The position numbers and the translations under genes were made by a program. A stretch of DNA of 62,085 nt, counting the filler, from Globobulimina sp. (lineage: Eukaryota), in NCBI GenBank assembly GCA_003354225.1. It is 31 parts of 31 records of this genome, joined end to end, with 100 filler letters (N's around TTAATTAATTAA, not from the genome) between each part and the next. Parts side by side here need not be neighbours in the genome. Positions count along the whole stretch, not along the records: positions 16,057 to 17,963 come from PIVH01010706.1; 30 more parts are not named here. One strand, written 5' to 3'. Below, in pieces: positions 1 to 62,085 of this stretch. The notes below the pieces were generated by a model, which was not told where the DNA came from, made no database searches, and saw only the letters and a list, made by a program, of their open reading frames with translations. Position 1 is the stretch's first letter. Every line of letters begins with the position of its first letter.

Positions 1-683
1 TTGAAAATCAAAACATTCTGTTTTTAAAAACTTCCAATCTTTATTGTCCAGTAATAATAATGGGCAACAATTCTTCTTCTTCTTCTTCGAGTAAAGGAAT
101 GATGTGTGACCCCTTGCCACAGTATGGTTGTTCTAGTAACAATATGTTTGAGCCTGATCCTTTTAGTATGGAAACGAGACAGAAGCGACTTGCTGGTGCG
201 TTGATTGTTGGTGCCGTTAAAGGTGTTGCCAACATTGGTGTTACCGCAATTAGTGCCATTGCAGATCGACCATAGAACATATTATCAATGTCCAAGATGT
301 AAACGGGAGGTATATGCATATGGGTCATTCGCTGATAATATTTGCTTAGATGTATGTTGCATATATATCCGACACCTCACAACCTCACATAACAGCACAT
401 AACACGGAATAACATATTATATAGTGTCCAGGCACAGTAATAAGCAGTGTCGGAAGCACATTGAGTATGGCGTCTGGAAGTGATGCACCTCAAAAGGTAG
501 CAAATCAGTGACTGATCAGCATAACCTTTAAATTATGACTCATGTGATATTAAATTATAACTAAATTTAGAGCTGATCAGCTACAATAATTGCTAAATTT
601 AGAGCGGATCAGCTTTACAAACGGATCAGATTAGTTTTAATAACTTGCCTCCAATCGCAACCCATCGTAGATACGCAAAAACA

Positions 684-1592
684 ATGAAGGCATTTGGGTC
701 AGCATCGAAAGATAATTCATACATTATGATTTCAATTATTACATGGACAGTCATATCAATTGTGACATTATTATGTCTTACAATGTCCATAATTTTGTAT
801 CCAATTTATTTAATCAAGTATGGGACAAAAAATCCATTAGAGACATTTATCGCAAATCGTCGTTTGTTATGGTACCCACGAATATTACTCAACAAATTAA
901 TATCGATAGTGTGTCATTTTAAAAGTTGCAGTGAAAATAAAACAATGTTTTATTCAAATATTGATGCAACAGAGTGTAATGGTGATATGAATAAATTTAT
1001 TACAGTCAAAGCGAAGGAAATGGGAAAGAAACGACGTAATTTGAAGAGGCGATTAATAAGTAAACCGTTAACATCAAAGAAGAATAACAACATCAAAACA
1101 CAGACATTAAATACAGAGCAAATTGATTTTGATTGCTTCAAATTGTATTTTAATATCATTTCTGAACATGAGAAATCATTGAAAGATTATCATTCATCAT
1201 TGGAAATCAAATATTTGACATTGGCCCTTCAAGTGGTAATATTTTGGAGTATTGGTACTGTCATTGAATATTATGATGCAAATGATAAACTGATTGCATT
1301 TGCATTTTATTCTCAGTTGAATGATGACACAATTGGTTGGGATTTTTTCTTTCAAACAAATGAAGCAAAAAAGTTGAATTTATGGTACGACAGTGTAAGA
1401 ATACTCATTCAACATGTTGTCGAAAAGCAAAATGAAATTAAACATATTCATTACGGTGCATCAGGTCTGCCAAACGTTGAACAAAATCTGATTCGAATTG
1501 GTGCTCAACCATTCGCTATTCAAAGATCATACAATTTAGCAGTTGGTAAAGCGCATTGGAAACCCATTTTAGCAAATTTTCGCATTACATAA
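684..1592 (+). CDS. Hypothetical protein with N-terminal TM helix; possible GNAT/FemAB-like C-terminal domain
   Basis: ~300-aa ORF with a hydrophobic segment (IITWTVISIVTLLCLTMSIILYPIYL). C-terminal IEYYD..KLIAFAFY...LWYDSVRILIQH...IHYGASG weakly resembles GNAT-fold acyltransferases. Confidence 0.45.
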   Translation: MKAFGSASKDNSYIMISIITWTVISIVTLLCLTMSIILYPIYLIKYGTKNPLETFIANRRLLWYPRILLNKLISIVCHFKSCSENKTMFYSNIDATECNGDMNKFITVKAKEMGKKRRNLKRRLISKPLTSKKNNNIKTQTLNTEQIDFDCFKLYFNIISEHEKSLKDYHSSLEIKYLTLALQVVIFWSIGTVIEYYDANDKLIAFAFYSQLNDDTIGWDFFFQTNEAKKLNLWYDSVRILIQHVVEKQNEIKHIHYGASGLPNVEQNLIRIGAQPFAIQRSYNLAVGKAHWKPILANFRIT

Positions 1593-1908
1593 GCGAATCA
1601 TCAGATGATACACACATGCACATTTTTTTTGCATTGTGGAAACAAGTGTTTTTGCAAAATGTAACTTATATAATAATTCCTAGTCCTTCTCATCTTTTTC
1701 TTCCTACATTAAATATCTGATGAAACTATAACTACATTCCTATCAAATTGGGACAAAACCACATCAGAATAAAATATTTAAATTTATTTTACAGATTCTT
1801 CTTCAGACTCTGTATTACTGCTAAATTACTGGATCGACAGAAAAAAAGGAAAATAAAATAGCACAATAATTTATACAAACACTAAATCAATTAACGGTAC
1901 TTTTGACN

Positions 1909-2007
1909 NNNNNNNNNNNNNNNNNNNNNNNNNNNNNNNNNNNNNNNNNNNTTAATTAATTAANNNNNNNNNNNNNNNNNNNNNNNNNNNNNNNNNNNNN
2001 NNNNNNN
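1909..2007. other. Artificial contig linker (N-run + TTAATTAATTAA + N-run); recurs about every 2 kb through the window
   Basis: The same 12-mer, with stops in all six frames and flanked by N runs, occurs at ~1952, 3959, 5966 ... 60126. Contigs between linkers are all ~1.9 kb. Confidence 0.98.
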
Positions 2008-3914
2008 CATCCCTTTTATCAACCAATCGATAAGATCTTAACAATTCATTCCGTACTAAATCATAATTACAAAATAATAATATGGATAACACATATTCTA
2101 TTGGGAAAAAATCATTTTTTTTCATTCTTTTCTGATCGATGACAATATCTGTTTTACATTTTAATTTATTTGATTCAAAAGCACCCAAAAATAATTCGGA
2201 CTTATAATATAATTCAATCCATTCTCTTTCCGATATATTATTCTCACAATTTAATACTTCCACTTTTATGGATGCATATTTTGCTGTCGCTGTGTCTCGG
2301 ACGTCACTAAAATGGGAATCATATCGACTGTATTGTCTCGTTAAAGGCATCGCCATTTCTTCCTTTTCTTCTTTTTCTTTTTCTTCTTTGATTAATGTTA
2401 GAAATTTATTTCGTTTCTGTTCTCCGCCAACACTGTTACGAATACAATGTGGTAAATGGAACACGTAACAATGGATTGTATCCAATATTTGCTGGGTCAC
2501 AATTTCTAATAATAAATATTCTTTATTTAATAAATATTGCTTATGATTGTCACTCTCTTTTCTGTCATTTATATTTCGTTTAAGTGCAATACATTTGGAG
2601 GCATTACATTTTATAATGTTCTCTTTAAAATACGTAGAGATTTGCGGATCAATGACACCCGTTTTTATCACATGACTAATTTCATCATTTGTTTTTTTTG
2701 ATATTTTTGTAGATTCAATGTGAAACCTTTTAATATGATAATAATCATTTATTACATCACAAAGCGAATAATCACTTAAAACAGATATCATTGCAGCAAA
2801 TCCTTCATTGTCATTAGTTAACGTATCATCTAATTTGTATTCCATCCATTTGCGATATGCCCGCAATATTATTAATATTCTTGAAATACAGGAACAATTT
2901 TGAAATAATTTCCTTTTTTCTGCTTTATTTTTTTTTTTTGAGTTTTTGGTGATGAAATGTGTGCGTTTTGAATAGCCACAGCTGATATTGATGGCAAATC
3001 AAATAACATGTTATCTGGATCAGGTACATCGATATCATCGATATCGTCCATATCATCATTAACATCCATAAGCATATCATCAACATCTTGCAATTGTAAC
3101 TTTTCATCCATATCTCCTGTCCATGGATGCAATAAACTCATTTTTTTTGGAATAGATGCAATAAACTGACAGCTTGGTCTCGTTGGTGTCATGGCATTGT
3201 TATTAATACAAAAATCACTGCTTGCATCCATTACCAATGTATGCTGTTTGTTAATTTCAATATCTTTCATAATATCTTGCCATTGTTTGACTAACTCAAT
3301 TTTTATTTGTCGATATTTATCACTTTGACCGGTCTCTTGAGTCTCTTCTCCATCGCCATCGCCATCACTCAGTGCCAATAGATTGGTGCTGCTGGCACTT
3401 ATATTGAAATCTAAAGATATTTGTTTGCTGATATTAAACATGCTGCCGCTTTGTGGATGTTTCGATTTGATTAGCTTTGTAGTGGATGGTTTCAGCGCAA
3501 CCGATACAGCTTTTGCTCGTACGCTTACATCTGAGACTTTACTCGGATTTAAATCTAAATTCATTACTTTTAATATATGATCAAACCAAAGGGTCAATTC
3601 TTTATCATTTAAGCATTGCAATGCCCATATTCGTAATGATGTTTTTAATTCAATCACATACTGTGAATTATATTGTGATTGTGGAGCAAAACCGAAACCT
3701 AAAACCTCTCTCAAGTGTATAATGCCTTTGGCAATCGATAATTTATTTTCATTTTCATAATACATTAATTTTTTTGAATCATATAATATAAACCATCGCT
3801 TCTTCCATTTCTTTCGTTTTAATCCTAATTTAAACATAAAACCCTCATAAACTATCTTACCGTACACGAATCCTTCAATATACGTGGTCCATTTTGTAAA
3901 TTGTGTGGCATATT
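2008..3914 (-). CDS. PH-domain protein, partial, one homopolymer frameshift near 2928-2940
   Basis: YEGFMFKLG..RKKWKKRWFIL...LMYYE...AKGIIHL...WFDHI is a PH domain. Shifting frame at the poly-T run joins the two ORFs (KNKAEKRKLFQNCSCISRILIILRAYRKW). Confidence 0.8.
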
Positions 3915-4273
3915 NNNNNNNNNNNNNNNNNNNNNNNNNNNNNNNNNNNNNNNNNNNNTTAATTAATTAANNNNNNNNNNNNNNNNNNNNNNNNNNNNNN
4001 NNNNNNNNNNNNNNCGTAGTTTACTTCGTATGTTTCAACGTAATGGTCCATTAAGTGTTTGTAGAAAAAGTGAAAGTTTTTAACTAGTGAAGTAAAGATA
4101 GAAATTGAGAATGAAAAAAAAGAAATACCAAAACAAGTTTAAACACGCAAAAAAACAAACTCAAAATTAAATAATAAATACAAAAAATCCACAAAAAAAA
4201 ATAATGTCGTTGTCGATGGTGAATTTAAAAAAAAAAGTCAAATGCAAAAAAAATAATGTTTATTCTGTTAACT

Positions 4274-5299
4274 TTAGTAAAAGAGTAACTTTTTTTTTTT
4301 CGATCGAAGCCGTTTGTTGTCGGTGCCAAATTTCCTTTTAAGATTTTTCGAGGATTCACTTGGCATATCTTCATCGATATCAGGAAAAGCGGGTGCGTAT
4401 GTATTGAATGGACTGCCGTTACGTACGGACTGGCGTTGTGGTGCGGACAATTGATGCATTTTCTAAATACAATAAAAACAAAAAAAAAAGATGTGGTGGA
4501 CTTAGAAGCGGATAAAAAAAAATAAAGTAACTGGAGATTTAATTAGCGGATAATCAGCGGCATCATCTGGAGATATGATTCCATAAATGGGCGAACAATC
4601 ATCTGATCCTCTCACTGGCGATTTGGGCGAATAATCATCTGGGAATAATGATCCCTTATTGGAATAATTATCTGTGAACATTGATCGTCTCACTGGCGAT
4701 GTGGATGTTTGTTTTTTTAGGGGCCAAAAATAATCGGCTGGGTTTGGTCCGGCCATTTCAAATTTATATGGGAATATTGATCGTCTCTGCGCCTCGAGCA
4801 TAGCCTTAATATTAAATTTTGTCCACGGATCATATTGATTACCAGATCTGGATGTTTCTTTTTTTAGGGACCAATACTCAGCTGGGATTGGACGGAGGAC
4901 GGAAAAATAATTAGCTGGGAATATTGCGAGTTGTTGCAATCGGCTTCTTCCTTGAAGAGCATACAAGAAATCCGTTACATCTTCGGCCATTTCAAATTCA
5001 CCAGAGTAACCCCATTCAGCAAATCGAGAGAGAAGGTTTGGGCTGTCCTCCCTGTCCACTTCGGATAGTTGAGCATCAATAGTAGAATGAGCTTCCCTTT
5101 TGAAAAATTGGTCGTGTCGCCAGATCTTGGATGCTTCATCAGCGTGCTTTAATTCAGGCTCAGTGATACTGTGATAGACGAGATCAAAAACCAATAATGC
5201 AATATGTTCGGGGAATCCGCAAATATCGATCAATATTGCTATTTCGAATGAGTAACGTTGTAAGAGATACTCGGAATTGCTATAAAAAAAGTCTGCCAT
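4274..5299 (-). CDS. Hypothetical two-exon protein with internal repeats and a C-terminal basic NLS-like tail
   Basis: 265-aa ORF plus a downstream ORF, separated by a T-rich intron-like segment ending TTTAG (~4464-4530). Internal repeats PA(E/D)Y.WxLKKxTS and SPVR. Ends KRLRSKKKKLLFY. Confidence 0.55.
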
Positions 5300-5669
5300 T
5301 AAGTAGATTTGATGAGAAGTAAAGTTTTTTACAGTTGTAAATTTGCGATTTTGCGCGAGTTGTTAGAGGATGGTTGAAAGTGAATAATTTATTATATATA
5401 CCAACAAAATTTATGTCGCAAGACCGTCCCAGCTAATTATAAACCCCCCACCGCTACACCCAGCAAGAACACAACCCCGACACCGCACAACCAATATATA
5501 GTCTCAAAAAAAGAAAATAATTTGCTTTGAGTACTTTGTTTAGTATTTGGCTGAAACGTGTTTTTTTGTGTTCTATGTTGGGATAGATGGCATATGCCGC
5601 GTAGCATCCTATCCTATACCCTATCCTAGACTCTCCTAGTCGCTATCCAAGCGAAAGAACTTTTGTCAA

Positions 5670-5916
5670 AGTAAAGATAGAAATTGAGAATGAAAAAAAA
5701 GAAATACCAAAACAAGTTTAAACACGCAAAAAAACAAACTCAATATTAAATAATAAATAAAAAAAACGCACGAAAAACGCACGTTGTCGTTGGTGAATTT
5801 TAAAAAAAAAGGTCAAAGGGCAATATAGGCATAAATGCGCAAAGTGTTGAAAAACACCTGGTAAAAAATAAAACCAGCATAAATTAGTAAAAGAGTAACT
5901 TTTTTTTTTTCGATCG
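5670..5916. repeat. Diverged direct repeat of 4091-4306 (3' end of a neighbouring tandem paralog)
   Basis: AGTAAAGATAGAAATTGAGAATGAAAAAAAAGAAATACCAAAACAAGTTTAAACACGC... and TAGTAAAAGAGTAACTTTTTTTTTTTCGATCG occur at both places, ~1.6 kb apart. Confidence 0.85.
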
Positions 5917-6021
5917 CGGCANNNNNNNNNNNNNNNNNNNNNNNNNNNNNNNNNNNNNNNNNNNNTTAATTAATTAANNNNNNNNNNNNNNNNNNNNNNN
6001 NNNNNNNNNNNNNNNNNNNNN

Positions 6022-6100
6022 CTCATTTTCATGGATTTTCTCATTTTTAATGGGTTTTCTCAATTCCTCTTGGGTTTTTGGGGCCTGTCCCCTCCTAGGT
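6022..6100. mobile_element. End of a dispersed repeat family (second copy at 35862-36018, opposite strand)
   Basis: Reverse complement ACCTAGGAGGGGACAGGCCCCAAAAACCCAAGAGGAATT matches 35862 with 2 mismatches. Both copies continue into ATCCATGAAAATGAGAA-type subrepeats. Confidence 0.7.
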
Positions 6101-6138
6101 CACGAATAACACGAAAGGATACACTGATCAGTAGAATA

Positions 6139-6913
6139 ATGCGACATTACGATAATGAAGCTGCGCTTATAATTGACTTAAATGTATTGATCAATGAAAG
6201 TGCACAAAATGTACAACAAAATGAACAACAAAATGAACAACAAAATGAACAACAAAATGAACAACAAAACGAGTCACCAGATGAACAACCAGAAGAACCA
6301 TCGCATGATGAAATGAAATTACCTGAATTTCCGATAAAATTACATATTGATATATCAGCACATCATATTTCCGATGATACCAACAGTGTCTGTGCACACA
6401 CAATGAATGAATTTGTAAAATCCATCAAAAAAGATTTTAAATTAGAAATGAATGGTCAAATGTATGATTTTAAAGGCTTCTGGGTTAAATTTATGGGCAA
6501 AATAAATGATGAAAAATATCAATATCCAATTAAACGAATGACTTTGAAGGGATCTAAATTTGAGTTTAGTTATTATTTGCCTTCATCTCCATTACTTTAA
6601 AACATCCTATATACACAGTGGTACATCAGCCTTTCAAAGAACAAACACACGTTTAGATAGAAGATGGCATGGCAACCAAGGCGAAGCTCATTTTAAACGG
6701 TTGGAAACAACAGCAAAAAAAAATGATTCACATTGGCTGTTATTAAGTTCAGATTCAAAAACTAAATGTATTTTAAAAGCAAAAGGAAAAGAAATAAGAA
6801 ATAATGGATGTCATATATATATTGTCAATCCAATACGTGATAATACCCATAATAATCCATTATTGGCACTAGAAAATGAAGATATTGATTTGAGATCACA
6901 TGTTAAGTACTGA
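6139..6913 (+). CDS. Hypothetical protein with (QQNE)n repeat, probably frameshifted near 6560-6600
   Basis: Two overlapping ORFs; 12-bp CAACAAAATGAA repeat. Confidence 0.35.
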
Positions 6914-7215
6914 CAATGATGACTTTCTGTGTTACCATAAAATAAATAAATAGATTGAGACAATTTGGAGTGAATGGAATAATATTTCAAATAAATTGGA
7001 AAACTTTCACACACAAAATGCACCACGTTCGATTGCTGAGCAACAACGACAATTGGGGTTGGATAGAAATGATGGATTAATTGATGATGCAACATATATT
7101 CAACAAATGCAAGATTTAACAGCGAAATTATTACAAACCACAGGAATTGACCATTGATTTTGTTGCTTCTTGTTTTTTTTTATTTAAATACTACCTTTTG
7201 TTACATTTATAACTG

Positions 7216-7417
7216 TGTGGCAGTCGGCATCGATGTGGGTCAGTTGGCATCGATGTGGGTCAGTTGGCATCGATGTGGGTCAGTTGGCATCGTTGTGGGT
7301 CAGTTGGCATCGATGTGGGTCAGTTGGCATCGTTGTGGGTCAGTTGGCATCGTTGTGGGTCAGTTGGCATCGATGTGGGTCAGTTGGCATCGTTGTGGGT
7401 CAGTTGGCATCGATGTG
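7216..7417. repeat. Minisatellite, 20-bp unit GTGGGTCAGTTGGCATCG(A/T)T, ~9-10 copies
   Basis: Directly visible head-to-tail units with no spacers. Confidence 0.95.
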
Positions 7418-7787
7418 TATATTTTATAATGTCTGGCAAGACAAAGAAATATAACAACATAAAAAAAACATTACCTGTTGTTATGATAAGACGAAGGCCT
7501 GTGTGGTATCAACAAAAAACAAACGTCAGTTCTTCATGGTTTATATCAACATGCAAAGCACAATAAGGAAAAAACGGTCCCGACGGACCTCAGTGTGGTG
7601 CGTGTGGTTCACGCATTTATGAAACTAAACCGGTGCGCCAGTCATAGCACATAACTGCCACCGGTTAGTTTACTATAACATGAGTATACGGGTCACAGTG
7701 TATACTCTCATGTATGTAATATGACAGTGTCGATATGCACACTCATCATAAATAAATCTGGGTAGGACAAGAACACGCAACATAACT

Positions 7788-7928
7788 ATGTTTGGAAGGC
7801 AACAGTCATTGTTTTGCCTCATTTTCATTCATTGGCAGATGTTTGGAAGGCAACGGTCATTGTTCTGCCTCATTTTCATTCATTGGCAGATGTTTGGAAG
7901 GCAACGGTCATTGTTCTGCCTCATTTTC
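7788..7928. repeat. Tandem repeat, 51-bp unit, ~2.8 copies running into the contig end
   Basis: ATGTTTGGAAGGCAAC(A/G)GTCATTGTT(T/C)TGCCTCATTTTCATTCATTGGCAG repeated. Confidence 0.9.
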
Positions 7929-8029
7929 NNNNNNNNNNNNNNNNNNNNNNNNNNNNNNNNNNNNNNNNNNNNTTAATTAATTAANNNNNNNNNNNNNNNN
8001 NNNNNNNNNNNNNNNNNNNNNNNNNNNNT

Positions 8030-9935
8030 ATGCCGACACCACGTCCTATACCACACCCAAGCAATGATCCCACACCGGGACCTACCAAAAATCCCACTAA
8101 TTCCCCAACGCATTCACCCACTCAATGCGTTGATTTGTATCCCGGAGATGATTCAAACGATGGTGTTTCTAATTTTATTGTTGATGATTATAGTCAATCC
8201 GTTAATTATTCTGCTATTCGACAGAAATATCACTGGAATACAAGTATTTTATTTAATTGCAGCAATGATGCATGCCATGAAAAACAACTTAATTTGAATG
8301 AAGTTGAAGCTGTGGATTCGTATTTTGTTGATTGTCTGAAAACCAGTGACTGTACACTTTTATTTATTAACATCACGTCATTTACTTCATTAATTACCAG
8401 ATGTAACGAGGATTATTCCTGTTATAAAATGGATATTAATTCGTCATTAATTCGCCGCGATGGCACAGAAAATGATGTAATAATTATATGCAATGCGACA
8501 AGTGCTTGTGTTGATAGTACCATCCATTTGGAAGACGTGTCATTATTCGAATTACATTGTTTATCTCGTTTATCATGCAACAATATGCGTATATCCATTA
8601 GTAATCTTGGCTATAATAGTACGATATTTTGCTATGTGCTCAACGCATGTGATGGTATGTACGTAATCACAAATAAACAATATACACAACTTATGATGTA
8701 CGAATACAGTCAATCAGTAATTCTTGACAATAAAGTTGGTTATAATGCCTTCATAGACAATATTAAATGCTCTAACAATAAAGAAATACGATGCATCAAA
8801 TTAAATACTGACAGTTACTTAATTACATAGCTTCTGTGTGTTATTTGATTAACAATTTATGACTTCTGTGTGTTATTTGATTTCAAAAAACAAATAGGAT
8901 TAGCAACGGACGAAGAATTGACGCAAATATCGAGAAGTGGTTATAACTCAAACTCGTTGCCATGCGAAGATGTAACGGTACTTTGTGGTGATTTTGAATG
9001 TCGAATGAAATATCATTTTAATATATCAGCTGAAAAGTTGTCGGAATCACAGAGTGAATGTGTATGGTTTGAGTTTAATAAACATACTCAATTACATTGT
9101 GATGGGTTGTGCAGTAATATTACATATTTCACTCATACGGTGAACATTGATATTAATATTGATCTCACTCCAATTAATACAACGAGTTTATGTCCTCATT
9201 TCTTTGGAACTGTCAATTCGACCGAACTATCTGTAAAAACTGTTCAAAAAATAACAAACGAGGCATTGGCTATATACTTCAGAACAGCACATGATTGGAA
9301 TCGTTATGTAGCAGCTGCTCCGTTCACATTCTTCATTCCCTCCCATTTCCTCCATTATTTATTATGTAATGCATCAATACCTTGCAGAAACAGCTCATAT
9401 CTTCGTGACGTTCGACATTCGAGACCTTACTGATATTGCCAGTCAAGTACGGAAAAATTATGTTGCTGGGAGTGAATTTCATCATCGTTTACATTCATTG
9501 TTAACCAATTTTTTTGGCGAAGCAAATGTTATTATTTCAACGGAAGTTGTTCTTAATGTGATTAATAAAATTATGCCCAGGCCGTGGTATGAAGAAATTT
9601 TAAGCACTGTCACCAGCACTACGTATGCCATATTTTGGACGATAATATCATCCATTCTTGTGACCATTGGCTATTTGCACCAAAGATATGCGACAAAACC
9701 ATATGAAATGGTGTGTTGCAGCAAAGTGTTAATGTGTAACCCAGTGAATGACGTTAAATTTGCTTATATTCCCGCTTATTATTCGAGAGTGATTGGAAAC
9801 TTTGCTGCGGGATATTTCATATATGAATTGATAGTTATTTTGGTGAGCGGAGAATTGAGTGAGTTGGTATTAAAAGTAAATATTACAATTTGTATCGTAT
9901 TAATTATTGTTTTGGCAGTATCATATTTATTGGTT
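8030..9935 (+). CDS. Cys-rich cell-surface protein with PT-rich stalk and C-terminal TM helices (partial, intron-containing)
   Basis: PTxxPT repeats, repeated C-x4/5-(A/S)C motifs, TM segments after 9620. Intron ~8815-8897 (GTTACT...ATAG) joins the first two ORFs in frame; a second intron is likely at ~9303-9387. Confidence 0.7.
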
Positions 9936-10263
9936 NNNNNNNNNNNNNNNNNNNNNNNNNNNNNNNNNNNNNNNNNNNNTTAATTAATTAANNNNNNNNN
10001 NNNNNNNNNNNNNNNNNNNNNNNNNNNNNNNNNNNTTTTTTCTTTATATTTTTTTTTTATTTTTATTTTTTGTATTTTTATGATCGGATTGTTACTTTGG
10101 TTGGTTTTGTATTCTAATTCACTATTAATTACCTTTTGAGAAACACTATTTGAGAAACACTTTGCCTTTTGAGAAACAGACCGCATGCTCTTTTGAGAAA
10201 CACTATTGCCGCTCAGTTTTTTGCTCGCAGCTTTTTAACTTTAATTTTACTATAGTCCTAATC

Positions 10264-11942
10264 ATGTCACAGAGTTCACCGAAACAAAGCAATTATCGGA
10301 AATTTCAAAAAGGTGACCGTGTCGTTTTACAAGATGGCAGAGAGGCCACAGTTAAATTTGAAGGTTCTGTATTGTTTACAGGTGGATACTTTGTTGGCCT
10401 CGCCTTGGACCAACCGAGTGGTAAACATGATGGCCGCAGTTAAATATTTTCTCAATTAACTCACAGTCACAGGCAAATACTAGTAATTGCAAACAAACCA
10501 CACTATGTAGTCAATGGGAGGCGATATTTTCATTGCCCCAAAGGTCACGGATTATTTGTTCGACCAATCTCCATTCAAACAATATTAAACCCATCGCACA
10601 ATAATCAATGGAGAGTGCGATCGAATAATAATAACAACAATAAACAAAATAATAACCGTAACAATCGCAACAATCGTAGCAATCACCACAACCAACATTA
10701 TTATAATAGCAATAACACACACAATTGCAACAAATATCGCAATAATAACAAACAAAACAATAATGATTACAATGCCAATCTATCCCATTCGCCAAATCAA
10801 TTGCAACGTAACACAATGAACGCATGCAATACATCGATAGCTGCAAACATAACCAATCCAAATTCATTCAATCCATCCAACCATATACCCAATCATTCAA
10901 ATCCTATGAATTCTATGCCTCCAATGGGTCAAATAATACATCAAACTGCAGACATAAATAAAATTGGTCTAACACTACCTGTGCATGTTCAAAACACTGC
11001 TCCTTCGAATATCAATAATATAAACATCAACAAAAATATTATGACCACTCAACCTCATTTACCCCAACCTCCACTGCAACAGCAACAGCGACTGCCACCT
11101 CCACTGTCACTGCCACTGCCACCTCCACCGCAACAGCAGCAGCAACAGATCCGCCCGCCACCACTGCAACAACAGCAGCAACAGCAACAGCAACAGCTGC
11201 GACCACCTCCACTGCAGCAACAGCAACAGCTGCAACAGCAACTACCAAATACCAACATCAACATCAACACTATCAACGCAAATGCGTCACCCTACCAAGT
11301 CCATACAGCTTTGATCAACCCATCCGCTCTGATCTCAGCCTTTCCATTGACGCATCAGAACATCAGTCTATACAACAGCATTCCCAACCATTTATACAAC
11401 ATCTTCACCCGCAGCACGCCAAACAGTTTATATTCCTCACAGCTTCCGCCCTATCCCGCTTCTACAGTCTCTTGTTTATCGTATCAAGGTGTTCTGGGCG
11501 GCCTACGTTTTGATCCAAACACCACAAACATATACGCCACCAATCCAAATATAGCCAATGCCAACGCCAACGCCAACGCCAATCAATACAAAAAGAACTG
11601 TAACACCATTGTCATCAATGAGTTACCTGTGTTGACACCCAAACACTGCCCCAAAACCATGGCGTTCCCTCGCGACAAACAGCTGGCCACTGCACTGTCT
11701 GCACATAGCGACAATGCACAAAAGCACAAAGAGCTCGAGCTGCAGCACAAAACCCCGGAGCCTCAACACATACAACACATAGAACAGATGCAAGAGATTG
11801 AGGAGATAGAAGAGATAGAAGAGGAAGAACGGGAACGCGACAGAGAGAGTGTGAGCTTTTTCAAATGGGCCAACTTTGACGACGCAGAGGATATAAAGGA
11901 CGACAATGATTATTTCGCATTGAAATTAGAGCGAAGGCGGTC
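10264..11942 (+). CDS. CAP-Gly domain protein with N/Q/P-rich low-complexity region (3' partial)
   Basis: GDRV...VKFEG...GYFVGLALDQPSGKHDG. Removing intron 10439-10510 (GTTAAA...GTAG) gives INGRRYFHCPKGHGLFVRP and continues in frame into the 10615 ORF. Confidence 0.88.
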
Positions 11943-12042
11943 NNNNNNNNNNNNNNNNNNNNNNNNNNNNNNNNNNNNNNNNNNNNTTAATTAATTAANN
12001 NNNNNNNNNNNNNNNNNNNNNNNNNNNNNNNNNNNNNNNNNN

Positions 12043-12689
12043 GGTTGTTTCACAAAATCAGAGACCAATCAAACTCGGATGATTGTATCTTTATTAATGA
12101 CAATAAATCAACAAATCAGGATACATTTTATGGTGTTATGCTCACTTTGCAAAATAGCAAGATGCGCAATACCGGCCATACTGCATTTGTTATGGTTGGC
12201 CGATCAAACCACGACATTGACCCAGCTCTTATGATATTTAATTTGTATCATATTCTAACAATTTTATCAAAGAAATTTCCACAGCATTTCTCGTGGAAAA
12301 AGAAATCACATTTATTTCAACATATGGGTAAACCATTAAATACCGATGATTTTCGCACAATTTATAGTGATTTAATCCATTTTATAGGCTTCTTTCAAGC
12401 AAATCGCCTACAAAAACCACACAGTCTTCGGAAAGGATTTGCATCTCATTTAAGTAGATTAGGTGTCGAACGTGGTTTGATTGCATGGGTTGGTCGATGG
12501 AAATTACGAGAGGCACTTTATGTTTATGTTAATTACTCGGAAGGGGATATGATTAAATTAGCACATATTTATTTTAATGCAGAACAAAATATTAAATTTC
12601 AATACAGCAAACAATTTGATTTTGATGCAGAAGAAGCAGACTTTTATTTAGAGCAATTTCATAATTCAATTAAAACTCTTACAATATAA
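12043..12689 (+). mobile_element. Tyrosine recombinase C-terminal half, DIRS/Ngaro-type retrotransposon
   Basis: HSLRKG (HxxR), GRW and a downstream Tyr. Clearly paralogous to the YR at 26973-27994 (shared LQNSKMRNTG...DPALM.FNLYH...SHLFQHMGKP). Confidence 0.85.
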
Positions 12690-12932
12690 ATTAATATATT
12701 CGGGTGGGGATTTATTATTATTTGTGTATTTATATTTGTTTCAAGTATGTTATTTGGTATGTTGTTATTTGTTTGTATTTGTTAAAGGTATTAAAAGTAA
12801 TTTTAAATATAATGTTTCCCCCCCGTTTATCATTAGTTGTATTCAAATAAATTAATCATATCCCTATCAATCAAACATTATAATATTATTATTTATTCAA
12901 TATATAATTTGTATATTATATTTGCAAAGTTT

Positions 12933-13949
12933 TTATATGAGGAATACAGTCAAAACTGTATGTAATGTGATATTCATTGTTGTTCTATGAATATCGTTTT
13001 TAAAATGATTTACTTCAAACGGACTTAACAAAACACCGATTTTATAATCCCATGAAACAAGTAACCAATTTACCGGACGCATATAATCATCGTAACTTAA
13101 ACCTTTATTTTGTTGAGAATCTTGTTCAGAACACACATACTCAAATTCTTTGGACATAAACAAATGTTGAAAATTTTCATCAGCTTTGTTAAATGCATTC
13201 TGTTCGAATTTATTGTGCAGTATAAATGTCAAAGCCGTTGATATTTTTGGATTTCGTGGTTTTTGAGCAGGCGGAAATTCAAATTGCGTTTCTTGTTCCA
13301 GCTCTTTTTCTAATTCTTTTTCTTGCTCTTGATTCAATAATTGACAGTTTGAGCTGTTTGCATTCGAAGTTGATGATAACCGCATTTGTTTATATTTGTT
13401 GACTATATTTCTTTCCATCTCATTCAATTTCATATCATCATCACACAATGCTTGGTTTATATAATTATTACTATCCTTACCATATAACTCTTGTATAGAT
13501 ATAACTTCCTTTTCTATCAACAATCGAATGTTTTTACAATATGCCAGGCCCTGATACACCCAGTTTAGTACGCCATCATTAATCATATTTTTAGTGTTAT
13601 CTTGAACCCATTTTACAACCAAATCGCCCGCTATCTTCGTATTCCAATATGTACTGTGAATATTTGTATATACATCAAATGATAATAAATATTCAAACTT
13701 ATGCTGTTTTGTGGCCAGTTTCCTCATTCGCATGGCGCCCTGAGCTAATTTGTCGCGACTCACACCATTCCCCAATGTAATAAGAGCAATGCAACCAATT
13801 GGAAATGGCAAATCCGTTCCTCGCGTATGATAATCATCTAAATATACTATGCAATGCTCCGAATTATCTTTAAATTGTGAGGTTTTATACAATACTCCCT
13901 TACCATTCCTTCATAATACTTCTATACGGTCCTTCTCATCAAAATAAAT
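12933..13949 (-). CDS. DUF3638/DUF3645-family large protein fragment (helicase-like C-terminal region)
   Basis: YLDDYHTRGTDLPFP..ALITLG....DKLAQGAMRMRKL, then QEQEKELEKELEQE and LLSPFEVN, which are characteristic of this family. Confidence 0.7.
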
Positions 13950-14283
13950 NNNNNNNNNNNNNNNNNNNNNNNNNNNNNNNNNNNNNNNNNNNNTTAATTA
14001 ATTAANNNNNNNNNNNNNNNNNNNNNNNNNNNNNNNNNNNNNNNNNNNNATTTATGTCATTGGTAATCAGCTTCGAGTGAATATTTTCCATAATGAGTGT
14101 TGGCGGATCTTTCAATGATAAAGATGTCAATTTGTGATGTAAAATGAGCATAATTAATGGCATAATTAAGGATAACAATGCACAAAGAATTATTATTTTG
14201 ATAACCATAGCGCCAAAGCGAGGATGTTGCTTGCGGTTAACACGGTTTTCATGCATCATTAGTCAGTACGTATACTAGCTCTT

Positions 14284-15906
14284 TGCAGTCACAACTATTG
14301 AGCTAATTTCCATTGTGGTGATCGGACTTCAACTTTTGGAGTTAATCGCTCACCACAATAAATTAGCTCAATAGTTGTGTCTGCAGTCACGGTGTACTGT
14401 ATAATTTTGCCTGGAGTGGGTAATTTAGGCATTTGAGCAACTCAAAAAATAACAAAACCAATAAGCCAGGAGTGGTAATTTAGCAGATTTCCTGTTTTTT
14501 TATGTTTTGTTAAAAACTAAATATTGCAAAATAATAAAGAATCATGCAACAATTGAACAGTAAGTTATGTATTTGTAATCATTGCATTTTGCCATGCGTT
14601 CTCCTCACAGAATACAGCAATCTTTCAAAGAAGACATCAGACGCTCTAATGATGCGACATTCACTTATTAAATTTTCGAGTGTCGACGTTGATTCAGCAG
14701 CGACTGTAAACGGCGGAGGTAGTATTGGTATTATTTGGCATGAACTGTTTCCCCATTTCTGCGGAACTTGCTCGAGATCCCATGCATCCGAACCCAAATC
14801 ATCGACAATATGAATAGTTTCAAAATGTCCGATATCACCAATTAGCGTTGCTACTGTCGACAATGACTTATCTTGAATGTGTCCATACTCTTCGTCTGGT
14901 AATCTGGATATAATATAATCGAATTTAAATGTCGATGATTTCGACCTTGCGTCGTCTAGCGGTACTAAGCGATCTTGATTTGCTCGATAAGCATTGTTAT
15001 AATACATTTCAATTAAAATTAAATGTGGAATGAGATTTGTCTCCGCAGCGTGTGAATAAACAATAAAATTTGAGGTAGGATGCTGTGAATGGATGAAACG
15101 CATTAAAAATCGTCGGAAAACAATTAAATGTGCGCTTGTTTTGTTTTCTCTTAAAGTTAAACTGAATAGAAGATCTTTGGAATTATGGGTAGATATTATA
15201 TCATGTAACTTTAGCACTTCTTGTGAGTTTTGTGCATTTTCGATGTGAATTGGCGTTCTTTGCTCATGACGTTGATCTATAAGTGTTTCGTCCAAATCTA
15301 ATATATAAAGATGTGGTTTATGCATATTTGTTGCCAGTATATTTGACAATTTTGAATGATTATTGGTTTTGTTCAATCTGATTATCTCATAATTTCTGAT
15401 GGCTTGTTTCAACATTTCATTGTATCGGGCGATACATTCAAGAACCGCGGCAAATCTCGGATCTGCTGACTCTGCTCCGATTGCATCTATTGGTAAGACG
15501 AGAACTATGGACCAACATGCTTCAGCTACAGAATATGTTCCCATTGTTCCCGCTATTGTCATTATTGCCATCAACAGGTTGCCAATCACATACATAAGAT
15601 CTTTTTTTCTACTGAGGAATTTAAATAGAAAAATATTTGCCACAAAGAAATATAGTTTGCCACAAAGAAATGAATCAATTGCATGTAAACACTATATTGA
15701 ACAAAACATGTAAACTCCCATCAGTCTTTTGTGTAGATCAAAAAACATAAAAAAAAGACGAAATCAGCTAAATTATCACTCCTGGCTTATTGATTTTGTT
15801 ATTTTTGAGTTTTGCTATTTTGAAATCTACTACAGCAATTAACTCCAAAAGTTGAAGTCCGGTCACCACAATGAAAATTAGCTCAATACTAGTTGTGACT
15901 GCAGTG
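14284..15906. mobile_element. Putative non-autonomous TIR (pack-type) element with composite inverted repeats enclosing a gene
   Basis: 14284-14350 is the reverse complement of 15834-15904, and 14439-14508 is the reverse complement of 15741-15811, each with few mismatches. The same terminus occurs at 54511-54537. Confidence 0.7.
14579..15595 (-). CDS. FCP1/NIF-like HAD phosphatase with N-terminal hydrophobic segment
   Basis: Motif I LYILDLDETLI (DxDxT), VFRRFLMRFI, motif II FIVYSHA, DKSL, motif IV IHIVDD. Confidence 0.72.
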   Translation of the reverse strand: MYVIGNLLMAIMTIAGTMGTYSVAEACWSIVLVLPIDAIGAESADPRFAAVLECIARYNEMLKQAIRNYEIIRLNKTNNHSKLSNILATNMHKPHLYILDLDETLIDQRHEQRTPIHIENAQNSQEVLKLHDIISTHNSKDLLFSLTLRENKTSAHLIVFRRFLMRFIHSQHPTSNFIVYSHAAETNLIPHLILIEMYYNNAYRANQDRLVPLDDARSKSSTFKFDYIISRLPDEEYGHIQDKSLSTVATLIGDIGHFETIHIVDDLGSDAWDLEQVPQKWGNSSCQIIPILPPPFTVAAESTSTLENLISECRIIRASDVFFERLLYSVRRTHGKMQ

Positions 15907-16153
15907 ATTAATACCCTGCAGACACTTGCACTGTCCAAATTTATTGTGGTTATCTCNNNNNNNNNNNNNNNNNNNNNNNNNNNNNNNNNNNNNNNNNNNN
16001 TTAATTAATTAANNNNNNNNNNNNNNNNNNNNNNNNNNNNNNNNNNNNNNNNNNNNTGGTTGTTATCTTTCTTCGCAAAACAATTAATTTTTTTTTTAAT
16101 AATAATTAGTATTTAAGAATCTTAACATTCCACCAACAAAGAACTTTTATGTA

Positions 16154-16510
16154 ATGGCACGCACAAAGCAAACTGCTAGGAGGTCAGCTTTCAATTCGAA
16201 TATTAAAAAAGTTGGCTGGACGTGGGCTAGAAGGTCAGTGTCTCCGTCTCATCTTCGTCGTGCTCCTAAGGTACATATTATTGACTCAGCAGACTGGATG
16301 AAGATAATGGTGAAAAAGAAAAAGGTACGGACGACGAACAAGGTAATGAAAAAGAAAAAAGTACAATATGGTATTTTAAAAGGTTATGTAAAACATGGAG
16401 GTGTTATACCTTATTATAAATGGGAAAACGGAATCAATCCGTTATTTCAAAAAAATGATGGCCAAACATATGTTCGATCGTTGATTTTTAGTATTTATGT
16501 TTTCAGATAA
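16154..16510 (+). CDS. Small basic protein starting with a histone H3 N-terminal tail mimic; no histone fold
   Basis: MARTKQTARRS... and a second ARRS at residues 24-27; Lys-rich body; no YRPG/LREIR H3 core. Confidence 0.55.
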   Translation: MARTKQTARRSAFNSNIKKVGWTWARRSVSPSHLRRAPKVHIIDSADWMKIMVKKKKVRTTNKVMKKKKVQYGILKGYVKHGGVIPYYKWENGINPLFQKNDGQTYVRSLIFSIYVFR

Positions 16511-17835
16511 AAATTGTACACAATTACATTCAACCCTTTACCTTATTCTTGTCTGTGATTCTGTTCTTTGCCTAACTCTGGATCTAGACCAATGTGTTTG
16601 TCTTTGATAATTTATCCTATGTGAAATATTTGATAATGGTAGTTCAATGTTGGATAGGAATGCTCATAATATTGATAATAATGAACATAAAATAGATGTG
16701 GAAGATATAGAGAATATTCCACCACGTTCATTGCATGCAATAAGTCAACACCCTTCATCACTGCTACTACCACCTCCATCAATACCGATATTTTTTGAAT
16801 TAAAGCTTTATCAATTTTTCCTTCAGTAACATCATAAATGAATGATTGATTTAATATTTGTTTATTCGAACTCATTGATATTAATGTACTTAATTAACAG
16901 TGTTTGTTTTTGTTTTTGAGCTATTTTATATCTATATTGACGCGTCAATAATTATAAAATCCAGTGTGCATTATTTATGGCATTTATTGATCTTTACAAT
17001 ATTTTGTGCAATATGTATTCAATAAAATAAGTATATCTGATTCAATCAAATTGTCAAATATATTTAATTGAGCTGCGCCTAAATTTACATATTTGTATTC
17101 ATGATGAACACTTTGATTTATCATATTTCCATTCATGCAATGATTTTGTATACGGATAAACGAAAACGAATCTGTTTTTGCTTCATTCATGGTTCTGAAA
17201 TGTTTTCAGGATTCGAGCACAAATGTTATTTATGTTTTTCTATCGTTAGCATTTACAAGCATTGGTAATATTAACTGTCTTTATTATCTTGAATTATTAT
17301 CAAAAGCACTCGCTGTATATTCAAAGCCTTTCACATCAACTTATCACTGCAAAATCAGAATATTTCTGTTCAATCTGTCGAAATGTACGTTTTTATCTGA
17401 AACACTCCATGTAAGCAAATGTCAGAGATGGAATCAATGGTCATTGGTGTTGCTTATGTGCTCTGTGAAGATTGTAGGGTACAGGTGATGACATGATATG
17501 ATATGATTAACGACTAAATAGTTGTCTTTAGATAGCAAAATTTTTCAGTATTTATATGTTAAGATTTTTTGTGCAAAGTTTAAAGTTGTTTTTTGAAGTA
17601 AATAATGCAACTGAATCTAACAAAGACAATATTTATGTATTGACAATCTGTTGTAGTATTGACCAATGACAATCATCAGTTTTTCGAAGTTTGTGTGAAT
17701 AACAACATCGCAATTTATTGAGTTGAGAAATCATCTTCAACAAAACAACATTAATTCTCAATCTTATTCATTCTCATTCTCAATCATATATTCTGACATT
17801 AATTAAAAAGCAAACTTAGTTAAATTTAATATCAT

Positions 17836-17963
17836 ATGTCTGGCAAAGGAAAGCGAGGCAGAGGCAAAGGAAAAGGAAAAGGAAAACAAGTGTCCCGTTC
17901 AGCCAGAGCAGGTTTACAATTCCCAGTTGGTCGCTTAGCCCGTTATTTGCGGAAAGGAGGTTA
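17836..17963 (+). CDS. H2A: Histone H2A, 5' portion (truncated by contig end; absent from the ORF track)
   Basis: Manual translation gives [42 protein letters not shown], containing the H2A signature [14 protein letters not shown]. Confidence 0.95.
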
Positions 17964-18063
17964 NNNNNNNNNNNNNNNNNNNNNNNNNNNNNNNNNNNNN
18001 NNNNNNNTTAATTAATTAANNNNNNNNNNNNNNNNNNNNNNNNNNNNNNNNNNNNNNNNNNNN

Positions 18064-18505
18064 CACTCTTTGATATCGAGCCGCCGCCATCCACATTCAT
18101 ACTCAATTGGCTGTCATACACTTCCCAATTATCAATGGCGCCGCACAACGCCAATAACATCACTTTCACCGTGCAATGATCCAACGGATTCAATAGCTGC
18201 CGATAAATGTGGAAAGACCGCGTGGTTATTTCCGGATTGGTCGACAACACCGCCCATCGGAGTGCTTCGTACCCAGTGCGCAGATTTGGTTTATAAATGG
18301 ACTCAAAGCACGAGCAATATTCGCGCACAAAAGTCGCGCCATCAATGGCCACATACTCCCCTTGGTTGTGTACAAATTGCTTCTTCGACGTGCCATCCGC
18401 GTCAGATTGGTCCCCATCCCATAACAATTCCAGCGTTCTGCAGGTCAATGCCGCGGGCAATGATGGCTTATTATCGTCGATGGAATGCGTGTTTTGCTCG
18501 ATCAA
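18064..18505 (-). CDS. Fragment resembling Furry/MOR2-PAG1 cell morphogenesis protein
   Basis: ELLWDG...ALRWAVLSTNPEITTRSFHIYRQLLNPL resembles the Furry-family ALxWA...RSFQI(F/Y)RxL segment. The upstream frame is disrupted. Confidence 0.5.
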
Positions 18506-19067
18506 TCAGACCAATAAATTGTGCATATCAATATACAAGACGGGGAAGTACGGCTTAATTCGACCAACAACGCTGCGGCAATGGAGGCACGCTTCTCTTC
18601 TGGGGTGAGCTCGTTTTGTTTGGATTCTTGAGTATTGGCTAAGGGCAACTTGTTGCAGTTATTTTGAGGATTGGCGCGGCCATTCACATTGGCTTGCAAA
18701 TGCGGACCGGTGTGGCGATACCGCAGTTAGTCTGACTACGTTGCCCTTGTTTTGTTTGCTTTGTTTATGGATGTTATAATGCGATAATACCGTATTATTG
18801 TGAGAAGATTCGCGCGCATGGCTCTCTTCTACAGTGGTTACTATTTCGGCAGCGCGTTGTTCACAATCAATCCTTTCTGACGATAGTTTATATCACTGCT
18901 TTCGAAGGCGGGATCTCGTACCGTACGATTTGTTGTATTCCTGCACATAATCCGGGATCGTATTTGGCGTCAGATGTGTGTCGGGCATCAAAGGAAATTA
19001 AATTTAGAGAGTGAGTTTACTTAAAAAAACTTTAATTTGGCGTGGCTTCTGTCACTTCAGACACACC

Positions 19068-19682
19068 ATGGACAACCGAAATAATGAATTAGTGGCACAC
19101 GTCTATTGGCTCATATCGGATCGACTGAATTATCGCATTCAGTTCTTACATAAATATATGAATCGTTTCAAATTGGGAACCATCAATAAATTTTTTAAGA
19201 AATTGCCAGATCAGAAAATAATTTCTGTATTCCAAATAGATAGAAATTATTTTGTAACCAACAAAGAAAGTGTCATTGCTACACTCATGTATTTTTATTT
19301 ACTTTTAATTGCAGTTTACATTGATTATGTCGTTGGAAGCAGATGGACATTGCAACAATTAACAGCTGGTCCTCGTAAAATTCAAATCTGTCCAAAGTAT
19401 TATCGTATGAAATTTTATGGATTTTTTAACGGCTTTCCAAACTATCAACGCTATCCTGACAACGATTGGGACAAACAAACAACGTTTAAAGTAATTGAGA
19501 AATTCACTCAATCATCGATCCAAATCAGTGAGATACATATCATAATATTTGATTATTTGTTTCCGGAATTAAAACGACTTAAAATACTGACAGAAATATA
19601 TAACGCAATTAATCCAAATGTAGAGATATTTTTTAACAGGAATTACGCCTTAATATTATCAATGTTCTCAATTACTGCTTAA
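19068..19682 (+). CDS. Hypothetical protein
   Basis: ~205-aa ORF with no recognised motif. Confidence 0.35.
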   Translation: MDNRNNELVAHVYWLISDRLNYRIQFLHKYMNRFKLGTINKFFKKLPDQKIISVFQIDRNYFVTNKESVIATLMYFYLLLIAVYIDYVVGSRWTLQQLTAGPRKIQICPKYYRMKFYGFFNGFPNYQRYPDNDWDKQTTFKVIEKFTQSSIQISEIHIIIFDYLFPELKRLKILTEIYNAINPNVEIFFNRNYALILSMFSITA

Positions 19683-19910
19683 TAGGAATTACAGCATTGT
19701 AAAATATGTAATAATTAAAGTTTTATGTATTTCTGTCTTCTTGCAATTTCGCAATCTGCAATACATTATTTCACTGAGTGCAAGGATAATACATTATTTC
19801 GCTGAGTGCTAGGAACTACAGTGCAAGGATAAAACCTTATTTAGCTAAGTGCAAGGATAATATTTTATAAATTTAAGTGCAATTAATGGAGTATTAATAA
19901 TAAGTAATAC

Positions 19911-19911
<1 letters not shown>

Positions 19912-19970
<59 letters not shown>
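19912..19970 (+). repeat. 59-nt poly(A) tract at contig end
   Basis: Pure A run, preceded by short imperfect repeats of AGTGCAAGGATAA (19777-19860). Confidence 0.9.
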
Positions 19971-20154
19971 NNNNNNNNNNNNNNNNNNNNNNNNNNNNNN
20001 NNNNNNNNNNNNNNTTAATTAATTAANNNNNNNNNNNNNNNNNNNNNNNNNNNNNNNNNNNNNNNNNNNNAAAAAACGATAAAAAAAGAAAACAGTCAAA
20101 AAATGCGCAAAATCGAACATTCAAAATGCAAATTGCAAAAAATTGCAATATAAA

Positions 20155-21372
20155 TTACTTTGCTGCATTCACCGCAGCTGCTTCGAGTGCTATTTTATTT
20201 TCCAAGAAAGCCGTATCCTCTCCATGTCCCTCAATGTCCTCTGGGTTCTCATGAAAAAACCCCTGTATTAAACTGCCATGAATCTTAGCAATATTCTCCT
20301 TCGAATCATCAAAGGGTATATACGCCTTTATTTTTACTTTATTTTTTTTGTTCACACCCACGCACAGTTCGTTATTGTCCTCCTCCATATCCATATCCTC
20401 AACATCGGCGTCAGAGCCTTTCAACAACTCATTGTCGTCGGCCTCAGCCTCGCTGTCGTCTGACGAAGTTTGTTCCGCCGCAGAAATGGGCACTAACAGC
20501 CCATGTCCATTGTGCTTGATTTCTTCGTCATAATTGTCATCCGAAGGCACCACAATCAACGATCGCTCAAATTTCTTCTTGGATTTGTCGTTTTTTATGA
20601 GTGGCGCCTCTTCGTTTGGGCCCTCGCTGATACTCTCATCAATGGCCCATTGCGGAATGGGGAGCTTCAACTTCCTCGTTTTTTTGTCATTATTGGCGGG
20701 GTTATTCACATCGATGTCGATGTCAATCACTTCATCCGTGGTTTTCAACATTTCGAAGTACGGATTGGGCGTCAAAATCACCGCGCCGGTGCCCGCCCGC
20801 CCTGTGTAAGGATATATGATATCAAACAATAAGTGCTGGAAAGAGGCGGTCCAAGTCACAATCTTCTCCTTTTCCAAGATTTTCACACACGAACGCACAA
20901 ATTCTTTGTTTAGCGTTTTTAAGCGCCGATCGGTATAAATCACAATGATTAAGGTGATCATAGTCAATATTAAGAGCATGCCACCAAAAATGATCATGAT
21001 TCTGCCTTTGGGCAACTCATTTTGGACCAGCCCGATGTTGGTCAATACCACACCGATGAAGAAGGTCAAAATAGCGAATAGAATGCGGGAATAATAGTTT
21101 TTACGTAAAGTGGAATATTCTTCAGATATGGTCTCGGCGGAAATGGTCAAAACTTTGCGAATATCGCCTACGATTTTGGAGCGTGTGTTTAGTTCTAAGA
21201 AAGAATCGTCGTATTTGGTATCCGTGGCGCGGTCCACTTTGACTTTGGCGATGGACCGAAATTTAAAGATTTTATAATCGACTTGGAAGCCATTGTTACG
21301 AACGCGAAATGGTATGATGGCTTTGCGGGTGATGTCGCAGGATTCCTCGTCGTCCGATAGGCTGTTTCCCAT
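20155..21372 (-). CDS. Two-TM membrane protein with possible N-myristoylation and acidic C-terminus
   Basis: MGNSLS start; two hydrophobic helices; intact 405-aa ORF. Confidence 0.7.
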   Translation of the reverse strand: MGNSLSDDEESCDITRKAIIPFRVRNNGFQVDYKIFKFRSIAKVKVDRATDTKYDDSFLELNTRSKIVGDIRKVLTISAETISEEYSTLRKNYYSRILFAILTFFIGVVLTNIGLVQNELPKGRIMIIFGGMLLILTMITLIIVIYTDRRLKTLNKEFVRSCVKILEKEKIVTWTASFQHLLFDIIYPYTGRAGTGAVILTPNPYFEMLKTTDEVIDIDIDVNNPANNDKKTRKLKLPIPQWAIDESISEGPNEEAPLIKNDKSKKKFERSLIVVPSDDNYDEEIKHNGHGLLVPISAAEQTSSDDSEAEADDNELLKGSDADVEDMDMEEDNNELCVGVNKKNKVKIKAYIPFDDSKENIAKIHGSLIQGFFHENPEDIEGHGEDTAFLENKIALEAAAVNAAK

Positions 21373-21632
21373 ACTTTGTGCTGCCTATATGTATACACTA
21401 TGCATATATGTTTTTTGTGTGGAGGCATGGCTGTATGTATATGGCACAAAATAGTTTTGATGTGCGAGGATAAATTACTTTTCGTAGCATATATACAATG
21501 TTTAGTTTGATGATAAAATGTTGTTTCGCAAACCTAGATATGGAGCCAAATGTATATTTCTATGTATTCTCTACTTCTTTTCTTCTTTGAACGGATGCTA
21601 TGGAACTTGGCTTAGATTGAAGTCACACTAAA

Positions 21633-21749
21633 TGTAGTGAAAACTTTTGAATTCGATAATGTATTAACAACGTTTCGGATTTGCTGTTTTGTTATAGAAA
21701 CAACGTTGTTTACAACTTTACATTATCGAATTCAAAAGTTTCCATTACA
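21633..21749. mobile_element. MITE-like inverted repeat
   Basis: TGTAGTGAAAACTTTTGAATTCGATAATGTA ... TACATTATCGAATTCAAAAGTTTCCATTACA (~31-bp arms). Confidence 0.65.
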
Positions 21750-22516
21750 ATCTAAGTTATGTAACATTTAAAAGTTTTATAGGCGTTTTTTGCAATAAAA
21801 TACTAAAATAAAACACAATTAATCTGATAAATTATATAATAAAAAACACTGAACATATGATATTTTTAAACTTTAATTTCAGAGTACTATGTCCAAAACT
21901 TCAGTTTCTAAACATACAGCCATTGCATAAGCATTATTCTCATCATTTTGTGCGCTCGAAACTATTAATGGACTAANNNNNNNNNNNNNNNNNNNNNNNN
22001 NNNNNNNNNNNNNNNNNNNNTTAATTAATTAANNNNNNNNNNNNNNNNNNNNNNNNNNNNNNNNNNNNNNNNNNNNATTGTTTACGTATTTCAAATATGT
22101 CCATTTGATTGTTTGTTTATTGCATTGTTGGCAATACATACAATATGACAAAATATTAATGCATAAAAAATTATATAATATACAAAGAATTAAAAGAATA
22201 TTGTTATTGGATATTTTGGAAAATGAATGTCAAACAAGATATGATGACAATGACAATGAGGATGAGGATGATGGCTATGGTATTGAAGCTTCCTCTTATT
22301 ATGGAGATATGATTAATATTTCAGATGAACAACAGACAGAAATGGAACACGGTATAAATGAAGACATCATACAAAAAATACCAACTAAAATATTGGATTT
22401 ATGCATAGAATTTACACCAGATTGCCTGGTTCCGAATAGAATACATTACGATTCTTCATCGCAGTATTATTCTTCTTCTATCCTTTAAATTAAACAAATA
22501 TAATATTAATATGCCT

Positions 22517-22665
22517 AATTGGGGCCATTCAAACAAAAAAAAAATCAACATCGTCGATAAAAATTCAATGCAAATAATACTCTATTTTTTGTAAAAGTTA
22601 AAATATTAATTAATGGATATTTTATTGATGATGTTGATTTTTGTTTTGTTTGAATGGCCACAATT
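22517..22665. mobile_element. MITE-like inverted repeat between convergent genes
   Basis: AATTGGGGCCATTCAAACAAAA...AATCAACATCGTCGATAAAA pairs with TTTTATTGATGATGTTGATTTTTGTTTTGTTTGAATGGCCACAATT. Confidence 0.7.
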
Positions 22666-22732
22666 TTAAAAATGTATTACAATTATAGAACAAGAAAATA
22701 AGCGAAAACTAGTATGTCCTTTCAGATCTATC

Positions 22733-23914
22733 TCATTTGGTGAAACTGTCAAGCTCTTCTTGTTGATAAAGTTTAACATTGCTTTCTTGTGGTGCCATAC
22801 TTGTAAGTTTCATTGTTGATTCCATCTTCATTTTATCTTTATTCTTTCTGAAATACCAAACCATGACAATTATTAAACATGCAATAACACAGAATACAAC
22901 AACAATAATAATATGATTTTCAATATGTGATTTGTTTGATGTATAGTCGTTATAATTATCAATAACGCAATGTGGTTCATATATTTCTTGCGAATGAACC
23001 TTCCCCTTCATATATTTCAATTGAGTTACATCAAAACCGAAAGAATTGAGAATAAAAGCAGCAATGTCAATATTTTGCACAAACAAATCAGTAATATCAA
23101 GCTTTTTATTAATGCAATAGCCATAAAATATAATGGGGATAAATATATTTGCGCCATCAAAGGGTCCGTGCATACTGCCATAACCACCATGATCTGCAGT
23201 AATAATAATTTGTGTTTTATCCAAAATGTCATTGTCAGCTAATGAGTTTATTAATTTCCCGATTAATGCATCAATACGTTCGGCTGTGCGGTAATATTCT
23301 TGTGATCCCCAGTACGAATCATGTCCGTTTTCGTCGAGAGAACCAAAATAACTGAACATAACATTTGGTTTATACTCATTTATAAACTCAATTAATTTGT
23401 CGACATTTGCAGTATCGTTAAATGCATCGCTTTGATAATATATATGGTCGATATTTGGATTATTTTTAAATAAATTATCAAACCACAGCCAATTATAAGT
23501 GACTGCAGTGGTTATTGATGAGTTATATGCTTTCAATATATCAAATATTGTTGGCAAGTGAGGCAATGTATACTTTGATGAATAATTATATGACACTGGG
23601 GGCACTCCAACGGATGATAAGTTTGTTGGTTTAATATGTTTAGTATAATTCCATTCATTGCTAAATATTCCACTTTCTATTGGTCTTAATCCTGTTAATA
23701 TTGCACCCCAATTAGGTGCAGATATCATTGGCTGCACAGTTCTTGCGTGAAATGTATACGATGCATTTGCAATTATTTCATTTATTGTTGGTAAGAAACT
23801 TGTTGAGTTGATAAGATATTCTCCGCCAAATCCATCAATACCAATCAGTAACACATGCTCTGGTTGGCTGACAGACAAACTGCAAGAGAATAAGAATGGA
23901 AGTAGAGTTATCAT
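22733..23914 (-). CDS. Alkaline-phosphatase-superfamily (nucleotide pyrophosphatase/phosphodiesterase-like) type I membrane protein
   Basis: Signal peptide; LIGIDG, ISAPNW, LDENGH, TADHGG and HG metal-binding motifs; C-terminal TM helix. Confidence 0.85.
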   Translation of the reverse strand: MITLLPFLFSCSLSVSQPEHVLLIGIDGFGGEYLINSTSFLPTINEIIANASYTFHARTVQPMISAPNWGAILTGLRPIESGIFSNEWNYTKHIKPTNLSSVGVPPVSYNYSSKYTLPHLPTIFDILKAYNSSITTAVTYNWLWFDNLFKNNPNIDHIYYQSDAFNDTANVDKLIEFINEYKPNVMFSYFGSLDENGHDSYWGSQEYYRTAERIDALIGKLINSLADNDILDKTQIIITADHGGYGSMHGPFDGANIFIPIIFYGYCINKKLDITDLFVQNIDIAAFILNSFGFDVTQLKYMKGKVHSQEIYEPHCVIDNYNDYTSNKSHIENHIIIVVVFCVIACLIIVMVWYFRKNKDKMKMESTMKLTSMAPQESNVKLYQQEELDSFTK

Positions 23915-24864
23915 TATAGTCTAATATAGTCACGAAAATGTTAGGGTACTTACAATATTTAATATATACAAGTTGAAGGGTTNNNNNNNNNNNNNNNNNN
24001 NNNNNNNNNNNNNNNNNNNNNNNNNNTTAATTAATTAANNNNNNNNNNNNNNNNNNNNNNNNNNNNNNNNNNNNNNNNNNNNTTTGTAAGTTCTCTGATC
24101 TTTTTTTTCATATTTGTCAAAATAATTGTCTTTGTCGAAAAGAAATTAGCTTTTTTTCTATGTATTTTTATTATTTTAATCGATCATAATTATTTTGCAT
24201 TTTTTTATCTCCTGTTTTATGTTTTGTTCTGTTTTTATAATAATGATATATATAATAATAATAATAATTAATTATAAATGATATAAGTTTCTTTCAATTT
24301 ATCCAACGCCATCAGTTTCACCTTACTTATTATATTGTTTTTTTTTTATTTTATACAACCAACTCATATATCTTATTATTGTTTGTTTTGGTTTTCCTCA
24401 ACTTTTGTTTTTTGTTTATTTTGTCTTGGCTTCGATATTTGCTTTTTACAATCAACCAAAAAAAACATTATTGAAATGTAACAAAACCTAAACGTGTTAT
24501 TAATTAAATCAAAAAATAAGTGTTATATATATTAAAATTCGAAAAAAAACGACAATGAAAGAGGTTTGTAGGTTTGACCAATATTTTCACTACAGATCAG
24601 CATTCAGCAGTAATGAAAGAAACATAATCATTGATTCCATTCTTCTGCTAGAATGAACTTGTTTTGCTGGATTGTCAAATCTCGAAACATAAATTAAAAA
24701 ACCTGAAACCTCAGCGATCAATGTTTCCCATGATACTGATAGATATCATGATTTCTTAGTGTTTTGAAGAAAGTCTGTGCATATTAATTATATTTTTCAT
24801 TTTCGAACAATGAAAGCAACAAAAAGAATTCAAGAATATGAGGAAGAAAGAATTATAGTTACAA

Positions 24865-25567
<703 letters not shown>

Positions 25568-25762
25568 TATCTTCAAGTTTATTTTTCTACTGACTTTTTA
25601 CTAGAAAAATGCACGCACCGCGAGAAGATTGCATTTTTATCGTAGAAACTGGGACAAAAAAGCTGAATTATTGTTCATTAAAAACATGAAAAAAGAAGCA
25701 AAAAAACATTTGTACAAACCAAAAACAAAAACAACAACACAAAAAAAGAAATAAAAATTAAG

Positions 25763-25988
25763 TTATTTGGCATAATCCCATATAAATGTTTTATTCAATG
25801 TAATTTTTTGTGATTTTTCAAAGAAACTTGCAGCAACACGATATTCCCCAGCTGGCAAATTTTTGAACGCAACACCTTGATCTTGACCATTTAATATGAA
25901 CGACAACTTCTTCGCATGCATATCCAATATAACTGAGACTTTATCCCCAGCCTTAAATTTTTGTCCATATTTTTTATATCTGCCACTT
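25763..25988 (-). CDS. SPRY/B30.2 domain C-terminal fragment
   Basis: Manual translation YGQKFKAGDKVSVILDMHAKKLSFILNGQDQGVAFKNL..GEYRVAASF. Confidence 0.8.
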
Positions 25989-26088
25989 NNNNNNNNNNNN
26001 NNNNNNNNNNNNNNNNNNNNNNNNNNNNNNNNTTAATTAATTAANNNNNNNNNNNNNNNNNNNNNNNNNNNNNNNNNNNNNNNNNNNN

Positions 26089-26870
26089 TAGTTTGTTGTC
26101 GTATGTTAATGAGTGATAAATATGTATCATTAATGGGTACATTAACTTGGATGGCTGCATTGATGTGGCCGGGAACAGCCTTTTTAAGAAGAATGCGGAA
26201 GAAATTAACGGCTCACAATGTTACGTTGATGTATTTCATTGAGAATGAAGTAAAAGATGCAAATTTATGGATAAAATATATGTATTTATGCGACAGAGTG
26301 AATATTTATGATGTCGTAAATCACGGCAACAGACCGAAAGTAAATTTATACACTGATGGAGCTACCAATGGTGAACGACCAACGTGGCAATCTGGCATTG
26401 GCGCATATTTTGCAGGTCATTGGTCATTTGATATTGTCCCAAAACAATATATGGATATTTATTGTAAATATTTAAACAAAGATAAATCAATGGTATATAC
26501 TCAGGAGCAGCACATAGCGCACTTTGAAGCTCTGGCCATTGTGGCTGCATTATGGACATACAAACATTATTTTGATACCAATATAGATATAAATTTGCGA
26601 TGTGATAACCAACATTGTGAAGCAGTATTTAGTTCGAAGAACACTGACGATGTATTTTTAATGGATTGTATTAGATGGACAGTATGGTTTTGCTTCGAAT
26701 ATAAATTAAAAGTGAAGATAAATTATATAAAAACGAAGGAGAATTTGTATGCGGATGATTTATCACGATTTGACGTAGCCAAATTTTTAGCACATTGTAA
26801 ATCACGTAATTTTACCAATTTTGACAATTCACCGACCAAATTTATTTATCCTGATATTACATGTTTATAA
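26089..26870 (+). mobile_element. DIRS-type RT connection/RNase H ORF (5' truncated)
   Basis: LYTDG...GIGAYF.GHW...HIAHFEALAIV.AL...LRCDN...YIKTKENLYADDLSR matches DIRS1-like RNase HI. Confidence 0.88.
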
Positions 26871-26972
26871 ATGATTAGTAATCAAATAATTTAGTTATAA
26901 CATTAATAATCAAATTAATCAGTTATTTTCACATCAGTTTACACTTAATTTAGGACACACTTTCTATATAAT

Positions 26973-27994
26973 TTGATTTTATTCTCCTACACTGTATACA
27001 ATAAAATTTTAGGTAGATCACGAGATGCGAATTTTAATCATAATATATGGCAATATCTCCCATTGCATGCCATTGGATTACACGAAATGTCGTCAAGAGG
27101 CATTAAAATATCAACAGAAGAGACATATTATAGTAATTTCTGCGAGTTTTGCAATACAATGACTCGCCTTAAGATTCCAAAAAGAGAATTCTTGACATTT
27201 CCAACAAAAGACATATATTTAATGGCATGGATGATTGATTGTCTTTGGGTAAGAAAGAAAGTCAATAAATGGAGCACAATGCGATATAAATTATGTGCTG
27301 TAGATCATTTTAATAAATTAGCAATGACTCCGACGTCGTGGTCAATTAATCCCTCATTAACCAACTTGGTCGATTATGGCAAGAAAAGAAATGCTTCAGA
27401 TCCCAATGACAGTGCCATTCCATTCTTACGCGATCATTTAGTGCGATTTAATCAATTTGTTTCAAATAAATTGTTATATGCCAAGGCAAATCGTAATTGT
27501 TCCAATTTCAAGAAATTCGCAAAGCATTATTTGATCATTGACGAAGAGATTTTATTCTATCCATTTTGTATGCATATTCGTATGAGTTTAGTGGCTGTGA
27601 ATGTTATGGTTGTCACAGGTATGCGAATAGGTGAAGTATTTCATCCTTTTAAGGACAAAAATCATACATACGGCATTAGAAAATGTGATATTACATTTTA
27701 TCACAGAATCATTGATCCATCAAATGATAACAAATTTATTATTGTAGAAGATAATCATTCTACGGATCAGCATACATTCCATGGATTACGTTTCATTTTG
27801 CAAAACAGCAAAATGCGCAATACAGGACAGACAGCATATGTTATGATTGGTAGATCAGAGCATAATATTGATCCGGCTCTGATGTTGTTTAATCTCTATC
27901 ATACTTTGACATTTTTATCAACAAAATTCCCCCAACACTTTACCTGGAACACCAAATCACATTTATTTCAACATATGGGTAAGCCAATGAATAC
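26973..27994 (+). mobile_element. DIRS/Ngaro tyrosine recombinase ORF (3' truncated)
   Basis: N-terminal core-binding region, catalytic Arg in TGMRIGEV, and SK motif. Lies directly downstream of the DIRS RNase H on the same contig. Confidence 0.88.
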
Positions 27995-28971
27995 NNNNNN
28001 NNNNNNNNNNNNNNNNNNNNNNNNNNNNNNNNNNNNNNTTAATTAATTAANNNNNNNNNNNNNNNNNNNNNNNNNNNNNNNNNNNNNNNNNNNNATGAGG
28101 AAGATCCCAAAATGGCAATATATAACATTTGGTTGCATTGGAGGTATTGACTCATGCATTTCTATTCGATTTGCCACACATGAATATCTTGAAAAATGTG
28201 GACTTTTTTTAAAGCATATCTCGGAGGAAAGCATGCTTTTCAACAAGCAAAGGTTGCAATTAACCCTCAGGACATACCACCGATTGATCCATGGCCATTT
28301 GGGGAGAACTTCAAATATCGATATCACATACGGAGATCCAGAGATAATTATAATTCAAATAATGAATATTTGCTGGACAGAAATGATAAAATAAATCCTT
28401 CATTGCATGATATTGTGGATTATGATTACGAGTATACTCAAACACATGAGAATAGATACGATTTTGTTAAAAGGCCGCACAGAAAACGGTATGATGATGA
28501 TTATGGTAATCATACTGTCAATAACTCATATCGTAATGAATATGATCCTGAGGAGGAAATAGCAGAATTCTTTGAGTCAAAGGATAAAAATAAGCCACCA
28601 CGAAGAAATTAATGCTGTTTCAATACACTGTATCTGTGACAGACTTTAATTACAAAAACATAAATCAAAAAACAAAATGTAACACCGTCAAACATGCATA
28701 CTATGTGGTATGAACAATAAATGGACTGAACAATGCTTTCTGTTCATCATTATCTGACATATAAATAGCAGTTTGACTGCAAAGTTTTTTGCATAGAAGG
28801 AAAGTTTTCATCGTTTTAACATCTCAAATAATGCGCTTAATAAAGTCAATTACATTGCTGATTATATTATTATGCTTCATTTTGAGAGCATATGCTGGTT
28901 TGTATATTCTTTATAGTTTATACGTATATCCATTCCCAACATGAACATATTTATTTTATTCAGAATGGAAC

Positions 28972-30000
28972 ATGAATGAAACCAATACAACAACGTCAAA
29001 ATCTTGTGACCCTGTAAATGGTTATTCTGGTTGTTATTATATCTGTAAAAATCACGAGTGTCAAGAAGTTCCACGCAACACTCCGAATGCTATGGCATTT
29101 TTTAAATGCATACAAAAACGATCGTGCAGAAAACATTTTACTATCCCATTACCGGCGAATATTCACTATATCAATGCCGCATTCAATGATTTCGCGGCAC
29201 CGTATTTCATAAATGATGAAATAATAATAAATAATTCCTGGATGGCTGAGAACAATGCAACCAGGATACATGAAACAAACGCATACTATCCTAAATGGGA
29301 GCACTATGAAAAACCAAACAAGAGCTGCGAAATCAGGCAAGCGGTTATTTTCAACGACCAACGTACAATGGATGATTTATTTCACAACAACAACACGTTG
29401 TTACTATTTGTTGATGGTGCCACAGTTGATGGCTGTGGCGGACGAGGAATTTTTGGAATTGCCGCTGCAGATTATTTCGAATGCCTTGAAGCAGTCGATT
29501 GGAACCCAATTTATCAAAACTCCAGAAGCTACCTGATTGCGAAGTTGAAATCCAAAGCAGCAGTACTCGAATCTGTAGTAGTTGCGCATCGTACCACGAA
29601 TTACTATCCAGAACTCGAAGCTATCTGCCGATCCAATGAATTCATAAGCAATGACTTTAATAGTTACTGTATCATCTCTGACTCTGACAATGCGATCAAA
29701 GCTGTGCGCGGCAATAAAACCAATCTAAATCAGAATGAAAAAGATTTAATCAATACACTATATCGCAGCTGCTTACAATTCAATGACTCAAATTTTTATT
29801 TATGTCCAACTGATACGCACCGGGCCACGATTGGTCATGATATTGCCGATGATCTCGCCAAGAAAGCGAGAGACAAAGCCTGGTCGGAATGGGATTCCCT
29901 ACACCCGAGCAATTTGAACATCTGAAAATACTTCCACATCAAAAACTGCAAACTAGAAGTAAAGAAGAAGATACGAAAACAAATTGAGCAAAACCATTTC
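28972..30000 (+). pseudogene. Non-LTR-retrotransposon-type RNase H ORF with premature TGA
   Basis: FVDGA...GxG...ELEAI...IISDS.NAI...H....GHDIADDLAKKA. The frame stays open past TGA 29923-29925 to the contig end (KYFHIKNCKLEVKKKIRKQ). Confidence 0.7.
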
Positions 30001-30100
30001 NNNNNNNNNNNNNNNNNNNNNNNNNNNNNNNNNNNNNNNNNNNNTTAATTAATTAANNNNNNNNNNNNNNNNNNNNNNNNNNNNNNNNNNNNNNNNNNNN

Positions 30101-31739
30101 TGCATTTGTGTTTGTTTGGCGATAAAAAAGGCCCACATCATCGCCTTCAAACGATCCAACTCTCTCAGCGTCAGAAATAGACTCATCATTACAAGCAAAC
30201 CATTGATCAGCCCATGCCGTGCATGCCCAATAATGCATGCCAGCATGTTTCACTTTTGCGACCAATGTATCATATTCAGTTTGTTCCGCAGTTTGCCAAT
30301 TATACAATTGAGCGGAACTAACATCAGTTTCTAAATCTAATATTCCATCTTGTTGAGTTCGAGGAATTGCCCACGCACTGACAGGCGGAGCAGGCACTAC
30401 ATCAGACCCGGCACTCAAAGATAATAATCCTGACTGCAATTTAGTTTCCACCATCCAGGCAGAAATAATTTGAATTCCAATCTGAACAGAACAAATGAAA
30501 TATTAAATACAATTACATTCATTTATTATAAAATATGCATCAGTACATACCTTCCATTGATCCTCTCTCATTTCCGCAAAAATCGACCAATATTAAAATA
30601 TAAAACTGGAAGGTGGCCGGAGTAATGACTCCCGCATACGCCAAATTTAAATACGTCCGCAATACTTCCAACATCATCATCGACGGCATATCGGCTGCTC
30701 CTCCAAATCGTGCATGTGTCGCCTTTGTGATTTCGCTGTGTAAGGCAGCCACCATGGACTGAACTAATGCGTTCATATAACATGTATTGCCCGCATTGAC
30801 AATGCCCATCGGCCGCCCTCTCCATTGCACGGCCTCACTCAATTGTGGTAATAGGAATATTCTGATTATTTTGTTTGTTTTATCAAACAATAAATGCAAT
30901 GTAATGTCGAATAAAGACTGCAAAACAAGAATTGGATGATCTTTTTTGTCTCCGTCTTTAGACAGCATCATAACATTCAAAATCGAGCGAGAATCCACCT
31001 TTTGATCCATAATGGCTCTGGTTGAAAATGCACAAAATAACTGATCTCCACGTTTATCCAATACGCATCGCGATGCATCCATTGCGATTGCTTGACCATT
31101 AACCATTACTTGGTCAACCGACCAATCTTCACTCCATTGAATTGTTTGTATTCCTCCGCGAGGACTCATTACTGAATCAGAATGCGTCCATAATCCATCC
31201 AAAATAGAGCGGTCTCTGTCGTCAGCTTTAACTAATCTAAATTCTGTGTGTTTACTTTCTGGATCTGATGTTCTGGTAACTTGGCCATCTTTGGTTATGC
31301 TCAAATATTGTTTACAGTGCATTCCATACAATCTGACAATATCATCATGCACTGGTTCAATGTGGACAAAATTCCAATCCCTACCAACTCCAAACACGTC
31401 TACATTGCCGTCTTTATTTTCATCGAATCGCAAGAATCCTTTTTGAGATTTGCCCTCATTATAAAATCGGTAATATGCGTCGTTGGATGGCGATACACTC
31501 CAAAACATAGTCCACCTTTGGTTTGGTGATGAATTGAGCTTTGCTTTGCAATCACAAAGGGTACTCTCTTCACCTTCAACCCATTGCAAATAACGGTCAT
31601 TGAGCACAGATTTGATTGAAATGCTTTGTCTCGTTTCAATAACATCTTTAAATAATGGATCATCCGCTGACTGATACGTCGATTGCATTCCTCCAAAGAG
31701 AAATAATGACATAAACATTGCTAAGCGCATGAATTTCAT
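30101..31739 (-). CDS. Signal-peptide + beta-trefoil + USP (peptidase C19) Cys-box protein, 3' partial
   Basis: MKFMRLAMFMSLFLFGGMQS; trefoil-like strands (ISIKS....YL, VRLYG....QYLSI...G); GIVNAGNTCYMNALVQ. An intron-like segment lies at 30482-30550. Confidence 0.7.
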
Positions 31740-32106
31740 GTTGATTTTGATGTCGATTTTGCTGATGGATGTTGATTTTTATGATTTGAGTCGAAAATTA
31801 TGTGATTTAATTATGATTGTTCCGGTGCGAATATCCGTTGTTATTCTTGCAGCTGACATTACTAAATTGGATGACTTCGTGAAAATCTTTCCTAGATGAC
31901 AATTTTCGACAAACGACAAATTTAATTTCCTAGATTTTCTACAAACGAGTCTTCAGTTTAAATGATTTTTACGTGACAGCACGTGTCATAAAGCGAATTC
32001 GAAATANNNNNNNNNNNNNNNNNNNNNNNNNNNNNNNNNNNNNNNNNNNNTTAATTAATTAANNNNNNNNNNNNNNNNNNNNNNNNNNNNNNNNNNNNNN
32101 NNNNNN

Positions 32107-34012
32107 GTCGACTTTTTCTGCGTTATAATGTCATCAATGTCTGTTTCCCCAATCTGGACATGCTGCCACTTAATCGGGTTAGACCTCGGTGTACCATTAC
32201 AGTGTCTAATCATGTCATTATATAATGACCTCAGCTTCGGCGACAATGGATGCTTCTCAGCATACCATATTTCTGCGGCATACAACACCTTTGGAAACAC
32301 AAAGGCTTTGTATATGTTAATCAAATATCTCGCGAGCATTTCTGAGGCATATTTGTATCGATTGTATACATTGACATATGCCCTCCTTGCATTGCTTATG
32401 ATTTTTGCATACTGATAATCCCAACTTAGGTTCCAATCGATCCATATTCCGAGATATTTGACCGGAGTATGCTTCCTCGTTATCTCCTTACCATCCATTA
32501 TCATATCAAAATATAACTGTTTATGATATTTCTTATCCAAACTCTCATCAATAACCATATAATTTTGTTTCTTTGGCTGCAAAAACAAGCGCTTTCGTTT
32601 TGCAATGTAGCTAATCAGATTGATGGCATATTGCATATTCTTCTTAAGGTCCGCACCAGAAACGCTTCCATCGGATACCAAATTATTGTCATCCGCATAG
32701 CCAATCAATACGAGCCCTAAATCCATCTCATTTATCACATCAAACTCAATCGTGAAGAAGATGAAAATAATAGGCGATGGGGGCCATCCTTGTGGCACAC
32801 CACATATATCCTGACGCCATTCGCTGTAAAATCCATATATCTTAACACGACCCCATCGATACTCCAACGCAACGTACAAATACCTCAGTGCGAATCCAGT
32901 AATTCCAATGTCCAATTCTACACATTCCAGAATCATTTTGTGTTGCAACGTATCGAACGCTGCTTTGAAATCGATCAAAATCAAATGTGTTTCTTTCCGT
33001 ATAATACGATTATTCCATACCAATTCTATCAAATAAGCAATGGTGTCGACACAACCAATGCCTTTCATAAATCCAAAGTGTCTCCATCTAATAATCTTCA
33101 TTTTTATTCCATACGTTAAGTAGCGACCAGCCATCCATTTATCGAATGGATTGCTGCAGCTCGACAGCAACGACACCGGTCGATAACTATCCATATATTT
33201 CGCCTCCTTTCCTGCTTTCAAAATCACCGAAATCTCCCTGATATTCATGGATTTCACCCGAAGTCCCATAATAAACAATATATTATAGCATCGACATAAT
33301 CCTTCATCCAAAATATCGATTCCTTTCTGCAACAACGTATAGTTTGACTTATCGCTGTTACTCGCCTTCTTTCTACTGAATGACATCACTAAATTGCGGA
33401 GCTCGTCCAATTTCATGATCGAATTCATTTTTTTTGTCTCCTCCATATGCAATTTTGTGCCAAATTTGACTCTGTTCGTTTTACGATAATTATCAATGAT
33501 TTTATCGAATTTTTTGTTCTCAACATCCTCCACTTCCTCCTCCATTTCATCATCATCGAATCTATGAATATAATTGAGATAATTGTTGGCTTTGTCAATT
33601 GACTTAATTGCATCCACCGTACCATCGCTTTTATACCATACTGGGATCATATCCGATGTCGCCTTATCCTGTTTAATGATTTTATTTATCTTCTTCCATG
33701 GCATGCGCCCATCCGTTGCCATTGAACGAATCTCATCCTTCAACCACGTAATTCTGCCATTTTCGCATAACTCGTTTCTGTTTGCTTTCTTTGCCTCCAA
33801 TACTACCTTACATTTCTTCTTCTTCTTTTTCGAGAACGTCTTGAAACGTTTCTTATAACACTTAAAATCCGATATCGCTCTCCGTATTTTATGCGTCATC
33901 CACGGCATTGTCTTCTCGCTCGATTTCTTCCTTAATCCTAAGACGTCCATCGAAGTGTCAATAATGACATTCTTAAAGTACGTTTCCACCGCTTCTATAA
34001 TGTCATCTTCAA
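32107..34012 (-). mobile_element. Non-LTR (LINE) reverse transcriptase ORF2, partial and uninterrupted
   Basis: PWMT..I, YRPVSLLS, HFGF..G, LIDFKAAFDT, GVPQG..PSP, YADD, KYLGIWID..LSW. Confidence 0.95.
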
Positions 34013-34112
34013 NNNNNNNNNNNNNNNNNNNNNNNNNNNNNNNNNNNNNNNNNNNNTTAATTAATTAANNNNNNNNNNNNNNNNNNNNNNNNNNNNNNNN
34101 NNNNNNNNNNNN

Positions 34113-35033
34113 AAATAAAAAATATATGTTTATTCTGATCGCTTCGATCATATTTACATTATCTTTACCGCCATCGTTGCAAATATCTGCTATTTTATTA
34201 TCATTCGGTGGCTGTGCAGGTTTATTTGACTGTGTCTGTTCCGTATCAGTAACATGTCCAATATCTTGTGATTTATTTATTTTATTATCCATATCATCAT
34301 TTCGATTAACATTTGTTTCGCATATTTCAGTTTGTGGCCTATTTGGAATTAACACTGTTTTCTCCGGTTTATACTGATAAATTTGCGGTGGATTTAATAT
34401 TAGTTTTTGTATTTCCTTTAATATTTTTTTTCTATGTCCTTTTTTTTTAATACCAAGTTGCACCAAATCGTCCGCTATAACATCTTCATCAAAATAGGTC
34501 AAATCTTCATATCCATCGGACACAAATAATTCAAAGTATTGTGGCAAACCCATAGTGTCTACAAACCAACTCTTCATTGCTTGTTTGCTGGATAATAATT
34601 CTGCTTCTTCTGCGATAGCAATCTCTTCGTGTTTTATATTATTATTCGAGTCATTATAATTGTCATTGTTGTCAGTGGTGATATCGTATTTTGTGTCTAC
34701 ATCACAGTCGGTTTGCAACTGAGATACATTTGATTCTTGTACAATATTTGATGTTTGTTGTACTTCTTTTATTTCATCAATTTCTTTTTCCTTCTCCGTT
34801 GTATTAACACTTTGGAGTTTGTGATGTGTTTCAATTGTTTGAGTTGAGATGGTTTGCAGTTTGGTTTTATTATTTATTTGATTCGATTTTATTTTTATTC
34901 TAATGACTTTTGTTCGTGAATCCAATGATATTAAACAAACATTTTGCAAATCAATTTCATACTCATCAGTTTCTGCATCATACACCGCTGCTGTTCCTGC
35001 CACGCCTATAAGATCTTCGCCAACCGCAGCCAT
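34113..35033 (-). CDS. SAM-domain protein (partial)
   Basis: WF...GLPQYFELF..DGYEDL...DLVQLGIKKKGHRKKILKEI. Confidence 0.8.
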
Positions 35034-35179
35034 GGTCACTGAGCACAGTTTTTTACTTTTTATGTGAAAACCTTTCAAGAAAATGAAGAAAAACGGTTGC
35101 GATGTAATCTAATAATTATGAATGAAGCTCGATCAGGCATTTTTATTAAATAAATTTTTTTATAATTATATAATTATAA

Positions 35180-35719
35180 TTATAACAAAGTAGATTGTTT
35201 CATGATATTTGAGAATTCCTCTAAACAAATTTCACCATCTTCATCTTTATCAAATTCATCAATCATCGCTTGTATCTCATCATCGTTTAATGATTCACCT
35301 AATTCTCTCGCCACTCTTTTCAAATTTTTTAATGATATTTTACCAGTTTGATCGTCATCGAATAATTGAAATGCTTTAAATATTTCTTCGTCGGGATCAC
35401 GGTTTAATATTTTCAGTGTCATTATTTCTTCAAAATCAATATATTTGACACCACCAATTTCATCGCGGTCATATTCTTGTTGTATCTTTTTTATTTCTTG
35501 TTTTTTTGTATCAAATCCTAACGCACGCATTGCCACTCTCAATTCGTGATAATCAATAATGCCCGATTTGTCTGTATCAAATAAATCAAATGCTTCACGT
35601 ATTTCAAGTTTCTGATCTTCCGATAATTCACGGCGTTGTTTCTTATTCCGACGTGCTCGGATTCTTGGTGCTAATCCAAAATCCATTACGTTATTCTTTG
35701 AGCGAGAAGATAATGCCAT
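35180..35719 (-). CDS. CETN3: Centrin (centrin-3-like EF-hand protein)
   Basis: [36 protein letters not shown]...[27 protein letters not shown]...[13 protein letters not shown]. Confidence 0.9.
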
Positions 35720-35861
35720 TGTATTAAATGTATTTGTTATATACGTGCACCGTTTGCATGAGATAATTAATGTAAGTAGTTGATGATGTGACAGGTTTTT
35801 TGCTATAATAATTAAAAATGGGATATCAAGCATAAGAATTAAATTTGGGATAACAAGGATA

Positions 35862-36018
35862 ACCTAGGAGGGGGCAAGCCCCAAAAACCCAAGAGGAATT
35901 TTTTTCTTTTTTCAAGTGGAAATGAGAATAATCAATGAAAATGAGAAAATCCATGAAAATGAGAATAATCCATGAAAAATGAGAATAATCCATGAAAAAT
36001 GAGAAAACTCGATGAAAA
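35862..36018. mobile_element. Repeat-family end with ~20-bp subterminal tandem units (matches 6022-6100)
   Basis: ACCTAGGAGGGGGCAAGCCCCAAAAACCCAAGAGGAATT followed by (ATCCATGAAAA(A)TGAGAAT/A)n. Confidence 0.7.
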
Positions 36019-36118
36019 NNNNNNNNNNNNNNNNNNNNNNNNNNNNNNNNNNNNNNNNNNNNTTAATTAATTAANNNNNNNNNNNNNNNNNNNNNNNNNN
36101 NNNNNNNNNNNNNNNNNN

Positions 36119-37054
36119 CGAAGTAAATGATTCTAAAAATATAAATGCCGGAATTGCAATTAGTGGTTGAGGCATATTACTAATCACTGCAAATATGGAT
36201 GATGTCCAAACATTCATTCCCTGCGACATTAATAATAATGAAACTGCAATGCCTTCCGGAATATTGTGGATGGCCAAAGATATAATTACTAATAAACCAA
36301 TACCGGGACGATCCGCGGTGGCTGACACACCAACACTTATCTGCATATATTATATAATGTTAGTTGGAAACTGAAAATTTGAGCAATATTTTTCTCAAAA
36401 ACAACTGTTGGCAAAATATGAGTCTGTATTTTCACTCTCGAACTGAGAATGATGTGTCCATTCAAGCATAATATCAAATAACTTAACTCCTTCACCGATC
36501 GAGTGCAGTCCCATAGACAATACGATAAGGAATGCTTTTGACGCAGATTTGCCTTTCAATCCCGCAAACTCAAAATCTTCAATATCACTCACAAGATGCG
36601 ATATTATGTGGATAACTAGCATACCAATGATGGCATACATAGAGACATAAAATAATGATGCTTCGAACTGCAAAGCTTCAATAAAAAGCACCACTGAACA
36701 TCCACTCATCAATCCCGCTGCAAATATGATGCAAAAACCCATGACATGCACAGGTAGTTCACCTACTAAATATAAGGGAAAGCCACCGAGTCCGCTGGTC
36801 AATGCAGCTATGAAGGCTTTAAGGAATAGCACTTGTGATGCACTCCATGTGTGTGGTGTTTCTAGTGTTTGCAATCTGTTCCTGGGATAGTAGTCTCTGG
36901 GATAGTGTTGATCTATAAACTGATATGCTAAATAACAGATGAATACGCTCGCAGATAGCGTTGATAAGTATCCTCTATCTGGCGGCGTTGAGGTTGTTGA
37001 TGATCCTGGTCGCAATAGGAAGAGGTGCATCAGATTGGTACAGCTAGAATGCAA
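36119..37054 (-). CDS. ZIP (ZupT/ZIP11-like) zinc/iron transporter, intron 36341-36487; 5' end uncertain
   Basis: FAAGLM, LHSIGEG|ISVG, AIHNIPEG.AV motifs; GTTAAG...GCAG intron in phase 0. Confidence 0.88.
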
Positions 37055-37827
37055 TTCAATGACAGTAATGGTTCGACTTCGGAGCTAGCTTACTAAAGAG
37101 TTTGTATTACAGAGTTTTTGAAAAACATTGTTCAGATAGATATTGCATGTTATTGGTGTTATTTATTCATGTTATTACACAACATAAAGCATGTAATTTA
37201 TTCAATCTGATTGTTGATTTGTTATGCTCATACCATGGCCTCTTATGTATCCTCCATTCCGCAGGATTTGCGTTCTTTGTTTGTCGTATTCTTAATAAAA
37301 ATATTAATTATTATCATAAGGATGATATATGATATAATACTAATAATCATCACATTAATAGAATAAATAAGAAGTAATCCCATGACCATTGGCCAATATA
37401 ATTTGAAGTTTTGAAAATTGATATATTTATATATATAATATATATGTAGTATTGATCGGATAGCACAATAACTACCGCTGGAATGAGTGGTATTAATTAC
37501 TACATTCTTTGAGTAATGTACCTGTTGATTCACCCAAATAATATACTTTCAAATGCATCGGGTTGTGGTTGCGTAAATGTTAAAGTATGATAATATAAAT
37601 ATATGTTTCTGTTTCTCCGATGCTTACAGAATATGAGAATTTGTTATCTGCAATGTGGGAGAAATCAGTCCAACCAGATTCAAAAAGAACTCTTTACATT
37701 TCAAAGGGTGCAATTTGACGCAAAGTGAAAGGAAATGCAATAAAATTATGTAACGTTAAAACTGGCAAAACTGATTACAATTAAAAAAAATGACAATACA
37801 ATGCAAGACACTATAATTATACAAATA

Positions 37828-38024
37828 TTATTGGGCACAGACAGCCACAGACACTATAAATCCGACCGATGTAAAAAAAGTAGACAACAACAATGATCTC
37901 GATATTTTATCCTTTGCCTGCGGTATGAGCTCACTGCAAACAATGTAAGTCATCGCACCGGAGGCCACGCAATACCCAACGGGCAATAAAGAAGTAAATG
38001 ATTCTAAAAATATAAATGCCGGAA
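37828..38024 (-). CDS. 3' end of the ZIP transporter, located upstream of its own 5' part
   Basis: PAFIFLESFTSLLPVGYCVASGAM(1-nt shift)YIVCSELIPQA...*. 37991-38024 is identical to 36120-36153. Confidence 0.8.
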
Positions 38025-38883
38025 NNNNNNNNNNNNNNNNNNNNNNNNNNNNNNNNNNNNNNNNNNNNTTAATTAATTAANNNNNNNNNNNNNNNNNNNN
38101 NNNNNNNNNNNNNNNNNNNNNNNNACAAAACTAAAGGTAAATATGGCACTAAGGTTTTCATATTTTAGCTAACCAATGTCATTGCAACAAAACATTGATA
38201 TAACTCTCCAACGCTGCTCAGTCCAATGTCGTCCCCCGTTTCCTCATCAATTTCTCCATAGTTCGTACCGAAGCTGAGTACCAAACTATACATTTTTATG
38301 AAATCAATAACCATAATGCACGTAATTGATATAATTTGCCATAATATGAGTATCGTTTGAAATATTAAAAAACTCCTACTTTGCGATATTAATTTTAATT
38401 TTGTCCAAATAGATCCGCTATTGGACTGTTCAAATGGATTAGTATTGATAGGTCTGTTATTTTCAAATGTTAATAATTGATAATTATTGTCATTTTCCAT
38501 ATCATTGTCCATCGCCACAGTATCATTCGTGATGTTTAAACTGGGTATTAACTATTAACTGTTGCATATTTGATACAAACTTAGTCCATGGCAATTTTAT
38601 GGGTTTATTGACACCATTGAATATTGTGATCATTGTTATAAAGATTTGTATGACAATACTAATTGCAATTAAACTCAGTGGTTTTAATTCGTTCACATCA
38701 ATGCATTCTTTTTCGACATACCACGAAGACATGCTAGTTAATCTCAAGTAAAATTTGAAAAATAACATTTCGAATATCAGTTACTGTAAAAGGAAACAAT
38801 TCTTCGTTTCAAAACCGAGGGTGCCAGAATTATACATCACGTAATATACATTAATTAACGTTTACACACAAAAACAAACGTTA

Positions 38884-40030
38884 TTAAACAAACACCTTAA
38901 AAAAGGTGACAACGCTGGAAAACAAAAACACAGCAATTGCCTTTGCAAGAACAGAATTTAATTTTATTTTGAACAAACGCGGATAAATATCTTTTTTATT
39001 AACAATAAAGATCATATCATCTAAAAATCCAAAATTATACGTATACCAATTTGTAGTATCTATTCTCCCCAAAACATCATTCTTTTTATCCATTCCAATC
39101 ACTGCTTCATTTTTCTTAATCAATGGAATTGCTTCATTTTCTTCATAACCATCATTATCAGGTTCAACATCCACCTCTTCCTCTTCCTTCTCCTCCTCTT
39201 GAATCTCAATCGTCTCATCCTTTTGTTCCCTGCCATGGCTTCTTTCCACTTTCGACAATGATGTCTGTGGATACATGGCATGAATACCAAACGCTGCTTC
39301 TTTAACATTGCTAGTTTCGAGCCCAATATTCTCCGCAACATTGCATCTCATCCACAACTTTTGTTCGCCCAATAACCTCTCTTGTGTCTCTTGCAAACTT
39401 TGAAACTGATAGCCAGTGATTGCGATGCGGATCAACGACAACAAGCAAATCACCATCAACACCACACAGCCATTGAATAGTATCGATTGTATCGCATTGC
39501 CCGCAATAAAATAGACTCGATATAAAATAAAAACTGATAACAACAACGTGGCAATAATCAAAAACAACGTCGGTAACTCCTGCTCACCAAACAATAATTT
39601 CCCCTCAATGGCTAAAAATGAGCGTATTTCCAACCAGCCCAAGGCGTTGGATCTGCGCGTCAACGACAAAAATAAATGTTTACTGAAATCTCGACCAAAT
39701 TTATGCGGGGTCAAATTGTGCGCTTTTTCCATTGCTATCATCTCCATCATTTCTTGTGTGTTTTTCCGCATCGTTTGTTTACGTCTCCCCGCCGCATCAT
39801 ATGCATCCAATTGTTGTTTGGCTAAAAGTAGCGTTAAGTCGCTCATCCACTCCCTATAATTGTCGAAGTGTTTGCTGTATTGCACCTCGATCGCAAATAT
39901 GAAGATTCCAACCAATAAGAAATTAACCAAGAATGCGCCCACTTGAATAACCCAATTCTCCTCGGTCCAAAACAACTGGCGAAAGGTGCTGCACCGACTA
40001 ATATGGTACCGCTGCCTTTTTCGATCGGCT
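38884..40030 (-). CDS. Multi-TM membrane protein, same family as 56173-56835 (5' partial)
   Basis: Several TM helices; shared W..xR..L...G motif and terminal (K/R)L(F/I)xIK(L/V)(N/D) before the last helix. Confidence 0.65.
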
Positions 40031-40130
40031 NNNNNNNNNNNNNNNNNNNNNNNNNNNNNNNNNNNNNNNNNNNNTTAATTAATTAANNNNNNNNNNNNNN
40101 NNNNNNNNNNNNNNNNNNNNNNNNNNNNNN

Positions 40131-41393
40131 TCGATGGTATCAATGCCTTTGGATGCCGATGCCGATGATGTACAAAATGCGTCCACTCGCGCACTTAATG
40201 ATGTTTTACATGCTAAGGTTCTGGCAATTTTTGCTTTATTTCCTTGCGAGGCATGATTAACAAACGAAGCATGATAAATTAATCCATATTTTGGTGTATC
40301 AGATTTTGTTTTAAGCGCTCGAAATAAGGCCTTTTCCGCCCCTAATATTTGTACCGTAGATGCTGGATATTTTGCTAAATTAATCAATGAGCCGGCATGC
40401 GATAACAAGCGCGCACCGACCAACTCGCCAACCATTAGGGTTAGATTGGGTGCAATGGCCATCATCCTTTTCCTCAAATAATCGTACAATTCATCTCTGT
40501 ATTCGCTTAGTTCCAAGACTTGAGTGGATAGCGATTGAATGTTATTTAAATCGGACTGAGTGATATCTGAACCCATTGAGATCTTACTCATGTTTTTTAA
40601 GTTCGTCTCCATATCCTTTTCAATAATGGAGGAGAGGTCACATTGAGGCTCCATTAGCTGCGCCCGAAAGCCCACATGATTTATTATGCGACAGTATAAG
40701 ATGTTGTCATTCACTATTTTGCTCATTTCGGGGAAGTGCCATCCATACCACTCCTTGCAGCGCATCGCATAAATATTGATCTCTTTATCCAACTCATCCA
40801 ATAATGAGATCGCTTGAATGATCATTGTGTCCACCTTTTCCGCACTGAATTGGATTTTATGCCGAGACAAAACATGACTTAATCCTAAATTCATTGCATT
40901 GCATTTAATCAAATCTAAATCACTTATTTCAGATATCCACTCTAAAAAATATTCTCTCAATCCGCGATGCAATTCGATCATACTCGAATCACTAAAAATA
41001 TTTAATGAGTCGTATTTGTTGCGGATTAATGTGCCAATCTTCACATCGATGACACCAATCGAATCATTTAATTTCTTTTTTATAACATTCTTTTTAATTA
41101 ATTTTGATAACGATTTGTGTAATTTGTCACCTTAATTATAGTATTAATGATTAATCAGCAAAATAAATAAAAATAAAAATAAAATAAATACCTTCACCAA
41201 TACATTTTGCAGCAGTCCGTGCTTCATCCATATCTTTAAATGGTTGAAAAGCATGAAGTTGAATGAATTTTGACCTTTTCGATTGGGTTTCAAATTCTTT
41301 ATAAATATTTTTAACATTGGATTTTTTCAGCTTATCTTCGTCTAAAATGCGAAATAATGAGAAACCAACAGATGATTCAAAAAGGATTAACAT
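40131..41393 (-). CDS. NOP58: Nucleolar protein 58 (box C/D snoRNP), intron 41131-41191, 3' partial
   Basis: MLILFES..GF.LF..LDE, LGLSH.LSR, KVDTMIIQAISLLDELDKEIN.YAMR.KEWYGWHFPE, ISMG, IAPNLT..VGELVGARL, KYPASTVQILGAEKALFRALKTK..TPKYG. Confidence 0.93.
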
Positions 41394-41474
41394 AATTCGT
41401 TTCTGGAAACGAGACAATTAGCAATTATGGAGTGTTCAAACAAGACTAAGATTAAAAAACCTTACTTGGTTTCT

Positions 41475-42036
41475 TTAATCAATATTTATAATGTCTTCAT
41501 TATTATTAACTAACTCATCCGCTTCTTTTTCAATCGCATATAAATCCGCAGCATCATCACTGTCACTATCAAACAAAGAACTTGTTTGCAATTGTTTTTT
41601 TTGCGTTTTTCCCTTTTTCTTTGTTTTAGAACTTTTCTTAAATCCAAATATATCATCATCATCATCGTCATCGTCATCACCAAAAATATCTGTTAAATCT
41701 GAAAAAAAACCAGATTTCTTTTTCTTTTTCTTTTCCTGTACTTGTTTTTCCTCTTTTTCTTCCTTTGTAATATTTGTAGCTAACAATGGATCATTATTAA
41801 CATGCACTGATTCCATATTTCTATTTTCTATTTTTCCAAATGTATTTGTGTTTGCTTCTTTTTCTTTTTTTGGTGTGTCAGACTCAGCTGTTTCAAATAA
41901 AGACTCTTTATCTCCAAATAGCGCATCTCCAATATTCTCATTATTGTTATTATTGTTCACATAAACAATATCATCAAATATCCCCTTCACAGACTTGGCC
42001 TCTTCCTCGCTTTCTGTGTTTGTGTTTGTGTCTATG
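41475..42036 (-). CDS. Acidic low-complexity C-terminus with LF/IF-acidic motifs (FAM21/WASHC2-like tail)
   Basis: ALFGDKESLF, DIFGDDDDDDDDDIFG, SLFDSDSDD. Confidence 0.4.
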
Positions 42037-42445
42037 NNNNNNNNNNNNNNNNNNNNNNNNNNNNNNNNNNNNNNNNNNNNTTAATTAATTAANNNNNNNN
42101 NNNNNNNNNNNNNNNNNNNNNNNNNNNNNNNNNNNNTTGTATTGATTGTTGTATTGCTTACTGTATTGCTTATTGTGTTGCTTAAAATTGTATTGATTAT
42201 TATATGTACGATTGCTATTGTTGGCCATCGGTCCACTTGGCGTGGAAGTGTTTATTGGGTCTTCGGAGACCTGTTTTTCCTCATCGTCATGTTCATCAAA
42301 ATCCTGTTCATCCGCCATTATCGACAACTGGCAAACTGGCAAACTGGCAAACTGGCAAACATTTGTAGAAAACGTTGCTGAAATCTAGGATAGGCTCTAT
42401 ACAATACAAATTAGATCAAAACAAAGCAAAAATGTGATAGTTTAT

Positions 42446-43492
42446 TCATTTTGATGTGAGTTTTTGAAACCAGCATTCGTAAATACTTTGTATCACAACA
42501 AATTGCACATTTCTTCCAGTTTGAGCTGATATTTCAAAATATGGAATTTCATATTCGTTTGCAAGATGCATAACGTCTGCTGATGCCACCAAATATTTCG
42601 GATTAAGTTGATAAAAACGTTCGTTTCTCATTTCAGATTTTAATCCAACAATCACTTTTAACGCAGTTTGAAAATTATTTTTTTTAAATAAAAGATTTTG
42701 CAAATATTGGAAGGATTTTTTATCATTGACCGCAAAACAAATAAATACGACATCAATATTCTTATAATCAATATTTTCAATATCAGCAATACGGACAAAT
42801 ATTTTTGAAATATCAACATTTAATCTTTTTAAATCCACTTCCTTTTCAGTTTCATAATCATATCCAAAATCATTTTCAATCACTGCAAATCGTTCCGATT
42901 CATCCAAAATAACCTCTTTTTCATAAAAATCTTTACTGTTTGAACCAAAAAATGATTGCGTGAATTCGTTTTGTTCCCATCTGAAACCAAATGATGATTT
43001 TCCAATTTTACCGCTTCCAATCATTGCCATACTTAAAATTGGTGCTAATGTTTTATAATAATTCTTAAAAATTGCTATTTTTGACTGTAAAAAATATGGA
43101 CAGATTGGTTGAAATATACATTCCCCATTCTTTGTTTTAATATTTTTTGCATGGCATATGGCATGATATGATGATGAATATTTATCGCTGTGGTTTAAAA
43201 ACGAAAGAATTTTTTTTGAAACAATACTATTAACATATTTTTGCAATGTTTTTATAATCATTTGTTGTTGATTGGAATCTACAGAATATAGAGGTTCATA
43301 GCACAAATCGTCATATTTCAATGTATCCTCAATTGTTGATTCTTTACATCCATATGAACATTTATGTGTGTTTGCAATATGCAATATCGATTCTGATGTA
43401 ATATATTTCAACTTAATTTGTGATCGTGATTGTTTTTCTTGAGTTTGTTTGGCTTTAATTACAAAGTGTTCCTTGCCATTGCTTTGGCCCAT
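42446..43492 (-). CDS. Atypical Ras/Rho-like GTPase with N-terminal extension
   Basis: MGQ start; G1 GSGKIGKSS; ICFAVNDKKSF; G4 GLKSE; G5 EISAQ. No DxxG and no CAAX. Confidence 0.72.
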   Translation of the reverse strand: MGQSNGKEHFVIKAKQTQEKQSRSQIKLKYITSESILHIANTHKCSYGCKESTIEDTLKYDDLCYEPLYSVDSNQQQMIIKTLQKYVNSIVSKKILSFLNHSDKYSSSYHAICHAKNIKTKNGECIFQPICPYFLQSKIAIFKNYYKTLAPILSMAMIGSGKIGKSSFGFRWEQNEFTQSFFGSNSKDFYEKEVILDESERFAVIENDFGYDYETEKEVDLKRLNVDISKIFVRIADIENIDYKNIDVVFICFAVNDKKSFQYLQNLLFKKNNFQTALKVIVGLKSEMRNERFYQLNPKYLVASADVMHLANEYEIPYFEISAQTGRNVQFVVIQSIYECWFQKLTSK

Positions 43493-43743
43493 GGTGTACG
43501 TGTCGTATTTTTGTCAAAAAATAAAAATGGAAAACTACAAAATTCCCAACTCACAGATTGCTTGAACAACCATGAGATGGTTAAAAAGACATAAAAAATC
43601 TATATTAAGACTAAAACATACAGTGAATCAACACTGAATTATGAAATTATGAAAGTGTATTTATTATACAACGATTTTATTTTTAGACTCATACCTTACT
43701 TTTGGGCATCCTTACATTGAATTCAGCACTTCAGCAACTCAGC

Positions 43744-44042
43744 ATGCCTTCCAACATTATAACAATGTTAATATTATTATTTGTCCAATGTAGAAGTATC
43801 AGACGTTTACTTGCTGATATAAAGCCAACTGAATCCACTCAATCCAGCAGTGGACACATTAGCGGTCATTACTGGGCAGAAGCGAGTAATCCTGGTTCCA
43901 ATTCTTATCAACAGGACAGATATCATGCCACCGCAATCCCAGATTCTGACGGTACTCTTGCAATGTTTTATGCATGTTATGATGGGCATGGCACTGAACG
44001 TATTGCAGAAAAGGCAAAAAATGAGTTACCAAATTTTATTGC
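43744..44042 (+). CDS. PP2C-family phosphatase N-terminus with signal-peptide-like leader (3' partial)
   Basis: G...YQQDR (motif 1) and FYACYDGHG (motif 2). Leader MPSNIITMLILLFVQCRS followed by IRRLL. Confidence 0.72.
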
Positions 44043-44142
44043 NNNNNNNNNNNNNNNNNNNNNNNNNNNNNNNNNNNNNNNNNNNNTTAATTAATTAANN
44101 NNNNNNNNNNNNNNNNNNNNNNNNNNNNNNNNNNNNNNNNNN

Positions 44143-46047
44143 GCAACAATAATAATAATAATAAATACAATGATAGCCCTCTTATTTGCAAACTAAATCA
44201 AAGTCAATCTACCACGCAAACAGAAGAAGAATTTGAATCACAATCAGAAATAGAATATTTAAGTGATGAAGATTCAAACGATGATGATGATGAGTACAAC
44301 GACAATGAACCTGTTGATATAAACAATAACTTTTCATTCAAAACGCCATCAAAAACACATGATAATAACGAGAACAGTGGCTATATTGGCAAATATAATA
44401 TCCCTTTTCCATCGCAAGTATCTCGTTTTATTTTGTGGCATTTATTAAACGCATTAATAATACAAAAACAGGACGTTTGTGATAAAAGTAAGCAGACTTT
44501 TCATATTAATAAACAACGCAGCTTAGAAATTAAAACCGAAGAAGATGAATATTATGATGGGAGTCACGATGATGATGAAAAATTAATGATTCATTCCAAA
44601 ATAATCTCAGTACAATCCAATACTGATAATAATAAGATTGATTATGATGATTTAAATATAATTCCTGGAACAATTGAACCACATAAAACAAAAAAATCTT
44701 GTTTAATTATTGCTGATTGGAGTGAATATGTTGATACTTTTGAGAGTGCGTATTGCGATTTATTTGGTTTAAATGCATATATTATTTGGGTGTTTATGGC
44801 TAAACTATGCATTGATATTAGTTTACAGCATATTGATTTTGACTGTGATGGTATATCCATGCTAGAGAGCTTAATGACTGTTCCATCGCAAACCAGTGAA
44901 ACCACACCGGTACCGATTCATGATACATACGTGTTTAATGTAAAAAGAACATCCATTTCTGAAGCATCAGTCATTACAAACAGCACTACCAATGATTATG
45001 ATGAAAATGTTGGTGATGATGCTCTTAATATGAGCCATCAAATAAGTTTAAAACCAAAAAGATCCACAAAATATCATATAAATAAAAAATGGGGAAAGTT
45101 AAAAAAAAAAATTTCATCATTAACCGATGAAAATAATTCAACTGTTAATGATGGCGAAAAAATAAACAAATTTAAAGTAAAAAAATTCGCCCGCCGCTTT
45201 TCTATGACAAAGTTAGACAAAAATAAACAAACACATTCAAACGGAGATACTCGGCCATATATTGACAAAAAGCTAGAAATATCAAATGGAAATACTGAAT
45301 CAATGAAAAATATATTCATAAAAACATGGTTGTCAATATATGACTCATTAAAAGAGAATAATTATCCAAATATCAGTGATTTAAAGGATTTGGATTCCGT
45401 AATAAGTGACAGAATCATAAGATGGATATTAAGTAATTTGCAAAATTGGTTATTTAGTTATCAATCATATCCGATCTCAATATCCAAAGATTATTTCCAT
45501 TTATTTATTTCTGCGCAGTCTATCATTAATTCCTCAATTATTGACTGTGTCCATTGCATTGAAAATATTTTTATTAATGCCGCACATATTAAATATGATG
45601 CTATCTACGACTCAATCATTGATATTAAATATAAATCGAAAAGTAATAATAATAAACTTGAGAATGATAATATTTTAAATGTAAATGAATGGGAAATGTT
45701 TGTGGATGCATTAATAAATTGGATGGATATCGAAAGTAATAATAATGAGTCAGTATTTGAGCAATACCACATTCATCCCAGAATTGGACAATTTATACTA
45801 TTTACATTGTGTTCTCGATTCACAAACGATTTCAAACATTATATATTTCATACGGATCCGTTCAAATTAGCATTGCGAAGACAGTCTGTATACACCGGCA
45901 ACGAAGAGACATTTATTTGCGGTGACGATAAATCAATGGAACAATATCAATTCATCACTAATTTTATAGACGCGAAACTAATTAAATTATGTGGTATGGC
46001 TCGCAAGTTTGAAAATAATATGATATTAAATAAGAATTTATTATTTC
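44143..46047 (+). CDS. Large hypothetical protein (internal fragment)
   Basis: Long open frame (>550 aa); no recognised motif. Confidence 0.55.
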
Positions 46048-46147
46048 NNNNNNNNNNNNNNNNNNNNNNNNNNNNNNNNNNNNNNNNNNNNTTAATTAAT
46101 TAANNNNNNNNNNNNNNNNNNNNNNNNNNNNNNNNNNNNNNNNNNNN

Positions 46148-47340
46148 AATCCAAAGAAGAGAAGGAAGAGAAGGAAGAGAAGAAAACATTAATCGACAAA
46201 AAGACAACCAAAATCCGTAAACCATTTGGTGGATCTCTTGCGATGGACAATTTAAATTTAACCTTCGGCGGCCAAGGGACAAACGTCAGTTCATTGTTAG
46301 CCGATGATCGCACCTATGGACTCCGTTTTGCAGAGCTGTATCAGAAATCTGAGAATCCAAATTCATTTTCCAAAACTGGCATTAATGCCACAGAAACAGC
46401 AGACATTAATGAAAATGACTGTTTATTTTGGCAATTCTTGCATATCAGAGGCACATTTGAAGAATTCATGGAAATGGAACAGTTCCCATTCGATAAACAG
46501 TTCCTGAACATTCCTTTCAAATATCGTTCGATGCAATATGGCGCCGTTGATGATATGACCGAATTGGGGGTCAAAAATGTGAAAATGTACCCTTTGGATA
46601 AGAAATGTAAATGCATGGAATTATTCCGCTGTAAATTGTTGGATTCAGTGTACACCGCGGAATGGGATTTGTTGACTCCGTTTGTAGTACTGTCAGGGAT
46701 CACCAATACCTCAGCGTACGATTTTGCCCTGATTAAAATGAGAGTGATCAGGAAACCTATGCATTATCTGTGGTTCTCTTTGTATCCCATCTTTTTAATC
46801 ACTTCGTGCATATTTTCCATCTTTTTTTTGAGTGACTCGGAGATATCAGCCGTCGATGAGATTAATAATAAGTTATCAGTTGTGTTGGGTTTGTTATTGA
46901 CCGTTATTGCATCGCAGGTGGCGGCCACAGAGGGTATGCCCAAGCTACAAGTCACGACTATCGTGGATCGGTACATTGGAGTCAGCATTTGTTTGCAAGT
47001 GGCAATGATACCCTTCATTATTATCAGTGCAGTCTCGTTTGACGATGAAGAGAATGAGAACGCCGCGTTGCAGAAACGTACTTTCGATATGGTCTTCGGT
47101 GTGGTTTTCGCTGTGATATGGAGTATTACATCCTTTTTGTGCTTGGGTGGGTTAAGATATTTTAGCTGCACCTATGAAACGTGGAATCAGAGGTTTATCA
47201 CTGAAAACGAAGCCCAGGGCTCACTGACAAGCTTTAAGATTGCGACCAAAGCACATTTGGATTGTGGTGGGCATGAGGGTCAAGAAAAAACATGGCCTGA
47301 GGATGATGAGGATGAGGATGATGATATATTAAATATTTGA
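46148..47340 (+). CDS. Pentameric ligand-gated ion channel (Cys-less pLGIC) subunit, 5' partial
   Basis: FPFDKQ Pro-loop, EWDL, RVIRKPMHYL..LYP (pre-M1/M1), KLSVVLGLLLTVIA (M2), MPKL..TIVDRY (M2-M3), M4. Confidence 0.85.
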
Positions 47341-48816
47341 GTAAATGTTTATTCTCGCTATTATTATTATTAAATTTCCCCCTTTTTATGATCTGTACAT
47401 TATATATTTCTAAAATTACGTACTTATTTCCTTTAAGTAATTTGTAAATTATTTAAACCCTTTGTTTGTTTTTTCTTTTATGTTTGTAGGGTTTTGAATA
47501 TGGAGCAGTGTTACCTGCCCTTTAATCTTAAATTATGATTCTTTTGTTTGAGTATGCTCTGATGGCATATTTACTGTCCGTCTCCGAGAAACTCAATCTG
47601 AATAAAACGGACATTTCACCAAACTTAATGATGCAATTTATAAATTGTAAATATAGTCGTAATAATTTATTCTCACAAAAAGCAAAACGTACACAAAAAA
47701 AATAGTCAAATAAAAAACAAAAAGTGAAAATCAAAACCAATCAATCATTTGCTACCCTGACATATTAGCATTCCTTTGAATGTCTCTCTGAATCGCGTTC
47801 CACAAATCCTTTTCAGCCAAGCCTCGCATCAAACCCTGAAACTCTGCAATCAATTCCCTCTCATTCGCATTACTGTTACTATTACTCCCCTCATCGTTGG
47901 TATACTCGTGCTTTGAGCTCTGCCCTGTCCAACATATCCTTAAATTTCTCATTATCAAATGCCATTTTGGCACAGTTTATGCCATGCGAATTCTTACAAA
48001 TGCCTTGGACAAACTTATACAAAAAAGTGATCCTTTCATTGGCAGTGTCCTCNNNNNNNNNNNNNNNNNNNNNNNNNNNNNNNNNNNNNNNNNNNNTTAA
48101 TTAATTAANNNNNNNNNNNNNNNNNNNNNNNNNNNNNNNNNNNNNNNNNNNNTATCAGTGAAATTATCGAGCCCGGCAAAAGATATATTATTAAAAATGT
48201 ATTCGACGCGACGAAATCACATCGCGTAAGTCATGGACACTTAAGATATTTTTATAAGCCGCTATTCGAGGATCCAAGCAATATGTTGGACAGTAAATTG
48301 ATTCGCATCGATAATTTGGATAATAATAACAAAGAAGAAGCAAATTTAGAGGATCTATTAGAGAATGAGAAGTAATTAGCATTTACTTTATTTTTAGAAT
48401 ATACAATCTTTGAATTAATGTATTGTTTATAAAGTATACATTATTCAATCAATCACAAACAAATCATTTTATTTTTATATGTCGCATATTTTGTTTGTTG
48501 TGTCAGTTTGCGAAATTATGATACATAAATCCTGTTTGTTAAAGAGCTTTCTTTTGCAATGGAGGAATGTACTATAATCCTATATTACATTATGACCTGA
48601 CGTCACTTCGACTCAGTAACTTATTTAATTCAATTCAAAAACTTACTTCCCTCTTCTTCTTAAACTAAACAAGGACATAAGTTATTGGCGCTTCTTCCCG
48701 AAAGAAACGACCCTCAAACAACAGCCGACTAGAAGAATACCAATAGATTCGTGAATAAATAAATTCAGCGAATACATCGACGATAAGTATATTAATCAAA
48801 ATAATATACAGAAACG

Positions 48817-50057
48817 ATGACTTGGTTCAAAGTAAAAGCTGGTAATCAAACCAGAAGAATTAGATTCCGGCAGGAATCAATACAGAATTTTGAAGCATTT
48901 AAGAATCAAATTATTGAGAAATTTGATTTTGCCGTAGTCGTTCGCCTCGAATATTTAATGAATGGCGACGTAGATAAAATTATCATTGATAATGAAGAGG
49001 ATTTCCTTGAATTGATGCAAGATGCAGTTATTATTATTGATTGTTTTTTGGTGAATTACGAGGACGAAGAAAAAGTTGACGAACTGCCTCCTGCAGAACG
49101 TAGAAATGTCCCCAGAGATAATAATAACATGCAAAGGCAGATAAATAATGCTTTGGCCAAATTAGCAATCACAAATATCCCATTCAAATTCAATGGAATG
49201 AAGAGTGAAAACATTAATCATTTTGAAATCCGTATTAATAAATATTGTGAACATAATGAGATCGATGGGAATGTTTTATTAAAATTGATAATGAACGGCA
49301 AGGTATTAGGCGATGGGCCGTATAATTTTATTCAGTCAAATGATCTGAATTTTGATGAAGCCGATAACGTTGCTGATAAATTGAATTTAATTTGGAATGC
49401 ATTAAAGGATAAATATGGCAAATTAAATCAAGTTATAAATTATAAAAAAGCAATTCAATCATTGTCGCAAGGAACGAGTTCAACGAAATTAGATTGGGAT
49501 AAATTTAATGATTTATTACGCAAATTATCGTTGGAGATTAGGGTTCAGACAGAAAATGGGTTCATTTATCAGAATATTAGCAGCCACGAAGCGGCTGAAT
49601 ATTGCATTAAAGGATTAAATAAATCAATTCGTGTAAGAGTTATTGACAAAGCTCTGAATTTGCATGAAACTCCGGCTATAAATATGCCGCAATTAAAAAG
49701 TGTATTGACCAAATTTATCGAGCAGGAAAATTATTTAGATTCCGTATTAGGGCTGAAATCTTTAGAAATTTGCAGCATTGAAGAATTTAAAGCGAGACAG
49801 AATGATGAATTGGTTCAATTACGTGCAGAAATCAACCATTTGCATCATCGAATGAGAGGTAATAAGCATGGATTAACCGACAATTCGCGACAGAAAAAAG
49901 AGTATATTCCAAAATGTAAACATGGAAGAACGTGTCGCTATGGTTCAAAATGCAAATTTTGGCATAATGCCAAGGAAAAGGAATCATTTGCGAATCGCGC
50001 AAATGACAGCAATGGAGCACGAGGCAATAATCAATATGGAGCACGAGGCAATAATCA
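48817..50057 (+). mobile_element. Gag-like retroelement ORF with N-terminal PB1 domain and C-terminal CCCH zinc finger (3' partial)
   Basis: FKVK...TRRI...Y...DVDKIIIDNEEDF (PB1); KFNG.KSENINHF..., W.ALK.KYG, L.Q, GL...IR (capsid-like); CKHGRTCRYGSKCKFWH; intronless. Confidence 0.62.
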
Positions 50058-50553
50058 NNNNNNNNNNNNNNNNNNNNNNNNNNNNNNNNNNNNNNNNNNN
50101 NTTAATTAATTAANNNNNNNNNNNNNNNNNNNNNNNNNNNNNNNNNNNNNNNNNNNNACTTTCAATTTATCAAAAACATGAAATACCACCGCCATGCTTG
50201 AACTCAAAAATGCAGAAGATACACTAATTTGTAATGCACTGCCTTTCGCAGTCATATCATTGGCTAATTTGTGTTCAATATTGTGATATATTGAACATCC
50301 AATATATTTTGAAAGTATCCATCCATAAAAAAAAACACAAAATGCAGAACTCATTTGTCGATGAACTAAATAATATGTTGATCCCATGAGTAATGACGGA
50401 AATATACCCGCAACATAAAGATATTTTGTCCAATTCTTAGGTTCCCTCTGACCCATTGCAACAAACTAGTTTACTGCTTTGGATTAAGTCAGAAATTTCA
50501 GTGTTTTGAATGTTGTAAAGTAGTTATAATTTTATAATAAAAGTGGAGGCAAG

Positions 50554-52061
50554 TTACAATTCTGCTTTTTGTTGTGCTAGATTTTGATCAATGCTCATTT
50601 GAGTTAAAAGTTTTAAATCTTTTTGTGGCAATTCAAAATCCCAAATGTTCCAATTCTGTTCTAAATGCTTAAAATTGGAACTCCGCGGAATGACAGCAAT
50701 TCCCATTTCTATCAACCATCTTAACAACACTTGCGATTCGGATGCTTTTCCATTTGTTGATGCGACTGAAATCTCATTCAATTTTTCTTTAAACTTTGTA
50801 TAATGTACTTGTCCATTTTCGAATCGTTGTTGAGCCTCTGCAATACCACGGTATTGAGCATAGCCTTGATAAATTATTCCAAATCTACTCACAAATTCAG
50901 CAAACTCCCAATCCGCATGACTTATATCAAAATAATTCTGTATGATTTGAGGAATGATTTGCATATTATGTCCATTTAATATTTCATTAAAAGTATTAAA
51001 ATTATAATTACTGATTCCAAGGTTTAATAAATATCCCTCACCATACAACTTCTCCATTATTTGATAGGTTTGGCCCCAGGGTCGATTTGATGCCTTTAAT
51101 TATATTCAAATCAAACAAAAAGTAAGCAAATAAGATGAAACTGACTTACTTGTTCGCAATGCATCCATACAACGTCAGGATTGCAGCTGTTCCAATGAAT
51201 CATGTATAAATCCAAATAATTTGTTTTCAACTTATTCAACGAAGCCAGAATCACTTTGGAGGTTTGAATGAAGCCTAAGTCAGTTGGCCATACTTTGCTA
51301 GTTATAAATAGATCATCTCTGTGGATCGACATCGCCATCCGACCCAATGCATTTTCATTATGATATGCTTGCGCCCCATCCACCAGTCGGTAGCCAATAT
51401 TATTTATCGCCCATTCCATAGACTGTGCCGCATCCAATGCGTCCAAACCACCCGTACCCAAACCCAACATCATAAATGGCAGTCCATTGTTTAAGCTCAC
51501 AACCATTTTATCTCTGTCTGCATCCTTTAAATGTGTGGTAACCGCAGCAAACGATTTCATTTTGAGTTCTGTCCAATATCTACGAAACGCAGAATAAATA
51601 TCATCATTCTCCTCTGTTATCATAATCAGTGCAACCGCCACGGTCTCTTCTGATGTTGCCCATCCACCACAATCCATTCCTGCGCTAAATCATTTGTAAC
51701 GAGCGTATATCCGGCATGTAACTCCATATTTGGTGTACCATCTGGATGCGTATAATTGTCATAATATAAAAATGAATATTCGAATTCTATATCATTTTGC
51801 ATACTGTTTCTGAGATATATCTTAGATTCAATTTTCCTCCAATATTGCTCTGAAATGCGATAGTAAAAACCATGTAAGTTTGTTCCTGTGATGGAGCTTA
51901 ATTCATTGTCGTCTGTGGAGAGGGAGGGATTTAATATATTGAACTGGTGCTGGTTCGGTGTGGTTATAAAGAGCCAATCTCGCGTGATATCATCGTACAT
52001 GGTGTCACATTTAAAAGTAATCTGTCCGGTTCTATCAAACTGCCATTGTTCATCTGCAAAG
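50554..52061 (-). CDS. Aldo-keto reductase with N-terminal extension; intron 51094-51149; frameshift near 51650
   Basis: GLGT, GYRLVDGAQAYHNE, RDDLFITSKVWP, YLDLYMIHW, GISNY, Q..LRW....IPRSS. Confidence 0.85.
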
Positions 52062-52215
52062 ANNNNNNNNNNNNNNNNNNNNNNNNNNNNNNNNNNNNNN
52101 NNNNNNTTAATTAATTAANNNNNNNNNNNNNNNNNNNNNNNNNNNNNNNNNNNNNNNNNNNNTTTAGGCTTAAACTTCTAAACACTTCTTTTGTGATTGG
52201 CAAGGTTTTTGGGTT

Positions 52216-52297
52216 AGCTAGAGTGGTTTTCAACTTTGAATACTAGGATTCGAATACTAGGTCAACTTCGAATACTAGGTTGAAAACCACTTTAGCT
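52216..52297. mobile_element. Short hAT-like MITE
   Basis: GAGTGGTTTTCAAC...GTTGAAAACCACT inverted ends; three internal GAATACTAGG units; TTAGCT on both flanks. Confidence 0.6.
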
Positions 52298-52345
52298 CTT
52301 TAAAAAAACTGAAGTTCAGCTAGTAAAAAACTTTTTTTTGCAGTA

Positions 52346-52768
52346 ATGACATCTGAAGAAGAGTTCGAAAATATATGGAATACGTTCTTTGATAAATATG
52401 GATGTGAGCCAAAAAATAGTAATTTGTTACTTAAATTTGTTGGACGGGACAAAGCTTTATCAAACATAAATTATAAAACCGCAAAGATAATATTCAATGC
52501 ATATAAAGGAAAAGGTCGAATTAGATACAAGACACAAACCACAGCAACAGATATTATACAATCATTACCAACTTCAAAAGCAAAACGTAACGCCAATAAT
52601 CAAAATATATTAACCTTAGCATCCATTTTCAAATTACAATTACTAATAAATGGTTATATTCGCAATATGAATGAAAATGAAACATTTAAATACATCATTC
52701 CATCAATAATATCTCATTTATGTCTCAATTATTGTCATTTACCAAATATTATCATTTTATTAATTTAA
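52346..52768 (+). CDS. Hypothetical protein with LLINGYIR...IP..I..LC..Y motif
   Basis: 140-aa ORF; this motif is recalled as frequent in foraminiferan hypothetical proteins (inference). Confidence 0.55.
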   Translation: MTSEEEFENIWNTFFDKYGCEPKNSNLLLKFVGRDKALSNINYKTAKIIFNAYKGKGRIRYKTQTTATDIIQSLPTSKAKRNANNQNILTLASIFKLQLLINGYIRNMNENETFKYIIPSIISHLCLNYCHLPNIIILLI

Positions 52769-53030
52769 ACTAAAAAGGTGCAAGAAGTTTTAATATGAAT
52801 TATTCAATTTAATTATTAATGGGTCATTACAGCTATATGGACAAACGGGAAATTATTATATTATTAATATGAAATATTAATAATCAAAAGAGAGGAAATA
52901 GTATTTATAAAATAAAACTATTTCAATAAACCCCATTTGCCCGCATGTACTGTGTATAAAATTTTAATGGTGCCTAGGAATGTTAGGAAATTTTATGGAG
53001 GCAAACCATTGATTAGGATGTATTTGATAT

Positions 53031-53795
53031 TTATTTTCTATTCTTTCTATTTTGAATTTTTTGAAAACAAAAATTTCTGTCTTCAATTTTCGCCCACAGG
53101 TCAAATACTACATTAGTTTGAAGGAAGAATCTATTTTTTGTATTTAAATCATTATGCGACGGTCCATGGATCATATCATGAATCATTCGACTTAGGCAAA
53201 TAGCATCGGGGTGGATGTAACGCATACTGATATCCGGGAGTTTGGCGTCACTCCAACCTACATATTTTAGGATAAGTCCGTGTGCAATTCCGACTTGCGA
53301 TGCTCGAGTTGTGCCTCCAATTCTTGAACTGTAAGATGAATATCTCTTTTTCTCTAAAATATATCTAGAATTGGCGGCGATTACCTCTTTTAAAATAGAG
53401 GAGAGCGAGTTAGTGTTTACAATTTTGCCGCTGGACCATACAAAAACGTTTTTATTTGTAGATAATTTAAGATTGTTTTTTCTAGTGCCTTCTGGCAGAC
53501 TCGCTAATAAAGTCTTTCTACGCTGCAAATAAACTCTTAACAATCTTAACTGATTCAATAGTTTGCAGGGACATGTTTTATTGAATTGTATGGTATCACG
53601 ACAGTAGGAATGGCCTACATATACTAATTTGGAATCATTGAGGGATTTCATGGATTTATGATTGACAATCTGTATACGGACGAAATGTGTGGATGGATCT
53701 GATTTATTTGGTTTCATAAACGTAATGTGTTTGAATTTAATCCCTCTTTTTGTTACGGAGTATTTGGATAACAAAAGTTCTGAGGGTCGGGACAT
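53031..53795 (-). mobile_element. Degenerate, 5'-truncated DIRS-type tyrosine recombinase of a second family
   Basis: RPSELL (catalytic Arg), HKS, YSSYSSRIGG (HxxR with H->Y), VGWS, MRY. An in-frame TAA lies just upstream of the Arg motif. Confidence 0.72.
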
Positions 53796-54346
53796 TTAAA
53801 ACCTTCAATAATGAATCCAATGGAATGGTTTGGTAGTGATTAATAACACAGTTTGATTTCAATGTACAGTGGTGTATCGGATAAGATGCAGACGCTACGA
53901 CCACTTTTTCAATATGACCACATATTGGTCATATTGGTCACATTTTATTTTGGTCATATTTGAAATTTTGATAATATTTAACGATTGATATGACCAAAAT
54001 AAATCAGGTGAGGGTTTTGCGTGTACAAAACACACTTTCCCTTAGGCTAAGTCGGACATAACTTGAGNNNNNNNNNNNNNNNNNNNNNNNNNNNNNNNNN
54101 NNNNNNNNNNNTTAATTAATTAANNNNNNNNNNNNNNNNNNNNNNNNNNNNNNNNNNNNNNNNNNNNTACAGAACAAATGCAACGTGATAAAGATGCAGT
54201 TTGATATATGCATTTTCACGCTACATATAATTAATTTAATTTGTTTGTTGCATTTTTAGAGCATGCGTGTCATAGCAGAGGCTCGTATTTAATTAATTAA
54301 ATATAATAATATAAATATATAATCTTTTCATCCATTCCATCGCATC

Positions 54347-54428
54347 TCATCACCGTAGGATTCGAACCTACATCCATTTGGTTTGTAGTCCATTCAAACC
54401 AATGCTCTGCCAATTGAGCTAGGTGTTG
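54347..54428 (-). tRNA. tRNA-like gene (Phe-GAA register) with an 8-nt enlarged anticodon loop; may be a pseudogene or SINE head
   Basis: CAACACC TA GCTC AATTGGCA GAGC A TTGGT TTGAATGGACTACAA ACCAA ATGGAT GTAGG TTCGAAT CCTAC GGTGATG A. D, anticodon and T stems pair fully; acceptor stem 6/7. Confidence 0.7.
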
Positions 54429-54937
54429 GCAAACTAGAGCGTAAGTGCCATGTAATCGAACCTTTTTGAGTTAGGTCACAGAAAATACTTAGTTAGCACT
54501 AGTCTAATACATTAGCTCAATAGTTGTGACTGCAGTGAATGGAGTGAGGGATAGCGCGAACGCAATCCCAGATTATGACAATAAATTGATCGGATGTCAA
54601 TGATAAACATCAACACATAAAGGGTGCAAACGACAGAGTGTTATGTGTCGACCCAATATGAACAGATACGTTCTGATTGATCACGTCTCTGCATCCGACA
54701 AGTTAAGTGAAGGAAACACAAATCATAAAAACAATACTTTTCAAACAATAATATTCTTTACATGCATCCTAATATCATTCAATCACTGTCTCAACACACT
54801 GAGTCGCATGTTGTTTTCTCGTCAAATTGTAATCGATTAACACCATTCAATAATACCCTGCAAATAGCAATTCGATGAAAACCTAGTGATGATTATAGTT
54901 TTCAGACTCACAGTGTTTAAATACAAAGGAAAGCCTC

Positions 54938-55912
54938 ATGTCGTCTTTGCCGCAAAGAAATATCAGTTTATTATGGAGAGTTGAAAATTTATTGCAAATG
55001 CTAACAACCTATTTGCAAATAAAAAGGAGCAAGAAAACTCCAGAAGAATTGTATGGCGATATTTTAATAAACGATAATGAATCAATTGCATTGCGAATGA
55101 GAACATGTTTTGAGTTGAAATCGATAAATAATGAATCAGCGATCGATGAATTAAACCGTGGATTATTATTTAGTCAGTCATCATTATTAAAACATGAAAT
55201 CGCTTATGTTTTGGGCCAAATGAGGAATAAATACGCAATTAAATATTTAATCAATGTGTTAGAAAATGGAAATGAAGAAACCATTGTAAGACATGAATGT
55301 TGTGAGGCTTTGGGTGCCATTGCGGAGATATCCGATATAAAAACGATTGAGATCATAAAGAAATATTGCAATGATACATGCATTGAAATTGCACAAACTG
55401 CTCAGTTGGCATTGCAATGTATCAAATTGGCTCAAAATAACCACAAAATTAAAAAATCAAAGTATAATTCCATTGATCCAGCACCGCCATATAATAATAT
55501 TACAGACTTAGAAAAATTAAAAAACATTTATTTGTGTGACACAAATGATTTATTCGAGAGATATCGGGCAATGTTTACACTTCGAGATATTGGCAGTGAT
55601 GAAGCGATACAAATATTATGTTTGGGATTAAATGATAAAAAATCAGCATTGTTTCGACACGAAGTGGCCTTTGTTTTGGGTCAAATTGGTCACAACATAG
55701 TCGATAATGGAATATCTGCATTGTCCGTTGCGTTGGAAAATAAAAATGAAAGCAGTATGGTACGGCATGAAGCGGCCGAGGCACTCGGTGCCATTGCAAA
55801 GGATGAATGTAAAACAATTATAAAACAACACTTGAATGATCAAGAGATTGTGGTAAAGGAATCTTGCATTGTGGCTGATGATATTTATACGTTTTGGACA
55901 ACCCAATCTTAA
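54938..55912 (+). CDS. DOHH: Deoxyhypusine hydroxylase
   Basis: Four HE motifs in HEAT-like repeats (LLKHEIAYVLGQ, VRHECCEALGAI, LFRHEVAFVLGQ, MVRHEAAEALGAI), SIDPAPP, LFERYRAMFTLRD. Confidence 0.95.
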   Translation: MSSLPQRNISLLWRVENLLQMLTTYLQIKRSKKTPEELYGDILINDNESIALRMRTCFELKSINNESAIDELNRGLLFSQSSLLKHEIAYVLGQMRNKYAIKYLINVLENGNEETIVRHECCEALGAIAEISDIKTIEIIKKYCNDTCIEIAQTAQLALQCIKLAQNNHKIKKSKYNSIDPAPPYNNITDLEKLKNIYLCDTNDLFERYRAMFTLRDIGSDEAIQILCLGLNDKKSALFRHEVAFVLGQIGHNIVDNGISALSVALENKNESSMVRHEAAEALGAIAKDECKTIIKQHLNDQEIVVKESCIVADDIYTFWTTQS

Positions 55913-56172
55913 AAATCAATTTCATGACCAACTTGGACCTGTTGTGCAATAAATTGTTTCCACGAGTTTTCACTAGCTTTGCGCTCCATTTTTGCTCTCG
56001 ACATTTGCGCCCAAATTGCATCAAACTTATTTTCTTTTTTTTTATTATGATTATTATCTTCAAATTGAGGTTNNNNNNNNNNNNNNNNNNNNNNNNNNNN
56101 NNNNNNNNNNNNNNNNTTAATTAATTAANNNNNNNNNNNNNNNNNNNNNNNNNNNNNNNNNNNNNNNNNNNN

Positions 56173-56835
56173 AAACGCGAAACGTTTCAAGGGACGCAAA
56201 TGCGACGCAGCTATAAAGCACAATTGTTTGGGTCGGTTACTAAGCTAAACACTAAGAAATTAAAGTCATTGGACTTGCAAACCATTGATTTGTATTCTGC
56301 GGATACATTGTTTTCATGGTCTCAATTCCGCCATGTGTTGTATGACAGGGGTTTGATGTTTCTGCAGCGGGAGGAAGCGTACAATGGATATTTGATTATT
56401 TGTACATTGATTACATTGTTTTTTTTCTTATATTCGCTGATCAATGAGGATATTGTGGTTGTTTGGGAGGATTTGATTATTACGTTAATTACTTGTATAT
56501 TTGTGTTGGCACCGTCAATGTGGACCTTATCCTGTGGCAATAGTTTAAATTATCAAACTACAAAACAGCAAAAAATATTGTCGGAAAGAGTTGTTGAGAT
56601 GTTGCATTTTCAGTATATTGCAGAACAAAAGAAAATGACATATTGGATGGGTGAAATAAGGAAAGCGAGGGAAATGTGTGAAGCTGTAATTGATGTGTTG
56701 TCGCAAGATGAATATTCTGTAAAATTGATAGGGATTAAAGTTGATAATTCTATGTTTCAATTAACTGCTACAATCATTGGAATATTGTTGTATCTCTCTG
56801 GCTGGCTTGTCTATCAAGCATGGATTAAAAAATAA
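56173..56835 (+). CDS. Multi-TM membrane protein C-terminus, same family as 38884-40030
   Basis: IDL......SWSQFRHVL..RG..F..R, two TM helices, then VKLIGIKVD and a last helix. Confidence 0.65.
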   Translation, partial: KRETFQGTQMRRSYKAQLFGSVTKLNTKKLKSLDLQTIDLYSADTLFSWSQFRHVLYDRGLMFLQREEAYNGYLIICTLITLFFFLYSLINEDIVVVWEDLIITLITCIFVLAPSMWTLSCGNSLNYQTTKQQKILSERVVEMLHFQYIAEQKKMTYWMGEIRKAREMCEAVIDVLSQDEYSVKLIGIKVDNSMFQLTATIIGILLYLSGWLVYQAWIKK

Positions 56836-57050
56836 TAAATGTATATATACAATTCACATGCAATGAATGCACAATGTCATGTACATTACGATCGTCGTTT
56901 TGTTTCGTTTAGTTGTCCAAATCACGATTTTTTTACGTTGCATCAAAAAACATGTCAAGCTCCGAGTCAAACTGATCGAACAAACAGGAAATCGTAGTTA
57001 GTACACCACGACCGCTGAAGTTGTAGTAAACCGCTGAAGAGCATTGAAGA

Positions 57051-57881
57051 ATGGCCTGGCGTAATAATGAAACAAAAATAAAACAACACAGCTGCATCGG
57101 AAATTCATCAGTTAATAACAAACCCAACAAAAACCCAGTGAACAAAAGACAAACCACTTCGTGTTATTGTACCACATGCAAACGTAACAAACCAGCGAAA
57201 CAATTTTCAAAAAATCAAAGACGGAAAAAAAGAAAAACAAGAAGATGTATTGATTGCATTCAGAACCAATCACAAAATAGTATTAATAACCACAAAGCAT
57301 TCAAACCCAGCCACATTGAGAGTCATTCAGGATCCATGGTTAATATTATTAACAATAATGTTTTTAAAGACGAACAACATGATGAAAACAACGAAAATAG
57401 TCAACATACATTGGAAATTTATTCAAGGTCATTTTTAAAAGATGAATTGATGACAATTTTTGAAATTAATGATGTTTTATCAACAGCACTTTCAAATATC
57501 ATTTCCGATTTTTTGCCGTTTGAATTTGTAGGTACATATCGGTGGGATGGCAGTAAGCCATCCTATCAATATTGGGATAGACATACAATTGCATTAAATG
57601 AGAATTATACGTATTGTTGGGATTATTATATGAAAGATAAGTATCCGGGCGATACTGAGTTCGAAGAGTGGAAATGGAGTGGCAAATATAAATATGATGA
57701 TATATCACATACTGTTACATTGGATGTAGAAAATCAAACAATTTTCTATAATAAAAGAATTAAATCATTCTCAATCAAAACAAAACTTTGTAAACGCATT
57801 TCTGGATATTCGTTAACACTCATTGATGCAATACCAGTTGGAATGGGTGTTGCGGACAGTGTGACATTAAAATTGGATTGA
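57051..57881 (+). CDS. Stc1-like zinc-finger protein
   Basis: CTTCKRNKPAKQFSKNQRRK....RRCIDCI fits the C-x2-C...FS..Q...C-x2-C Stc1-domain pattern. Confidence 0.6.
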   Translation: MAWRNNETKIKQHSCIGNSSVNNKPNKNPVNKRQTTSCYCTTCKRNKPAKQFSKNQRRKKRKTRRCIDCIQNQSQNSINNHKAFKPSHIESHSGSMVNIINNNVFKDEQHDENNENSQHTLEIYSRSFLKDELMTIFEINDVLSTALSNIISDFLPFEFVGTYRWDGSKPSYQYWDRHTIALNENYTYCWDYYMKDKYPGDTEFEEWKWSGKYKYDDISHTVTLDVENQTIFYNKRIKSFSIKTKLCKRISGYSLTLIDAIPVGMGVADSVTLKLD

Positions 57882-58177
57882 TACATTTCTCAATTTCCTG
57901 ATCTTTTACAAATTACTTTTTTTTAATTTGTTTGTTTTCATCGATCGATCAGTGCCATGCCTATTATCATTACATCTATTTGCTGTAACAAAACAGATCT
58001 TTTTTTTGCTTGCAATTGAACACCGTAGTCTTTTCGTTAAATATGGCACTGATCCGCCACATCCGAAACTGCAATTANNNNNNNNNNNNNNNNNNNNNNN
58101 NNNNNNNNNNNNNNNNNNNNNTTAATTAATTAANNNNNNNNNNNNNNNNNNNNNNNNNNNNNNNNNNNNNNNNNNNN

Positions 58178-59759
58178 TAATAACAACGATGCTAATGATG
58201 AATCTGCAGCTGTCTTTAAAATAAGGCCATCCTTTAAGACTCAAACAAATACGAATAATATTAATGACGCACAACTGCTGCAATTACAAGAAAACAACAC
58301 AACAACAACAACAACAACAACAGGGAATGATGAGTATGCTGCCATTGACAATGTAAGAATCAATAAATATGCAAAGAATGCGCAAGATGTAAATAACATA
58401 AATAACTTAAAGAATGAGATGAATAGAAATAAGAGACACAAAACTGCTCAAACTATCGCTTTAAAATCAAATGAGAATAATAGCAATAATAAAGAGAAGG
58501 CATTTCAGCAATCAACGAGACGTCGATATTCTGCTGAATTGGAATTCCATGCATCCTCGAGACATATAAATAGAAAACGACACAATTCGAGATCGTCGCT
58601 AACATCACGTTTTCAACACTCTGCACATCAGACTCAGGACGATATGATATTTTTATCTTACGAGCAGTACCTACAAGAAACAAACAATAATCTGGAGCCT
58701 ACTCTTGATGATGACGATGAACCCAATGAGGAAAGCGAGGAGGAAGAGGAAGAGGAAGATAAAGAGGAAAAAAGTCAAAGTGAAAGGGAAAGGGATATTG
58801 TTGCAGATTTATTGAAGTTTAATAGTAATCGGTCGCCGCGGCGACTTCGATCCAAGGAAGAGTTCACCCAAATAAGTACACGGCGCGTAGTTAAATTACA
58901 TGCCCCGCCAGAAATAAAATATTCCGAAATAGATTTTGAAAATGAAGAGTTTATTGGTAAAGGCTCCTTTGGTCAGGTTGTAAAAGCCAAATATCATGAA
59001 ATTGATGTGGCAGTCAAGAAATTGCACCGACAAAAACTAGCAGGCTCAGAATTATTAAATTTTAAGCGCGAAGCGGCTATAATGCAGAAAGTAGGGGGAC
59101 ATAAACACATCGCCAGGATGTATGGATTTTGCACAAAGCCCGAGATTTTAATGATAACCGAATATTATGCACGAGGTTCATTGCATGACATCATTAAAAA
59201 ACAGAAAAAGAATGTAAATTATAAACGACTGACCACAGAGTTAAAAATTCAAATGTGTATCGAAGCATCGTTGGGTATATGGCATTTGCACCAACAACAA
59301 GTGATCCATCGGGACATCAGCGCCCGTAATTTGTTGGTAGATTCGAATTGGACGGTAGTTGTGGCAGATTTGGGAATGAGTCGATTAAAATCAAATATTA
59401 TCATAAAATCCAATGTTGGGCCAGTCAAATGGATGGCGCCTGAATCAATTATTGGGCACCAATACTCTGAAAAATCTGATTCATATTCATTTGGTATCAC
59501 TCTCTATGAAATATTCTCTGAATCTGAGCCATATCCCGGATTGTTACCGCTGGAAGCCGGCGCCAAAGTGGTTCACGAAGGATTAAGACCGGCAATCGAT
59601 AAACATAAAACAATTCAAAATGTGCCAAATCTATGCAAATTACTAACAATGCTCTGGAAACCGCAACCCAAAGACCGGCCCGACTTCTTGTTTATTACCC
59701 AATCTCTCAAAAAGATCAAACAGCAATGGCTCATTAAAAAATCAAAATATAAATGTTAA
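58178..59759 (+). CDS. Tyrosine-kinase-like (TKL) protein kinase, 5' partial
   Basis: IGKGSFGQV, VAVKKL, HRDISARN, DLG, GPVKWMAPE, SDSYSFG, DRP. Confidence 0.92.
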
Positions 59760-60181
59760 ATTTCAATTAAAAATCTTAATTTTGTTTTTTTTAATTTTTA
59801 CCTTTGTGCAAGGATTCTCCTCTCATCTCCTCTATCTCCTCTATCTCCGAGTCGCTCTACTTGAAGCAACAGAATGACACAGTTTAGTGTTTGGTTATGG
59901 TCCACTGTTTTGTTAGTGAATGGAATTGTATATTGTATTGAATATGAATATGATTCAAATGGAAATCTAATAAATAATGGCGATTTAGAATATGAAATAG
60001 ATGACGACCAATATTTTGCTATGACAATCGCAGAATTGTTGTTATGGACATTAGGCTCAGTAGTTATTGGAATTATTATTTNNNNNNNNNNNNNNNNNNN
60101 NNNNNNNNNNNNNNNNNNNNNNNNNTTAATTAATTAANNNNNNNNNNNNNNNNNNNNNNNNNNNNNNNNNNNNNNNNNNNN

Positions 60182-61783
60182 TATCCTGAAACGGCTTACA
60201 TTCATCCACATTGTCCGGATGTGTCCACCACGAATACTTGGCATCTGAATTCTGCGTAATGCCGTAAGCAAACTTGATCTGTCCCGTATCCTCCTCAATG
60301 TAGGAGACCCTCGCTTTGATCCACGACATGTAATGGAACCTATGACACGACGGCAATCGAATCAGTACTTTGTCCGCAATCTTGAGCTCTTGCAACTGTC
60401 TGCGCTGTACCTGCCGCCTCGTAATCCGCCCGTACTTAGCCAGCTTCTCATAGTCTTCGCTGATATGTATCCAACAGTCATACTGCGAATTCCACCCAAC
60501 ATAATGCAGCTTAATGAACATAAATTGTTTCTGTGTAATGGAGGCTTTGCACCATCGACCTTTGTAGTCTCTGTGGTCGATCTTATCGCCGACGCACAAT
60601 GAACGCAAATCGATGTCGGATAACAACATCTCATTCATTCGAAAGCCATCGTTTTCGTCATTGTCCTGCTGGCAAATATCATTATGCTCGTTTTTTGAAT
60701 CTGGCTCATTTGCATTCGGCTTCGCATCGCTTTTCATTTTGTTGTGCAGTTTCTTGCGTAGTATGTTTATAATTTTGTCCTTTGAGATGAAGCGCATTCG
60801 ATTGATTTCGTCGCAGAGATAGTCCGTATTAAACTTATTGAAATCGAAATAATTTATTAATTTTGTCATGTATGCTTCCCACTGTGTACTGCGGGAATGT
60901 CTATGTTTGCTGTCATCGCAACCGATGGAATGCGAGGATATATTGTCAATAATTTGCGATTTGCTCCATCGAAGACAAGCTGTGAACATTCGTTCGTCGT
61001 TGATTTGACATTTCAGCATTTCTTCGAGCTGCCAGTATTTAAGATATTTTTCGAATAAATGGTCATTTAAAATTAAATATTTATCATAATAATAATTATC
61101 GTCGCTGTGGTTATTGCTGACGTGCTGGGACTGGCTCTGTGCGTTTGTGTTGTTGCAATTGTTGATTTGTTTGATTTTATTATCATTGTAATGTTGGTGT
61201 TGAATGCAATCGGCGATATTTAACGCTTTGCAGCATTGGATAAAGGTTTTGAAAAACGGATAAAATGTGGATTGAGGATATTTCGCAAATGATTTCATGA
61301 TTTTATACCAGTTTTTAGCCTTTTCTATGTTTAATAGATATTGGTGGCATTTGGTAATTAGTGTTTTAATGAAATATATCCGCGATGCATATAATACATC
61401 CACTACAATGTCACAGGTCTGTGTGTGTTATGTGTTGTGTTTAAAGGAAAAGATATAGAAATATAACGAACTAATTTAGGATTTTGAAAATAAAACATGG
61501 ATCGTATGAATTTAAATGCATTGGGGGTTATATCACCAATAATAACGGCTTTGTCTTTTGACACAGATTCTGAATAATTACCAAACAGCATATTGCGAAA
61601 TACTTCACTTTGAGCGGCAAATAATGCTCTTATTGCAGTGAATTGTTGGTCAGCAATGATGAATATAACATCTCCATAATCTTCATTCCCCATTATTTCA
61701 CTTAAATTCTCTCGTAATGAATCGTGCAGATTCAGACTTGGTTGGGTTAATGCAGACGGACTTAGTTTTTCTTCTGACGCCAT
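60182..61783 (-). CDS. BTB/POZ protein with BACK-like region and C-terminal Tudor/MBT-like domains; intron 61419-61471
   Basis: DVIFII....F.A.R..FAAQSEVFRNMLFG...E. Splicing gives PKL|TCDIVVDVLYA. C-terminus VGDKIDHRD..GRW..A.I.....LHYVGW...YD.WI. Confidence 0.85.
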
Positions 61784-61866
61784 CTGATCGAAGTTATAAC
61801 TAACTCACTTTTCTAAAAACTTTAACAACCATTTTTTACTTCAAAACTTTAAGAAATCAATATCAA

Positions 61867-62085
61867 TTAATTCCCTCGCAAGGTGTCCATTATGTGCTCA
61901 TATTTATGATAATCCAATGTTTTGTACAAGTCGTCTCTTGTTTGCATTAAATGTAAGCATTCCTTTTGATGTCCATTATCAACAATACTTTGATAGACAT
62001 CCGACGCCGCTTTGGCCATTGCTCGATGCGCAGACAATGGATATAAAACAATTTGGACGCCGGATTCATACAATTCTTGTTTTGT
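61867..62085 (-). CDS. prpB: 2-methylisocitrate lyase, C-terminal fragment
   Basis: LYPLSAHRAMAKAA..VY..I...GHQK.....MQTRDDLY..LDYH.YE..MD.L matches the C-terminus of proteobacterial PrpB. Confidence 0.85.
   Translation of the reverse strand, partial: TKQELYESGVQIVLYPLSAHRAMAKAASDVYQSIVDNGHQKECLHLMQTRDDLYKTLDYHKYEHIMDTLRGN

Follow-up and report, generated by a model that had tools for sequence, protein, structure and literature searches.

An open reading frame (ORF) of 118 codons at 16154-16510 (+ strand) in the Globobulimina sp. assembly encodes a small basic protein, P0001, that starts like histone H3 and continues into a body unlike any histone. Our preferred explanation, to which we give an even chance, is that the ORF belongs to an organism-specific, H3-derived chimeric gene family that would act, if at all, through mimicry of the H3 N-terminus. 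Close behind and nearly as likely is the view that it is a non-functional relic, which we hold to be a serious possibility. Judging from the sequences, a live family is favoured by long open frames in AT-rich DNA, by insertions and deletions (indels) that only ever preserve the frame and by a mosaic pattern of conservation; it is disfavoured by orphan status, the lack of a confident fold, unrelated 3′ ends and unconstrained residues 10-37.

The ORF and its contig

The window, i.e. the whole stretch of 62,085 bases that was analyzed, is a chain of 31 separate contigs of 1904-1907 bp each, arranged in descending order of length and joined by 30 identical artificial linkers (44 N, TTAATTAATTAA, 44 N). 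The contigs are independent of one another, and an apparent neighbourhood that spans a linker is therefore not genuine. The genuine genomic context of the ORF is its own contig at 16057-17963 only (1907 bp, 31% G+C), which has an artificial N/TTAATTAATTAA linker on both sides.

The ORF starts with the ATG at 16154 and ends with the TAA at 16508-16510. As the original prediction had it, the translation opens with MARTKQTARRS. The segment ARTKQTAR (16157-16180, + strand) is identical to H3 residues 1-8 by motif scan and by alignment; compared to the H3-tail pattern ARTKQTARKS...ARKS, residues 1-8 are exact, and K9 and K27 are replaced by Arg. The predicted second ARRS is present at residues 25-28 counting the Met (24-27 without it), one place off the ARKS of H3 (25-28), and the body is indeed Lys-rich (18 K and 10 R in 118 residues, net charge +24, pI 11.0).

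The reading frame of the ORF contains no stop, the other five frames contain 5-10 each, and only one in 5000 dinucleotide-preserving shuffles of the ORF stayed open. The ORF is open far beyond chance. When P0001's own residues were shuffled, an AR[KR]S motif started at about residues 19-31 in 89 of 200000 cases, and by our own arithmetic, with typical residue frequencies, an exact ARTKQTAR right behind the start Met has a chance of ~1e-10 per ORF. Given that the ORF is open beyond chance and that the placement of AR[KR]S is itself unlikely to be accidental, the first ~30 residues of P0001 have probably descended from an H3 tail. The codon-usage score of the ORF (+0.09 bit/codon in frame) compares with 0.08-0.26 for the training genes, which were ten long ORFs of the window, and with -0.09 to +0.16 for stop-free spacer ORFs of the same contig; this score does not discriminate coding from spacer sequence.

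The absence of a histone fold, also part of the original prediction, was borne out. A Pfam scan returned no family for the ORF and none in the six frames of the contig (X at stops, E≤10); it should be noted that the same scan missed the 42-residue H2A fragment described below, and that very short exons could escape it. A six-frame motif scan of the entire window, allowing up to 2 mismatches, found no H3-core motif; its only matches were the ARTKQTAR at 16157-16180 and an H2A motif, AGLQFPVGR, at 17908-17934. A phmmer search of the PDB with the whole ORF gave 0 matches. With the first 48 residues, the match to H3.3C (E 1.6, 12.5 bits) was not significant by HMMER and fell below chance matches to neurotrophin-3; the alignment with H3.3C (PDB 4z5t_A and 8rbx_M) is collinear and ungapped over residues 1-33. 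Likeness to H3 past the first 9 residues is not significant by HMMER (E 1.6), and we argue for descent from H3 on the basis of the exact nine-residue start in its proper place (twelve residues in the paralogue described below), the placement of the second AR[KR]S and the histone gene nearby. The option that this is a degenerate H3 is ruled out in its simple, decayed form: no remnant of the core is found on the contig, and the body is shared with a second copy and partly well conserved. In the same contig, Rfam at E≤10 gave no histone 3′ stem-loop, only sub-threshold snoRNA and miRNA noise.

The neighbouring gene starts 1326 bases past the ORF stop, with an ATG at 17836, and runs on the + strand to 17963, where it is cut by the contig end after 42 codons. 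The original prediction of an H2A start 1.3 kb downstream on the same contig was correct, with the caveat that only 16057-17963 is real context within the 31-contig chain. At E≤1, these 42 residues have matches to 207 distinct sequences in the PDB; the best 60 of the 207 are all H2A-family, the best being H2A.V/H2A.Z (E 3.6e-9), and on these matches we take the neighbour to be a real H2A. A 6-nt repeat (AGGAAA x4.2, 17862-17886) codes for a (GK)n run at its N-terminus. The highest word depth of the contig in the public sequencing run X1 occurs at this end (190-500), which is also the only part of the contig covered by runs X2 and X3, as expected of a multi-copy histone gene. The spacer between ORF and H2A (16511-17835) contains no recognisable gene. 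An X1 contig of low depth (791 bp) matches 16426-17216 exactly, with 0 other letters, leading from the end of the ORF into unique DNA. In addition, a 24-nt stretch at 16485-16508 has an 83% identical copy at 17542-17565, in a repeated region upstream of H2A; the pair could be the trace of a rearrangement, or chance in AT-rich DNA.

Other contigs of the window bear ordinary eukaryotic genes (reverse transcriptase, protein kinase and type I phosphodiesterase). The open frame of 635 codons at 32106-34010 (- strand) fills its entire contig and, from its RVT_1 domain (E 9.9e-19), is a retroelement fragment. Two more ORFs are uninterrupted: the one at 58179-59756 (+) has a protein kinase domain (E 2e-58), the other, at 22736-23920 (-), a type I phosphodiesterase/nucleotide pyrophosphatase domain (E 4.6e-29); long intron-free ORFs seem common in this assembly. 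Four further ORFs of 381-634 codons, at 44145-46046 (+), 60183-61427 (-), 20158-21384 (-) and 38887-40029 (-), have no Pfam family at E≤0.001. Orphan ORFs thus appear frequent in this genome.

A second copy of the same build

Searches of ~15 billion proteins yielded one relative, the paralogue P0003, an NCBI protein of 196 aa from a contig with a listed length of 3128 bp. It was found among 5.8 billion clustered proteins of 64-207 aa (E 7e-44, 95 of 141 aligned positions identical, or 67%), a search in which the window ORF was not itself listed as a database protein. Among shorter proteins (30-63 aa) there was no candidate, and none of the 74 candidates among longer proteins (208-2000 aa) reached E≤1. 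A two-sequence HMMER profile compared to 1.84 billion representatives recovered only P0003, itself a query row, and no new relative. Scans of 2.9 million viral contigs gave no relative, and scans of JGI metagenome contigs gave none that was confirmed. A protein atlas had no lead for the ORF (best score 0.80, low recognition of 1461). Since the searches of proteins, viral DNA and metagenome DNA found no further relative, the family of P0001 and P0003 would appear restricted to this organism's data. Many orphan ORFs of fragmentary assemblies are no genuine genes. The orphan status of the family in all three kinds of search, together with the low atlas recognition, is accordingly in keeping with a relic; it weighs less against the ORF given the apparent frequency of orphan ORFs in this genome.

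P0001 and P0003 have the same parts in the same order: an H3 head, a variable stretch, the sequence PKVHIIDSADW, Lys-rich repeats and a conserved block. The P0003 frame is open for 196 codons. It starts with MARTKQTARKST, of which 11 residues are identical to H3 (12 counting the Met), and keeps Lys 9 (ARKST). At the K9 place the codon is AGG in the window copy vs. AAG in P0003, a single G/A change, and the second ARRS of P0001 is ARMH in P0003. Each copy retains a different piece of the H3 tail, in line with a common ancestor whose tail was fuller and with no constraint on these sites afterwards; the loss of K9 in one copy and of the ARKS-like motif in the other also agrees with a relic.

The family was also examined in X1, a single public run covered as contigs; the longest of these is 98 kb, which suggests that X1 is DNA data. 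An X1 contig of 677 bp is a P0003-type copy and covers 16057-16296 and 16336-16455. The head-to-body junction is also found in P0003 and in the X1 contig, so that the build is not a one-off join. The X1 word depth of this paralogue-type contig was 85.6, vs. 6.83 and 6.17 for contigs matching the unique spacer; word depth is not copy number, as the tool itself warns, and the contig is scarcely represented in two sister runs of the sample, so that the values are only a hint. They would fit a multi-copy repeat of the kind that a relic supposes, as would the contig end, which lies inside repeated sequence.

The 5′ flank common to both copies (16057-16153, + strand) shows 4 substitutions in 97 nt, and is thus no less conserved than the coding part overall, a point for the relic; it runs to the contig end, and the repeat may extend further. 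The flank contains TATTTAAG ~40 nt upstream of the ATG (read by eye). A minimal upstream ORF (ATG-TAA, 16149-16154, + strand) has a stop that overlaps the A of the main ATG, as ATGTAATG, and bases 16149-16156 are unchanged in the paralogue contig. The H3 head itself (16154-16181, 28 nt, ATG included) has 0 differences between copies, the first coding difference being at 16182.

The remainder of the tail has changed fast. In codons 10-37 (16181-16264, + strand), we counted 12 substitutions compared to the paralogue, a 9-nt insertion and a -1/+1 pair. Both Arg-bearing sites of the window copy lie inside this segment (R10, AGG at 16181-16183; the second ARRS at 16226-16237). The codon changes that could be scored cleanly number 10 (R10K, A12T, F13S, G21D, W22R, T23M, W24S, R27M, H33R and A37G); every one of them is non-synonymous, against 0 synonymous changes, in a segment with 20.7 synonymous and 63.3 non-synonymous sites; one further change lies inside the -1/+1 patch and was left out of the codon scoring. 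The chance of seeing no synonymous change among 11 substitutions is ~0.05 by our own arithmetic. The uniformly non-synonymous character of the changes gives no sign of purifying selection on most of the 'tail', which also speaks for a relic.

Conservation returns beyond codon 37. The block PKVHIIDSADW (16265-16297, + strand) has no differences over 16264-16296. It is followed by Lys-rich tandem repeats of the VMKKKKVRTTNK type (16298-16366, + strand), whose 18-nt cores (16311-16328 and 16347-16364) recur at a distance of 36 nt. The number of repeats differs between copies, seen as a 36-nt skip and a 54-nt step back, accompanied by inserts of 12 and 11 letters, as aligned. The C-terminal block of 42 residues, YGILKGYVKHGGVIPYYKWENGINPLFQK(N/K)DGQTYVRSLIFS (16367-16492, + strand), has 1 synonymous and 1 non-synonymous difference; the codon differences downstream of the tail are Y72 (synonymous) and N101K (non-synonymous), and 16336-16494 (~160 nt) has 2 substitutions in all. 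This block matched no Pfam family and no PDB sequence. Every length difference between the copies preserves the frame (the +9 nt, the -1/+1 pair 5 nt apart, and the repeats of 36 and 54 nt), and P0001 and P0003 are in register through the C-terminal block. The homology ends at 16494/16495 (+ strand), exactly where the 24-nt stretch at 16485-16508 sits. The window copy stops 5 codons later, and the paralogue continues with MRHGMKKFNKV... for 56 more codons (hand translation, matching P0003).

Predicted structures were of low confidence for the most part. AlphaFold2, run with the two-sequence alignment, gave mean pLDDT values of 38.3 for P0001 and 53.3 for P0003. The H3-like tail was at ~39 and residues 1-45 of P0003 were below 50. 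For the Lys-rich repeats of P0003 the model has a single long helix over residues 48-107 (means of 74-88 for 10-residue blocks over 51-90); it also has a hydrophobic C-terminal helix, and the conserved block (residues 103-173) was below 50, with no confident fold.

We considered a chromodomain (PF00385) for GGVIPYYKWENG, on account of a likeness that we presume to the HP1-type chromodomain Y-Y-x-K-W-K-G, and rejected it: there was no Chromo match at E≤10 in the C-terminal 49 aa, in P0001 or in P0003, no PDB match, and no support in the AlphaFold models, where confidence in the GGVIPYYKWENG region is low.

Relic, artefact or decoy

The most serious alternative to a gene family is that the ORF is a rearranged fragment of a histone cluster, consisting of the 5′ end of an H3 gene plus other sequence, that has been duplicated as a dispersed repeat and is now decaying. 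The ORFs would be open merely because the copies are young and derived from once-coding sequence. In addition to the points made above, the lack of a confident fold speaks for such a relic, as do the 3′ ends, which are unrelated past 16494 and leave the window copy the shorter of the two (118 vs. 196 aa). It is less easily reconciled with long open frames in both copies at ~36% G+C, in a setting where the other frames have 5-10 stops per 118 codons, or with indels between the copies that are all frame-preserving, including a compensated -1/+1 pair. Nor does uniform decay predict that the head and the block be kept above the middle. Conservation is a mosaic, with 0 differences at 16154-16181, 12 substitutions and 3 indels at 16182-16263, and 2 differences at 16336-16494; the head (28 nt) and the C-terminal block (~160 nt) are far better kept than the 82 nt between them. 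It should be noted that, with so few substitutions, an ORF that has stayed open is no proof of selection; by our own estimate, about one new stop is expected at most.

A quite improbable explanation is that the ORF is an artefact, either of a contig mis-join or of reading as a whole gene what is only exon 1 of a normal H3/CENP-A gene, with the core in missed or off-contig exons. The contig is only 1907 bp long with repeated sequence at both ends, AG|GT-like sites lie behind both ARRS codons (GCTAGGAGGTCAGC and GCTAGAAGGTCAGT), and the Pfam scan, with the 42-aa H2A fragment undetected as a control, would miss very short exons. Yet no histone family was seen in the six contig frames at E≤10 and no H3-core motif in the window, the 1.3 kb downstream runs into the H2A gene on the same strand, and P0003 has the same non-histone body continuous with its H3 head. 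The exact X1 match over 16426-17216 crosses the ORF end, though X1 may be the source of the assembly and is thus not independent. The recurrence of the same build in two different contigs argues against a one-off mis-join or a hidden-exon artefact.

Least probable of all is the proposal, made in the original prediction, that the protein is a decoy selected to keep K4, S10 and S28 while being unmethylatable at the K9 and K27 equivalents, and so to escape repressive methylation. In its favour, ARRS does stand at both sites of the window copy, together with K4 and the two Ser residues. In P0003, however, the K9 equivalent is Lys and the second site is ARMH, with neither the Lys/Arg nor the Ser. 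The R10/K10 difference is a single G/A change, both sites lie within the segment of solely non-synonymous change, apparently unconstrained (codons 10-37), and no copy other than that of the window was seen to bear the R-form. With ARKST and ARMH in P0003, the Arg pair is peculiar to the window copy rather than conserved. The X1 bins over 16057-16376 had a depth of 66.9-85.6, with no excess over the 85.6 of the paralogue-type contig; X1 contigs can drop rare variants, and the depth shows that the other form is present, not that the R-form is absent. The best reading of the Arg residues would be drift in one diverged, 3′-shortened copy, not a design feature. What is invariant between the two copies, as far as their sequences tell, is H3 residues 1-8 only (R2, T3, K4, T6 and R8).

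A possible H3-derived family and its likeness to known mimics

For the chimeric gene family that we favour, the most economical origin would be a fusion, which we infer in preference to convergence. The start of an H3 gene (ATG and ~30 tail codons, probably with the 5′ flank) would have been joined to an unrelated coding sequence, the partner being the Lys-rich tandem repeat and the 42-residue conserved block. The fusion would have taken place in a histone gene neighbourhood, which fits with the H2A gene 1.3 kb downstream, and would have been followed by duplication. If the protein is translated, its start Met would be removed, the second residue being Ala, and ARTKQTAR, or H3 1-8, would be exposed on a disordered stretch joined to a strongly basic segment (net +24, pI 11). 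The basic segment may take the protein to the nucleus and to nucleic acid, where readers of the H3 N-terminus (of R2, T3 and K4) could bind or modify its free end. The protein might act by competition, or might provide DNA with an H3-like handle that needs no nucleosome; in either role it would resemble the H3 N-terminal mimicry proteins of animals.

To our knowledge, the proteins that imitate the H3 N-terminus carry short convergent motifs on animal regulators, or are viral. Our search of open-access papers and bioRxiv full text turned up work on animal H3 mimicry proteins, on PAF15 and on Sgo1, and no report of an H3-headed non-histone protein in a protist. The closest comparison is with the animal, non-histone proteins known as H3TMs, whose N-terminus after Met removal mimics the start of H3 (iM-Z-R-X-K) and which include VRK1, BCL11A/B, SALL1-4, FOG1/2 and PCLAF/PAF15, as described by Chen et al. 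(2021; PMC8166343). In that study, peptides of the seven H3TMs tested bound effector domains that read H3K4me3 (PHD and Tudor), several H3TM peptides bound NuRD in vitro, and Ala at the second place is given as permissive for Met removal (PMC8166343). The M-A-R-T-K at 16154-16168 conforms to the rule iM-Z-R-X-K, with a permissive Z, as the rule is worded there (PMC8166343). H3TMs share with H3 only the common 4-5-residue pattern, and bear it on folded, conserved proteins, whereas P0001 has 8 residues identical to H3 (11 in P0003) and a K27-like motif at the right distance. The length of this identity and the spacing of the motif favour an origin from an H3 gene over convergence. In contrast to the H3TMs, the body of P0001 is an orphan basic repeat without a fold.

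PAF15 is largely disordered. Like P0001 it is a small protein with an H3-like N-terminus, one that in its case is treated like an H3 tail, being dually mono-ubiquitylated according to Nishiyama et al. (2020; PMC7060239). It differs in being a vertebrate PCNA-binding factor of another sequence, unrelated to P0001. Canonical H3 (PF00125) shares with P0001 the first 9 residues including the Met, collinearity over residues 1-33 and a histone-gene neighbour, but there is no histone fold on the contig of the ORF, and the two sequences have nothing in common from about residue 30 onwards. Histone-tail mimics of viral origin, among them influenza NS1, resemble P0001 in placing a short copy of the H3 tail on a protein that is not part of the nucleosome; unlike them, the ORF lies on a contig with a typical cellular H2A start, among ordinary eukaryotic contigs, and has no relative in the 2.9 million viral contigs scanned.

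We also put forward a bolder version of the gene-family explanation, which we regard as unlikely. Beside its histone genes, this free-living eukaryote would have a 'tail-only' H3 family, in which the invariant residues 1-8 are borne by a long basic helix that replaces the nucleosome core. Such proteins would place an H3K4/R2/T3 handle on DNA or soak up readers and writers, with residues 10-37 free, or even driven, to diversify, and would be the cellular, H3-descended counterpart of the viral and animal mimics.

If the ORF is a relic, the lesson is that H3-like starts in fragmentary protist assemblies do not amount to mimicry without a second copy and expression data. If the family is real, it would represent a cellular protein descended from H3 itself that has shed the nucleosome core. 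The eight residues retained would be exactly those gripped by readers of the PHD, WD40 and BIR types. In that case the family would illustrate how signalling through histone tails can become independent of the nucleosome, and a protist lineage that has been little studied would offer a natural tail-only reagent.
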